DNA from: Eledone cirrhosa
Taxonomy: Eukaryota
Assembly (NCBI GenBank): GCA_964016885.1
Contig: OZ024743.1
Span: forward strand, 225,060,001 to 225,124,000
DNA length: 64,000 nucleotides
Direction of reading: 5' to 3'
Shown: in pieces, positions 1-64,000 of the stretch
Layout of the letters: every line of letters starts with the position of its first letter
Numbering within the stretch: position 1 is the stretch's first letter
Translations under genes and position numbers: made by a program
The notes under the pieces: model-generated
Seen by the model: only the letters and a program-made list of their open reading frames with translations
Databases searched by the model: none
Told to the model about the DNA's origin: nothing

Positions 1-438
1 AAACTTTGCATTTGGGACACAAAATGGAGTTTCTACCTACGCCTTTCCTACACACTGCGCATGGCCACTTCCCGGAGGGGACCGCCGCCTTATTTTCTTT
101 CTTACAAACTAGAACTTTAGTCTTAGCCAGGTTAATTTTAAGGCCTTTTGATTCTAGGCCGTGCTTCCATGTTTGGAATTTCTTCTCTAGCTCGGCCATT
201 GATTCAGCTATGAGCGTTAGATCATCTGCGTATAGGAGTTCCCATGGGCAGCCGGTCTTGAACTCCACTGTTATAGCCTGGAGGGCAATAATAAATAGTA
301 GGAGGCTAAGAACAGAGCCCTGATGAACACCAACTTTTACACTAAACTCTTCACTATATTCGTTGTTAATTCTAACCTTGCTGACTGTTTCTTTATACAT
401 GGCTTGTATAGCTCTCACAAGCCATTCATCAACACCTA
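1..438 (-). mobile_element. RTE-clade LINE family A fragment (RT core), runs off window start, 5'-truncated at (TA)n
   Basis: Near-identical to 51421-51857; minus strand encodes GVHQGSVLS and ELLYADDL; ends at (TA)n/(GA)n. Confidence 0.93.
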
Positions 439-451
439 TATATATATATAT

Positions 452-492
<41 letters not shown>
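439..492. repeat. (TA)n(GA)n microsatellite
   Basis: Direct reading. Confidence 0.95.
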
Positions 493-494
<2 letters not shown>

Positions 495-506
495 TGTAAA
501 TGCATA

Positions 507-612
507 TGACATAGTGGTTAGAGTTGAATTCACAATCATGAGGTTGTGAGTTTGATTCCCAGACTGGGCGATGTATTGTGTCCTTGAGCAAGACACTTTA
601 TTTTATGCTGTA
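507..612 (+). mobile_element. tRNA-derived SINE head (family B)
   Basis: A-box-like tagtggttaga, B-box-like gtttgattccc, then tgtgtccttgagcaagacactt; related pieces near 35890, 43640 (-) and 48435. Confidence 0.6.
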
Positions 613-1566
613 CCAGTTTTTACCTTTTCCTTGCAATGTCTTGGTTACCCACTTTGTATGTATACAGATATAACTTTACATGCACTTTGGTTGCTAGAGC
701 ACTTCTTAAAATATATGTGTATGTGCATATGTGTGCACATGTGTGTGTGTGTATATATATATATATTATGTCTGCTTTCCATGCTAACATATGTTATATA
801 GGTTGTCATGGTCCAAGACTAGAAGGCACAGAGAGACCACCATTTGTTCATTTTAACCATATTTTGACATGGTTTTTATGGCTGGAAGCTCTTCCTAACG
901 TCAACTGTTTTATAGAGTGAATTGGGTACATTTTATCATAACACCAGCACTATGACTTACAGTTGTAATTACCACTGAATATTATATAGAACACTCAGAG
1001 CAGAGGAACTCAGGTGCGTTAACAACTATCAAATAGTATGAAAAAAACAGGTAGATAGAGCTTATTAGCTTCGGTTAGCAGTCTGTTGAGGGGAAGGATC
1101 ACTCTGATTTCAAACAGATGGAACTCCTTAGTCACATTGGTGACAACCTTTCATGTGGCCAATGGTTTCATTTGTGATAAAGTCAGATGAGCTGCAGCTT
1201 GATATCCAGCTTCTGATGAAGATTCAGGACCTACCAACATCACTTTTTTCCTGATGAAAATTATGAACATACAGCATCATATAGATTATTGGTGCTATTG
1301 TTCATGGACCCCAACCCTCAGTAATAAAGATGGGAAGAGACCAGACCAGTCTTTTGGGCAGAATCTAGTTAATAAAAGAATTCTTTTATTCATTTAATAG
1401 TTTCAGCTATTAAGCTGTGGCCATACTGGGGCACTTCCTTGAAGAGATTAAGTTAACCATATTAACTTCTATACTTATTGTTTCAAGACTGGTACTTATT
1501 CTATCAATTTTTTTTCATCTAACTGCTACATTGTTGGACATATACATACAGCATACATATATACAT

Positions 1567-1611
<45 letters not shown>

Positions 1612-1653
1612 ATGATATTAAATAAATGGAAACTATATTTATAAAACCATATT

Positions 1654-1715
1654 TATTCTATTATATATATTTTAAGGGTACCAAAAACTTTGGTACGCTT
1701 TCATCAGATAAAATA
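1654..1715 (-). ncRNA. Mirror hammerhead copy with GAAA changed to AAAA (predicted inactive)
   Basis: Reverse complement of 1839-1900 with the core substitution at 1673. Confidence 0.75.
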
Positions 1716-1838
1716 CAAAGTGTGTTTTATAAATTTTGACATAGCCAAGGAACATACCTTATCAGTTGAATTTTCCTTGGATAGTCAACTGATAAGGTAT
1801 GTTCCTTGGCTATGTCAAAATTTATAAAACACACTTTG

Positions 1839-1900
1839 TATTTTATCTGATGAAAGCATACCAAAATTTTTGGTACCCTTGAAATATATATAATAGAATA
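1839..1900 (+). ncRNA. Minimal type-I hammerhead ribozyme
   Basis: tattttat-CTGATGA-aag..taccaaaatttttggta..ctt-GAAA-tatata-TA-atagaata; 8-bp stem I, palindromic stem III, AATAAA at 1897. Confidence 0.85.
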
Positions 1901-2245
1901 AATATGGTTTTATAAATATAGTTTCCATTTATTTAATATCATTGAATATTTACTCCAGAAATCTGTCGAGTGCCCTGAATCAGTTATAAACATTTATATT
2001 TGTTGAATTTCCAACAAATTAAATATCCCTTCTGCTTATATATATATATATGATAAGCTTTTGCAGTTTCCATCTACCAAATTTCAGTCACAAGGCATTG
2101 GTCAACCCGACGGTATAGTAGATAATATTTGCCCAAGGTACTATGCTGTATAACTGAACTCAAAGCCAAATGGCTACAAAGTAAAGTTCTTGACCACTCA
2201 GTCATGACTTATACTTATAATAACTTAAGTTTGTCATTAAAAACA

Positions 2246-2455
2246 TGGCGGTGGATTTGCAGAATTGGTAGAGTGTTGGACACCCTGCTTCATGGGATAG
2301 ATACGTCCCTTAATGTTCTGAGTTCAAATCCCACTGAGGTTAGCTTTGCCTTTCATCTTTACGGGGTCGCTAAATAAAGTACCAGTAATGCACTGGAGTC
2401 AATCGACTTTCCCTCCCTGAAAATTGTTGACCTTGTGCCTAAATTAGAAACCATT
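2246..2455 (+). mobile_element. tRNA-derived SINE (family A)
   Basis: B-box gagttcaaatccc followed by conserved ctttgcctttcatc..ggggtcg..aataaagtaccag; about 20 copies in the window. Confidence 0.85.
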
Positions 2456-2506
2456 ACAAACAGATTCTGATTACAAATGATAACAATTAGGATTACTTTC
2501 TCTCTT

Positions 2507-4450
2507 AGGCGTTCGATAGGGTCGACCATGGTTACCTGGATGCGGTGCTAGCGGCGGCAGGCTTCGGACCCGTTTTCAGGGGCTGGATCACTGCTATGCA
2601 CAGCAGCCGCATCTGCTCTAGGGTCAAGGTGAACGGCTACCTCTCGGAGCCGTTCAAAATCGCGCGGTCCATCCGACAAGGGTGCCCTCTCTCCTCCCTT
2701 CTGTATGTGTTGACTCTCGAGCCACTACTGCGGAAGTTGGAGTTGTTGCAGGGCATCCCTTTGGAACCGGGATTGCGGAAAGCGGTGTCAGCCTACGCCG
2801 ATGATGTGACAGTAATGGTGTCGACGGCCTCCGAAATCGAGGCGGTCGGCACCTTACTGGAGGAGTACGAAAAGTTCACAGGGGCTAAGCTGAACCGGGA
2901 CAAGTCGATCGGTTTGCAACTCGGCACGTGGAGGGGCAGACCGATGCCCTCCGATGGCGTCGTCGGACGCTGGACGGAGGGCCCGGTGAAGTTGCTCGGG
3001 GTCTGGTTCGGACCGGACCTCCAGGTGGAGAAAAACTGGGCGGAGGTTACGAACAGGGTGTTTGCACTGACCCAGAAGTGGGCCAGTTGCAAACTATCCC
3101 TGAAAGGTCGGGCGGAGGTGGCGAACACTTATATAGCATCCGTCATCTACTACCGCCTGACCGTAGTGCCCTGCCCAAGGGAAACCCTCACCAAGATGGA
3201 GCGCGCGCTCTTCCAATTCCTTTGGAAGGGGCGGGCTCCTATGGTGAGGAGATCCATCTGCTGTCAACACCCTTCGAAAGGAGGGCTGGGGATGCCGTGG
3301 CTAATGATGCGTAAACACGCATTAAGGCTACGGCACCTCTACGTATTCCTCACCGGACAACCGGTGTGGGCCTCGTTTGTGAGACGAACCTTTCCCAGAC
3401 TCGTCTCACTCACCGAGCTGCAATCCTGGGTCAAGCAAAGACCGAGAAAACTGGGCGCCTGGCACACTGAGTGTGCCCAGGCGCTCACCGCCCTCTGGCA
3501 GGCGGATCCGGTTATCAGTGGAGACTCCACCGCAACATTCTATAGAGGGCTGGTACGCAGCAGGTGCGACGACGCCCTCGGAGAAGCCCTAGACATGGAG
3601 GAGGACGAACTGGCCAGCCTGTTCGGTAGGACATTCAGCCCGGGACCTATGGACAACTTCCAGAAGTCCCTGGCCTGGCAGTGCTACCGAGGGGCTTTAC
3701 CCGTTCGAGAAAGGCTCTACAGACACGGGCGCCCGGGTAGGGACCCCGCCAAAAAGATCTGTCCCAGATGCGTGTGCGACGAGGAAACCGTTGCACACGC
3801 ATTGGTACACTGCTCGGGCGTAGCCGATCTGTGGGGCTATGTCGAACAACTGCTGTCAAGGGTGGGACCGATCCGGTTGACCACCGAGTCTATTGTAATG
3901 ATCAAGCCGCCTCCCCCCTTCAAAGATGAAGCAGAGGCGGTGTTTCTGTGCGTAATAGCCATGGCGAAAGAGGTTGTATGGTGGACGCGTCTGAAAGGAC
4001 TGAGGTCAGGCACCTTTCTCTCTGGCCAACAACTGGTCCGTTTCTTCCGATATCATTTCGGAAGAAGGATCAGGATGGAGAGAGAGGTGCTGCACCCCAG
4101 TCGTTTTTATGAAAGGTGGGTGAAAGTGGCGAGAATGGCCCGTGTGAATGGGCCTTCTCTTTACATAAGCCTGTAGGTGGAAAAGAGGAAGGAACGAGGG
4201 AGCACCCCCTCTCTGTGCTCCTGAGGAAAAGGGTTGCACACTTTTTTCGGGGGTGTGTGCGACCCCCCAAGGCGCCTCCTCTCTATTGAGGATTTTGTTA
4301 AAAATTTTATTTTTTGTTATATCTTATTTTATTTTTATATTTTGTTATTGCCTCCTCCTTATTGAGGACGCCTTTTTGTGTAAACTCCCCCCTTTGTACT
4401 TGTCCCACTTTTGATGCCCTAGTGGCAAATAAAAGAAACTTATCTATCTA
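2507..4450 (+). mobile_element. L1/Tx1-type non-LTR retrotransposon, 5'-truncated
   Basis: Starts at AFDRVDHGYL; IRQGCPLS, AYADD, GGLGMP, C-terminal CPRC..ETVAHALVHC knuckle; 3'UTR ends AATAAAAGAAAC + tatcta; GC-rich versus flanks. Confidence 0.92.
2509..4176 (+). CDS. ORF2 C-terminal part (reverse transcriptase + zinc knuckle), uninterrupted
   Basis: 543-aa ORF in track, extends upstream to the truncation point; no endonuclease domain. Confidence 0.85.
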   Translation, partial: AFDRVDHGYLDAVLAAAGFGPVFRGWITAMHSSRICSRVKVNGYLSEPFKIARSIRQGCPLSSLLYVLTLEPLLRKLELLQGIPLEPGLRKAVSAYADDVTVMVSTASEIEAVGTLLEEYEKFTGAKLNRDKSIGLQLGTWRGRPMPSDGVVGRWTEGPVKLLGVWFGPDLQVEKNWAEVTNRVFALTQKWASCKLSLKGRAEVANTYIASVIYYRLTVVPCPRETLTKMERALFQFLWKGRAPMVRRSICCQHPSKGGLGMPWLMMRKHALRLRHLYVFLTGQPVWASFVRRTFPRLVSLTELQSWVKQRPRKLGAWHTECAQALTALWQADPVISGDSTATFYRGLVRSRCDDALGEALDMEEDELASLFGRTFSPGPMDNFQKSLAWQCYRGALPVRERLYRHGRPGRDPAKKICPRCVCDEETVAHALVHCSGVADLWGYVEQLLSRVGPIRLTTESIVMIKPPPPFKDEAEAVFLCVIAMAKEVVWWTRLKGLRSGTFLSGQQLVRFFRYHFGRRIRMEREVLHPSRFYERWVKVARMARVNGPSLYISL

Positions 4451-5241
4451 AGATGTACCATCATTCTTCATACAGAAGTATTATATTACATGACTGAGAA
4501 TTATTATATAAATCTAACAAAAATGATAAATAAATATAAGTCAAAATCATCTTTTACTTCTGTTTTTCCATGTTGGCATAGATTGCACTGGTTGTTACAA
4601 ATCAAGTCAGTACTTAATAAGGACTACTGTCCTTTTTAACTGGCTTCAAGCTCATCTCACTTACATGTTCCAGTTTTGGTATGTTTTGTACAGCTAAATG
4701 TCTCCCCCCCCCCTAACACCAACCATTTTAAAGACTGTACTGCATGCATATTATTGTAGCACCAGCACTAGGGAGGCTGTCATGTCCTAGACACACAACT
4801 GAAGATTCCTCTCAACACTTTGTTTGTCAGGTTTTCTATGGAGAGATGCCTTTCCTACTATCAACCACTTTACAGAGTGTACTGGGTGCATTTTCCATGG
4901 TAGTAGCATAGTTGTTGGGTCATTGACTTGACTTAAATACCCTCTACCTTATGTTATTACTGGTTAAATGTCAATCAGTTTACAGAGAGTGCAAGGTGCA
5001 TGTTATAGTGGAACCAAAACTAAAGAGGGGACCTTGTTTTAAGGCAAAAACGTGTTTGAGGGTGAGAACAGGAGTGGAGGATTAAAATGTAACAGGGATG
5101 TTTGAGAGAAGAATGTTAAGTTTAAACAGAGTGATGTGAAGGAAAGAAGAGAGTAAAAAAAAAATATATATATATATATATATACAGAGGTAGAACACTG
5201 GAAGGTAATATCCGTAGTGGTAGAGCACTCAGTCCATGGGA

Positions 5242-5279
5242 CGAGCTGAGGATCCGCAAAGGTGAAACAATTGTTCTCG
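5242..5279 (+). ncRNA. Minimal type-I hammerhead ribozyme in a 127-bp insert (5185-5311) flanked by (TA)n
   Basis: cgag-CTGAGGA-tcc gcaaa ggt-GAAA-caattg-TT-ctcg; palindromic stem III; stem I extendable (ccat/atgg). Confidence 0.78.
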
Positions 5280-5308
5280 GTATGGTGAACTAACTGTTGT
5301 GTAACCAC

Positions 5309-5358
<50 letters not shown>

Positions 5359-6189
5359 CACATGCTAGCATGGAAATGGATGTTAAATGATGAAGATTAT
5401 GATTATATATATATATACACACACACGCACAAGAAATTGATAGTAGTGTGCATTTTAGTAACAGGGATCAGATGTGTATCAGAGTGAGCAATGTTAATCA
5501 GGAAGAGGTTCCAAATAAAAAGACAATGATTAATTGTATTTCTAAAATAGAATGCTCTCTCTTAAAAAAAAAATATGAAACTTAATTAGTGACAATCATT
5601 ACATAACCAAGGAAACAATCTTACATTCTACCCTTCATTACGAATGAGCAACACACAACTAACAAACCACAAATATATTGTGTGTATTCAGTTTAAAGAA
5701 AGTAAACAATATCCCTGTGTGTTGTAAGAGGTGACTAAAGTGTTGACACCAAGAAGGGCATTCAACTTTAATATATTTCAACATAAAGGACACTATGGAG
5801 TGTATGAAGGCTCAAATAGGGCCCACAAGGATAACATCTACTTTAGCAGGAAAGACGACCTTAAAACACAACAATCACTATAAATTCCTCAATATCAGAT
5901 GGTCTCTCAACATAACAACACAGATCATCAGCATCGTTTTGTTATTGTTATTGCCACCACTGATGATCTTTCATGGTGACCACATATATTACATCAGCAG
6001 CAGCAGCAGCATCTCTATTAACACCACCATCACCAACACCACTACCATCATCATTACCAAACACCCCTATCCCCACCACTATCAATAGCAATAACAACAA
6101 CACTATATCTCCACCATCATAATCATCATCAATTAGACCTTGTACTTGCATTGGACCCAATTGTGACTGTGCCACATATTCAACTTCAT

Positions 6190-6367
6190 CATCAATGTTG
6201 TCACAACTCCAGTCTTTTATCATCAGTGTTTTAAGCCTGTCAGTGTTGTCACAACACCAGTCCTCCATCATCAGTGTTTTAAGCCTGTCAACATTGTCAC
6301 AGTACCAGTCTTCCATGATCAATGTTTTAAGTCTATCAGTATTGTCTCAACACTAGTTCTCCATCAG
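6190..6367. repeat. ~48-bp tandem repeat, ~3.5 diverged copies
   Basis: catcagtgttttaagcctgtcagtgttgtcacaacaccagtc unit recurs. Confidence 0.8.
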
Positions 6368-7371
6368 GATATATAAGAATATTTTGTTAAGCTATGTTAT
6401 AAATTCCTTCTTAACAATCAAATAATAATTTTAGTGTATTCTTCACTAATCAATTAGAAATATGGTAATGAAAAGGTTAATTCATGGATTTAATCATTTC
6501 ATAAATGAAAAATATCCTTAAATATTCATGAGGGATATGAAATAATGAAAATGATTGTGTAGTGCTCAGGTGCACCACAACTCATCAAAAGGTGCATGTA
6601 TCATACACAGAATAATGTACAAATGTCAGGAAAGTGAACAGTGTATGAGTCATGATATACACACAGACACACACACATGTGTGTGCATGTGTATGGAGGG
6701 GGAATATCAGGTGGGGTGTTAGTGAATTTCAGGAAGCATGGAAGTTTTGAAGGATGCAGTGTCCTGGCAGCTAACAACTGATGCAGGTAGTTTGTTTCAT
6801 GCTTCAGCAACTCTGACCGTGAAAAAATGTTTCCAAAAGTCATGGGAGCTGTACTGTTTTCTGATTTTGTAAACAGGTCCATGGGTGACATATAGAATTC
6901 AAAAAGGTGGTTAGGGTTGTTATTGGAAAGTAATTTTTTCTTTAATTTGGAATCAGCCAAGTTATATATAAAATATTGCATGTTGATTATCAGTACAACA
7001 AGCATTTCAAAAAACTTTTAAAGCCAATTTCCCTGCTAAAGCAGGGATTAGCCTTGCAAACCATATGACAAGCTTCTCTATCATTTGCATCACCTCAATC
7101 ACCAAACCCATAGTTTTCATGTTCCCCTCCATCATCTTTAGCTATATTTTTCTTCATCTTCTCCTCCCTCTAATTCCTTCCACATCCATTTCTATCACTT
7201 TCTTACCCAATCACTTTACATGTGGCCCAGCCATCTTATTCCACTTCTTTACTGAACATTCATCATTGGCTCTATTCTCATCATTCCCATCATTCTCAGC
7301 AATTCATTGGTTGCTTCCTTCCTCTCAGTAATACACTGTTCATCAACTGAAACACTCAGACATTATATATA

Positions 7372-7560
7372 GGCAGTGGATTGCCAGTATCGGTAGAGTG
7401 TAAGACATCATGCTTTGCAGCATAAAGTTATGGACCTTTACGTTCTGAGTTCAAATCCTGCCGAGGTTAACTTTGCCTTTCATCCTTAAGGGGTCGATAA
7501 AATAAAGCACCAGTAATGCACTGGGGTAATTGCTGGCCTTGTGCCAAAAGTAGAAACAAA
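7372..7560 (+). mobile_element. SINE family A
   Basis: Same head, core and tail as 2246-2455. Confidence 0.88.
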
Positions 7561-7854
7561 TTATATACAAGAATTTATTTAATGTCTGAGTACTAAATAC
7601 TTTTCCCAATCATTCCTCATAATAGTCATAATGTTTTATAATCCCTTTACATTTACATCTATTCAGCAACTATCAATATACAGGATATTATAATCTGAAT
7701 ATTATCCACACTCAGGAGTGTTTTGAAAATTCAAAATAATAAAAGAAAATAATAAAAGAAATCCATATGTAAAAACACCTTAGAAACTTTCTATGAAATG
7801 CAACCTCATATGAAGCAAGTGAAACCTACATGGTTGTGAGCTGTAAATTTCATT

Positions 7855-8288
7855 TCCTTTTGGTACCATGACAAGGTGTGCCTAACCCACACTGTAAAGT
7901 GGTTGTGTTAGTGTTACAACAAAAAGCATCCAGCCCATACTGTAAAGTGGTTATGTTGGTTCATGACAAAAAACACCCAGTCCACACTGTAAAGTGGTTG
8001 CATTGGTGCCATAACAATCCACACTATAAAGTGGTCATGTAGGTGTCACAACAAAGAGCACCCAGTCCACACTGTAAAGTGGTCATGTAGGTGTCACAAC
8101 AAAAAGCACCCAGTACACACTGTAAATGTGGTTAGCATTAGGAAGATCATCCAGCCATAGAAACCAAGCCAAAATCAGTTCTGTGTGAGCAAAACATGGT
8201 TCTCTGACCTGGGTTTTCTCACAATGGGACAGCTCATGTAACCCATGCTAGTTTGGAGAATGGACATTAAACGATGATGATGATGATG
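7855..8288 (+). mobile_element. Non-coding RTE 3'-tail element with internal ~50-bp tandem units and (GAT)n tail
   Basis: cacactgtaaagtggt repeated ~6x, then ggaag..catccagc..acattaaacgatgatga, as in the RTE-A 3'UTR. Confidence 0.7.
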
Positions 8289-8374
8289 TATATAAGAGAG
8301 AGATGATAGTTAGATAGATAAACTATGGAAGTATATGTATCTATAATATATATATACATGTATAAATATATATA

Positions 8375-8614
8375 TTAATACATGGTAAACTATGCATATA
8401 TTTTTGTAAAATACTTAATTTTCATGATGCTAGTCTTTCATAGGTGAATCTTATTACTGGATGTGATGCACTCATGCTAAATTAACCTCAGTCATTTCTG
8501 GGATTTTGTTTGATGAAAATATATGCCTAGTTTACCATGTATTAAAATATATTACCACTGTTTAAATATCCAGGTTTCATTCTTTCATAATTAAACATTC
8601 ATACTCAGGTAACA

Positions 8615-8615
<1 letters not shown>
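8375..8615 (+). mobile_element. Inverted-copy + tail insert next to (TA)n (Penelope-like architecture)
   Basis: 30-bp inverted arms 8375-8404 and 8516-8545, tail to 8615; no intact hammerhead core. Confidence 0.5.
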
Positions 8616-8670
<55 letters not shown>

Positions 8671-8672
<2 letters not shown>

Positions 8673-8859
8673 AGATAAGCAGAACAAGTAAAAATTCAAT
8701 CAATTTTTCAAAATAAATCAAAATTAATATACAATCAAAATTAATCAAAATTAAAAAATATAATATAAATATTTACCTATTCTAATGGCCCTAACTGTAC
8801 AGTTTCACGGTGCAAAACATTAAATATCACCAGGATATTAATGGAAAAGCAACGATCAT

Positions 8860-8862
<3 letters not shown>
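8671..8862 (-). ncRNA. 5'-truncated hammerhead insert between (TA)n tracts
   Basis: Minus strand TTGATGA-tcg..long stem II..cgt-GAAA-ctgtacag-TT-agggcc; 5' strand of stem I lost. Confidence 0.65.
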
Positions 8863-8897
<35 letters not shown>

Positions 8898-8899
<2 letters not shown>

Positions 8900-9195
8900 A
8901 ACTATAGTTATCTTGCCTGATGGTTTGAACTTTACAACACAACCTGCCTCTTTGAGGTCAAATACCAACCCTACTACCATCTACAAACTGACCAATGAGA
9001 ATCAAGACTATTCCTGCTGACAACAGTAAATTATTCCTAACAAGCTTATATGTCCCAAGGCTCTGATACCATCAACACTATAAACACAGAGCTGGCATAT
9101 CTAAGAACTGACTAACTGCCTGATGAGGTCATAGCCATTCAATGGCTATCATCGAAATATATATAGCAGTAAATAAAGCATTTATGTTTCGTCAC
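8898..9195 (+). mobile_element. Penelope-like element 3' end (GIY-YIG C-terminus + hammerhead)
   Basis: Encodes ..TIVILPDGLNFTT..* (PxGLN ends PLE GIY-YIG domains), then hammerhead and AATAAA; flanked by (TA)n. Confidence 0.7.
9115..9170 (+). ncRNA. Minimal type-I hammerhead ribozyme
   Basis: actgc-CTGATGA-ggtc atagccat tca atggctat catc-GAAA-tatata-TA-gcagt; AATAAA at 9172. Confidence 0.9.
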
Positions 9196-9204
9196 TATAT
9201 ATAT

Positions 9205-9904
9205 ATCATCATCATCATCGTTTAAGGTCCATGTTCCACGCTTGCATGGGTTTGGACGGGAGTTTTCCCACTTGAGGCAAGAGTGGTTGTCATTGCTCGC
9301 ATAGGACTGTCTGGCGGGTTTTCTACAGCTGGATGCCCTTCCTAACACCAACCACATTTACAGTGTGGGCTGGGAGGTTTTTACCGTGTTGCCTACACGG
9401 CCACATTACAGCGTGGACTGTGTGTTTCTTTTGTCGTGACACCTTCTCTATTACTGAGTACCGCCAAAGGTCTCGGTCCAGTAACATTGTCTTGGAGAGG
9501 TGTAAGTGTGTGAGGTCGGAATTTATCAGCTCGTCCCAGGTTTTTCTGGGTCTGCCTACTCCGTGGCTACCGTCTATCTTTATTGCCCTGCACTTTGTTA
9601 TACAGCTGTCGTCTTTCATGCGCATCACGTGACCATACCAACGTAGCCTTCTCTCGAGTAAACAACATCTGATCCCTCTTATTTCTAATTTTTTCCTTAG
9701 TTCGTTTATGCTTTGCCGTTCACGTATATTACTATTACACATCCAGCGGAGCATGCAAGCTACATTCCTCTCTAGTCTGCATATATCCTCTGCACACAAT
9801 GCCCAGGTCTCACTGCCATGCAACATTGCTGTTCGTATGCAGGCATCATACAACCTGCCTTTCATTTTTAGGGAGAACCCTTTAGCGGCTAATAGTGGTA
9901 TAAG

Positions 9905-9909
<5 letters not shown>
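9205..9909 (-). mobile_element. RTE family A 3' fragment with 3'UTR deletion
   Basis: KGRLYDACIRTAMLHGSETW..RLRWYGHVMR..GRPRKTW; (GAT)n tail. Confidence 0.93.
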
Positions 9910-9936
<27 letters not shown>

Positions 9937-9938
<2 letters not shown>

Positions 9939-12593
9939 CATCATCATCATCACCATCATCGTTTAACGTCCATATTCCACGCTTGCATGGGTTTGGACGG
10001 GGGTTTTCCCACTTGAGGCAACAGTGGTTGTCTTGCTCGCATAGGACTGTCTGCCGTGTTTTCTACAGCTGGATGCCCTTCCTAACACCAACCACATTTA
10101 CAGTGTGGGGCTGGGAGGTTTTTACCGTGTTGCCTACACGGCCACATTACAGCGTGGACTGTGTGTTTTTTTGTCGTGACACCTACACGATCTCATTTGT
10201 TTCGGCCTGGATGTTGTGGCACCAACATAACTTTACATTGAAAGGGGCGGTGTGGATGGGGTGGGGGTGGTGGGACAGGGGTGTATTTTGTTAGAGATGC
10301 CTACTGACTGTAGTAGGTTTCATTTTGTACTTAGGTAAGGCGGGTCTTCTCTATTACTGTGTAGCGCCAAAGCTCTCGGTCCAGTGACATTGCCTTGGAG
10401 AGGTGTAAGTGTGTGAGTTCGGAATTTATCAAGTCGTCCCAGGTTTTTCTGGGTCTGCCTACTCCGTGGCTACCGTCTATTTTTATTGCCCTGCACTTTT
10501 TTATACAGCTGTCGTCTTTCATGCGCATCACGTGACCATACCAACGTAGCCTTCTCTCGAGTAAACAACATCTGATCCCTCTTATTTCTAATTTCTCCCT
10601 TAGTTCGTTTATGCTTTGCCGTTCACGTATGTTACTATTACACATCCAGCGGAGCATGCAAGCTTCGTTTCTCTCCAGTCTGCTTATATCCTCTGCACAC
10701 AATGCCCAGGTCTCACTGCCATGTAACATTGCTGTTCGTATGCAGGCATCATACAGCCTGCCCTTCATTTTTAGAGAGAACCCTTAAGTGGCCAATAGTG
10801 GTATAAGCTCTCTGAACTTTTTCCATCCCGTTCTGACCCTAGCTACTGTACTTTCAGAGCACCCTCCCCCACTGCTGATTTTATCACCCAGGTAACGGAA
10901 GCTGTCCACTATTTCTATAGAACCCTCTGCGCAATTGAAAGAGCTAGTATTATGTGGGCACTTGCTGCTACTTATTGCACCAGAGCACGGGCCACATATA
11001 AAATCTATATTCTTAGATAGTTTACCTGTGATCGCACTACATCTTTTATGTACCCATACTTTGCATTTGGGACATAAAATGGAGTTTCTACCTACTCCTT
11101 TCCTACACACTGAGCATGGCCATTTCCCAGATGGGACCGGTGCCCTATTTTCCTTCCTACAAACTAGAACTTTAGTCTTAGACAAGTTAACTTTAAGGCC
11201 TTTTGATTCTAGGCCATGCTTCCATGTTTGGAATTTCTTCTCTAGTGCAGCCATTGATTCAGCTATGAGCGTTAGATCATCTGCATATAGGAGTTCCCAT
11301 GGCCAGCCGGTCTTGAACTCCTCTGTTATAGCGTGAAGGACAATAATAAATAGTAGGGCGCTAAGGACGGAGCCCTGATGAACACCAACTTTTACGCTAA
11401 ACTCTTCACTATATTCGTTGTTAATTCTAACCTTGCTGGCTGTTTCTTTATACATGGCTTGTATAGCTCTCACAAGCCATTCATCAACACCTAGTTTTCT
11501 CAGATAATCGAGCGGGGTACTCTGTCAAAGGCTTTCTCCAAGTCAACAAAAGCTAAGTATAAGGGTTTACTTTTAGCTAGGTACTTCTCCTGTAGTTGTC
11601 GTACAATGAAAAGAGCGTCTGTTGTACTTTTACCTGACACAAACCCGAACTGCATTTCGTCTAGATCAATTCGCTCTCTGATTAGTTGCACTATTACTTT
11701 TTCTGTGACCTTCATGACCTGGTCAATTAATTTAATGCCTCTATAGTTTCCCCTATCTAGGGCATCACCTTTACCCTTGTAGCAGTTAATGATGATGCTG
11801 CTACTCCAGTCCTTCGGAACGGCCCCATTCTGTATGACTTGGTTTACTATCCGGGTGACCATAGTGTGTCCCAACGTTCCAGATGCTTTCAGCATTTCGG
11901 CAACTATTTCCGAAAGCCCAGCCGCCTTGCCCGTCTTCATGTCTTTGATCGCCTTACTTATTATACTACCTTCAACTTGCACTGCTGGTCCCTCTATTGG
12001 GTTGATGTGGGGGAGACTGTCTTTCTCCCAATTATTCTCCTCATTTAGTAGCCTTTCGTAGTGACACTTCCAAGCTACCTTCTTATCAGCGTCAGTGATG
12101 GCAAGTACACCATCATCATTAAGGACACACTTCTCCCCGACAATATTACGGTTTTCCTTGACACATTGCCTAGCAATCCTGAACACCTCACGTTTTTAGT
12201 CCTCGCGTTGTAGAACATGCTTGAACTTTCTTTCCTCTGCTTCCCTTCTTGCGAAGTACACTTGTCTCCTAGCTTCCCTCCTGGCCACTTGATAGTCTTC
12301 TCTACTTCCCCCATCCCGCCATGCTTTCCAAGCCTGCTTTTTGGCCTTGATTGACCTCTCCACCTTACTGTTCCACCACCAAGTTACTCTCCTCCTGCCT
12401 ATAGGCCTGCTTCAGCCACAGGTTTCATCTGTCGCCTTCAGCAGGTTAGCTTCCAGGAATTCCCACTGTTCCTCTATATTGTATGACTCTAATTGCTCTT
12501 CCTTACTATCAAAAGCATCAAGTAATATGCTTTTAAATTTTTGACTGGCTGTGGCGTCCTTTAATTTCCATATTTTTCTCCTGAGGATAGTCC
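9937..12593 (-). mobile_element. RTE family A, ~2.65 kb, 5'-truncated and frameshifted
   Basis: ORFs 11500-12186, 10784-11473, 10331-10768 give RT motifs, PHD finger and C-terminus; (GAT)n tail. Confidence 0.95.
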
Positions 12594-12780
12594 TATATAT
12601 ATATTTATATATATATATTTATGCATATATATATGCATATACACACACATACATTATATATAAATATGACAGCTCAAGGAAATGACTAAACTAAATGATT
12701 TGCTCTCATTCATATATATATTCTATGCATATACACACACATGTTTATACTGTCATATATATTTACACACTCATATATAT

Positions 12781-13398
12781 AGTAAGTTTTGTAGTCAGTT
12801 ACATGCAGTTCAAGGCAGTGTTAGATAAGCAGGGAAAAAAGATGAAGTGAACATTGAAGTGAGGTTAGATATACTATACTGAAATAAGCTGAAAGAAAGT
12901 ATAACAAGATAAAACTTGTTCAAAATGGTATTCATTTTATAATATATTGTCCATTTAGGTAGAGAATCTGGGCAGATAGAGGTGTGGAAGGGGAAAGAGA
13001 ATTAAGATGATAAATTTGAGTGATATAAAGTGAAGTAAAATACCATGAGCTGGCATGTAGCTGCAAACTTAAAGCTATGTTGCTGGGTTAGTTTGTTGTG
13101 ACTACTTTCAGATCTACAATCCTTCTTTGGACGTGTATATTATTTCTATTCCTGACTTGGAAAATCTGTTACCAGTCAGAGTATTTGTAAATGTGTTTGA
13201 ATGACACCAAATCATTTCGATGGTTTAGTGTGGGTTCCCAATTCTTAATGAAATGTATATTTTATGTTTCTTTCAGCTTATTTAAGTACATTTTATCTCA
13301 CCTAATTTCTCCTTCATTTCATTTCATTTAATCTTCTTTACTTAGCTTACTTAACACTGACTTGAACTTCATGCAACTACAATGACTACAAAACCTAC
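12781..13398. mobile_element. Old MITE/fold-back with ~125-bp diverged inverted termini
   Basis: gttttgtagtca..aaataagctgaaagaaa (12781-12905) mirrors tttctttcagcttattt..tgactacaaaac (13262-13398). Confidence 0.55.
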
Positions 13399-14321
13399 CA
13401 TATATAAAAACATGTTGCTTTGAGACACACCAACGCATTATATATGGCATTAGGAAGGGCATCCAGTATGCATGGTCCCATAACTCCTGATAGAGTCGTA
13501 GCGGTGCCGTAATGACATATGGTGTTCCTAAAGCATTTTAAGCCCATTCCTATAATATATATTTTACATACATCTTGCACTACAGGACATTCTTTTCATC
13601 AGCTGTTTACTAGAAATCTCAAAGATGTTGGCCCCCTCTTGACAGTAACATTCCCTACTAGATATTATGAACCACTGAGTTGTATAAGGTTTCCTTCCAT
13701 TATCTATGACACCATCACAAAACTCCGGTCACTTCTAATCATTCAGGAATTATTATGTTTACTCTTTGCTGAGGGTTTTCTCTCCTTCTTTCAAATACTT
13801 CTGCTATATCCCATAACAAAGCATTTTCTACTTCACACTCCAGTTCTTGAACCACCATTCTCCTCTTCCTTCTATCAGCCAAGTAGAACATTGTGGATTT
13901 TAGCTGCAAATCTACAACACCCTACCTCCACAGGAAGTAACACACACCACCACATGGCTCACAAAATTACCCCACCCCCAAACCTGGTTAGTTTCCCTCA
14001 TGTCCACCCCTGAAAGCAAACCTTTTACTTCTGTCACTTCCTAGCTCTTAACATCCTGTAATGATCAAGTAGAAAATATCTTAAAATGGATTTAACTCAA
14101 ATGTTTGTAGCATTTTTACTAGAGGACAGTTCATTATGAATATATATAATATTAGTGCAAAGACTTAAATTTATAATATAAGGCAGTAACCATGCTGTTT
14201 TGAACTTTTTAAAAATGTTTTGCTAATGTGGTTTTAGTGGTACAGGATGTTAAGAGCTAAACTGTCATTATGCTACTGTTCCAATTATTAGATAGTTATA
14301 TGAAAAGTAACATTATCTTAC

Positions 14322-14381
14322 TTGATTTTCAATCAGTTGTAATTTCCCTTTCTGTTCCTCTCCTAGGTAATCACAAACTGC
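14322..14381 (-). CDS. Putative 60-nt host exon, first part of an SH3-like domain (AVCDYLGEEQKGKLQLIENQ)
   Basis: Acceptor ttttcttttctcttcacag, donor gtaaga, phase 0-0, open frame, AxxDY..L SH3-like pattern. Confidence 0.6.
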
Positions 14382-14917
14382 CTGTGAAGAGAAAAGAAAA
14401 TAGAAATAGTATTTCATAAGGTTTCATTTATATTTTGTAACAGTAGATATTCTGTACATATGGCTGAAAACATGTGTATATACCTACATTCACACACACA
14501 CAAATATACATATGTACACATAAATACATACATATGTACACATATATGCACATATAAAATATATATATATATATATATACGCACACACACACTCACATAC
14601 TCTATATATTTATATTTGCTTAAGGATTGTGTTGTGTGTATGTGAATGATGGTTGTCAATGACATGAAAATAAATATGCATATGGTGCATAGTGATGCTG
14701 TATGTATGTGTGTGGATTAGAATGTATACATGTAATTATATAGTTGAATCTATGTGCAAGAGGAGATGCATACATAAGTAAATATGTAAATACAAATGGA
14801 GGATAATAATGATTATATATATATATATCATCATCACCGTTTTACGTCCGTTCTTCCACGCTAGCATGGGTTAGACGGGTTGTCCTGTTGTGGGCAGTGT
14901 CCGGTCGGCTGATCTTG

Positions 14918-14944
<27 letters not shown>

Positions 14945-14948
<4 letters not shown>

Positions 14949-15210
14949 ATTGTTTCTACTTTTTGGCACAAGGCCAGCAATTGCCCAGTGCATTACTAGT
15001 ACTTTATTTTATCGACCCCGTAAGGATGAAAGCAAAGTTAACCTCGGCGGGGATTTGAACTCAGTCTGTAAAGGGACGTAACTGTGCTGCAAAGCATGGC
15101 GTCCGACCCTCTACCGATACTGCCAATCCACCATAATAATTGTTTCTACTTTTGGCACAAGGCCAGCAATTATCCCAGTGTATTACTGGTACTTTATTTT
15201 ATCAACCACC
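14945..15210 (-). mobile_element. SINE family A, full copy plus adjacent partial copy
   Basis: Reverse complement of family A consensus. Confidence 0.85.
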
Positions 15211-15366
15211 ATAATAATGAGAGAGAGAGAGTCTGTGGTGCTGAGACTGAGTAAACCACTAATCATGTGAGTACTCAATACATGGGGCGATGTAGAGTCG
15301 ATATAGAGATATGAACACACAAGCTGAAACCACTTAGTGCTGCGGTCGGGATTTCACATATATATA

Positions 15367-16254
15367 CAGGGTGCAGACAATATTTGTTCGCAATTTTCAA
15401 CTGCTAATTTTATGCAAATTTTTTTTACTTTCGTTGTCACTCTTGTCTTCATAAAAACAGTGACTATATTTCCATTATTTATTTTCAGAGTAATTGATTA
15501 TGAATAATTTTGAACCTCCAAATTTGTGGAAGACACACAGAGTTCTTCTTGGAATCCGCGCCGGGAGGCCAAATTAGACCAGAAGATCAACTCCCAGAAC
15601 AACAGGTGGCTCACTGTCTCTTTCAAAGACGTGCCCAGAGTCATGCAGACAAAGTTTCCAGCGACAGCATTGGTCTTAGGTGTCGTCAGCAGTCAAGGTG
15701 ACGTCATGCCACCTCACTTCTTCCCTGAGGGCCTCAAGCTGAACACTGATGGCTACATCCGCATTCTGAGCAAGGTAGTAAAGCCCTGGATCAACCAGGT
15801 AGCTGCAGGTAGGCCGTACGTGTGGCAGCAAGACTCAGCGCCCTGCCATACCAGCCGAAAGACCCAAGCCTGGCTGTCAGAGAACTTCGTCGACCACACT
15901 TCACCTGACATCTGGCCTCCAAGCTCGTCTGACTGCAACCCCCTCGACTTCTTTGTGTGGGGCGCAGTGGAACAAGACACCAACAGATCTAGCTGCAATA
16001 CGAAAGACGATCTGAAGGCCAGGATCACAAGTGCCTTTAGGGGCCCAAGTCGGGGGACAGTGACGAAGGCCTGTAGCCGGTTCCGAGGCCACCTTGAGCC
16101 ATCAAAGCCAATGGCGGGTTTATCAAGTGAGATCGAAATAACAAGTCATGAAGACAAACTGACCCAAGTTTGATAAATAAATCTTAAAAAATAAAACTAC
16201 TGTGTTATATTTTCCTAGACAGTAATCTTGCGAACAAATATCGTCCGCACCCTG
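15367..16254 (+). mobile_element. Tc1/mariner superfamily DD37D (maT-type) element, internally deleted
   Basis: 27-bp TIR cagggtgc(a/g)gac(a/g)atatttgttcgcaa, TA flanks; WQQDSAPCH..PPSSSDCNPLD with 37 residues between second and third D; N-terminus missing. Confidence 0.9.
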
Positions 16255-16366
16255 TATATGTGCAAACAGGGAAAATGGATGTTAAGTATATACATATATT
16301 GTTATACTATAGGAGAGGCATGCTGCCAATATAAAGACATGCACTATTTGAGTTTCACTACCCTTT

Positions 16367-16557
16367 GCGGTGGATTGGCAGTATCAGTAGAGGGTTGGAC
16401 GCCATGCTTTGACTCATAGAGTTACGGCCCTTGCCATTCTGATTTCAAATCCCGCCGAGGTTATCTTTGCCTTTCATCCTTACGGGGGTCGATAAAATAA
16501 AGTACCAGTAATGCACTGGGTAATTGCAGGCCTTGTGCCAAAAGTAGAAAGAATTAT
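16367..16557 (+). mobile_element. SINE family A
   Basis: Consensus match. Confidence 0.87.
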
Positions 16558-16838
16558 TAGTTAAGTAACTAATTTAGTCACCAGTTAGTTTAGTAACAAG
16601 GTAGTTGTTTAATCGTTAATAGTTAAAGCTCTTTCATCACACATGATGTAACCTTCTCAAATGACTGTTCTTGTTCCTTTGTTTTTCCTCTTTGTTTTGA
16701 ACTTGTTTTATTTACTCCAACTTGACTTTTTAGGTATTTTACCTAATTCTCTAAGGTAATCAACAGTAATTAGTTATTTTCTGCATTTGGGATTCCCATA
16801 TATTCTAGAAAATTCAAAACTACTCGATTTTTTTATTG

Positions 16839-16874
<36 letters not shown>

Positions 16875-17099
16875 TAAGGAGTTATAGTAATGAACCAGAT
16901 TTCCTATATATATATATATATATATATATATTGAATATCTAGCAATATACAGTATGTTTATGAATAAACATTTTGAAAGCTTCCAGCTATGAATTTGGGA
17001 ACTGATGATGTAGAGCCACCTAGCATATTCTAGCAGAAACTAAGGGAGGGTAGCTGATGACTAACGTCATTATCAAGTCAGTGCTCCCTTACCCTGCTC

Positions 17100-17356
17100 T
17101 CATGTAGGTGACATGACAAAAAGTGCCCAATCCATCCTATAAAGTGTGTGTATGTGTGTAGGTGTCATGACAAACAGTACCCAGCACACACTCTATAAAT
17201 GTGGTTGGTGTTAGGAAGAGCATCCAGCCATTGAAACCAAGCCAAAATCAGTTCTGTTTGAGCAAGACATGGTCATCTGCCCTGGCTTGTCTCACAATGG
17301 GGCAACTCGTCTAACCCATACTAGTGTAAAAATGAACATTAAACGGTAATGATGAT
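17100..17356 (+). mobile_element. Non-coding RTE 3'-tail element
   Basis: Similar to 8035-8288. Confidence 0.7.
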
Positions 17357-18277
17357 ATATATATATATGCGGGTGCATATATAAGTAAATAAATATGTTA
17401 TGTGAGAAAGAGTAAAAATATCTGTGTAAATATGGGTGAATATTTGTGAACGAGGTCTGTGTGTAATATGTAATTCAATATGTGCTTATGAAGGATTAAA
17501 AGAGGTTATGTGTAGGTAAATTATAAACATTTACTTACATACTGGTGAATATATTTGCATGACAACATGTTTGAATAAGACTATTTATGTATGTTTAAGA
17601 TTTAAGACTGTAGCACTCATGTATGCATAATATTGTTCTTGTATATACATGCATGTCTAATAGTTTGTATGATTGAAATGTTGTTTGCATGTTAGTGTGA
17701 ATATGAGGGGATAAGTTTGTATGAATGAAAGAGGGAGAGAATCTATGTATGTATTGTCTTGCAATTTTATCCTACCTAGATCTATAGAGGGGAAATTATC
17801 TCTTTGATTGTCAATTATTCATCTAGGCATTTCCTGTCTCTCCCCCAGCTGGTAGCATGGTGAGGTCATATTACAGTGTTGCTGGTAAATAGAATGAAAG
17901 GTCACTGTTACATCTGTCAATATAGCACAGTTTCAACACAGCACAGATCATATAGTGTTGACGCTTTTGTCTGTAATGTCACCACAGAGGTCATTCGATG
18001 AAGTGAAACAGCTGAAGCTAGTTGAATTTGTCAAGAAATATTGAGGTTAATGCAAACATCTCGTTATTTTTACTGATATTATTGATTGTATGTAGCAATC
18101 TTCAGATTTATGAAAAGAAGGAACTGGAGTATTGAGACAACAGACACTTGTTAGAGGTGAAATAAAATGACTTGAAACAGAAATTAAATCAAGATGTAGA
18201 CTCAACTGAAATTTTTTGATACCAAACCTACCATTGTTAGTAACATTAAAATAATATATTTTAAAACTTGTAAATAA

Positions 18278-18635
18278 ATGGGGTTCCTCCAAAGGGTTTT
18301 TGGAGTAATGTTAATCGATAGAGTGCATAACTCGGAGATCAAAGAGTCACTCCAGGTAGAGCTGCTATTTCTCCGAATTGAGATGGGCATGTGGTTAGAA
18401 TGTCTCAAGAAAGAATCGCTAGATAGATTTTATGACCCAAATGATCCAGCAGGAGATCTAGGGGTAGACTCCAAGCAAGATGGTTGGATAATATCTATGA
18501 GCTTGGCTGGTCTCACTTGGAGATCCAGCCGGATCAGTTGAAGATGGTTGCTTCTGACAGGACCCACTGGAAGGAGTGTTTGAGGACACAGCCCCCACAA
18601 CCCACTCAAGAATAAGTGGGCAAAGAAGAAGAAGG
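18278..18635 (+). mobile_element. Decayed 3' end of another RTE-type LINE
   Basis: MGFLQRVFGVMLIDRVHNSEIKESLQVE..; related pieces at 34275-34420 (+) and 38830-39110 (-). Confidence 0.65.
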
Positions 18636-19974
18636 AGTAAATAAAGTAAAAAATTACTTGGCATAAAGTACTCCTTTTACAGGCCATCATGAAAAAGGAT
18701 GATTTTATTTTAACTATAATCCTTCTCAATGGCCTCACTATCCTGATTAGCTCATTCTCAATAATGAACCACTTCGTTCTATTCCTAATGACTTTTTATT
18801 TTATTTTTTGTAAATAGTGTATCGTACTTTTTATCTTTATGCACCCTTTCTTATATTTCAAGTTTCTACACAACTAGTGAAATAAATGAGAGAAGAAAAA
18901 CCCACCTCTGGTTCTATGACGAAAAGCCCTTTGTTTTAAAGTGTTCCTATTTAAATCTAAATTTTCCATTATAAATTTCTGTAAGAACCTTTTTTTATAG
19001 TTATGTTCATCAATTTAATTATGAGAAAGCTAGTTATTTTAATAAATCCCTCCAATTTTTGATTATTAAAAAAATTAATTGAAAAGAAGATATATTGCAT
19101 TAGAAATATCACAAAAAATTTAATAGCCCTTTTCTTTTTGTTTCTTGGAATTTATCTATTTTAATTAAAGTAGCATTAGAAGGAATATCTACAGTTAAGT
19201 TCAACCAATACCAATATGGAAAGAAGACATAAAATAATGATAATGAAGTTATTGAAAAGGGTAAAAAAAAAAGACAGACCGATGCAACCATTTTAGATAT
19301 ATCCAGATCATAAGGCATGAGGACTAAGTAGCTAAAAATATCTGATATTTGCATCGCAAAAGTAGGTGGTGAACTGGTAGAATCGTTAGAGAACTGAACA
19401 AAATACTAGCAGTATTTATTCTAGCTCTCTATGTTTTCAGTTCAAATCCCACTAAGATCAACTTTGCCTGTCAGTTTCGGTCAAGTTGCTTTTCTGTGTT
19501 TGTTCCAACACTTTGCATTCTGAGTTGAAACCCTGCTGTAGCATTTTTGGGTGGTAATCTTAATTTTCTACCTTGTTTAACACCACTACCTGGATCTTCG
19601 GTGTTTTTAGTGAAGTCCTTCCCTCCCTCCCCCCGCTCTCTCTCTTACCAGCCTTGGAGGCCTCACAAAAGGTCATAGTTACTGATCTTTCCTCCTTGAC
19701 AGTATATATTTTAAAAAATACCATCTGAAGCAAAATATTTAACTCTAATTGTTTTGACCAACCTAACTGAACACTGATATCAGCATTACATCATATGTGA
19801 ATGATATTCCCATAAAGGTTAGACACATGTACTAACATATCTTCATGATTCAATAATTTCTGTTAAAAAAATAGCCAGTTATAAATGCAGTTATAACAGT
19901 ACAGATGGATTTCCTTCTGTCTCCATTAGCTTAGAAAATTGGGTAAAATACTTCTATAGATGGAAATAAAGTGG

Positions 19975-20053
19975 CCGCCAGTCACTATGGAGAATCAAAC
20001 TCCATATCCCTCAAATCCGGTTGAGTGCTCTAAACCATTGAGCTAAATGGCTG
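19975..20053 (-). mobile_element. tRNA-like segment (SINE head or tRNA relic)
   Basis: tagctcaatggtttagagc..gagtttgattctcc A/B-box-like motifs. Confidence 0.45.
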
Positions 20054-20225
20054 ATGCATACAATCCCATGTCCTTTCTTACTTGTATTGAAGTCAATGAT
20101 GATGTATATGGGTGAATAGTCCAATACTGCACTTACAGACTTAACCACAGATGTTGCGCTTGTGAATTGGATGATCACTGTTGCTAAGCACATGCCTGTC
20201 TCTGCTTGCTATTAAGTGGTCAGAG

Positions 20226-20530
20226 CAGGGACATATTTAATGGGGGTCAAAAGGGACAATTGCTCTGGGTCCCCTGCAGTGAGGGGGGGGGGGGCACCAC
20301 TAACAGCCGTAGAAATTTATTTGTGCCCTCAACTAGGCTTTTTAGTTTTAGGATAGTTAGAATTTTTGAATTTAATACCTGTATGTATAACTTTTCAATT
20401 CCAATTACTTGCACCAAGCTAACTTTGATATGTAGAATTGAGGGGCTCGCTGTGTATTTTAATTTTTTGTGTATGAGGGGCCCCCCAAACCTGAAGTGCT
20501 TCAGCACCACCAAGGTCTAATCCAACCCTG
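20226..20530. mobile_element. hAT-type MITE
   Basis: caggg..ccctg ends; 8-bp TSD ggtcagag/ggttagag. Confidence 0.7.
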
Positions 20531-21371
20531 GGTTAGAGAAAAGCTTAGTCAGCTGAAAGAGACACTGAGTGCTAAGAGAGCACCTGCTTTGCTGATACAA
20601 GGACATACACTCACACACTGACTATAAAACACTGCATGATGAGTATGAAGCCTGTCATGGGGCCCAGAAGGCTAACTCAGGCCCTAGCAGAGAAGATGGC
20701 CATAAAATGATTGTTGTATATATATACATAATTGCTGTCATCTTTGTTATTTTTATCTCTGAATTTCCATATTGCTATAACAATATGACAATATTTAGTG
20801 TGGGGGTGTGGGGAAATATTCTATGGTCAGATGCCCTTTCTGATGCCAACACATACTTTTTTCATAAGCATGGGACTTATTCTTCTGATCTTTATGTGTC
20901 AAACTGCTTAAACTGTGGGTCATATTGTTTGTGTGGAACATAAACAAATGGCACTGCCTGTTTTTAAAACAATGTCAATGTGAAGACATGTGGAGACATA
21001 CACAGACATAAATACATATATATATAGGATGGCCATTTGTAAATATAGTAAAAGAGCTGTGTAAATATGAATGACATACTGCTGTCAATGAAATGGAATG
21101 TTAATCTTTCCCTTCTAGTGATTATATTTGTATAATATAAAACTGAAAATAGCTTTATAGAATGAATGTTATCTGTTTAATGGCACACTACCATGTTTAG
21201 AATAGAAAATATGAATAAATAAAGAACAATTGTTATCTTTTCTAAAATAAAAATTGAACTTTATATTCTAAATAAAAAACACTACTGTTGTTAACTGAGT
21301 ACAGTGAGGTTCCTGAAACATTTTACAATCAGACTATATGTTGTTGTCTAAGAGTTTGAATTATTGTGGTA

Positions 21372-21637
21372 ATAATGATTTCTGATTTAGGCACAAGACC
21401 AGCAATTTTGGGGGAGGGGAATGTCAATTAAATCGACCCTCGTGTGTTACTGGTGCTTTATTTGGCATGTAGTTTTGCCCCTTTACGTTCAGAGTTCAAA
21501 TATCGCTGAGGTTAGCTTTGCCTTTCATTCTTAAGGGGTTGATAAAATAAAGTACCAGTAATACACTAGGGTTGATTTAATTGACTTTCCCTTCCCCCTC
21601 AAAATTGTTGGCCTTGTGCCTAAATCAGAAACTATTA
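21372..21637. mobile_element. Two SINE family A pieces in opposite orientation
   Basis: Minus-strand tail 21372-21460 abuts plus-strand copy 21465-21637. Confidence 0.7.
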
Positions 21638-22817
21638 TATAAAGTGTCTTGTTCAAGGACACTATGCACCACTGGTAACTGAACCCACTAAGCTTCACAC
21701 CAACAAGGCTAATTTGATGAGATAAAGTATCAAAGCAGCCTAGAATTAAAACATTGAACTAAATCAGATAAATACTCTTGAAAGTCAGAATCTTCTGAAT
21801 TAAGAGAATCTTCTACTCACTGTAGGATCTCAATTTAATCTAATGGAACTTAATGTATCTTGCTTTATCTATCCACTTCTGTCAGTTTTGCTCATATCTG
21901 TAATTTACTACATCATAGTTACTGCTAAAAGATCTATGATTAAGATAGGCAGCATCCTCTGAATAATTGAGTAATTTTTTTCATTATGAGAGACAAAATA
22001 TCTACTGATAAAAACCAACATGATGTTCAGTACAATCCAGCTTTATTAATTCCCCTTTTCTTACTTTATGCACCACCATCATCACCACCATCATTATTAT
22101 GAGTAACAGCAACAGCATTTCATGTCTGTTTTTTCCATGTTGGCAAAGGCTAGATGGATTATCACAGACCAAGTCAGCAATTTATTGGAGCTACTGTCCT
22201 CCCATACATACCAGGAGGCCACATATCACTTACATACCTTCTGGTTTTGGTATGTTTTCTCTAGCTAGATGCCAACTACTTTACAGAGTGTACTGGATGT
22301 ATTTTATTGTAACACCAGCACTATGCCAATGAACCATATAAATTTCAACTTAGATGAAGAATCATGGAATTATTCAAGTTTGATAACACTAAGATAGGGA
22401 ATGAAAAATACTCTGCAATGATTACCTATGATCATTTTGGCATCAGCTGGTGCAGTTTCCCATAACAAACAATTATAGTGAAATTGCATGAAAGCTTGGA
22501 ATTATTTACAAAATTAACCATATATCTAAAAAAATCAGAATATGTATTGCAGTTATAAGTTGTTAATGTAATGTATTTTTTGTATTTTTCTAGTGAAGGT
22601 TATCAATTATTTTCCTTGATATATTTCCTAAGTATATATCATCAAAAGAAAGCCCACCGAGTTAAATTATTAATTTCTTTCTAACTTTAATAATAACCTA
22701 CACTTTAAATCCCTGTCTAGATCTAAGCATACATTTGTTATTTACTCCATGCTTCTAATGATATACACAGTATTCCAATTAATGAAAAAATTGGAAGGAT
22801 TTACTAATCATTCAATA

Positions 22818-23014
22818 AAGCATCGGACACCCTGCTTTGTGGCATAGAGTTATGGCTCTTTACGTCTTTAGTTCAAATCCTGCCAATGTTAGCTTCGCCT
22901 TTCATCCTTATGGGATCGATGAAATAAAGTAGCAGTAATGAGCTGGGGTTGATTTAATTGACTTTCCCCTCCCCAAAAATTGCTGGCCTTGTGCCTAAAT
23001 CTGAAACCATTATT
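22818..23014 (+). mobile_element. SINE family A
   Basis: Consensus match. Confidence 0.85.
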
Positions 23015-23565
23015 AAGATGGTATTTGTAACTCAACAAAAGGGTTTTATATAAAATTATATTGGAAGGTTTTATAGATTTATAGGAACCCTTTTAAATGG
23101 GTGGTTTTGTCTTATACCCATACCTAGTTTGGGCTGCATTGATATCAAAAGGGTTAAAGAGGTATTAAAACAGACATACTGAGAGAAAGAGAGTGTGTGT
23201 GTGAGTATGTGTAAGTTTGAGAGAGAGGGGGGGTTGGTGCATCATTAACTTTCTTTAACTAGTTTTAGTTATTCAACTGGAACAATGCTAGGGCACCATC
23301 TTAAATAATTTTCAGTTGATTATATCAAACTCATTTCTCTTTTTTTAGCTGTAGAAATCATGCCGAAAAATAGAACACATGAGTAAAATTTGCTTCCCCC
23401 TGATTTTTCTGGTCATGGTCCACAAAAACCTGTCCAACCCAAAGAAAGCAGATGTAAAATTATGATAATGATGATGATATATGTTAGTATTTCTTAGTGC
23501 AAGAGTAAGAGTGACCAGTTTTAAATAAGTACTTAATATATATTAATTGATTTAATCTGCAGCGA

Positions 23566-24634
23566 ATCATCATCATCATCATCATCATCATCGTTTAATG
23601 TCCATGTTCCACGCTTGCATGGGTTTGGACGGGAGTTTTCCCACTTGAGGCAAGAGTGGTTGTCTTGCTTGCATAGGACTGTCTGGCGGGTTTTCTACAG
23701 CTGGATGCCCTTCCTAACACCAACCACATTTACAGTGTGGGGCTGGGAGGTTTTTACCGTGTTGCCTACATGGCCACATTACAGCATGGACTGTGTTTTT
23801 TTTGTTGTGACACCTACACGATCTCATTTGTTTCGGCCTGGATGTTGTGGCACCAACATAACTTTACATTGAAAGGGGCGGTGTGGATGGGGTGGGGTGG
23901 GGGTGGGGTGGGGGGGGGGGGGGGTATTTTGTTAGAGATGCCTACTGACTGTAGTAGGTTTTACTTTGTAAGGCGGGTCTTCTCTATTACTGAGTACCGC
24001 CAAAGATCTCGGTCCAGTGACACTGTCTTGGAGAAGTGTAAGTGTGTGAGGTTGGAATTTATCAGATCGTCCCAGGTTTTTCTGGGTCTGCCTACTCCGT
24101 GGCTCCCGTCTATCTTTATTGCCCTGCACTTTTTTATACAGCTGTCATCTTTCATGCGCATCACGTGACCATACCAACGTAGCCTTCTCTCGAGTAAACA
24201 ACATCTGATCCCTCTTATTTCTAATTTTTCCCTTAGTTCGTTTATGCTTTGCCGTTCACGTATATTACTATTACACATCCAGCGGAGCATGCAAGCTTCG
24301 TTCCTCTCTAGTCTGCGTATATCCTTTGCACACAATGCCCAGGTCTCACTGCCATGCAAAATTGCTGTTCGTATGCAGGCATCATACAACCTGCCTTTCA
24401 TTTTTAGGGAGAACCCTTTAGCGGCTAATAGTGGTATAAGCTCTCTGAACTTTTTCCATCCAGTTCTGACTCTAGCTACTGTACTTACAGAGCACCCTCC
24501 CCCACTGCTGATTTTGTCACCCAGGTAACGGAAGCTGTCCACTATTTCTATAGAACCCTCTGAGCAATTGAAAGAGCTATTATTTTGTTGGCACTTGCTG
24601 CTACTTATTGCACCAGAGCACCGGCCACATGTAA
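23566..24634 (-). mobile_element. RTE family A 3' fragment
   Basis: ORF 23961-24698 homologous from TCGRC onward; (GAT)n tail. Confidence 0.95.
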
Positions 24635-24797
24635 TATATATTTTATTGTCATAAAAGGCATTTACTATGCAATAATTATATATCATCATTGTCATCATTT
24701 AATATCTGGTTTTCCTGCTAGAAACGGACATAAAAACGATGATGATGATGGTGATGATGATGATGGTGATGGTGATGGTGTGTGTGTGTGTGTGTGT

Positions 24798-24996
24798 AAC
24801 AAAGAAGGTATGGTAAGATACCAGGTGGACCATAACGCACCAGAGTACTCGATACTTAAGGTAGTAGAGTGGGAAATAGGAAAAGAGTCAGGACCCCGAC
24901 AACTGAGCTCCGGCCGTTTCGAGAGCTAGATCCGAACTAGTTCGATCTAGCTGTCGAAATGGCTGGAGCTCAGCCGTCAGGGTCCTGACTCTTTTC
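24798..24996 (-). mobile_element. Fold-back insert (117-bp palindrome + tail) between (TG)n and (TA)n
   Basis: 24880-24996 is a near-perfect hairpin; minus strand has hairpin-GAAA-cggccg (hammerhead-like 3' half, non-canonical triplet). Confidence 0.6.
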
Positions 24997-25509
24997 ATAT
25001 ATATATATATATATATATGAGTTTCATTAGATCCTGTAATAGGGTGAAAGCAGCGATTCTTTGCTTAAATTTTAATCTGCACTAATAATAAATATTTGCT
25101 CTACGGGTTTATATATACTTTTTCATATATACAATCCTCTTCGAATTTTGGTTTTTGTAATTATTACTATATATATATGTATATACTAATTTAAAGTATC
25201 ATAACATAAAATGTATATGATGAATATGTTTCTCAGTAGAAAAGCTCAATGGACGTTTATCCAGTGCATCACTAATTCAAAAGATATATGTATATATAGA
25301 GAGGGCAAAAGGCATAAATCATTAGAGAAACACATAGTATTTTGTACATATATATATAAAGCATACATTATTTTAGAAACAGTACATACTTTAAGGTGGA
25401 AAAGTTATTAATATATTAATATTGACTTGACCCATGATGACCTGTCCAACCCTTGCTAAAAGGAAAAATGGACATCAAAGGATGATGATAACGATGAGGA
25501 TGATAATAA

Positions 25510-25697
25510 TAATGATTTCTACTTTAGACACAAGGCCAGCACTTTGAGGAGAGGGGAAAGTTGATTAAATCGACACCAGGGCATTACTGGTACTTTATTT
25601 TATCGACCCCATAAGGATGAAAGGCAAAGATTTGAACTCAGTATGTAAAGGGCTGTAACTATATGCCGCAAAGCATAGTGCCTGACACTCTATCAAT
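25510..25697 (-). mobile_element. SINE family A
   Basis: Consensus match. Confidence 0.8.
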
Positions 25698-25888
25698 AAG
25701 AGGCATATATCATTAGAGAAACACACAGTATTTTGTACATATACATAAAGCATATAATATTTGGGAAAGTGGCACCTGCACTAGGGAGGTTGTCATACCT
25801 TGGACATAGCTAAAGACCTCCTAACCAATATTTCTTTATTTCATTGGCGTTTCCCAAATATAATTTATATATATATATATATATATAT

Positions 25889-26175
25889 ATAGTATAAAAA
25901 AACGAAAAATCAGTGATGCATCTGGACTCAGTTTATTGCGTGTTACAATTGTTTTGCTGGCAGATAGCTCGAGACATGATCACTGTATGGATCTGGCTGA
26001 TTCTGCGGCTGCAGGTTCCTTCGAACACATGCAATTGTTTTGGAGCAAATTTTTTCACTGATGCATCACTGATTTTTCGTTTTTTTTATACTATTCACAC
26101 TCTGCTCTGTAAGAATATTGAGTGCTAATTTTGGCATACCGCCTATGTAAGCACCATAGCTACCATTATACACAC

Positions 26176-26178
<3 letters not shown>
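25889..26178 (+). mobile_element. Inverted-copy + tail insert between (TA)n tracts
   Basis: 34-bp arms 25889-25922 and 26060-26094, tail to 26178; no hammerhead seen. Confidence 0.55.
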
Positions 26179-26213
<35 letters not shown>

Positions 26214-26321
26214 TGCTAGCGTGGAAAATGGACGTTGATGATAATAATAATAATATATATATATTTATTTGCACTCCAGCTACAGGGCTGAGGCCATGTT
26301 GGGGTACTACCACTATATATA

Positions 26322-28813
26322 TATCTGGATTCTTAATATTCTCTACCAGATATTTTGTCTTAATCTCATTCATTCTCAGCCCCAAACTCATTGACACAGT
26401 CTCCACTTCCTGCATCAAATCCTCTACCTCCTTCACTGTAGGTAGGGAGCCAATGTATCTCCCTGGAGCACTCCAGCCAGTATCTCAAAGAACTCTGTCA
26501 TCCCATCAGGTGCAATGACTTGGGCTTTGGTGTTGGTGTAGAGCAGAGATATCAGGTCCACTAGCTTCTTGGGGATTCCATAAGCCTGTAAGATCTTCAT
26601 CAGGCAGTGACGGTCCACAGAATCAAAAGCCTTCCTAAAGTCAATGAAAATTTGACCGCAGGAATGCACTTTGCTCTAGCTCCCTCTAATATCCTCCTCA
26701 GCATCAGGATGTGACTGGTGGTTGATCTTCCTCTCTGAAGCCGTTGTGGTTGTCCCTGAGCTTCTTCTCCATCTCGGGCTGGATCCTATTAAGAATCATC
26801 CTGTTGAAGGTCTTTGCCACAAGTGACGTCAGTGAGATCCCTCTGTAGTTGTTGGTGTTAGAGAGATCTCCCTTTTTTGGCACTGGGACGATATTACTGA
26901 TCCTCCACTGATTCGGGGCAACTCCTTTCTCCAGTGCCTGGTTACAAAACTCCAGGATGATATCACACCTCTTCATCACCTCTGATGCCACTCCATCTTC
27001 TCCATGAGCCTTTCCCTCCTTGATCTTCTTCTTGGCTCTCTGAAGCTCCTCTCTGGTAAGGGCCCTATCTCAATATCGAGTTCCTCAACCAGCCGCCTGA
27101 TCTCCCCAGTGTTCTGGGCTATGGAGGGCGGCTCTCCTAGTAGGGTCCTAAAATGGTCCAGCCATTTCCCCTTCCTATCCTCGGGCCCTGTTCCCTGGAT
27201 CTGACTCGAACACCTTCTCTTCCTCCCTGTGATCTCGTTGATGATCATCCAACTCTCCTTACATCCAGACCTGCCAACCGTTCTCTCCACACTTCTGATC
27301 TTCTCTATCAGTGCCTGCTCTCTGGCCTCAGTGTAAGCGGTACAGAGTTCTTCCCTCATCACCTCCACATTCTCCTTCCTCTCCTCCGTAGGATCAGCAT
27401 AGAATTGGTCCTTGGCAGCTTTCAGGTGTTCTCTGGCTGCACACACTTTTGGGTCTGCAGAGTTGACGTGCTTCCTTTTGTTCTTTCTCCTTGGTACCAG
27501 GGTCTCACTTGCTTCCACCACTGTATTGGTGAAGTACCCGCACCTCCTCGTCACACTCTCCTCAGTCCCTCCAATCTCTCTCTCCTCTGTCTCTCCACAC
27601 AGAGCAGTAAACCTGTTCCTCACTTCTACTGTGAACCTCTCTTGTAGCTTATCATCTTCCTTGAAAGCTCCCCAGTCATAGATTGCTCTCCGGGGCTGAG
27701 CCTTGCTCTTTCTTAAGCTCACCCGGACCTCACTCATAACAAGCCGGTGGTCACTGCCCAGTGTACTGAAATAGCTGTATGGTTTTGTGTTCAGAACACT
27801 ATTCCGCCACTTTTTCATCACCAGAATTAAATTAATCTGGGACTTGGACAGGTGCATAACTGAGATGTAGGTCCACATCTTCCCCGGATGCTTCCTAAAC
27901 CTTAGGTTGGTTGCTATCAAGTTCGCCTCCAGCAGGGTGTCCCTCAGTAGTCTTCCATTTCAGTTGGTGTTGTTATGGAAGTACCAGCAAGGATCTTCAT
28001 TGCTCTCTTTACTCAGATGTGCATTGAAGTCCCCAGAACAAGCAGGATGTTGTGAGCTTGTGTGGTGTTGACTGCTCTACACACCTCCTCATGGAACTCT
28101 TCCGCACTCACATCAGTGTCTCCCTTGGTTGGACTATAGGCTGAAATGACTGTCAGTCTTGGGTTTCCATTGAAGGTCACCCTCAACACTCGCGGGGAGA
28201 CAGGTATTATTTCCCTCACCAATATATTGGTTTTTGTGCTGAAAACAAAACCCACTCCTCCTACTGCAGCATTGGTCATGTTCTTCACTGCTGATATGGT
28301 GATGAGCTGGCTCCTCTTCTCAATCATCACACTCCTCATGGGCTCATCATGTAGGATCCTGTGTCTTGGATCGCAAGTATCTGCATACCACTCTCCTCGA
28401 ACAGATGACCCAACTCCTCTCTCTTCTCCAGCATCCGAATAGTCCTCACATTCAAAGTGCCCATTTTGATGGCTCTTCTGCAGGAGAAAACTGCATTCTT
28501 TATATTTGTCTCAGAGACAGCTGATCCATCATCCACTGGCCCTCCCTGTGGCTCTAAGCCAGCAGAGTCATAACGACCAGACCGCTCCTTGATAGTGTAG
28601 TTAGGGCTCTAAACCTAGTGCTGTTAAATACACTCTCCATGTTCTTTTCAATGGCTGACAATACCTTACCAGCGCCACTTGAATAAGGTAATTATGCCAG
28701 AGCAGAGCTGAGAGCTATAACAACTAAGGGGTAACTCCACGTTCCCCACAGCTCCTGAACTCCCGAACTGGAGCCTTGCCACTGGATGTAGTTTAATGTC
28801 ATACCCAGGACAC
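26322..28813 (-). mobile_element. RTE-type LINE family B: 5'UTR, APE endonuclease and RT (inverted 5' segment)
   Basis: MGTLNVRTI, SAYSPT, LGSDHRLV, NYRGISLTSL, FIDFRKAFDSV, GVLQGDTLAPYL, GLRMNEIKTKY; several frameshifts and a deletion over the YADD region. Confidence 0.9.
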
Positions 28814-28814
28814 T

Positions 28815-29402
28815 AATGTAGGGGGAAGCCGCTTGAATTGGTTGAGGACTTCCTGTATTTGGGGGCAAAGATTGGGAATACAGAAGATCATGTGGTCGAG
28901 AGGAAGAGCAAAGCCTGGGTGGCGTGCCACAGCTTGAGATCAGTGTGGAAGTCGGACCTTCGTAAAGACCTGAAGATCCACCTCTTCGTTGCTGTAGTGG
29001 AGTCTGTGTTGTTGTACAGGTCTGAAACTTGAACACTGACCAAGAAACTCACTCAGATGGTGGATGGGTGTTACATGAGAATACTGAGGATGGCTCTGAA
29101 CATTAATCAGTATACACTGAGGATGAAGAACTCAGAGTTGTACAGGAGCCTCCCAAAAGTGGCACAGAAGAGACTGAGGTTAGCTGGACATACTCACCGA
29201 CATTCAGAGTTGACACTGCACTCAGTGCTCCTGTGGGAGCCCCTGCATGGACACACTGGAAGAGTAAGACCGAAGTTAACATATGTTGATGCCCTAAGGA
29301 CAGACACTGGTCTGTTGGAGACGCAGGACATGGCAGCGATAATGAGGGACAAAGACCGCTGGAGAGAACTCGTCCATGGATCTCGGGAATTTTACCTGCT
29401 CT

Positions 29403-29404
<2 letters not shown>
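28815..29404 (+). mobile_element. RTE-type LINE family B: 3' segment in forward orientation
   Basis: GKPLELVEDFLYLG..ESVLLYRSET..RLRLAGH..DKDRWRELV; ends at (TA)n. Confidence 0.88.
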
Positions 29405-29442
<38 letters not shown>

Positions 29443-29904
29443 ATACAACAATTGTGGTTGTATGTGTATTTATGTATGAAGGTGTCGGTGTTTATACCTG
29501 TGCCATAGCTGTGTTTATGTACACATTAGCATATTTGTGTGCGCGTGTTTTTATGTGAAAAAGACATTGCACCTGCGTGTATTTCTACTGATGCACCTAT
29601 GTTGTATAGTTCTTCAGTTACTGGCTAATCTATACTAACAGGACACAGACACAAATGTGTTAATAGTTAATTAACATTTAAATAAAACATCAAGGCTAGG
29701 GTTTATACTATACTAATAAAATGTACTGTAGAGTGCAGCTATAACACGCCACAATAGCATAACATGCAACACATCATAACTCACTGTAGTACACCACATA
29801 CCACAAACCACAACTTATCACATCACACTATAACACACTACATACAACACACCACACCACACATACAACACAGCACAGCAATAACCCTCCATACACCACA
29901 TCAG

Positions 29905-32690
29905 ACAGTAACCACATCAGACAGTAACAACACACCACAACCACAACACACCAGACAGTAACAACACACTGCACTGCTACAACACAACCACAACACACAG
30001 ACAGCACCAACACACTGCACTGCTACAACACACCACAACACAACCACAACACACCAGACAGCAACAACACACTGCACTGCTACAACACAACACAACACAA
30101 CACAACCACAACACACCAGACAGCACCAACACACTGCACTGCTACAACACACCACAACACAACCACAACACACTGCACTGCTACAACACAACACACCAGA
30201 CAGCACCAACACACTGCACTGCTACAACACACCACAACACAACCACAACACACCAGACAGCAACAACACACTGCACTGCTACAACACAACACAACCACAA
30301 CACACCAGACAGCACCAACACACTGCACTGCTACAACACAACACAACACAACCACAACACACCAAACAGCAACAACACACTGCACTGCTACAACACAACA
30401 CAATACAACCACAACACATCAGACAGCAACAACACACTGCACTGCTACAACACACCACAACACAACCACAACACACCACACAGTAACAACACACTGCACT
30501 GCTACAACACACCACAACACAACCACAACACACTGCACTGCTACAACACACCACAACACAACCACAACACACCAGACACCAACAACACACTGCACTGCTA
30601 CAACACACCACAACACAACCACAACACACCACACAGTAACAACACACTGCACTGCTACAACACACCACAACACACTGCACTGCTACACCACACCACAACA
30701 CAACACAACCACAACACACCAGACAGCAACAACACACTGCACTGCTACAACACACCACAACACAACCACAACACACCAGACAGTAACAACACACCACAAC
30801 ACAACCACAACACACCACACAGCAACAACACACTGCACTGCTACAACACACCACAACACACCAGACAGCAACAACACACTGCACTGCTACAACACACCAC
30901 AACACAACCACAACACACCAGACAGTAACAACACACTGCACTGCTACAACACACCACAACACAACCACAACACACCAGACAGTAACAACACACTGCACTG
31001 CTACAACACACCACAAAACAACCACAACACACCAGACAGCAACAACACACTGCACTGCTACAACACAACCACAACACACCAGACAACAACAACACACTGC
31101 ACTGCTACAACACACCACAACACAACCACAACACACTGCACTGCTACAACACACCACAACACAACCACAACATACCAGACAGCAACAACACACTGCACTG
31201 CTACAACACAACACAACACAACCACAACACACCAGACAGCACCAACACACTGCACTGCTACAACACAACACAACACAACCACAACACACCAAACAGCAAC
31301 AACACACTGCACTGCTACAACACAACACAACACAACCACAACACACCAGACAGCAACAACACACTGCACTGCTACAACACACCACAACACAACCACAACA
31401 CACCAGACAGTAACAACACACTGCACTGCTACAACACACCACAACACAACCACAACACACCATAACCACGATACTCCACACAGCAACAACACACCACACT
31501 GCAACAACACACTGCACTGCTACAACACAACCACAACACACCAGACAGTAACAACACACTGCACTGCTACAACACACCAGAACACACCATAACCACGATA
31601 CACCACACTGCAACAACACACCACACTGCAACAACACACCACAACACAACCACAACACACTGCACTGCTACAACACACCATAACACAACCACAACACACT
31701 GCACTGCTACAACACACCACAACACAACCACAACACACCAGACAGCAACAACACACTGCACTGCTACAACACACCACAACACAACCACAACATACCAGAC
31801 AGCAACAACACACTGCACTGCTACAACACACCACAACACACCACACAGTAACAACACACTGCACTGCTACAACACACCACAACACACCAGACAGCAACAA
31901 CACACTGCACTGCTACACCACACCACAACACAACCACAACACACCAGATAGCAACAACACACTGCACTGCTACAACACACCACAACACAACCACAACACA
32001 CCAGACAGTAACAACACACTGCTACAACACACCACAACACACTGCACTGCTACAACACACCACAACACACCAGACAGCAACAACACACTGCACTGCTACA
32101 CCACACCACAACACAACCACAACACACCAGACAGCAACAACACACTGCACTGCTACACCACACCACAACACAACCACAACACACCAGATAGCAACAACAC
32201 ACTGCACTGCTACAACACACCACAACACAACCACAACACACCAGACAGTAACGACACACTGCTACAACACACCACAACACAACCACAACACACCAGACAG
32301 CAACAACACACTGCACTGCTACAACACACCACAATACAACCACAACACACCAGACAGTAACAACACACTGCACTGCTACAACACACCACAACACAACCAC
32401 AACACACCAGACAGCAACAACACACCACACTGCAACAACACAACACATAACACAGCTACATCACAGCACACTGCAACAACACACCACAACACAACCACAA
32501 CACAGCAGACAGCAACAACACACCACACTACAACAACACAACACAGCTACAACATACCGCACAACTCACAACAACAATACACTACACACCACACACAACT
32601 ACACAACTACAACACATTACACAACTACAACACACTGCACAACTACAGCACACTACACAACTACAGCACACTACACAACTACAACACACC
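29905..32690. repeat. Complex CA-rich satellite, modular ~57-bp unit
   Basis: Modules acaacacactgcactgct / acaacacacc / acaacacaacc / agacagca in shuffled order; degenerate at both ends. Confidence 0.95.
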
Positions 32691-32962
32691 ATTTACAAGT
32701 TCATTCAATAATATATGTAAGAGAACAGATATGCTACTATATAGCATCATATGTAATGCTATCTACACAGAATATTGGTTGCAGTAACGTCCACATTTTG
32801 GTGCTATTCATTATATAAGTCTGCAATACTTCTCTGTTATAAGAAACAAATGGATATTGGACATTGTATATGTATGTGGTAGTGTTATTATAATCTATGC
32901 CAACATTGAAAAGCAATTTCTGATGACATACAACCTTATGCATTTATACACTTACACACACA

Positions 32963-32999
<37 letters not shown>

Positions 33000-33146
33000 T
33001 CCAACCCATCCCTAGCATGGAAAGCAAATGTTACAATGAAGGACATTTCTGAGATTTTTAGCCCTGTAGAAGTTATCTCTCTCTTTCTCTTCTCTCTCTA
33101 CACATTATATATATATATATATATATATATAAAGTTGATTTCTTTC

Positions 33147-33204
33147 ATTTTCTTATAACATAGCTATGACAAAACAAGACTTTACTAAGTCTCTTCAGGA
33201 AAAT
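33147..33204 (-). ncRNA. Degenerate hammerhead relic between (TA)n tracts
   Basis: attttc-CTGAAGA-gact tagtaa agtc-[no GAAA]-catagctatg..gaaaat. Confidence 0.4.
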
Positions 33205-34769
33205 ATATATATGAATATCATCATCATCATCATATAAATACTATATACAAGTACAAACATAAACATACAATCTTGTGCAGTTATATATATATATACACAC
33301 ACATATATATATATATTCACTTGATGAATTCACACATACACAGATACAGAGAGAGACATACACACACACACTAAAAAATATATACACATACATACATAAA
33401 CCTATACACAAACATACAGAAAATGTCAAATTTTTTTTTTTTAGACAATTATTGAGCAAGTGAAAGTGTTTTAGTTGGAACCGAGTAAGTAGAATGGTAA
33501 ACTCTACAATATTCTACACTGCCAGAAGTAATAGTGCAGCCAAACAGAAACAACTCACCTGATTTTAAATAAAATACTTAGATATTGTTAGCTTTGCTGT
33601 TGGGAAACAAAACACGTGTAGAATTTTTAATATATTCTTCAAATCAAAGTATACTCACACACGTCACACATACATACCATGCACATACACCATGTATATG
33701 TACACATACACACACCATGCATATGTACACACACACACTACATATATATATATATACACAAACCCACCACATACATAAACCCATTACATAACACATGCAC
33801 ACACTCTTTATCTCTCATACACACATACATACCACATACAGAAACTCAACGCATACACACATCCATACACTCTTTATCTCTCAAACATACATACATACCC
33901 CATACAGAAACACAACATACACACACGGATGCACACGCCACATACACATATAGCAGTCACTTGTCAAATGAGTAACAAAGGATAAATAAATAAGAAGAAG
34001 AAGGATAGAAAGAAAAAAGGTTATAAAAAGTATGAAGGAAAGATGGAAAGAGAAAAAAAATGAGAGAAGGAAGTGTGTTATTCTCATAATACTATTCATA
34101 AAATAATTAGTATTTTCATGAGTTCTTTCACCTTTTAAAAATTAAAATGCTTAACCTTTTTATTACTATAGTTTTCATGAAAGACACTGTTACTAGTTTC
34201 AGTTATTAGACAGTGCTCATGCTGGAGCACCACATTAAAAAGATTTTTAGTTGTTATCTATTCCCAATATTTATAGCCATATGGTTAGAATGTGTCAGGA
34301 AAGAATTGCTGGACAGATTTTATGGGCAAAACCAACTGGCAGGTAGACCTAGGGTTAGACCCCAAACAAGATGGTTGAATAACATCCATGAGGTTGGCTG
34401 GTCTTGCTTGGGGATCCTAGATGTCAAAACACTAAGCTACAGTCCATACACTCAAACATAAATACAGTGTAGGTGGGAAATGTAAAATTGTCTACCTTCC
34501 ACCCCCCTCTTTCCAAACATCACTTCTGTCTAGCAACAAAATCCCTGAACCATACTCACTGCAAAAACTCTAGCAAGAAACTCTAGGTTTTACACAAGCT
34601 CACAGACAAATGTCTACTAACTATAAATCTCTATGAGGAATGAGACTATCATTTTGCCCTTCAGTTCAAATGACATCACTCCTCCTGTTACTTCTGATAC
34701 ATCACACAAAGTCCCCCCACAGCCCTCTCATCTAAAGATCACCTCATACACTCTCACTCCCTGTTGAAG

Positions 34770-35240
34770 TTTGCCATCAATCTGGGCAAACATTCTGACC
34801 TTTGCATTCTTTCCTTCTTCATTATCATCCAACCTTGTGGTTATCCATGATGTGACATGGCATTGCATCTATGGGCATGTTGTTTCAAGAATTCACAACT
34901 CCCTTACTTCACTGAAATGTGCAGCATGCATTGAGGGGGTGGGTGGGAAAGGGATTCACTCAAACATTACCCCAGATCTGAATGGTAGTAGGGCCGCCCT
35001 CTTCCTCAAGTCACTGTGGTACCATTCTTGGAGGTCACCATTCATATTTGAATATTGCTCTTTGTGGCACTGACACTTCAGCCTGTCCTAACTGAGGTGA
35101 CATGTACCAGAACGCTACCTCAGTTGGGAAGATATGTCTTCTCTAAGCCATGGCATTCTTCACACTGGTTAGAACATTTGCCTTATTCCTCTCCAAGGGC
35201 AAAAAACTACATGCAATTTCAGATTGAATTTGGTAGCTAG
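34770..35240 (-). pseudogene. Highly decayed LTR-retrotransposon (Gypsy-like) RT relic
   Basis: ..LEEEGGPTT..PF....NACCTFQ resembles MPFGLxNAPATFQ; many stops. Confidence 0.3.
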
Positions 35241-36185
35241 CTCTCTCAGAATTTCAAAATGTTGCTTAACGCTTTAGCATTTAAACTGGCCCGTATCCAG
35301 CCAGAATCGTCTCACCTCTTTCTGTCCAAACCGGCTGCTCATACTTATGTCAAGGTATTGTTCTCAAAATATGGTTAATTATCATCTCTGAAGCCCCCTT
35401 TGTCTGCACTTTCTTCTCATCGGTGAGCACTGATCCCACCTATCTGTACAGTGGCCAAATCAGTTCACATCTCAAAAGTGAGCAGCTCCCATTGCAGGAC
35501 CAGATTCACTCCCTTCAACACAGCAGCTAATTTGGCTACATTCTCCACCTCAACACCCTCTATTTCCAGAACAACTTCTATCACTGCACCATATGGTCTC
35601 TTTCTCTAATTAGGGCATGGACCAATTATCTCTACTCTTACGTTCTCTAAGGTTCTTCCTCATTCAAAGGAGAGGATTTTTTCCTCCCTTACATATGACA
35701 AGGACTGTATTAAGAGAATTTGAATGCTCCACCTCCGTTTCTTAGTAAACAGAGATAAACTATTTCTTACTTTGCTTTTGCTCAGGCAAGGAAACACTGT
35801 TCTTCATAATGTGTCTACTCAACATTGACTCATTCTCCAGGACAAGATTCATCTTCAAATATTTTGTGTTGTTTGTGAAAGTGTGTGGCCCAGTGGTTAA
35901 AGTGTTTGGTGCATGCTTATTAGGTCAAAAGTTTGTTTCCTAGGCTGTACTGTGCATTGTGTTCATGAGTAAAATGCTTCATTTGATATTGCTTTTTATG
36001 ATGAGAGTGCAGCCCCTATCATTAAAACACCCAAGAAATCTATGAGATACACCCTCACAGGAGGCCAGCTATAAGTGTGGGTCATGAATTTCATTTTCCT
36101 TATATGTTCTTTCTGACATTAGTAAAGGTGCCACTGGCATGTTAAATAACGGAACTGTTTTTGTTTCACAAAGAGTGCTTATAAA

Positions 36186-36417
36186 TGTGTGTGTGTGTGT
36201 GTGTGTGTATATACGTGTGTGTGTGTGTGTATACGTGTGTGTGTGTGTGTGTGTGTATACGTGTGTGTGTGTGTATACGTGCATGCATGTGTGTGTATAC
36301 GTGCATGCATGTGTGTGTATACGTGCATGCATGTGTGTGTGTACGTGCATGTGTGTGTGTGTGTGTGTACGTGCATGCATGTGTGTGTGTGTGTGTGTAC
36401 GTGCATGCATGTGTGTG
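36186..36417. repeat. Compound (TG)n / tatacgtg / tgca microsatellite
   Basis: Direct reading. Confidence 0.95.
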
Positions 36418-37024
36418 CTACTGTTGTTATTGATAACATTTTCATCTGTAGCTGTTAAAATATTGTTTTTCTTTTAGAGTTCAGCATTAAAATCTTGCTG
36501 TGCAATTGAATGATTTTTCTTTGTATATTGTTTGTAACATGAGTTATTTTGTTTATTGTCAAATTTTTCAGTAAAGGGGCTTGGCTTAAAATTTACATTT
36601 TTCTGTATCTAGGCAAGTGAAAAGGCTTGGTGGTTAAGGTGTCTGCATAACAACCTCATGGATTTAGGTTTACTCACACTGCGTGGCACCTTGGGCAAAT
36701 ATCTTCTGCTATAGCCATAGATTGGCCAATGCCATGTGAGTATAATCTAGAAATTACAGAAACCTATGTATGTCCATGCATGTGTGTGTATGTGTTTGTA
36801 TTTATAACTTGTAATTTAATGGTTCAATGAAAAGCGGATCAATAAAATAAGCAATAAGCTTGAAGTGACTATTGTCGTCAATATAATCAAATAAAATCAT
36901 TTTAAGCCAGTGCCCCAGCATGGCCATAGTCTAATGACTGAAACCAGTTAAAGAATAGAAGACTAAAAGAATATATCTAAAAAAAGATTATATTACATAT
37001 AGTAAATACCCTATCCTTTGCTTC

Positions 37025-37141
37025 AAGAAGAAGAGGAAAAAGAAGAAAAAGAAGAAAAAGAAGAAAAAAGAAGAAAAAGAAGAAGAAAAAGAAGAAGAAA
37101 AAAAAGAAGAAGAAAAAAAAGAAGAAGAAAAGGAAGAAGAA
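37025..37141. repeat. Polypurine (GAA/GAAAAA)n tract
   Basis: Direct reading. Confidence 0.9.
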
Positions 37142-37348
37142 CATTAACGTTTTAACTGGTACGGAAGAGCACTATTGCTGGTAGAATGATAAATCATCTA
37201 TGTAATTTTTCTTACATAACTTTATTTGATTATATTCCATAATTATATAAGTTGTAAATAATCAAACACTTATATATGATTGATTATCATTCTGTGGTAA
37301 ATATGATTTTTAACAGATAATGTGCAAATGTATAAAGCAAATGACATA

Positions 37349-37688
37349 CAGTGGAACTTTGGCTCATGAACTTCATTGATTCTTGAAGGTTATTCGTCAC
37401 CTGAAATGTTTGTAAACTGAAACTATTTTTCCCATACAAAATGTTGAGAGAGAAATACAGAGAGAGAGGGGGGAGGAAGAGGGAGAGAGGGGGCGAGAGA
37501 GGAAGAGGGGGAGAGAGAGAAACTGTGTCAAAGACAGATAGATACCACCATAGTAACTAACTACACAGCAAGTGGTGCTTTCCTGCCGATACACCCAGCT
37601 TGTCGCCAACCTTTGTTGCTGGCTTGCATGTTCATTAACTGAGACATTTTATGTTCATAGAAATTGTTCGTGAACTGAAGTTCCACTG
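37349..37688. mobile_element. pogo/Tigger-type MITE
   Basis: TA-cagtggaactt..atgaac / gttcgtgaactgaagttccactg-TA. Confidence 0.75.
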
Positions 37689-37844
37689 TACTTGTAACTG
37701 TGCAAAGTGTGTGATGTGAACAATATGATGTGTTTATTTTTGTGGCTTATCAATGTATACAGTCAGTTCCTTTGACCTAGGTGTTGGGAAGACACTTGGT
37801 CAGAAATGGAAACAAAACTGAAGGAAGAGGAAAACCTCAAATGA

Positions 37845-38530
37845 TAATAATAATAATAATAATAATAATAATGTTTTCAGATTTAGGCTCAAGGCCAGCA
37901 ATTTTGTGTGTGTGTGTGTGGGGGGGGGGGGGTCGATCAAATCAACCACAGTTCGTTACTGGTACTTTATTTTATTGATCCCCACAAGAATGAAAGGTAA
38001 AGCTAACCTCGGCAGGATTCGAACTCAGAACATAAAGGGCCATAACTATGTTGCAAAGCATGGTGTCTGACGCTCTACTGATACTGACAAACCACCACCC
38101 TAATAATAATTTTTTCTACTTTTAGCACAAGGCCAGAAATTATACTAGTGCATTACTGGTACTTTATTTTATCGACCTCGTAAGGATGAAAGGCAAAGTT
38201 AACCTCAGTGGGATTTGAAATCAGATCGTAAAGGGGCGTAATTCTATGCTGCAAAGCATGGCGTCCGACTCTCTACCGATACTGCTAATCCACTGCCCTA
38301 ATAATAATAATAATAAACAATGATGATTTCTAATTTAAGCACAAAGTCAACAATATGTTAGGAAGGAAAAATCAGTTATACCAACCACACTACTTTACTG
38401 GTATTTTATTTTATTGAAACAGGAAGGATGAAGGATAAAGTTGACTTAGACCAGATTTGAATGTAAAGAGCTGGAAGAAATACCAATAATAATGGTTTCT
38501 ACTATAAATACAAGGCCAGCAATTGGGAGC
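37845..38530 (-). mobile_element. Tandem cluster of SINE family A copies with (AAT)n tails
   Basis: Copies at ~37870, ~38105, ~38325 and a stub at ~38490. Confidence 0.82.
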
Positions 38531-39939
38531 AGGGTTGATCTTGATACTATGAAGTTCTGTCCAGTTCTTTAATGATGCTGCTAATTCTCCACCCTCTTTC
38601 TCCCCTCTATCTGCCAAATAATAATGCCTTTGATTAACATACTAAACCAGGGCTGAACTCCAATACAAATGCTGTGGGATGACAATGGACAGTCTTTTGT
38701 ATACAAGTAACCTTATGTTGTATGCAACAGATGACAGACAACTGTAGTTACTGTTAAAGGTAATACAATGGATTCATAGGAGAAATTGACATGAAATTCA
38801 AGTCAACAATGAAAGGACAATTAATAAAATCCTCCTCCTTCTTTGCCCACATATTCCTTGAAGAGTCATGGAGGGAGAGTTCACACATGCCTTCCAGAGG
38901 GTCCTATCAGAAGCATTTGCCTCCAATTCAGTCAGATGCATTTCTAAGCACGTATTGAGCTCATGGATGTTATCTAACCACGTTGCTCCTGGTCTACCTC
39001 TGGTCTCCTGCCAGTCGGCTTTACCCGAAAAAATCTGTCCAGAGATTCTTTGCTTAGACATTCTAACCCCATGTTCATAGTATCAGAGCTGCGATCATTA
39101 ATTTCAGAAAAGTAGTAGCTCTATATAAAACCCACAAATCTAATATTAGGTGAAGAAACACAGACAAGAGAAATAGACCAAACAGAGATTTATAAATATT
39201 TAAGAATCAAGGAATTAGAGGAAGTACAAGACACACACATTGAAGCAAACTGTTAGGAAGGAATATTATACATATATTAAATCTAATACTTAAAATGGAG
39301 CAAAATGCCAAAATTAAAGTAATAGTATCAGTGGTTCCAATATTACGTCATAGAATATCAACTGCATACTTCATTAATTCATTTTATACCAAACTGACTG
39401 AATTTGCCTGTGTTACTATGCTATTAAGCAGTTTATTTTAAAGATATTATATGTATCTAAAACCTTTCCATCATAATTTTATTTAAGATCCCTTATAAAG
39501 AAAGTTACTTATATTACTAAATCTCTGAGTTTTTGATTATTTTCAAAATAAACAGATAAATCACAGGCAGTGTCTTTAATTAGAAATATGGTAATGAAAG
39601 AGTTACGTAGTAAAACAAGACAGGTAAAGATTAATGAATGCATTTATAAGTCCAACAGAAATATTATATAGTTATATATAGAGAGGTAGGTCGCTTTTGA
39701 AGCTAGAAAATTATTTTAAAATATCTACTGCTGTAGGAATATAAAAATATTCAGTGAAGAATGAAAGGAAACTAATGCACAGAGCTAAAAAATACGAACA
39801 AAGCAAAACACTATTGTGTGTCTGCAAGGAAGCCAAGAGACACTGTATTTTTTCATATATATTATGCGCTCATATATAATGTACACGCATAATCATAAGC
39901 AATGAATATATAATATACACTCATAAGCAATGAATATAT

Positions 39940-40112
39940 AATGATTTCTACTATAGGCACAAGGCCAGTAATTTGAAGGGGGAGGGGAAAGTCGACCCAG
40001 TATGGATGAAAGGCAAAGCTAACCTCGGCAGGATTTGAAATCATAACATAAAGGGCCGTCCGTAACTATGCCACGAAGCATGGTGTCCAGTGCTCTACCG
40101 ATACTGCCAATT
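39940..40112 (-). mobile_element. SINE family A
   Basis: Consensus match with internal deletion. Confidence 0.8.
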
Positions 40113-40635
40113 CATAATTATAGGCAATGAACTCCCAGAAAAATATATCTCTTGTAAACTGTTCCCTCCAGGCTGTGCAAATACACACACATTTTGCACA
40201 GTGCACACAAGAACTTGATGGACACACAAAAAAATAGATATGTGTACAAAGGGTTATTTACCTAAAATAATGTCACAATTAATAATTACATATTCAGAAT
40301 GCATATATTGTATCATAGGAGAAAATTATGCAACAGGAGGTTTTTGCAGATATTAAATACTAAAAATTAGAGGGAATATATTTCTTTGCATATAATACAC
40401 AACTACAAGAAACATTTTAAAGCCCTCCTTGCTAAAACAGCGATTAGTCTTGTGGGTCCCATGATAAACTTCATACTCGCCATGGGGTCCTTTTTTACAG
40501 CTGGGTGTGCTTTAAGTATCATACGCAAACACTCTTTCTCACACACACACATATATATATATATACCCATGCTAGCGTGGAAAATGGACGTTAAACGAAG
40601 ATGATGATGATGATGATATATATATATATATATAT

Positions 40636-40812
40636 ATGTTAATATAGAAATGGCTTCTACAAAACTAGAACTGTTTCGTTCAAAAGAAATCTTTTGAATG
40701 AAACAGTTCTAGTCTTGTAGAAGCCATTTCTATATTAACATGTTTACAATCAGCTAATTTATTGAGGACCTTACTAACTGTGGTTACTCCTGATTGAACC
40801 TGGGACTCACTT
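40636..40812 (+). mobile_element. Fold-back insert (106-bp palindrome + tail) between (TA)n and (TG)n, with hammerhead 3' half
   Basis: 40636-40741 palindromic; axis in ttcaaaaga-aa-tcttttgaa hairpin, followed by t-GAAAC-agttcta-GTC. Confidence 0.65.
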
Positions 40813-42345
40813 GTGTGTGTGCGTGTGTGTGTGTTCATGCTTGTATTTATGTTTGTATGTGATTATAAAATACCAATCAGCTACGGTGCCCCACCGTGGC
40901 CATAGTTTAATGATTAAAACCAGTAAAAGAATAAAATATATTAGATCCCTTATCAATTTTGCCAGACCTTATTATGGCTCTCAGCATTTTCCCAATATAC
41001 TTTGTTATATCATAAGCTGCACACAGAACATAACCAAACAAAGATATTAAAAATGAGAAAGTACTTGAATATTAAAGGAGCATGGTTTATTGTAAGCACT
41101 AAATCACACAGCCCTTCCCACTACATATACCATCACCTACAAACACTATGACACAACTACATCAACCCAGAACAGATTTTCCTATTTGCTAGGTGTGGCG
41201 GAAAGAGTCAAGCCTATGACCTTTGTAGCCACACCTCCTCCCTTCTTCTGAGACTAATGAGATTAATGCTGTTGATGTTTAGTTTAAATTGTTGAATGAC
41301 ATAAGCAGGAAAAGAATTCCAGAGGGATGACGTTATGAGATGGAAGGATTGGGTAACAAGTGCAGCAGGAGTGCATGAGTGGAAGTGGTACAAAGTCAAC
41401 CAAACTGAGGAGCAGAGGCCATTATGGTAACAATAGAAAAAGAAAAGAGGAGAGAAATTCTGTGGGCAATAAGTTGGAGCAAGTCTGTTAGTGATTTTCT
41501 GCTAATTAGACATAGAATTCAGTCCCCTCCTCTTCTAAAAAATAACACATACATACAAAAATGGAGGCAGCATCAGTAACACTAAATCCAAACAGTATCT
41601 TGGAATGCATATTACTACAGATAGATACTAATCCATTATATGTGGGAATCAAACAATTAGTCATCTAGCCAACTACTTATATTTATAAACACTAATAAGT
41701 ACACTACTGTCTGGGGCTACACATTAACTTCTAGAATACTCATGCCCCAAAATAACTTTCTCTGTGTGAACTCTGAACTACTTTTCTGTGTAATTCTCTT
41801 TATCCCCGTGTATTACCAGAATACACTACAAAACACCCAAAATAACTAACTTTCTCTAAGTAAGCCCTCAACTACTGCTCTGTAGAATTTTCTTCACATC
41901 TATATATTATTACCAAAATTCCAACCCACCTTAAAGTGTTCATATTTAAATTGAAACTTTCCATTATAATTATTGTTAAGAACCTTTTTCTTTAAAAAAA
42001 AAAAAAATTTATTGATTCATAATTTCATATTCAATTGTATATTTAAGCGTATATATATATTTACACGAGGAAGAGCGAAAGCGGAGTAAATTATGCTAAT
42101 AGTAAAAGCAGGTTGAACTGGTGCAGCAAAGAAGCTGTTTGTTAGCAGGGGCAAGCTCTACTCTCTTCAAAGGATGACACCTGTAGTATCAACCATTCCA
42201 TCTCACAGGATTCCATCTTCAGGTGAAATACCCTCCTCTTGATTTAAGAGAAGAAAACAGCAGCCCAAGGACTGAGGCAGGTCACAATAGCAATGGATGT
42301 AAAAAGAAAATCATCAATCAAAGACAAGTATTTAATATTATTACC

Positions 42346-42568
42346 AGGGTGGAGGATTGGCAGTATTGATAGAGTGTTGGACAACATGCTTAGCGGCATA
42401 AAGTTACGGCCCTTTACATTCTGAGTTCAAACCCCACAGAGGTTAGGTTTACTTTTCATCCTTAAGAGGTTGATAAAATAAAGCACCGGTAATGCACTAG
42501 GGTTGATTTAATTGACTTTCCCCTCCCATTTCAAATTGCTGGTCTTGTGCCTAAAGTAGAAACAATTG
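42346..42568 (+). mobile_element. SINE family A
   Basis: Consensus match. Confidence 0.85.
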
Positions 42569-43323
42569 TTACCAGAATACAGCTCCCAACACCAACTTAA
42601 AATCACATTTTTGATTATTTAAAAAATGAATTGAAAATCCTAGGCAGTGTATTTCAAGAATAATAATTAAAGGATTAATGTGGTAGGGACACCACATTAG
42701 ATATGGGGATAATGAAAACAATGTAACATATACACATATACACCAAACCTTATACAAAAGTAAAAACCTTTATTCTCCCACACATAATCATATAGACACA
42801 TACATGCACATGAACACTCATGCAACTGCACTAAAATTAACATGTATCTTAAGAAAAAAAGAATATATATATGTATATCTTTGGCTTGAATTCTGATGAA
42901 TGTAATAGTTTGAAAGAAAAGGAAAAACTTTGATGTTTAAAGTTTTCTATTTGATAAATGGATTTATAAAACTTATACCAGCCACATATCTCAATTAGCA
43001 TGATACAGTTGTTGGTTTATCTACTGTGCAAGTTAATTATGCTGATAGTAAAAGTAGTTTTAACTGGTGCAGCAAAGATGCTTTCATTAGAATGACAACT
43101 TCAAATAAAAAAGCTAGAAGATTGCTTCATAATAGTAAATTGATTTTCATCTCCAAGGATAGATCATCATAAATTGGTTGACTATACAACGAAAATAAAC
43201 AACTGTTGGTGTTGCATTGCTGTTGGTTATGACATGTTCCAGCTTTGTTGAAGAATGGAAACAGCCTGCTCATGGAAGTAGTATGCAAATGGCTGAACAT
43301 TCCACAGACATGTGTACTCTTAA

Positions 43324-43524
43324 CCCTTTAGCATTCACATTACTCTATATTGTATTTTCACAGAAAAGGCTTTATCTCACATAATATCGAATCTATGAGA
43401 TTTTGATATTATTTATTTTGAGAACAATACCTTAATGTCAGTTTGAGTGGCCGGTTACAGCCAGTTTGAACAGAAAGGGGAGAGAAAATTCTGGCCGGAT
43501 ATGGCTGGTTTAAATGTTAAATGA
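43324..43524. mobile_element. piggyBac-type (TTAA) MITE nested in a SINE
   Basis: TTAA-ccctttagcatt..aatgttaaatga-TTAA; uninterrupted host repeat at 56170-56400. Confidence 0.65.
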
Positions 43525-44659
43525 TTAATGTAGTTGTCAAGGAGATTCAGCACGACACAGAGTGTGACAAGGCTAACCCTTTGAATTAAAGATACAGCTC
43601 ATATTTTTCCAGCTGTGTGGATGAGAGCAACATGAAATAAAGTGTCTAGCTCAAGAACACAACACACTACTGGAAATCAAACTCATGACCTTATGATCAT
43701 GAGCTGAAAACCCTAAATACCTTCACTGAGCAAGCACTGTAATATTGTCAAACTGTTACATTTCAGCTATAGCCATACACAGCAGCCACCATCTTGGATT
43801 GATGATAATGGTTTCTAAAGGCCAGCAATTTTTGGTAGAAGAGGAAGTTGATTATATTGACCCCAGTAGTTGACAGCTATTTTATTTTATTAACCTCAGA
43901 ATGATGATAATAGGCAACGTGACCTCTGTGGGATTTGAATTGGCAGAACAACCACAAATCATTAGTCTAACACTTTAATGACTGTCAATCCAAAGCCCTT
44001 GGGTTGATAATAAGACATGCTTTGTACCAGTGATGACACTTGGTGTCATTAAACAACAAAAACAAAGCCATTTTACCCCCACTAAAGTAGGAGTTAGCTT
44101 TGTGGTCCCCATGGCATGGGGTTCTTTTTAAGGCAAAGTTTTATAAGTGGATGCTATTCCTAGTGCCAGCCTTTCTAGTTTCCTCTCAAAACACAAGAAT
44201 ATGGTACACCTATTTTAAATTAGATACAACTTGGTATTATTAAAGCTACAACAAAACCCCATAATCATAATTGTTTACCATTTGTTTTCCACACTACCAA
44301 ATATTGGACATGTCCTCCCAGACCAGTTAGTACTCAATTGGAGCTACTCACCTCTCAGATAGGCTTGTGGCCCTCATCTCGCTTATATACATTCCTGTAG
44401 TCTATTAATTGTTCCGATGGGCTAGGGGCCTGCATCTAGCTTACAAATGATCCTACAGTCAACTGGGTGCATTTTATCATGGCACCAGCACTAGGGTGGT
44501 TGTCATGTCTTGTATGGCTGGATGTCCTTCCTATCCCCAACCCCATCACAGAGTGCATTTATTGTGTAGATCACCAATACTATGGAGTTTGTCATATCAA
44601 TGGCACACTGAAGAATCCTCTCAACCCTTTGTTTGGGCAAGTTTTTAATAGCTTGATAT

Positions 44660-45330
44660 AAAATTAGGATGAAAAGAGAGCAGACTTGACAACTCTTTCA
44701 ATAACTTTCATGAACTGGTTAATCAAATTGATGCCTCTTTAGTTATCCCTCTCTAGTGCATCTCCTTTACCCTTGTAGCTGTTCACAATGATACCCAGTC
44801 ATTGGGTATGATATTATCCTGAACTACTTGATTAATTATGCATCTGACTAACTTACCATGTTAGTTGTTTTCAGCATCTCAGCAAATATACCATATGATC
44901 AGCCACCTTCCCTACCATCATATCCCTAATTACTTTGTCTATTAGACCGCTGTCAATTTTTATTGTTTGTCTGTCAGTTGAATCTACATGGGTTAGGCCC
45001 TCACTATCCTATTCATTCTCTTTAACCAGCATTCTTTTGTAGTAAGACTTCCATGCCTTTTTCTTTTAGGCATCAGACAGGATAAGTGCTCTACTATCAG
45101 TTTGGACACACTTTTCTCCAGCTATGCCTTGGTTTTTTTCTTGTACACTGTCTTGGAATCCAGAACGCTTTAATCCTCTGCTCCTCATGGCACAGAACAT
45201 GTGCAAGTTTCTTTTTTTCTACTTCTCCACTTGCTAGATATACTTGGTACCTGGTCTCTCTTCTAGTTATTTGGTATTGCTTTCTATTTCCCCCTTTACT
45301 CCAGCCTCTCCAGGCTTATCTTATTATTTT
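44660..45330 (-). mobile_element. Old decayed copy related to RTE family A
   Basis: Aligns by eye to 11690-12345 (gcatctcctttacccttgtag; acacacttttctcc). Confidence 0.7.
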
Positions 45331-45349
45331 ATGGCCCTATCTAACATAT

Positions 45350-45649
45350 GCATGCAGTACATGCTGTGAAACAGTAGTGCTGGTGCCAGAAAAGTATGTA
45401 CCCGGGACACCATGTAAAGTGGTAGTGCTGGTGCCACGATAACATGCACTTGGTACAAGCTGTAAAGAAGTTGGCATTAGGAAGGTCATTAAGCCATAGA
45501 AACCATGTCAAAATGAAACATATGAGCAAGACATGATCATTTGACTTGCCTAGTCTCATAATTTGACAACTCATCTGACCTGTACCAACATGGAAAACAG
45601 ACATAAAACAGTGATCATAATTATGATAACGATGATGATGATGATGATG
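45350..45649 (+). mobile_element. Non-coding RTE 3'-tail element
   Basis: Same tail motifs and (GAT)n. Confidence 0.6.
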
Positions 45650-46029
45650 GCTAAGAGTGTTCTATATTCTGTATAATCTTTATCAGTATGCAAATAGAAG
45701 AACTATGAGAATGTAACCAAAGCAATAACGTACAAACTCCCCAGATATTTCTTGCTTATTAGATAGAATATTAGTATAAGATAAAATGAACGGAGATTGA
45801 AGAAGCTATAGCTTTATTTAATGATGTATGTTGCTGATATGATAAATTAGAGATCAGGTGTGAATTACAGTGGAAAAGAAAGGTAAATCTTGTTACTATT
45901 AATAACATTTCACACATAACATCTCTCTATAAGAAACAATATGATTATGATTGTAACTACAAATGAGAGAAGGAGCATGAAGGGTAGTGGAGGGAGGGGT
46001 GAGAGTGGTAGTGGGAATGTGAGAAGAAA

Positions 46030-46345
46030 CAGGAGTAAGAGTAGGAGTGGGAGAGTGAGAGGTAGTAGGAGTGGGAGAGTGAGAGGTAGTAGAAGTGGGA
46101 GAGTGAGAGGTAGTAGGAGTGTGAATGAGATCAGGAGTGGGAGAGTGAGAGGTAGTAGGAGTGTGAATGAAATCAGGAGTGAGAGAGTGAGAGGTAGTAG
46201 GAGTGAGAGAGTGAAAGGTAGTAGGAGTGGGAGAGTGAGAGGTAGTAGGAGTGGGAGAGTGAGAGGTAGTAGGAGTGGGAGAGTGAGAGGTAGTAGGAGT
46301 GGGAGAGTGAGATGTAGTAGGAGTGTGAATGAGAGCAGGAGTGGC
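46030..46345. repeat. 24-bp purine-rich minisatellite ggtagtaggagtgggagagtgaga
   Basis: About a dozen units with variants. Confidence 0.92.
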
Positions 46346-46502
46346 CAAGTGAAAGGAGGCTGGAGTAGAGTGAAAGAAAGTGGGCTTGAGAGATTCTATT
46401 TGAGAGGAGGAATGTTTAGCCAGTACATAGGTACAAAAGAAAAAATTACTAACTATAAGTAACTACAGTAAAGTAAGTCTGCTACTAAGAGAAAAACTGA
46501 AT

Positions 46503-48275
46503 TTAAAACTCCAGCAAAGGTGACATGGTCATTAAAACTCCAGCAAAGGTGACAGGGTCATTAAAACTCCAACAAAGGTGACAGGGTCATTAAAACTCCA
46601 GCAAAGGTGACAGGGTCATTAAAACTCCAGCAAAGGTGACAGGGTCATTAAAACTCCAACAAAGGTGACAGGTCATTAAAACTCCAGCAAAGGTGACAGG
46701 GTCATTAAAACTCCAGCAAAGGTGACAGGGTCATTAAAACTCCAGCAAAGGTGACAGGGTCATTAAAACTCCAGCAAAGGTGACAGGGTCATTAAAACTC
46801 CAGCAAAGGTGACAGGGTCATTAAAACTCCAGCAAAGGTGACAGGGTCATTAAAACTCCAACAAAGGTGACAGGTCATTAAAACTCCAGCAAAGGTGACA
46901 GGGTCATTAAAACTCCAGCAAAGGTGACAGGGTCATTAAAACTCCAGCAAAGGTGACATGGTCATTAAAACTCCAGCAAAGGTGACAGGGTCATTAAAAC
47001 TCCAGCAAAGGTGACATGGTCATTAAAACTCCAGCAAAGGTGACATGGTCATTAAAACTCCAGCAAAGGTGACATGGTCATTAAAACTCCAGCAAAGGTG
47101 ACATGGTCATTAAAACTCCAGCAAAGGTGACAGGGTCATTAAAACTCCAGCAAAGGTGACAGGGTCATTAAAACTCCAGCAAAGGTGACAGGGTCATTAA
47201 AACTCCAGCAAAGGTGACAGGGTCATTAAAACTCCAGCAAAGGTGACATGGTCATTAAAACTCCAGCAAAGGTGACAGGGTCATTAAAACTCCAGCAAAG
47301 GTGACAGGGTCATTAAAACTCCAGCAAAGGTGACAGGGTCATTAAAACTCCAGCAAAGGTGACAGGGTCATTAAAACTCCAGCAAAGGTGACAGGGTCAT
47401 TAAAACTCCAACAAAGGTGACAGGTCATTAAAACTCCAGCAAAGGTGACAGGGTCATTAAAACTCCAGCAAAGGTGACAGGGTCATTAAAACTCCAGCAA
47501 AGGTGACAGGGTCATTAAAACTCCAGCAAAGGTGACATGGGCATTAAAACTCCAGCAAAGGTGACATGGTCATTAAAACTCCAGCAAAGGTGACAGGGTC
47601 ATTAAAACTCCAGCAAAGGTGACAGGGTCATTAAAACTCCAGCAAAGGTGACAGGGTCATTAAAACTCCAGCAAAGGTGACATGGTCATTAAAACTCCAG
47701 CAAAGGTGACATGGGCATTAAAACTCCAGCAAAGGTGACATGGTCATTAAAACTCCAGCAAAGGTGACAGGGTCATTAAAACTCCAGCAAAGGTGACATG
47801 GTCATTAAAACTCCAGCAAAGGTGACATGGTCATTAAAACTCCAGCAAAGGTGACAGGGTCATTAAAACTCCAACAAAGGTGACAGGTCATTAAAACTCC
47901 AGCAAAGGTGACAGGGTCATTAAAACTCCAGCAAAGGTGACATGGTCATTAAAACTCCAGCAAAGGTGACATGGTCATTAAAACTCCAGCAAAGGTGACA
48001 TGGTCATTAAAACTCCAGCAAAGGTGACATGGTCATTAAAACTCCAGCAAAGGTGACAGGGTCATTAAAACTCCAGCAAAGGTGACAGGGTCATTAAAAC
48101 TCCAGCAAAGGTGACATGGTCATTAAAACTCCAGCAAGGGTGACAGGGTCATTAAAACTCCAACAAAGGTGACAGGGTCATTAAAACTCCAACAAAGGTG
48201 ACAGGTCATTAAAACTCCAGCAAAGGTGACAGGGTCATTAAAACTCCAACAAAGGTGACAGGGTCATTAAAACTC
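46503..48275. repeat. 29-bp minisatellite attaaaactccagcaaaggtgacagggtc, ~61 copies
   Basis: Head-to-tail units with few variants, no spacers. Confidence 0.97.
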
Positions 48276-48647
48276 ACGAGAAATAATAAAAGAACATTTT
48301 TGAAATTTCATAATTGGATGAAAACAGAAGAAAACTTTCTTAGAAGATTGTGAAGTGAAGATTTCTCTCTCTCTCTTTGTAGGTAGGTATGTAGTATTAG
48401 GAAGAATAGAGAGCTATAAATGTGAAAGTGCATACATGGTCTAGTGGTTAGGGTATTGGACTTATGATTATAGTGATATGGGTTTGATTGCTGACCAGGT
48501 TGCATGTTGTGTTCTGGAGCAAAACACTTATTTTCATACTATTCCAGTGCACTCAGCTAAAAATGAGCATCGGTAGTTGCTGGTAGTTAACCCTACAGTG
48601 GACTAGCATCCTGTTCAGGAGGTAGTCTTTAACTCTCAATTGCTTAA

Positions 48648-48846
48648 CCCTTTAGCATTTAAACCAGCTGTATCCGGCCAGAATTCTCTCACCTCTTTCT
48701 GTTCAAACTGGCTGCTCATACTGACATTAAGGTATTGTTCTCAAAATAAATAACATCAGAATCTTGTAGATTCAATATTATGTGAGATAATTATATATAT
48801 AATTGTATTTTTACGATAAAGGCTTTATCTTACAAATGCTAAAGGG
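48648..48846. mobile_element. piggyBac-type (TTAA) MITE nested in SINE family B tail
   Basis: TTAA-ccctttagcattt..aaatgctaaaggg-TTAA; same family as 43324 and 63839. Confidence 0.8.
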
Positions 48847-50304
48847 TTAATGCTGATGAAAACAGAGATAAGCGCCAGACTGATGAGCCTCCAAGTTTTA
48901 GATAGACATTTTTAACTTTATGCAAATACAAGATGATGAGTTTGATTCAAGATGACATGTGTCCTCGAGCAAGATACTTTATTTCGCATTGCTCCAGCCT
49001 ATTTAACTGGAAAAAAATTAGGTGTATCTATAATTTAAAGAGTTATCTGTGTCATCACAATGTCATGCTGAATCTCCCTGAGAATTACATTAATGAAACC
49101 TGTCTGTGGAATGCTAAAACATTTTCACATTAATACTAAAAGCAGGCTGTTCAATTGTTCAAACAACTGAAACACTCATTGTCATAAGCGATGGTGGTCA
49201 AACACACACATAAGAATACACAGACATACACACACAGACACATGCATACACAGACACAGCTATTAATGTTAGCACCAAAAACGTTTATTGTAAAGCAGAG
49301 CAAAATAATCCCTGCTAAAGCAACATGGAGAACTGTTCCAAAAGAAGTTAGAGAATGTGTTAGCTATATTTACAGCCATTCTGACAGACAATTGAAAGAA
49401 AAACTTGGGTCTGTGCCAATGTATATTTACTATTTCATGTGATGTCTTTAAAACTGGAGATAGATATCTTCAAAATTAGGAATACCTGTAAGAAGTATAT
49501 CTCACAACATACAGACATATACACAAAGATAAAAATATATTCTTTCACTGTAGCCATATTAAAAGGATTTTAATCAATTATATCTGCCTTAGTACTTATT
49601 TTATTGATCTCTTTTTTTTTGTTGAACTGCTAAGTTACAGAACAAACACAAACGTAAACACATATACTTATATATACACACGCATCATTATCATCTTCAT
49701 TTACTGTCCACTTCCCTGCTAGCAAGGGTTGGATGGGTCATCACAGACCACGTCAGTAATGATATCTTAGATAGGCCAGACCAGAGGCCACATTTCAATT
49801 ATATATGTCCTTACACTTTACAGAGTGCACTGTCAATTTTATCATGGTACCAGCAACAGGAAGGTTGTCATATCTTAAACATAACTGAAAAGTTCTCTTT
49901 ACTCATTGTTTAGCAATTTTCTACAGCTTTATGTCCTTCCTATCACCAACCACTCTACAATGTCTACTGAGTATATTTTATCATGTCTCTGAAATAGTTG
50001 TTTCTAAATTTGGCACAAGGCCAGTAATTTAAAAGGAAGGGAAAAGTCGATTAAATTGCCCCAGTGCGTAACTGGTGCTATTTTATCGACCTCGTAAGGA
50101 TGAAAGGCAAAATTCAGAAGTGTTATAATATAGTTTATCTGCTTAAACTTCCTTATACCAACCTGGCCAAAATTTGCTGTTGTTCTATAGAATGAAAACA
50201 CACATTTTAAAGGATTTATATTAAAATTAAAATCTTTTCAACATAATTTTATATAAGAACCATTTGTTACAAAAAACAATAGTTCTAACAAGTACCACCC
50301 ATAT

Positions 50305-52458
50305 ATCATCATCATCATCAACATTTAACGTCCGTGTTCCACGCTTGCATGGGTTTGGACGGGGGTTTTCCAACTTGAGGCAAGAGTGATTGTCTTGCGC
50401 GCATAGGACTGTCTGGCAGGTTTTCTACAGTTGGATGCCCTTCCTAACACCAACCACATTTACAGTGTGGGTCTGGGAGGTTTTTACCGTGTTGCCTACA
50501 CGGCCACATTACAGCGTGGACTGTGTGTTTTTTTTTTGTCGTGACACCTACACAATCTCATTTGTTTCGGCCTGGATGGTGTGGCACCAACATAACTTTA
50601 CATAGAAGGGGGCGGTGTGGATGGGGTGGGGTGGTGGGACGGGGGTGTATTTTGTTAGAGATGCCTACTGACTATAGTAGGTTTTACTTTGTATTTAGGT
50701 AAGGCGGGTCTTCTCTATTACTGAGTACCGTCAAAGGTCTCGGTCCAGTGACATTGTCTTGGTGAGGTGTAAGTGTGTGAGGTCGGAGTTTATCAGCTCG
50801 TCCCAGGTTTTTCTGGGTCTGCCTATTCCGTGGCTACCGTCTATCTTTATTGCTCTGCACTTTGTTATACAGCTATCGTCCTTCATGCGCATCACGTGAC
50901 CATACCAACGTAGCCTTCTCTCGAGTAAACAACATCTGATCCCTCTTATTTCTAATTTTTTCCTTAGTTCGTTTATGCTTTGTCGTTCACGTATATTACT
51001 ATTACACATCCAGCGGAGCATGCAAGCTTCGTTTCTCTCTAGTCTGCGTATATCCTCTGCACACAATGCCCAGGTCCCACTGCCATGCAACATTGCTGTT
51101 CGTATGCAGGCATCGTACAACCTGCCTTTCATTTTTAGGGAGAACCCTTTAGCGGCTAATAGTGGTATAAGCTCTCTGAACTTTTTCCACCCAGTTCTGA
51201 CTCTAGCTACTGTACTTTCAGAGCACCCTCCCCCACTGCTGATTTTGTCACCCAGGTAACGGAAGCTGTCCACTATTTCTATAGAACCCTCTGCGCAGTT
51301 GAAAGAGCTAGTATTTTGTGGGCACTTGCTGCTACTTATTGCCCCAGAACACCGGCCACATGTAAAATCTATGTTCTTAGTTAGCTTACCTGTGATCCCA
51401 CTACATCTTTTATGCACCCAAACTTTGCATTTGGGACACGAAATGGAGTTTTTACCTACGCCTTTCCTACACTCTGCGCATGGCCACTTCCCGGAGGGGA
51501 CCGCCGCCTTATTTTCTTTCTTACAAACTAGAACTTTAGTCTTAGCCAGGTTAATTTTAAGGCCTTTTGATTCTAGGCCGTGCTTCCATGTTTGGAATTT
51601 CTTCTTTAGCTCGGCCATTGATTCAGCTGTGAGTGTTAGATCATCTGCGTATAGGAGTTCCCATGGGCAGCCGGTCTTGAACTCCACTGTTATAGCCTGG
51701 AGGGCAATAATAATTAGTAGGGGGCTAAGAACAGAGCCCTGATGAACACCAACTTTTACACTAAACTCTTCACTATATTCGTTGTTAATTCTAACCTTGC
51801 TGACTGTTTCTTTATACATGGCTTGTATAGCTCTCACAAGCCATTCATCAACACCTAGTTTTCTAAGAGCCCACCAGATAATGGAACGGGGGACTCTGTC
51901 GAAGGCCTTCTCCAAGTCGACGAAAGCTAAGTATAGGGGTTTACTTTTAGCTAGGTACTTCTCCTGTAGTTGTCGTACAATGAAAAGAGCGTCTGTGGTC
52001 CTTTTTCCTGACACAAACCCGAACTGCATTTCATCTAGATCAATTCGCTCTCTGATTAGTTGCGCTATTACTATTTCCGTGACCTTCATGACCTGGTCGA
52101 TTAATTTAATGCCTCTATAGTTACTCCTATCTAGGGCATCTCCTTTACCCTTATAACAGTTAACGATGATGCTGCTACGCCAGTCCTTCGGAACAACCCC
52201 ATTCTGTATGACTTGGTTGACTATCCGGGTTACCATGGTGTGTCCCACCATACCAGATGCCTTCAGCATCTCGGCAACTATTTCCAAAGGCGCAGCCGCC
52301 TTGCCCGTCTTCATATCTTTGATTGCCTTACTTATTATACTACCCTTGACTAACACTGCTGGTCCCTCTATTGGGTCGATGTGGGGGAGACTGTCTTTCT
52401 CCCATTTATTCTCCTCATTTAGTAGCCTTTCATAGTGACACTTCCAAGCTACCTTCTT
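50305..52458 (-). mobile_element. RTE family A, ~2.15 kb, 5'-truncated, young
   Basis: 582-aa ORF with RT, PHD finger and C-terminus; single late TGG>TGA stop; (GAT)n tail. Confidence 0.96.
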
Positions 52459-52693
52459 CCAATATTTAATACCATTCAAATAACCTTAATGCATAATTAA
52501 TTCATATCTCTTATACTCCTCAATACTTCTTTTTATCTCAACCTGCTCATACTTTTCTATATTTATTTTCTCATTTTTTTTAAAAACTTATTTATTTATT
52601 AACCTTTGTGATGTTATTTGTTAAGTGAATGTGAGGATGGAATAACAACAAAAAAAGAAATAAAAGTTATCAAAAACAGTCAAAACCAATAAT

Positions 52694-52876
52694 TGTTTCT
52701 ACTTTAGGCACAAGGCCAGCAATTACCCAGTTCATTACTGGTACTTTATTTTATCGACCCCGTAAGGATGAAAGGCAAAGTCAAGCTCGGCGGGATTTGA
52801 ACTCAGATCGTAAAGGGACGTAACTATGCTGCAAAGCATGGCGTCCAACCCTCTACTGATACTGCCAATCCACCGC
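52694..52876 (-). mobile_element. SINE family A with target-site duplication
   Basis: cagtcaaaaccaataat on both sides. Confidence 0.9.
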
Positions 52877-52956
52877 CAGTCAAAACCAATAATGCCTGCC
52901 CTAAGTATCTAGATGACCCTTGGTAGTCATTGCATATGAAGTGAAATCAAAGGAAA

Positions 52957-53391
52957 ATAATAATAATTTCCGATTTAGGCACAAGGCCAACAATTTTGGT
53001 GGTGGTGGTGGTGGTGGTGGTGGGGAAGTCGATTAAATCGACCCTAGTGTGTTACTGGTGCTTTATTTTATTGACCTGGTAAGGATGAAAGGCAAAGCAA
53101 ACCTCGGCGAGATTTAAACTCAGACTGTAAAGGGTCGTAATTCTATGATGCAAATCATGTCCGATGCTCTACTGATATTGCCAATGCACCACCCTTGGAT
53201 TCTGATTTAGGCACAAAGCCAACAATTTTGGAGGAGAAGAAAGTCAATTAGATCAACCCCAATGAGATTCTGGTACTTTATTTTATCGATCCTGGGAGGA
53301 TGAAAGCCAAAGCTAACCTCAGTGGGATATGAACACAGAACATAAAGGGCATAACTCGATGCTGTAAGGCATGTTGTTCAATGCTCTATAC
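52957..53391 (-). mobile_element. Two tandem SINE family A copies; the second is split by the hAT and resumes at 55886
   Basis: ..atgctctatac | caatactgccaat continuity across the hAT. Confidence 0.8.
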
Positions 53392-55885
53392 CAGGGTTTC
53401 CCAACCTGGCCGATATCGCCCACTGGTGGGATATTTCAATTATCGGGTGGTCGATGAACGAATTTTTAGGAAATGGTGGGCGACAAAGGATTTTCGGTAA
53501 TTAAGTATGTTATTGATCATATAATGCCCGGTATGCTGTAATCACAGAGCTTAGATGTGCTCTTCCCTAGTCTAGACTAAGGAAGTAGTATCCAGCTGTA
53601 TGACTGTAATTCATCTGTTTTCAACTGACTCGTCTAGCAGTTTACGGCTGCCGAACAGCTCACATGGACAGCTCGCAATGGACGCGCACACATCCGCGTG
53701 CATCAGTAAGCTGAAACAGGTGATGATGCAAGACCAATGGCAAAACGTGTTAACACTGCTGTTGTCGCGCATCGTGAATTTCTGCCTTTGCTGATTCCGC
53801 CTCTATGAATTCTTTTTTCAAATTTTAACTTCCCTGATGCCTCCGGTAAAGAAAACTTGTCGCCAGTACAGCATTGATTATTTATCATATGGATTTATTG
53901 CTTCTCCTCAGAACTGTCAATTACCCATGTGTCTTCTATGCCAGCAAACTTTGAGTAATGAAACCATGAAACCTTCACGCTTGAAATATCATTTTAATTC
54001 CAAGCATTCTGACAAAAAAGACAAACCGTTGTCATATTTTTGGCAACTTAAGGCCTCTTTCGAAAAGCGGAAAACACTGAACACGATGTTTAGGGAAGCA
54101 ACTGTACAGGAAAATGACAGTATGATTGCGTCATACAATATTGCATTACTGGTCGCAAAGACCGAAAAGTCCCACACTATAGGAGAACCATTGCTTCAAC
54201 CTGTCATTGAAGAAGTTCTGTCGACTGTAATGCACGAGAAGACCGACACAATTATCAAGAAAATTCCACCTAGTAACAATACAATGTCTCAACGAATAGA
54301 TGAAATGGCCACCGATGTCAAACATCAACTCATTCAAATTCTCCAGTGTTCTGAATTTTCTATACAAGTGGATGAGTCAACCGTTATAGACAACCAATGT
54401 TTGATGATGGTTTATGTTCGATATTTCAATGAATACCTTCAACCTTGTGAGGAAATGCTGTTCACAGAGAACTTGCTGCTTGATTTAAAATGTACATCTA
54501 TTTTCGATATGCTTAAGCATTTCCTTTCTGAACATCATATCCCATTAACCAATATTATTGCCTGTGCGTCTGATGGAGCCCCTTCCATGGTTGGAAGATA
54601 CAGAGGTTTTTCATCTATCCTAAAGCGTTAAATTTCTCAACAGATTTTAACAGTTCATTGTGTGATACACCGACAACATTTAGTGGCAAAAAATATCAAT
54701 GGTTGGTTGAATGATGCGCTGTAGTTGGTTATCAAGACTGCGAATAAACTGAAATCAAATTCCTTGTCTGATCAAATTTTCCGTCAACTGTGTCTCGATA
54801 ATGATGATGATGTTGTTAGGCTTTTGTACCATACCGAAGTATGATGGCTGTCAAAGGGCAACTGTGTTGTTCGCTTTGTTGAACTGTTTCATGTGACCAT
54901 ATCTTTCTTTGAAAGTACTCCTCTGTCGGCTTCATTGATTGCTGCAAAGCGGGATATGTTTTTTCTGAGTGATATATTCCTATTTAATGATTTGATTAAG
55001 TTGTTGCAAGGAAAGCAAAAAACTCTTGTCGACTGTAAATCATTCATCACCGCCTTCATTTCGAAATTGGTCCTGTATAAAATAAACATTTCCAAACGTC
55101 AATCGCATCAATTTCCACAACTGAATTCTTTGAAAGATGAATTGGTTGACGAGGATATCGTTACCTATCGTGACTATCTACAATCATTGTATGATGACAT
55201 GGTGGAGCGATTTCAAGATGTTATTACATTGAATATTCCAAATTGGTATAGCAATCCGTTTGAAGTCCAAGCAGTCTATTGCAAGGACGATGTTCAGGAG
55301 GAGCTAATTGAATTGCAAAATGATAATGAGGCCACAATGCGATATCGGCTTCATGACAAAGAAGGCTTGTGGTATCATCAAAGTATATTGAATTCTTACC
55401 CCAACCTATGGAAGCATTTGAAATTAATTTTGCTTGCTTTCCCAACGTCGTACTTGGTCGAATCTGGTTTCAGTCACGTTGGTACTTTACTTTATAAAAG
55501 CAGAAGTGGACTGGGTGTAGCCAAACGAGGAGACTTGCGATTAAAATTGACAAGTTTGCAAACAAATGTGTCTGCACTAGCCGCGTCGCATCAGCCTCAA
55601 GGATCACACTGAAAACTAAACATGGTGAGTTTGTTGACCATTTAAATTTTCAATTTTGTTTCATTGAGAAACATTTAGTAATCAAAAGCTTCATTCTTCT
55701 GAATAACATTTCAACTCCAAATGCCCATTTTGCATTATTTCATCTCAATAAATATTTCAATTTTTAAGCAACTGTTCTGAATAATGCTTTATTTTTGCAT
55801 CCTTAAAATTACTGCACAGGTGGGCGATGGCAATTTTTGTGTGTGGAAAAGTGGGCGATAACGACAAAAAGGTTGGGAACCCATG
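53392..55885 (+). mobile_element. Full-length hAT transposon, Buster/Charlie group
   Basis: TIR cagggtttcccaacct / aggttgggaacccatg; 8-bp TSD ctctatac/ctccatac. Confidence 0.95.
53837..55612 (+). pseudogene. Buster-type transposase with three in-frame stops
   Basis: CLLC..KPSRLKYHFNSKH, FSIQVDEST, DGAPSMVG, HCVIHRQHL, HTEV*WLSKG, FPTSYLVESGFS, HQPQGSH; single reading frame. Confidence 0.93.
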
Positions 55886-56842
55886 CTCCATACCAATACT
55901 GCCAATACACAGTCCACATAATAACAATAATGGTTTCTTTATTAGTCACACAGGGCTAACATTTAGTAAACAATAGAGATGGCAAAGGATGATACAGTGT
56001 GGGGTTTTGTGTGTAAAAATAGGTTATAACAAAAACTAAAAAATAAACATATAAAAATCAAACAAACAAAAACAAAAAGGGTCATTCATGGAAAAATAAA
56101 ACAGTTCGTTTACTAATATATGTTGGGGATTTTTTTTTTGTTATTGGACCTCCATCGGTTCCAACAGTGACTGAGCATTCCACAGAGACATTTATCCTTA
56201 ACATAGTTCTCAGGGAGACTCAGCTTAACAGTGTGTAACAAGACTAGCTTTTTAAATTATAGGTACAATTCATTTTTTCCAAGTGAGAAAAGTAGAGCAC
56301 CATGAAATAAAGTGATTTGTTCAAGAACAGAATGAACCACAAGGAATTGAACTCATGACCTTACTCATGAGCCACCCCACCCCCTAATTACTAAGTCATG
56401 GGCTTTCATAATAATACTATATGCTAATTATATCTTTACAAAAGTGTTTTACAAATTAGCCAAATATAATAGTTTGGCAATAAAAATAGCAAATGTCTGG
56501 CAGATGAAAGCAACAACAATCCCAGTAGTAATTGTTGGAGTTGGATTAACCTAAAAAAATACTGACAACCACCAACTTACCAAAATACACAAGATTCTCT
56601 CCTAACTAGCAGTCTTCTCATTCTTTCTACAACATTGTTTACATAATAACCTGGTCAAAATTCACTTTATTACTTAACATACTTTAATGATTGTTTTATT
56701 TGTCTATGTATGTGTTGCATATGCAATCTACAAGGCATGTCATTGCTTAGTGGTTAAGAAGGTTGTTTGTAGCGCTGTGGTTGAATGTTTGACCCACAAT
56801 GACATTGAATGACTGAATTTGCCTAACATTCCTATCACGCTA

Positions 56843-57998
56843 ATCATCATCATCATCATCATCAGGTTTAGCGTCCGTGTTCCACGCTTGCATGGGTTTG
56901 GACGGGGGTTTTCCCACTTGAGGCAAGAGTGGTTGTCTTGCTCGCATAGGACTGTCTGGCGGGTTTTCTACAGTTGGATGCCCTTCCTAACACCAACCAC
57001 ATTTACAGTGTGGGGCTGGGAGGTTTTTACTGTGTTGCCTACACGGCCACATTACAGCGTGGACTGTCTGGTGGGTTTTCTACAGCTGGATGCCCTTCCT
57101 AACACCAACCACATTTACAGTGTGGGGCTGGGAGGTTTTTACCGTGTTGCCTACACGGCCACATTTACAGCGTGGACTGTGTGTTTTTTGTCGTGACACC
57201 TACACGATCTCATTTGTTTCGGCCTGGATGTTGTGGGACCAACATAACTTTACATTGAAAGGGGCGGAGGTGGTGGGACGGGGGTGTGTTTTGATAGAGA
57301 TGCCTACTGACTGTAGTAGGTTTTTACTTTGTATTTAGGTAAGGCGGGTCTTCTCTATTACTGAGTACCGCCAAAGGTCTCGGTCCAGTGACATTGTCTT
57401 GGAGAGGTGTAAGCGTGTGAGGTCGGAATTCATCAGCTCGTCCCATGTTTTTCTGGGTCTGCCTACTCCGTGGCTACCGTCTATCTTTATTGCCCTGCAC
57501 TTTGTTATACAGCTGTCGTCTTTCATGCGCATCACGTGACCGTACCAACGTAGCCTTCTCTCGAGTAAACAACATCTGATCCCTCTTATTTCTAATTTTT
57601 TCCTTAGTTCGTTTATGCTTTGCCGTTCACATATATTACTATTGCACATCCAGCGGAGCATGCAAGCTTCGTTCCTCTCTAGTCTGCGTATATCCTCTGC
57701 ACACAATGCCCAGGTCTCACTGCCATGCAGCATTGCTGTTCGTATGCAGGCATCGTATAACCTGCCTTTCATTTTTAGGGAGAACCCTCTCGCGGCTAAT
57801 AGTGGTATAAGCTCTCTGAACTTTTTCCATCCAGTTCTGACTCTAGCTACTGTACTTTCAGAGCACCCTCCCCCACTGCTGATTTTGTCACCCAGATAAC
57901 GGAAGCTGTCCACTATTTCTATAGAACCCTCTGCACAGTTGAAGGAGCTAGTATTTTGTGGGCACTTGCTGCTACTTATTGCACCAGAGCACCGGCCA
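56843..57998 (-). mobile_element. RTE family A 3' fragment with ~110-bp duplication in 3'UTR
   Basis: ORF 57335-57913; ggactgtctgg..cagcgt occurs twice. Confidence 0.95.
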
Positions 57999-58016
57999 AT
58001 AAAGATAAGTACCAGT

Positions 58017-58181
58017 CAGGGCTGCCAAGAGAAATTTTGCAAGACAGTACAAGACCTTTTTGGGGCCCAAAGCAGGCAAAGATTTTTCTCAAAATGGATG
58101 TTGCATGGTTGCTGTGGAGCTTTTTTAGCTCTTGGGCCATGGAACAAAGTAACGGCTGGATCCCCCCTCTCATAGGCCCTG
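58017..58181. mobile_element. 165-bp hAT-type MITE
   Basis: cagggc..gccctg ends; perfect 8-bp TSD gtaccagt. Confidence 0.8.
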
Positions 58182-58784
58182 GTACCAGTTATATATTTTG
58201 ATATTCTTCATCAAGTAATTATTGGTCTTTCATAGTCAAAAGAAGTCAATATTTGTAAATCCTAAACATAAAGCAGAAAAGCTGAGGTGAGAGATTAGAA
58301 AAGTAAAAATAAAATGAAGGATAAATAAAGAACGAAACAAGCACACAGAATTTTAATGATTATTTTTGTCATATTTTAAATATATTTGTCAACCAAATCA
58401 AACATATTGTACCACATGAAACCGTATTAGTGAGATATTCTTGAAAAGTATAAAATAACACTGTGACTACATCTAGAGCGGGTGCTACTATTAGGCCAAC
58501 CTGGCAGCCATCATAGGGCATAAACATCAGACTGACATATTACTAAATCTCAAAGGTTCACAATTTCATAAAAATTTGTATAATTAACTTAGATATATAA
58601 TAATTTCCCATGATCAGTAAATAAATCACTAAACATCTTTGCTGCATTGAGAAAATATTCAAAGTAGTGGTGAGGGTAGTATGAAGATATGATCTGTAAC
58701 AATGATTTAGTGTGGAAAAGTGTGTTTATGTAGTAGAAAACACCAGGCTTAATGATTTTCTCTGAGTGACCAGAGCCTGAAAGC

Positions 58785-59095
58785 TAGTTGTTTCGCCCAC
58801 CACACTGTGCTAAACCTGATCATTAAACAGGCCCTGGCTCAGGTCAATATCCCCTCAGTTCTGGCACTGGCTGGATTATTCAGAAGTGATAGGAAGAAAA
58901 CAGATGGCTTTAACCTTTGTCCCTGGGTAAGAGGTAGGTGTCTCATTTGGAATGCCACAGTCAGTGACTCTTTTGCTCCCTCACACATCATGGACACCAT
59001 GGTAAATGTAGGGATCACTGCTTCCATTGCCAACTGGAATAAAATTCAGAAATACCAGTATTTATCAAATAATAATTTTTTCCAGCCATTAATAC
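58785..59095 (+). pseudogene. Restriction-like endonuclease relic of a CRE-type non-LTR retrotransposon
   Basis: LNLIIKQAL..GLFRSDRKKTDG..PWVRGRCLIWNATVSD matches the GL.R.DGKRPDG..PW..G..L.WD.T pattern. Confidence 0.65.
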
Positions 59096-60074
59096 TTAGG
59101 ATGGGTCACATAACTAGGAAGTAGTGCATATTGTAGGGTAGGGTTAGCCTAGGTTGCTAAATGTCCAAGTGCTAGCTCTGACCTCATCACATTAAAAATT
59201 AGTCTTAATTTTCATTCACTACAAATGTTCATAAGAATCTGTTTGTTAGTAAAGATGCTATAAACATTTGAATTAACAAAGCTGTTTTAGATATTTTCTG
59301 CTAAATTATTACAGGAGTTATGTGTTTAAGTTATTGAGATGGTAGGTATAAAATTGAGAATTCATAAATATTACCTTGTCCCCCTTTTTTTTAAAAATAT
59401 ATTTTGGGGGTGGGGATGAAATATCCAGGATATTTTAATCTAATCATGAAATAATTTGAAATTAGCAGAGATGTAAAATGTAGGAACTGAATTGCACAGT
59501 TGTTTCCAATTAAAATTGTGAAATAATGAATGGAGGTTAGAGAGAAAATTTCATACTATATTGAGAAAAATTAATAATCTTGGAATAAACACTATTAGGA
59601 AAAGCTTCTGGATAGAATTAAGTGAATGAGTAGGCAACTATTATGTGTGAAAGTAAAGTAGTGAGATAACCACTTAGTTGGTATGGTTATGTTTAATCAG
59701 TTCCTAATGAGCCCTATTGGAAACTACCAGAGTATTATATTCACCTCTGAATCACTTTTAACAAAACAACATATTCATTATAGACAGTAGCACCTTTAAG
59801 ACATTCCTGGTTTATTAACTCTCATTGAAAGTTCAGTGCTAGATAATTTAATAGAAAACAGATAGCAGTTCCGACAATTTGTACAGAAATTGGAATCATT
59901 TTCAACACTATAAACTAACTTGGCAATTAACTAACAGAACATTACAAACCCTTTACTGACTAACTGATGACACTTCTGTTAACATTGTGGTTTCATGTGG
60001 GAGAAAAATTAAATTAAATTTTAAATACCTGTACCAATAACTTCACACATTCAAACATCTATCTGTATGTGTGC

Positions 60075-60129
<55 letters not shown>

Positions 60130-60206
60130 GTTCAGAATATTTTTAATAGAGCAATATCATGACCAGCATTTAATGCCTGTTTTCCCTGCTAGCATAGATA
60201 GATAAT

Positions 60207-60544
60207 AGGAAGTTTCATTTACATATGAAAAATATTTATTGTGTATCGACCTGTTATGTATGTTTCGCAGAGGATTGGCTCAAGGTGACCCATAGGGGTT
60301 ATGGACCCGACTCCAGTATCGATCTGCTCCCCAGACTGGTAATGCAACAAAAGATATAGTTTTGTTTACCCCTATGGGTCACCTTGAACCAATCCTCTCA
60401 GAAACACGCGTAACAGATCGATACACAGTAAATATTTTTCATATGTAAATGAAACTTTCTCGCTTTTTCTATTATATACAATCTGCCTGTGCATAGAGTG
60501 CTTGGTTTGGTACCAACACCAGTATTTCAATGTACTACCTACAC
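60207..60544 (+). mobile_element. Inverted-copy + tail insert in (TAGA)n with partial hammerhead
   Basis: 93-bp arms 60207-60299 and 60368-60460; GAAA-cacgcg-TA-acagatcgatac pairs with gtatcgatctg at 60316; CUGANGA absent; tagatagata on both sides. Confidence 0.6.
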
Positions 60545-60665
60545 TAGATAGATAGAGGGTGTCCCCTCAAAAATATATACACAGTGATTACCTGTACAGA
60601 CAATATTTATTAGAATTCTGTTGATGTACGTATACATTTTTCTGGGACATTGTGCGCGTGCACGC

Positions 60666-60709
<44 letters not shown>

Positions 60710-62890
60710 TAAATAAAAAATATTTTAAAAAGTAATATATAGGCACTCCTTGGGGTGAGTGACCGAATGGTAATGTTGATTTAATATTTTCATGTGAAAT
60801 ATTTATGTAATTGAATAATAGGAATATATCTATGCATGTATTGAATTTTAACATTGTGTATGCCATATATAAAAGAGTAGGGTAACATTTGAAGGGGATT
60901 TAGTTGATATTTCTGCCAGCTGATAAAAATACTAAAAAGTATGTAACTTATAGAAGTACCATCTTACATGCACAACATAACCAAATGAAGTCAATAAGGA
61001 TTCAATTCATCCATTGATGTATCCTTTTTGCTCATGTTAAGTCTATTAATTGACAATCATTATCTAATCACAGATAAAACAATAGAACTGTGGGGACTAA
61101 TTTATTAAATTAATCTTTAATCCTTTGATCACCACATTTCTAACGAAGGATTATATTTAATACATTGAAAATAACCAAGAACTTGGAGGGATTTAGTAAT
61201 ACAATTACATTTACCATTATTAAGTTGTTGTTTGGAAACAAAAGTACTTACATAGAATTATGGTTGAAGGTTTTGTAGTGTAAAACCAGGAATTGTTAAA
61301 ATAGATCAAGCTTGATCTATGAATAGATTTTATCTCAACTGTCATAAAATCTATTTAAGGACCCAGTTTAATGATTTGTGAAAACTTTACCTCAAACTGA
61401 GCCAAGAAAAAATACAAAAATAAACAATAAAGAAAATCAAATCCAACTATTTATCACTTTAGACAAAACAACTTATGTTTCAAGGTCAGTGACTTTAGAC
61501 TATAAATAGATTAGGGATTGTCTTTGCATGGTCTTCAATCAAATTATATCCCATTGTCTCAAAAAAGCTAATAAAGTAATCTCTAGTGTAAAATTACACA
61601 CACATGTACACCAGGTCCGAACACAGAGGAACCAAACCCCCCCGTCTCACTGTTACAAGTAAATGGGGTCCCACGCATTGACCGCCCCATGGCACTGGCG
61701 GTCAGAATACAGAAGGCATACCCCGTAGAATGGTGAGGGAGATGCACAGGAAGAGTCATTCCAGCTCAGAAGGCTCACACATGTGGCTAGCCAGCTCAGC
61801 ACCTATGGTGGTGAGTAGGGAGGTGACCCTAGGGCCAAGCACACCAGAGGTCACCACTGCTAGAGACTCAACTGCAAATCTGTAAGTAACAACTTTATTT
61901 TAAATGTTCAGCTGCTGTAAAAATATGTATATTTGTAGACAGAGCCAATTGACACAAAAAGAAAAAAAACACAGGAGCAAACATTAATTTGGGTGAAGTA
62001 GTAGAGTTTATTATAGGAATGGTCAAAATAAAGCTATCCTCAGTTTATTTAAATAGTGTACATAGCAACGGGATTGCTTGCTTAGCTTTAGTGTTCAACT
62101 TTAACTAGCTACTCTTGAACTATACAACAACCCTTAATATTGCAACAAATTTTCTGTTTGCAGTCTACTCTACTACATTTCAAATACCACAAAGAGAAAG
62201 TTGAGCGTAATTTAATATCTTTACTCAAAGATACTTTATACTTCCCCATTCTTAGGCAATCCTGTGGAACAGATAAAGAACAAAAGATAAAAGTAATAAG
62301 TGATCCTTAACACAATAAGAGATCTTTAACAACAATAAAAGAAGCTAACAATTGTTTAATTAATAACTGTATAGAGAAAATAAACAACCATGATGCTAGT
62401 TTAACAAGCTAGATCAGCAGTTCCCAAATAATGATGCCTGACATACCAATATGCTGTTAGGTGCACCATAAAAATTAGTAAAATTGTATTTTAAATATCT
62501 GAAAAATACAAGGTAAAATTCTAAATATACTCTTTATAATTATGTATTATTTATTGAATAAGATGAAGGCATGTAATTTAGTTAGGGTGTTTGGGTCCAC
62601 AACTGTAAGGTTATGAGTTTGATTCTTGGTGGATTCAGCTGGAAAAAAATGAGTTGTACCTATAATGCCTTGCGACACAGTGTCATGCTCAATCTCCCTG
62701 AGAACTATGCTAAAGGTGCATGTGACTGTGGAATGATCAGCCACATGCATGATCATTTATGAGCAGGCTAGCTGTTCCATCGGCTAAACAACTGTTACAC
62801 TCATCACTTATTGTCAGAATCAATGGAAGTCCAATAACAACATTAATTATATAAAAATGTAAGTACTAAATCATTTTCTATAGTCTAAAT

Positions 62891-63499
62891 CACAGGTTCT
62901 CAACCCATTTAGGCCAAACGCCTCCTTTTGTCCCTCGAAATCACGAAACGTGATTAAGTGTGTAAGGATGTTGACATGATTTATGCTTTTTTTGGTAAGG
63001 AGAGAATTTTGACTCCAGATTTTATTACCTAGGGAGATTAAATACCACAGCTCTGACTGAAAGCTGACCAGGTTCTCAACCTCATCAAACACCAATGCCG
63101 GCCTGTGTGTATGTATGTATGTATGTATGTATGAATGTATGTATGTACGTATGCATGTGTGTGTGTGCGCGTGTATGATTGTATCACTATTGCTTCTTTT
63201 TCTTGTCGTTTGTGTTCTTTGTAACTGTTGTAAAAGTTGACGGTGTCCTTATTTTCATTTTCTTTGATTTCTTTCATTTTTCTTTTATCTCTCTAGGGAA
63301 TTTGTTGACAAGCTTCTTTTATTTATTTTCTTCGTTTTCTTCACTCAAATGCATTCACACTGCTGTCTCAGAGACATACAAATATGGCTTATAAAACTTA
63401 CCTAAGTAAATAGCCTAGCGCCCCTCAAAGCTTCAAATGTCCCCCTAACGCCCCCAAAGCTTCAAACTCCCCCCTAACGCCCCCCGTTGAGAACCTTTG
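62891..63499. mobile_element. Non-autonomous hAT (Charlie-like)
   Basis: TIR ca(c/a)aggttctcaac; TSD gtctaaat/gcttaaat; subterminal cccctaacgccccc repeats. Confidence 0.75.
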
Positions 63500-63838
63500 G
63501 CTTAAATAATATATAGCAATTGGTATGGTCCCATATCTCCTGATAGTGTCATAGGGGCACTGTGTTAACATACAGCCTTTCTTGGGAATTTTAAAGCCTG
63601 GTGGAACTCATCCCCTCCACGTTATAGCAATTACATTGGGGAAAAGTCATTTTAGCCATTCAAAACCACATGAAAACTTAACTTCATTTTATACTTACTT
63701 ATTTCTGATTGTCCAAATTTTCATTGCACTATTTGCAACTTGGTCACTGACACAATTCCACTGTAACATGTGTATTTTTGAATAGCTAAAATGACTCTTC
63801 CATGATGCAATTGCTTTAGTTACAACACATTGTCTTAA

Positions 63839-64000
63839 CCCTTTAGCATTTACATTATTCTACATATACTATTGTATTTTTGTGTTAAAGGCTTTATCTT
63901 ACATAATATCTCACATAATATCGAGTCTATGGAATTTTGATATTATTTATTTTGAAAACAATACCTTAACATCAGTATGAGCAGCCGGTTATAGCCAGTT
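63839..64000. mobile_element. piggyBac-type MITE, runs off window end
   Basis: TTAA-ccctttagcatt; body matches 43324-43524. Confidence 0.75.

What the first reader, a model, noticed from the sequence alone, without database searches (positions are those of the whole stretch)
1611..2037. 333-bp palindrome with two diverging hammerheads, one intact and one core-mutated
Arms of 159 bp surround a 15-nt loop. The plus-arm hammerhead has an intact core with predicted cleavage after 1892. The minus-arm copy has GAAA>AAAA (G12A, a known inactivating change). The loop region ttccttggatagtcaa resembles ttccttggctatgtcaa at 1802, suggesting a template jump. Any read-through transcript forms a long dsRNA hairpin, a candidate ADAR or siRNA substrate that would also sequester the ribozyme.
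Basis: partly seen in the sequence, partly recalled or inferred. Interest (0 to 1): 0.75.

Follow-up and report, generated by a model that had tools for sequence, protein, structure and literature searches.

The report
Mirror-image Penelope retrotransposon end fragment
This palindrome is one of many mirror-image end fragments of a Penelope-like jumping gene in this animal genome; its two unequal arms were likely copied from two fixed start points on one RNA, and the broken ribozyme in one arm is likely just random decay.

Summary
The palindrome and both hammerhead motifs are real. The locus is not a regulatory device and not a MITE. It is a head-to-head pair of terminal repeats (pLTRs) of a Penelope-like retroelement with Hydra-clade motifs, inserted in (TA)n; copies joined to the RT/endonuclease ORF exist elsewhere. 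This structure is published (PMC8557442, PMC3846280, PMC4209133). G12A occurs in 3 of 163 arms, and the core mutates at background rate. The loop is the element's own 5' end, not a jump from 1802.

What the family adds: arms end at two fixed sites 93 nt apart. Of 33 classifiable pairs picked by a core pattern, 31 have one end of each kind. The same small hairpin motif lies 7 nt past both sites. The likely mechanism is two target-primed cDNAs started at two sites of one RNA and joined at their 3' ends; fold-back is not excluded. This scan reported two-site, twin-hairpin footprints before on other DNA of this genome (e1-9518699, e1-8665316). Transcription and editing of this locus were not testable.

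The parts
1575..1608 (.). (TA)n target microsatellite, left flank
   Evidence: sequence; (TA/CA)n flanks are typical of the family's ends
1611..1785 (-). Inverted pLTR arm, from the inferred transcript start (1785, q-15) to fixed end site A (tail-less end)
   Evidence: L001 arm spans q-15 to site A
1654..1715 (-). Minimal type I hammerhead, left copy, with private G12A at 1673
   Evidence: mirror image of 1839-1900
1744..1780 (-). 5' hairpin of the pLTR, complete only in this arm; predicted, with some compensatory change among subfamilies
   Evidence: (helix 1, 88% of cells paired, 1 of 7 pairs with a two-sided change)
1770..1784 (-). Palindrome 'loop' = first 15 nt of the element, missing from the right arm; arms joined with a 1-nt overlap at 1785
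   Evidence: an equivalent junction (starts q1 and q-15) recurs at L053
1785..2037 (+). Direct pLTR arm plus tail, ending at fixed site B (2037)
   Evidence: the best 30 loci all end at this base
1839..1900 (+). Minimal type I hammerhead: core 1847-1853 and 1881-1884, self-complementary stem III octamer 1884-1891, predicted cut 1892/1893; stem I predicted to extend through 1821-1830 paired with 1907-1916
1945..2037 (+). 93-nt 'tail' between end site A (1944) and end site B (2037); in parent elements it runs on into the 5' UTR and ORF
1952..1971 (+). Hairpin motif RCTCC-N6-10-GTYGAGY 7 nt after site A; a second copy lies 7 nt after site B in parent elements
   Evidence: 26 of 30 read-through copies at each site; the only match in the 64-kb window
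2038..2051 (.). (AT)n target microsatellite, right flank
   Evidence: sequence

Best explanation
The locus is a non-coding, head-to-head pair of terminal repeats of a Penelope-like retroelement with Hydra-clade protein motifs, inserted in a (TA)n run, and it was likely made by two target-primed cDNAs started at two fixed sites on one element RNA and joined at their 3' ends. Shown: family membership, parent ORF, two fixed end sites (A at 1944, B at 2037), one end of each kind per insertion, the same motif 7 nt past both sites, a cluster of 5' ends near q-15, and background-rate decay of the hammerhead core. Inferred: a transcript starts at the Inr-like TCACT at q-15; the RT-endonuclease (probably a dimer) binds the two motifs, nicks both strands of (TA)n and primes one cDNA at A and one at B; both run towards the RNA 5' end on uncleaved RNA, the B-primed one reading through the region already copied; the two cDNA 3' ends join by microhomology or end-joining. 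The hammerhead is a passenger that would need a dimer or protein to cut, and G12A arose after insertion.
For: Family: 40 of 40 scored full-length matches at 96-100% identity, from 3332 candidates; 424 exact matches of a 34-nt core pattern, reversed control 0. Parent: L081 runs pLTR, tail, ORF; L083 runs tail, ORF, 3' UTR, pLTR; ORF pieces show RWR, DKT, YRDD, CxCX5C and CxxC..E..N..CxH, which are the Hydra features in PMC8557442 section 11. Pieces align at 33-42% with a 774-aa Argonauta protein. Polarity: of 75 core-pattern loci 38 were head-to-head: 31 A/B, 2 A/A, 0 B/B, 5 with a decayed end (31 of 33, p=1.3e-7 against 50:50). In 40 loci picked by an A-end pattern I read 19 head-to-head pairs, all A/B. 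Motif 7-8 nt past both ends in 26 of 30 copies at each site. In 41 of 51 A/B pairs the longer arm starts at q-21 to q-6 (at least two, L153 and L171, are longer arms whose 3' UTR did not align). In 10 of 51 pairs the B arm starts at q>=140 while the A arm is complete, as twin priming predicts. At L089 both arms share 6 rare A>G changes, pointing to one template molecule (n=1). In vitro, a Poseidon PLE nicks and extends both strands and starts RT at two internal sites that equal the ends of the tail (PMC11167929, parts 1-2 of 4 read).
Against: No RT start, promoter or cleavage was measured for this family. Pfam finds no RT or GIY-YIG in 6 parent fragments; GIY-YIG appears only below cut-off in 3 of 8 homologues, so the domains rest on motifs read by eye. 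Clade placement is by motifs, with no tree. The exact-pattern counts are unequal, 3172 A ends against 496 B ends. Sampling suggests why: sister subfamilies share the A end but differ in the tail, and 4 of 40 'A' hits were read-through; but 21 of those 40 showed no partner end in view, so the 1:1 rule is shown only for pairs that could be seen. Two A/A pairs exist (L103, L123). Within q53-137 both arms are truncated equally often (5 A, 6 B), so later deletion of palindrome centres could produce the non-overlapping cases. Shared edits at L089 also fit fold-back or arm-to-arm conversion. PMC11167929 found no difference in start site between the two strands in vitro. RNAalifold did not recover the hammerhead fold apart from stem II, and covariation is thin (3 of 37 pairs with two-sided change).
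Confidence: 0.62

Rival explanations
1. Same element, but the palindrome arises by self-priming (fold-back): one cDNA, or an antisense RNA, folds back at the 5' hairpin, is copied back on itself, and is resolved by the endonuclease at site A.
For: Proposed for head-to-head PLE palindromes in PMC3846280 (Discussion read); endonuclease resolution is proposed for the tail in PMC8557442 (passage). Centres cluster at the 5' hairpin. It explains A/B polarity and the shared edits at L089.
Against: In 10 of 51 pairs the A arm holds sequence that the B arm lacks entirely, which needs a later deletion. The same motif at the same 7-nt distance from both ends suggests one process for both. PMC11167929 shows both tail ends are RT starts in a Poseidon element.
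Confidence: 0.23
2. Two separate RNA molecules, one per target strand, are copied by an asymmetric protein dimer that imposes site A on one strand and site B on the other.
For: Fully overlapping arms, as here, are common (32 of 51 pairs have both hammerhead cores) and need no strand displacement under this model.
Against: Six rare A>G changes shared by both arms at L089, and 17 rare shared changes in 55 palindromes in all, though these could come from a common source copy or from conversion.
Confidence: 0.1
3. One reading: a locus-specific regulatory hairpin in which an intact ribozyme is sequestered by a deliberately inactivated antisense copy and feeds ADAR or siRNA pathways.
For: A read-through RNA would form a hairpin of -234.6 kcal/mol. 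An ADAR-like A>G cluster exists in another copy (L089). PLEs give small RNAs in rotifers (PMC3846280).
Against: G12A is rare and core changes run at background rate. The 3 differences between the arms are ordinary for the family (0-9 in 55 palindromes). No A>G in these arms. If the pLTR promoter is at the centre, transcripts would diverge rather than read through (inference).
Confidence: 0.03
4. A TIR-bounded MITE or an assembly fold-back artefact.
For: A long inverted repeat in AT-rich DNA.
Against: The right end runs 93 nt past the inverted arm, the arms differ at 3 sites, the flanks are distinct, and the repeat is joined to a retroelement ORF elsewhere.
Confidence: 0.02

Closest known systems
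Hydra-clade Penelope-like elements (Craig et al. 2021, PMC8557442; passages, section 11 and part 2 of supplementary file 1 read)
   Same: Single short ORF with RW[K/R], DKT, CxCX5C, and CxxC/CxH around E and N; (TA)n targets; hammerhead near the 3' end. Penelope-13_HM is listed with a 5'-truncated inverted copy and hammerheads on both strands. An Octopus family, Hydra-1_Obim, is listed.
   Different: The hammerhead sequence differs from the one listed for Hydra-1_Obim, so this is another family. The tail is 93 nt against the 30-40 bp described. The 3' UTR is about 1.1 kb.
Inverted pLTR with optional tail (Arkhipova et al. 2013, PMC3846280; passages and Discussion read)
   Same: Head-to-head inverted pLTRs, tail on one of them, palindrome at the junction, Inr-like TCACT in the pLTR.
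   Different: That paper favours self-priming on an antisense template. Here the polarity is counted (31 of 33) and non-overlapping arms occur.
PAc Poseidon element, internal RT initiation (Frangieh et al. 2024, PMC11167929; parts 1-2 of 4 read)
   Same: Two RT start sites that bound the tail; both target strands nicked and extended; hammerhead cleavage not needed for insertion; predicted dimer.
   Different: Another clade; start sites lie inside the ORF in an AC-rich stem-loop, here upstream of the ATG with a motif 7 nt downstream of each. No strand preference of site was found in vitro.
Minimal PLE hammerheads (Cervera and de la Pena 2014, PMC4209133; parts 1-2 of 4 read)
   Same: Type I, short palindromic helix III, predicted dimer; pairs of motifs 100-700 bp apart on opposite strands are mentioned; a tested single motif showed no cleavage.
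   Different: Activity of this sequence is untested; stem I may extend through an internal loop.
L1 twin priming (recalled, not from a call)
   Same: Two primers from the two target strands on one RNA give a 5' inversion.
   Different: In L1 the second priming site is variable and arms barely overlap; here it is fixed and overlap is the rule.

Membership tests
EN+ Penelope-like element | Single ORF with RT and C-terminal GIY-YIG endonuclease next to the repeat | tested here: inconclusive
   ORF pieces with RT-like motifs (MDIANYY, MGS, YRDD) and a VVY..YVG region lie next to the pLTR and align over the N-terminal, middle and C-terminal parts of a 774-aa homologue. Pfam gives nothing for 6 fragments and sub-threshold GIY-YIG for 3 of 8 homologues. 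All copies seen are broken.
EN+ Penelope-like element | pLTR in tandem and inverted arrangement | tested here: met
   pLTR before and after the ORF (L081, L083); 60 of 115 loci head-to-head
EN+ Penelope-like element | Tail at only one end | tested here: met
   31 of 33 classifiable pairs A/B; tail 93 nt
EN+ Penelope-like element | Type I hammerhead in the pLTR | tested here: met
   (sequence and pairing only; cleavage untested)
Hydra clade | RWK-type motif, DKT instead of DKG, CxCX5C linker, CxxC and CxH around E and N | tested here: met
   RWR, DKT, CNCRIKSNC or CYCRIKSNC, CKLC..E..N..CRH read by eye; feature list
Hydra clade | Insertion into (TA)n | tested here: met
Hydra clade | Phylogenetic placement of RT with Hydra references | not tested
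   no reference Hydra proteins were held as session sequences
Hammerhead ribozyme (active) | Self-cleavage at the predicted site | not testable with these tools
   monomer active fold is not the MFE; arm starts show no cluster at the cut site
MITE | Terminal inverted repeats at both ends with a TSD | tested here: not met
   right end lies 93 nt beyond the inverted arm; a TSD cannot be read in (TA)n
Non-LTR retrozyme | Tandem monomers each with a hammerhead (definition in 10.64898/2026.07.22.740005, part 1 of 5 read) | tested here: not met
   two opposed single copies here; the repeat is the pLTR of a coding element

The most novel reading that the evidence does not exclude
Penelope-like elements insert by fixed-site twin priming: one protein dimer grips two tandem copies of a small hairpin on a single RNA, starts one cDNA 7 nt in front of each, one per target strand, and when the RNA begins at the pLTR promoter both run off its 5' end and fuse into a short lopsided palindrome. 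This would explain the one-sided tail and the head-to-head inverted pLTRs with one rule and name the cis signal.
Probability: 0.5. Interest if true: 0.6.

Novelty: new member of a known kind. Interest (0 to 1): 0.3.

Why it matters
The locus itself is an ordinary dead transposon fragment. The family matters because how PLEs form inverted pLTRs and tails is stated as open (PMC8557442). A counted one-of-each rule for the two ends, and a motif at a fixed distance from both, turn that into a direct in vitro test. The scan has already noted the same footprint on other DNA of this genome, so this locus adds a replicate in a coding family, not a new kind.

Tried and rejected
Rfam: no hammerhead family at either threshold; only hairpin-shaped miRNA matches below gathering score. 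RNA runs: no RNA holder listed. Contigs of 4 runs of unrecorded kind show the family in bulk and C at 1673 as the majority letter (17419 of 18999 depth in X1), but no piece spans the locus, so they say nothing on this copy or on expression. Template jump from 1802: rejected. G12A as design: rejected. Genome-wide count of palindromes by a gapped pattern could not be run, so counts come from fetched loci. A 1:1 genome-wide count of A and B ends failed (3172 against 496) because the patterns do not cover subfamilies equally. A pseudoknot between the two downstream motifs was considered; folding gave nested structures. Atlas look-ups gave no answer. An ORF-like stretch antisense in the 3' UTR matched only what look like further copies of the same 3' UTR (those loci were not inspected). 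Literature: a search for Penelope + twin priming + inverted + retrotransposon gave 2 papers whose listings are about other subjects (listings only); a search for Penelope, head-to-head, tail, pLTR, both strands gave 5 papers, two of them read in part. The library lacks most subscription papers, so absence from print is not shown. Supplements of PMC11167929 (its Fig. S1-S2 on start sites) and the alignments and figures of PMC8557442 were not seen and may bear on polarity and clade.

Full report
Coordinates: q = window position minus 1784, so q1 = 1785. Site A is q160 (1944) and site B is q253 (2037).

Observation. The palindrome is as described: 159-bp arms at 1611-1769 and 1785-1943, a 15-nt loop and 3 mismatches. 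My motif scan of the 64-kb window gave two hammerhead candidates, at 1847 and 9120 on the plus strand, with the cut predicted after 1892 for the first. Rfam has no match for it. Stem III is 2 bp with a self-complementary octamer, and the active monomer fold is 3.8 kcal/mol above the MFE. This is the dimer-type minimal hammerhead described for PLEs; a single motif tested there did not cut (PMC4209133). G12A is reported as active but slow (PMC2553840, abstract).

It is a repeat family. The genome is 3.0 Gb, and the closest named protein is from Argonauta, so a cephalopod is likely. The right arm has 3332 candidates; all 40 scored gave full-length matches at 96-100%. A 34-nt core pattern has 424 exact matches and its control none. 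The best 30 loci all end at q253 before a TA-rich run, and many have an inverted partner ending near q160.

The parent. Sequence upstream of the repeat is itself a family (1893 candidates). In L081 the repeat runs through the tail into an ORF; L083 reads tail, ORF, about 1.1 kb of 3' UTR, repeat. The ORF pieces carry RWR, DKT, YRDD, CxCX5C and CxxC..E..N..CxH, the features listed for the Hydra clade (PMC8557442 section 11). They align at 33-42% with a 774-aa homologue. Pfam does not confirm the domains: nothing relevant for 6 fragments, and GIY-YIG only below cut-off in 3 of 8 homologues. The supplement of PMC8557442 lists an Octopus Hydra family with a different hammerhead, and Penelope-13_HM with an inverted 5' copy and hammerheads on both strands. 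Inverted pLTRs with a tail at one end are described as typical, and opposite-strand hammerhead pairs 100-700 bp apart are mentioned in PMC4209133.

The loop is the reverse complement of the element's first 15 nt; the left arm is complete from q-15, the right arm starts at q1, and they overlap by one base. The likeness to 1802 comes from a 5' hairpin of the pLTR that is kept among subfamilies. G12A is in 3 of 163 arms. In the 72 arms from L001-L050, core positions changed at 13 of 790 and other positions at 105 of 7740 (p=0.52; 18 overlapping or duplicate loci were dropped first). The 'intact' arm has two G>A changes of its own in stem II and its loop. Arm differences of 0-9 are usual among 55 palindromes. 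Among the 23 aligned arms (21 loci from sister subfamilies plus the two window arms) the hammerhead and hairpin pairings hold in 94.5% of cells, with a covariation score above all 500 shuffles but only 3 of 37 pairs changed on both sides; RNAalifold preferred another fold apart from stem II. So the ribozyme is kept in the active lineage and decays after insertion.

End polarity. Of 75 loci chosen only by the core pattern (79 fetched, 4 duplicates dropped), 38 were head-to-head: 31 A/B, 2 A/A, no B/B, 5 with a decayed end; 31 of 33 gives p=1.3e-7 against 50:50. Exact end patterns then gave 3172 A against 496 B ends, which looked like a contradiction. I fetched 40 of the first A hits: most belong to sister subfamilies at 83-93% identity whose tails vary, 4 were read-through rather than ends, 19 had a visible partner and all 19 were A/B, and 21 showed no partner end. 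The pooled automatic count on 115 loci gave 51 A/B, 2 A/A, 0 B/B, 7 unclassified and 55 without a pair; its p-value is inflated because 40 loci were chosen for an A end.

A signal at both ends. Prompted by earlier finding e1-9518699, I looked behind each site in 30 copies that read through into the ORF. The motif RCTCC-N6-10-GTYGAGY was present in 26 of 30 behind A and 26 of 30 behind B, 7-8 nt behind A and 7 nt behind B wherever my script placed the end correctly; 1 and 3 values were mis-placed. It occurs once in the window, at 1952, and folds as a small hairpin.

5' ends. In 41 of 51 A/B pairs the longer arm starts at q-21 to q-6, where the family reads TCACT or CCACT; an Inr-like TCACT is described in rotifer pLTRs. 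A transcript start there is inferred, not measured. Arm starts do not cluster at the hammerhead cut site, and 32 of 51 pairs keep both cores, so uncleaved RNA was likely the template, in line with PMC11167929.

Mechanism. In vitro, a Poseidon PLE nicks and extends both strands and starts RT at two internal sites that bound the tail. The simplest reading here is twin priming at fixed sites on one RNA. It explains the A/B rule, the shared motif, the 10 of 51 pairs whose B arm starts at q>=140 beside a complete A arm, and the six A>G changes shared by both arms at L089. Fold-back with resolution at A explains the rule and L089 too, and needs later deletions for the non-overlapping cases; these cannot be excluded, because in the range where both arms can be scored they are truncated equally often.

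dsRNA, ADAR, siRNA. Not testable for this locus: no RNA holder was listed and the contigs do not span it. Its arms show no A>G in the stable columns. One other copy has an ADAR-like cluster inside hammerhead stem I, so element RNA may be edited at times.

Verdict. A real but ordinary Penelope-like inverted pLTR pair: about 0.95 for what it is, about 0.6 for the twin-priming route. New member of a known kind; interest 0.3.

Noticed in passing
L089:844-1286 (G000:C1:338188176-338190176): Both arms of this palindrome share six rare A>G changes in the element's sense, clustered in hammerhead stem I and including the cleavage-site base; looks like an ADAR-edited template copied into both arms.
   Followed up: partly
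window 9115-9170 (+), within a (TA)n-flanked piece about 8895-9197: A second minimal hammerhead of unrelated sequence with the same stem III octamer; likely another Penelope-like family. It lacks the RCTCC..GTYGAGY motif.
   Followed up: partly
L007:1766-1912 (+): A 49-codon ORF-like stretch with one stop lies antisense in the family's 3' UTR just upstream of the pLTR. From memory it resembles the N-terminal region of other PLE proteins; a search found 150 matches that look like copies of this 3' UTR.
   Followed up: partly
window 2509-4173 (+): 555-codon open frame of a non-LTR retrotransposon RT fragment, GC-rich (identity read by eye).
   Followed up: no
L013, L014, L017: Complex junctions with several repeated fragments of the 5' hairpin region, suggesting repeated template switching at the RNA 5' end.
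   Followed up: no
L067 and L069 (G000:C1:211834536 and 212309504): The same insertion with the same junction occurs twice about 475 kb apart, probably a segmental duplication.
   Followed up: no
window about 29900-32800: Long low-complexity tandem array with extreme GC and AT skew.
   Followed up: no

What the first reader, a model, noticed from the sequence alone, without database searches (positions are those of the whole stretch)
8898..9195. Penelope anchor: PDGLN coding end followed by a textbook hammerhead and AATAAA
This is the only insert retaining coding sequence. ..ILPDGLN.. matches the PxGLN end of PLE GIY-YIG endonucleases. About 90 nt after the stop is the cleanest hammerhead in the window (5-bp stem I, long stem II, predicted cleavage after 9165). 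It links the non-coding inserts to an autonomous PLE.
Basis: partly seen in the sequence, partly recalled or inferred. Interest (0 to 1): 0.72.

Follow-up and report, generated by a model that had tools for sequence, protein, structure and literature searches.

The report
Truncated Hydra-clade Penelope hammerhead end
This is the cut-short tail end of an abundant 4-kb Penelope-like jumping gene: it carries a hammerhead RNA motif of a known kind that is predicted to self-cut, while the supposed protein ending lies about 1 kb past the gene's real stop codon and is likely a chance match.

Summary
The link to an autonomous Penelope-like element (PLE) also holds. 8898-9195 is the 5'-truncated 3' end of a young family (1603 candidate places, best copies 96-98% alike) inserted in (TA)n. 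Full copies are about 4 kb: pLTR, then an RT + GIY-YIG ORF, then a 1.28-kb 3' UTR. They carry the Hydra-clade motifs (RW, DKT, CxCx5C, CxxC/CxH, no CCHH). The 'PDGLN coding end' is not supported. The endonuclease ends ...FLKLYG* 985 nt upstream, Hydra endonucleases do not end in PxGLN, and that frame has stops and changes neutrally. The hammerhead has a palindromic AU stem III, so it likely needs a dimer or protein help. Copies end at two fixed sites 90 nt apart, each just before a small bulged hairpin. The two ends of one copy share private variants on both sides of the cut site, as a circular or multimeric RNA template would give (inferred). Verdict: new family of a known clade. The scan already noted Hydra elements, these hairpins and the single-template idea on other DNA of this genome.

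The parts
8862..8897 (.). (TA)n target microsatellite, left flank; its last 4 nt (8894-8897) also match the element (microhomology at the 5' truncation point)
   Evidence: element 3727-4015 aligns to 8894-9182
8898..9195 (+). 5'-truncated 3' end (3' UTR / pLTR) of a ~4-kb Hydra-clade Penelope-like element
8916..8930 (+). codons reading PDGLN; non-coding UTR, 985 nt downstream of the ORF stop in full copies
9115..9170 (+). type I hammerhead motif: stem I 9115-9119/9166-9170, core 9120-9126, stem II 9127-9153, GAAA 9154-9157, palindromic stem III 9157-9164, predicted cleavage after 9165
9172..9177 (+). AATAAA; no poly(A) behind it in 0 of 31 copies, role unproven
9166..9195 (+). segment from the predicted cut to end site 1 (..TTTCGTCAC); 30 nt here against 50 nt in most copies; its end can pair with the CGAAAUAUA strand of the hammerhead
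9196..9206 (.). (TA)n right flank, followed by an unrelated repeat

Best explanation
8898-9195 is the 5'-truncated, non-coding 3' end of a 4-kb Hydra-clade Penelope-like retrotransposon, likely written into a (TA)n repeat by target-primed reverse transcription that started inside the element's RNA and stopped after about 300 nt. Shown: family, structure, clade motifs, (TA)n flanks, two fixed end sites and the precise pLTR-ORF junction. Inferred: (1) the GIY-YIG domain nicks (TA)n; (2) the RT starts at site 1, where the RNA reads UAUUAUA and can pair with the target, 7 nt before a bulged ACUC..GAGU hairpin, with site 2, 90 nt on, serving the other end of some insertions; (3) the hammerhead cuts weakly, as a dimer of the two pLTR copies or with protein help, and the cut unit may be ligated to a circle, so that more-than-unit copying gives the variable 5' pLTRs and early stops give fragments like this one. 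PDGLN plays no part.
For: Family: 40 scored of 1603 candidates, 96-98% identical apart from the window itself. Full copy L031: pLTR 1589-2061, ATG 2207, stop 4826, end 6109. Motifs found in the 40 loci scanned: RMRW[RK] 31, ADK[TS] 32, YRDD 23, CxCx5C 23, HxYIG 23, CNLC 24, FLKLYG* 23, matching the Hydra definition (PMC8557442 section 11). EN: Pfam GIY-YIG E=0.003; Y27, Y40, G42, R51, H55, E110, N123 invariant in 46 sequences; model pLDDT 88.6 with T4 EndoII, Hpy188I and I-TevI as best, weak, fold matches. End sites: of 95 distinct junction-bearing stretches, 45 stop at site 1, 3 at +90, 1 at +94, 6 earlier, and 40 run on into the ORF. 28 of 30 ORF starts carry a pLTR joined in exact register, 26 to at least 1499 nt long, and 24 of the 28 run through a whole hammerhead. 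In 22 copies with both ends, 24 of 77 doubleton variants fall in the two ends of one copy (about 2 expected), against 29 same-end and 24 opposite-end in other copies. 19 variants are private to one copy among 83 ends, 3 of them 3' of the cut site, interspersed with one-end differences. Against coding at PDGLN: 14 synonymous and 42 non-synonymous changes (neutral share 0.28), in-frame TAA 51 and 57 nt upstream, TAA at +105 in 7 of 32 copies; 0.8 PxGLN expected per shuffled window; the family with the closest hammerhead (83% alike) lacks it.
Against: No cleavage, RNA or circle was observed. PxGLN arises in only 44 of 20000 shuffles of the 218 nt before the hammerhead, and within the 33 nt of GTIVILPDGLN 4 of 6 changes are synonymous (the commonest is a CpG change), so a relic cannot be wholly excluded. 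In Anolis PAc, hammerhead mutants did not affect insertion in vitro (PMC11167929), so cutting may be dispensable. Only 1 of 28 pLTRs starts exactly at the cut site and 3 more within 23 nt after it, and that site is itself (TA)4. Tandem copies exist (L133, L142 of 40), so linear multimers could give the same end-sharing. Leader-hairpin covariation is not significant on its own (60 of 500 shuffles as high, 6 sequences) and its fold z-scores are weak (-0.7 to -1.7). Copies were sampled by similarity, not at random. No intact ORF in 40 loci (longest open stretch 730 aa).
Confidence: 0.85

Rival explanations
1. PDGLN is the coding end of the autonomous element's own GIY-YIG endonuclease.
For: The motif is present and lies 95 nt of UTR-like sequence before a hammerhead. 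A PxGLN-ending PLE family exists in this genome (29002 candidates).
Against: The ORF stops 985 nt earlier with a complete Hydra-type endonuclease. Stops lie 51 and 57 nt upstream in the PDGLN frame. The local PxGLN-type endonuclease aligns to the UTR with E=1.4 at PDGLN and nothing better than E=0.42 anywhere.
Confidence: 0.02
2. PDGLN is a decayed relic: a Hydra element took over the 3' end (endonuclease tip plus hammerhead) of a PxGLN-type PLE that had inserted in a (TA)n run behind it, which would also explain the unusually long UTR with a microsatellite-like middle.
For: Exact PxGLN in 44 of 20000 shuffles of the local stretch; 4 of 6 changes in the 11 codons are synonymous; the UTR is 1.28 kb with about 400 nt of degenerate TA/TG repeat, whereas published Hydra families are 1.1-3.0 kb in all.
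Against: No GIY-YIG residues upstream in any frame. Whole-frame changes are neutral. The hammerhead, tail and leader hairpin match other (TA)n-inserted families of this genome, and the 83%-alike sister hammerhead has no PxGLN upstream. The PxGLN family I sampled has a different, C-rich UTR (8 of 25 loci printed).
Confidence: 0.07
3. Same element, but copied from linear RNA only: the hammerhead is a passenger or cuts late, short copies come from priming at the 5' pLTR-ORF junction, full copies come from tandem read-through transcripts, and the two ends are alike through tandem ancestry or gene conversion.
For: PAc data: hammerhead mutants insert normally and uncut RNA is the main substrate. 2 of 40 loci are head-to-tail tandems. 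The tail can pair with the catalytic GAAA strand (-8.2 kcal/mol; 10 and 4 of 2000 shuffles as good), which would hinder cutting.
Against: Shared private variants are interspersed with one-end differences, unlike conversion tracts. No excess of same-end inheritance (29 vs 24). The core is intact in 30 of 32 copies and hammerheads recur with different but paired stems in many families, which argues for function in the source elements.
Confidence: 0.45

Closest known systems
Hydra clade of C-terminal EN+ Penelope-like elements, incl. Hydra-1_Obim of Octopus bimaculoides (Craig et al. 2021, PMC8557442; passages, section 11 and supplement part 2 read)
   Same: Single RT + C-terminal GIY-YIG ORF, RW and DKT motifs, CxCx5C linker, CxxC and CxH around the conserved E and N, no CCHH, type I hammerhead with palindromic stem III near the 3' end, (TA)n insertion.
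   Different: About 4.0 kb against under 3 kb (Hydra-1_Obim 2507 bp, with a different hammerhead sequence); 1.28-kb 3' UTR with a microsatellite-like middle; two low-complexity inserts (about 110 and 45 aa) in the ORF relative to ~710-aa homologues; clear pLTRs.
Poseidon_Ac (PAc) of Anolis carolinensis (Frangieh et al. 2024, PMC11167929; parts 1-2 of 4 read)
   Same: Two fixed end sites downstream of the hammerhead that bound an optional tail; AT-rich target; template spanning the pLTR-ORF junction.
   Different: Poseidon clade; its two sites lie inside the ORF, and the paper equates their spacing with the 30-40-nt tail. Here they lie before the ORF, 90 nt apart, and the RNA at site 1 (UAUUAUA) can pair with the (TA)n target, whereas PAc starts at a site not homologous to the cut DNA.
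Minimal/palindromic-stem-III hammerheads of metazoan PLEs (Cervera and de la Pena 2014, PMC4209133; passages read)
   Same: Type I, palindromic helix III, predicted dimeric activity, proposed cut-and-circularise route to more-than-unit cDNA.
   Different: Stem III is pure AU and identical to the target repeat; stem II is 11 bp; the paper proposes the circle without the end-sharing test made here.

Membership tests
Hydra-clade PLE | Single ORF with RT and C-terminal GIY-YIG endonuclease | tested here: met
   all 40 loci scanned are broken, longest open stretch 730 aa
Hydra-clade PLE | RWK-type N-terminal motif and DKG changed to DKT | tested here: met
   RMRWRA and HADKT; 31 and 32 of 40 loci. 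The third residue is R here, K in most homologues
Hydra-clade PLE | CxCX5C linker | tested here: met
   CNCRDPSLC; 23 of 40 loci
Hydra-clade PLE | No CCHH in the endonuclease; CxxC and CxH flanking the conserved E and N | tested here: met
   VVYRCKVTTPNSEHHYIG has no CxxC; CNLCLSE..LLNRR..CRH
Hydra-clade PLE | Canonical hammerhead near the 3' end | tested here: met
   sequence and pairing only, activity untested
Hydra-clade PLE | Insertion into (TA)n | tested here: met
   25 matches of the end site followed by TATA in 30 loci
Hydra-clade PLE | Short length (<3 kb, 'generally') | tested here: not met
   Unit mostly 3.6-4.5 kb; described as typical, not diagnostic, in the paper
Hydra-clade PLE | No insertion-in-fingers domain; placement in the Hydra branch of an RT tree | not tested
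   No named reference sequences were held; the 152 homologues found (31-50% identity among the 120 listed) carry no names
Penelope/Poseidon- or Neptune-type PLE (PxGLN end; motif recalled and seen in a local family) | Endonuclease ORF ends in T..PxGLN | tested here: not met
   ORF ends CRHLRTGTFLKLYG*; PDGLN is 985 nt downstream
Penelope/Poseidon- or Neptune-type PLE | CCHH zinc finger within the endonuclease | tested here: not met
   Absent in the alignment
Non-LTR retrozyme (bioRxiv 10.64898/2026.07.22.740005, part 1 of 5 read) | Non-coding tandem units, each with a hammerhead | tested here: not met
   Single copy here; it is the truncated end of a coding element with variable 5' ends
Active hammerhead ribozyme | Self-cleavage at the predicted site | not testable with these tools
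   Closing stem III in a monomer costs 2.7 kcal/mol; the palindrome duplex gives -3.2

The most novel reading that the evidence does not exclude
This family's copies record in DNA that Hydra-type Penelope elements are reverse-transcribed from a hammerhead-cut, re-ligated circular RNA. Both ends of a copy carry the same private variants on both sides of the cut site, copying starts at AU-rich sites set by twin bulged hairpins, and the tail doubles as a switch that masks the catalytic GAAA. That would turn a 2014 proposal into a testable mechanism.
Probability: 0.4. Interest if true: 0.6.

Novelty: new member of a known kind. Interest (0 to 1): 0.3.

Why it matters
As found, it is an ordinary truncated copy, and it corrects the annotation: the hammerhead inserts of this window point to Hydra-clade, not PxGLN-type, elements. 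The family has value as a test bed. How PLEs regenerate their pLTRs and what their hammerheads do is still open (PMC8557442 calls the function unclear; PMC11167929 found it dispensable in vitro). This family offers many young full-length copies with mapped start sites and an end-sharing signal.

Tried and rejected
Rfam scan of the window: no hammerhead family at E<=1. Pfam on the long ORF pieces: nothing relevant; only the trimmed endonuclease hit GIY-YIG, below the curated cut-off. PDB sequence search with the RT profile: 0 hits at E<=1. Sequencing runs: no RNA holder listed; 4 of the 6 runs were laid, all contigs, and depth rose steeply towards the 3' end in X1, which the tool says is no copy number, so I do not use it. 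RNA-editing scars in the shared variants: rejected, A>G 3 of 19 against 20 of 181, p=0.46. PDGLN as a decayed duplicate of the hammerhead core (the core reads LPDEV in one frame): no such self-match in the UTR self-comparison. Full-length copies starting at the cut site as a rule: rejected, 1 exact of 28. Tail-core pairing as a clade-wide feature: significant in this family only, not in the 1847 family (517 of 2000). AATAAA as a used poly(A) signal: 0 of 31 copies carry a poly(A). Hydra coding sequence elsewhere in the window or beside the 20 loci of the 1602-2038 family: none in the window, one hit at the far edge of 1 of 20 loci. Literature searches showed no description of this 4-kb family; an Octopus vulgaris repeat paper (PMC13282606, passages) does not mention Hydra or ribozymes. 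Repbase and Dfam could not be searched, and of the Craig supplement I saw only search hits and part 2 of 59, so the family may already be catalogued.

Full report
OBSERVATION. The stretch lies between two (TA)n runs. One + frame reads ..YGTIVILPDGLNFTT..DYSC* with the stop at 9018-9020; the 'IYIYIY' before it is the microsatellite. A descriptor scan parses a type I hammerhead: stem I ACTGC/GCAGT, CTGATGA at 9120, stem II of 11 pairs with one mismatch, GAAA, stem III ATATATAT, cut after 9165. It finds 2 such motifs in the window (1847 and 9120) against a mean of 0.03 in 200 locally shuffled windows. AATAAA follows at 9172. Rfam reported no hammerhead. Predicted folds keep stem I and stem II but not the active core, and with the tail included the CGAAAUAUA strand pairs with the tail instead.

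FAMILY. A search of the window's genome (3.0 Gb; an octopus-like host is my inference from repeat content and earlier scan notes, not a tool result) gave 1603 candidates, of which 40 were scored, at 96-98% identity apart from the window itself. Copies share a fixed 3' end, TTTCGTCAC followed by (TA)n, and have variable 5' ends. The window copy is 20 nt short in the tail. The 56-nt hammerhead is identical in 21 of 32 copies and its core is intact in 30. Two hits 4048 nt apart proved to be the two ends of one element, L031: pLTR 1589-2061, ATG 2207, RT, endonuclease, stop 4826, 3' UTR to 6109. Units measured in 33 of 40 loci were mostly 3.6-4.5 kb, with 4 internally deleted ones.

CLADE. The protein has RMRW, HADKT, QLDI, MGSSDSAQ, GLYRDD, NFLD, then CNCRDPSLC, VVY..HYIG, R..H, CNLCLSE, LLNRR, CRH. 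These are the Hydra-clade features listed by Craig et al. 2021 (section 11). A search with the RT gave 152 unnamed relatives; many of the 120 listed are about 700 aa on contigs of about 2.5 kb. The 19 homologues aligned end in LN.R.E..C.H-type tails (one is truncated) and none in PxGLN. The endonuclease has invariant Y, Y, G, R, H, E, N, a weak Pfam GIY-YIG hit (E=0.003) and a confident model whose best, weak, fold matches are GIY-YIG nucleases. The paper's supplement lists Hydra-1_Obim, 2507 bp, with a different hammerhead, so this is another, longer family. I could not build a tree with named references.

PDGLN. It starts 985 nt after the stop. In 32 copies its frame has majority TAA codons 51 and 57 nt upstream and a TAA at +105 in 7 copies, with 14 synonymous and 42 non-synonymous changes against a neutral share of 0.28. 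A shuffled window holds 0.8 PxGLN on average and the real one holds 1. A true PxGLN endonuclease from this genome aligns to the UTR no better than E=0.42, and at PDGLN with E=1.4. The family with the nearest hammerhead (83%) has no such motif upstream. Against plain chance: the exact motif appears in 44 of 20000 shuffles of the 218 nt before the hammerhead (a looser motif in 1275), and 4 of 6 changes inside the 11 codons are synonymous. I leave about 7% for a captured relic.

HOW COPIES ARE MADE. Of 30 loci holding the ORF leader, 28 have a pLTR joined in exact register (GTCAC|TATTATAAC), 26 to at least 1499 nt long; 24 run through a whole hammerhead, 1 starts exactly at the cut site and 3 within 23 nt after it. 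Among 95 distinct junction-bearing stretches, 45 stop at site 1, 3 at +90 (CTTGCTTA), 1 at +94, 6 earlier, and 40 run on into the ORF. Ends at +90 can only come from RNA that spans the pLTR-leader junction, which fits the internal initiation at two sites shown for PAc. A bulged hairpin ACUC..GAGU lies 7 nt past site 1 and is kept in 6 sequences from 5 otherwise dissimilar hammerhead families (97.6% of cells paired, 2 pairs changed on both sides, but 60 of 500 shuffles as high). A similar GCUC..GAGC hairpin lies 6 nt past site 2 (lead from e1-9533619). The folds are weak alone (z -0.7 to -1.7).

In the 20 copies with at least 200 nt of 5' pLTR, a copy's own ends differ by 4.0% against 5.7% from other copies' 3' ends. 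In 22 copies, 24 of 77 doubleton variants sit in the two ends of one copy (about 2 expected), while same-end and opposite-end sharing between copies are alike, 29 and 24. With 83 ends as background, 19 variants are private to one copy and present in both its ends, 3 of them downstream of the cut site, scattered among one-end differences. So both ends trace to one template sequence. A hammerhead-cut circle, as proposed by Cervera and de la Pena, predicts this; so do tandem transcripts, and 2 tandems were seen. I put the two at about even odds. Editing scars were absent. Stem III cannot close cheaply in a monomer (+2.7 kcal/mol) but can pair between two copies (-3.2), the known pattern for PLE hammerheads with low activity in vitro.

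LINK TO OTHER INSERTS. The element has one match in the window. The insert at 1602-2038 belongs to another family (1958 candidates, often as inverted pairs). It has the same stem III, the leader hairpin, one arm ending at its site 1 and the other at CTGCTTA about 94 nt on. No Hydra ORF was found attached in 20 loci. The link is by architecture, not by PDGLN.

VERDICT. Real hammerhead, real autonomous partner, wrong coding claim. New family of the known Hydra clade; interest 0.3. The mechanistic leads (hairpins, single template) were reached here from my own calls, but the scan's unreviewed notes report them for other Hydra families of this genome, so they are not new to the scan and not independent support.

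Noticed in passing
window 1602-2038: Two-armed (inverted) hammerhead insert of another high-copy family; arms end at two different sites about 94 nt apart, and it shares the AU stem III and the leader hairpin with the family studied.
   Followed up: partly
window 5246-5300 (+): A further type I hammerhead parse (4-bp stem I, palindromic stem III AACAATTGTT) ending at a (TA)n run; a close copy flanks L027.
   Followed up: no
window 8670-8860 (-): AT-rich insert in the neighbouring (TA)n run with a hammerhead-like CTGGTGA..GAAACTGTACAGTT; the core has G in place of A6, probably decayed.
   Followed up: no
window 9323-12195 (-), repeats at 23968, 50699, 57339: Fragments of a non-LTR RT element (YADD motif), RTE-like by recall, in several 5'-truncated copies next to the insert.
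   Followed up: no
L032 6747-7900; L038 4824-5333: Two other Hydra-type endonuclease ORFs (about 40% identical) lie within 3 kb of copies of this family, so several Hydra families coexist and may cluster.
   Followed up: partly
L015 (3' end), L005 (3' end), L039 3847-3912: Chimeric ends where this family's tail or leader joins directly to another hammerhead family or unrelated sequence, suggesting template switches or nested insertions.
   Followed up: no
L024 2200-2526 and L041-L065: A very abundant PxGLN-ending PLE family (29002 candidates) with a C-rich 3' UTR; my descriptor listed no recurring hammerhead in its 25 loci.
   Followed up: partly
L031 5000-5400: About 400 nt of degenerate TA/TG repeat is carried inside the element's 3' UTR and copied with it; the ORF also has two low-complexity inserts absent from homologues.
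   Followed up: no
window 29864-31000 and 45938-47550: Long tandem arrays with strong strand skew (18/21/39-nt and 24/29-nt units).
   Followed up: no
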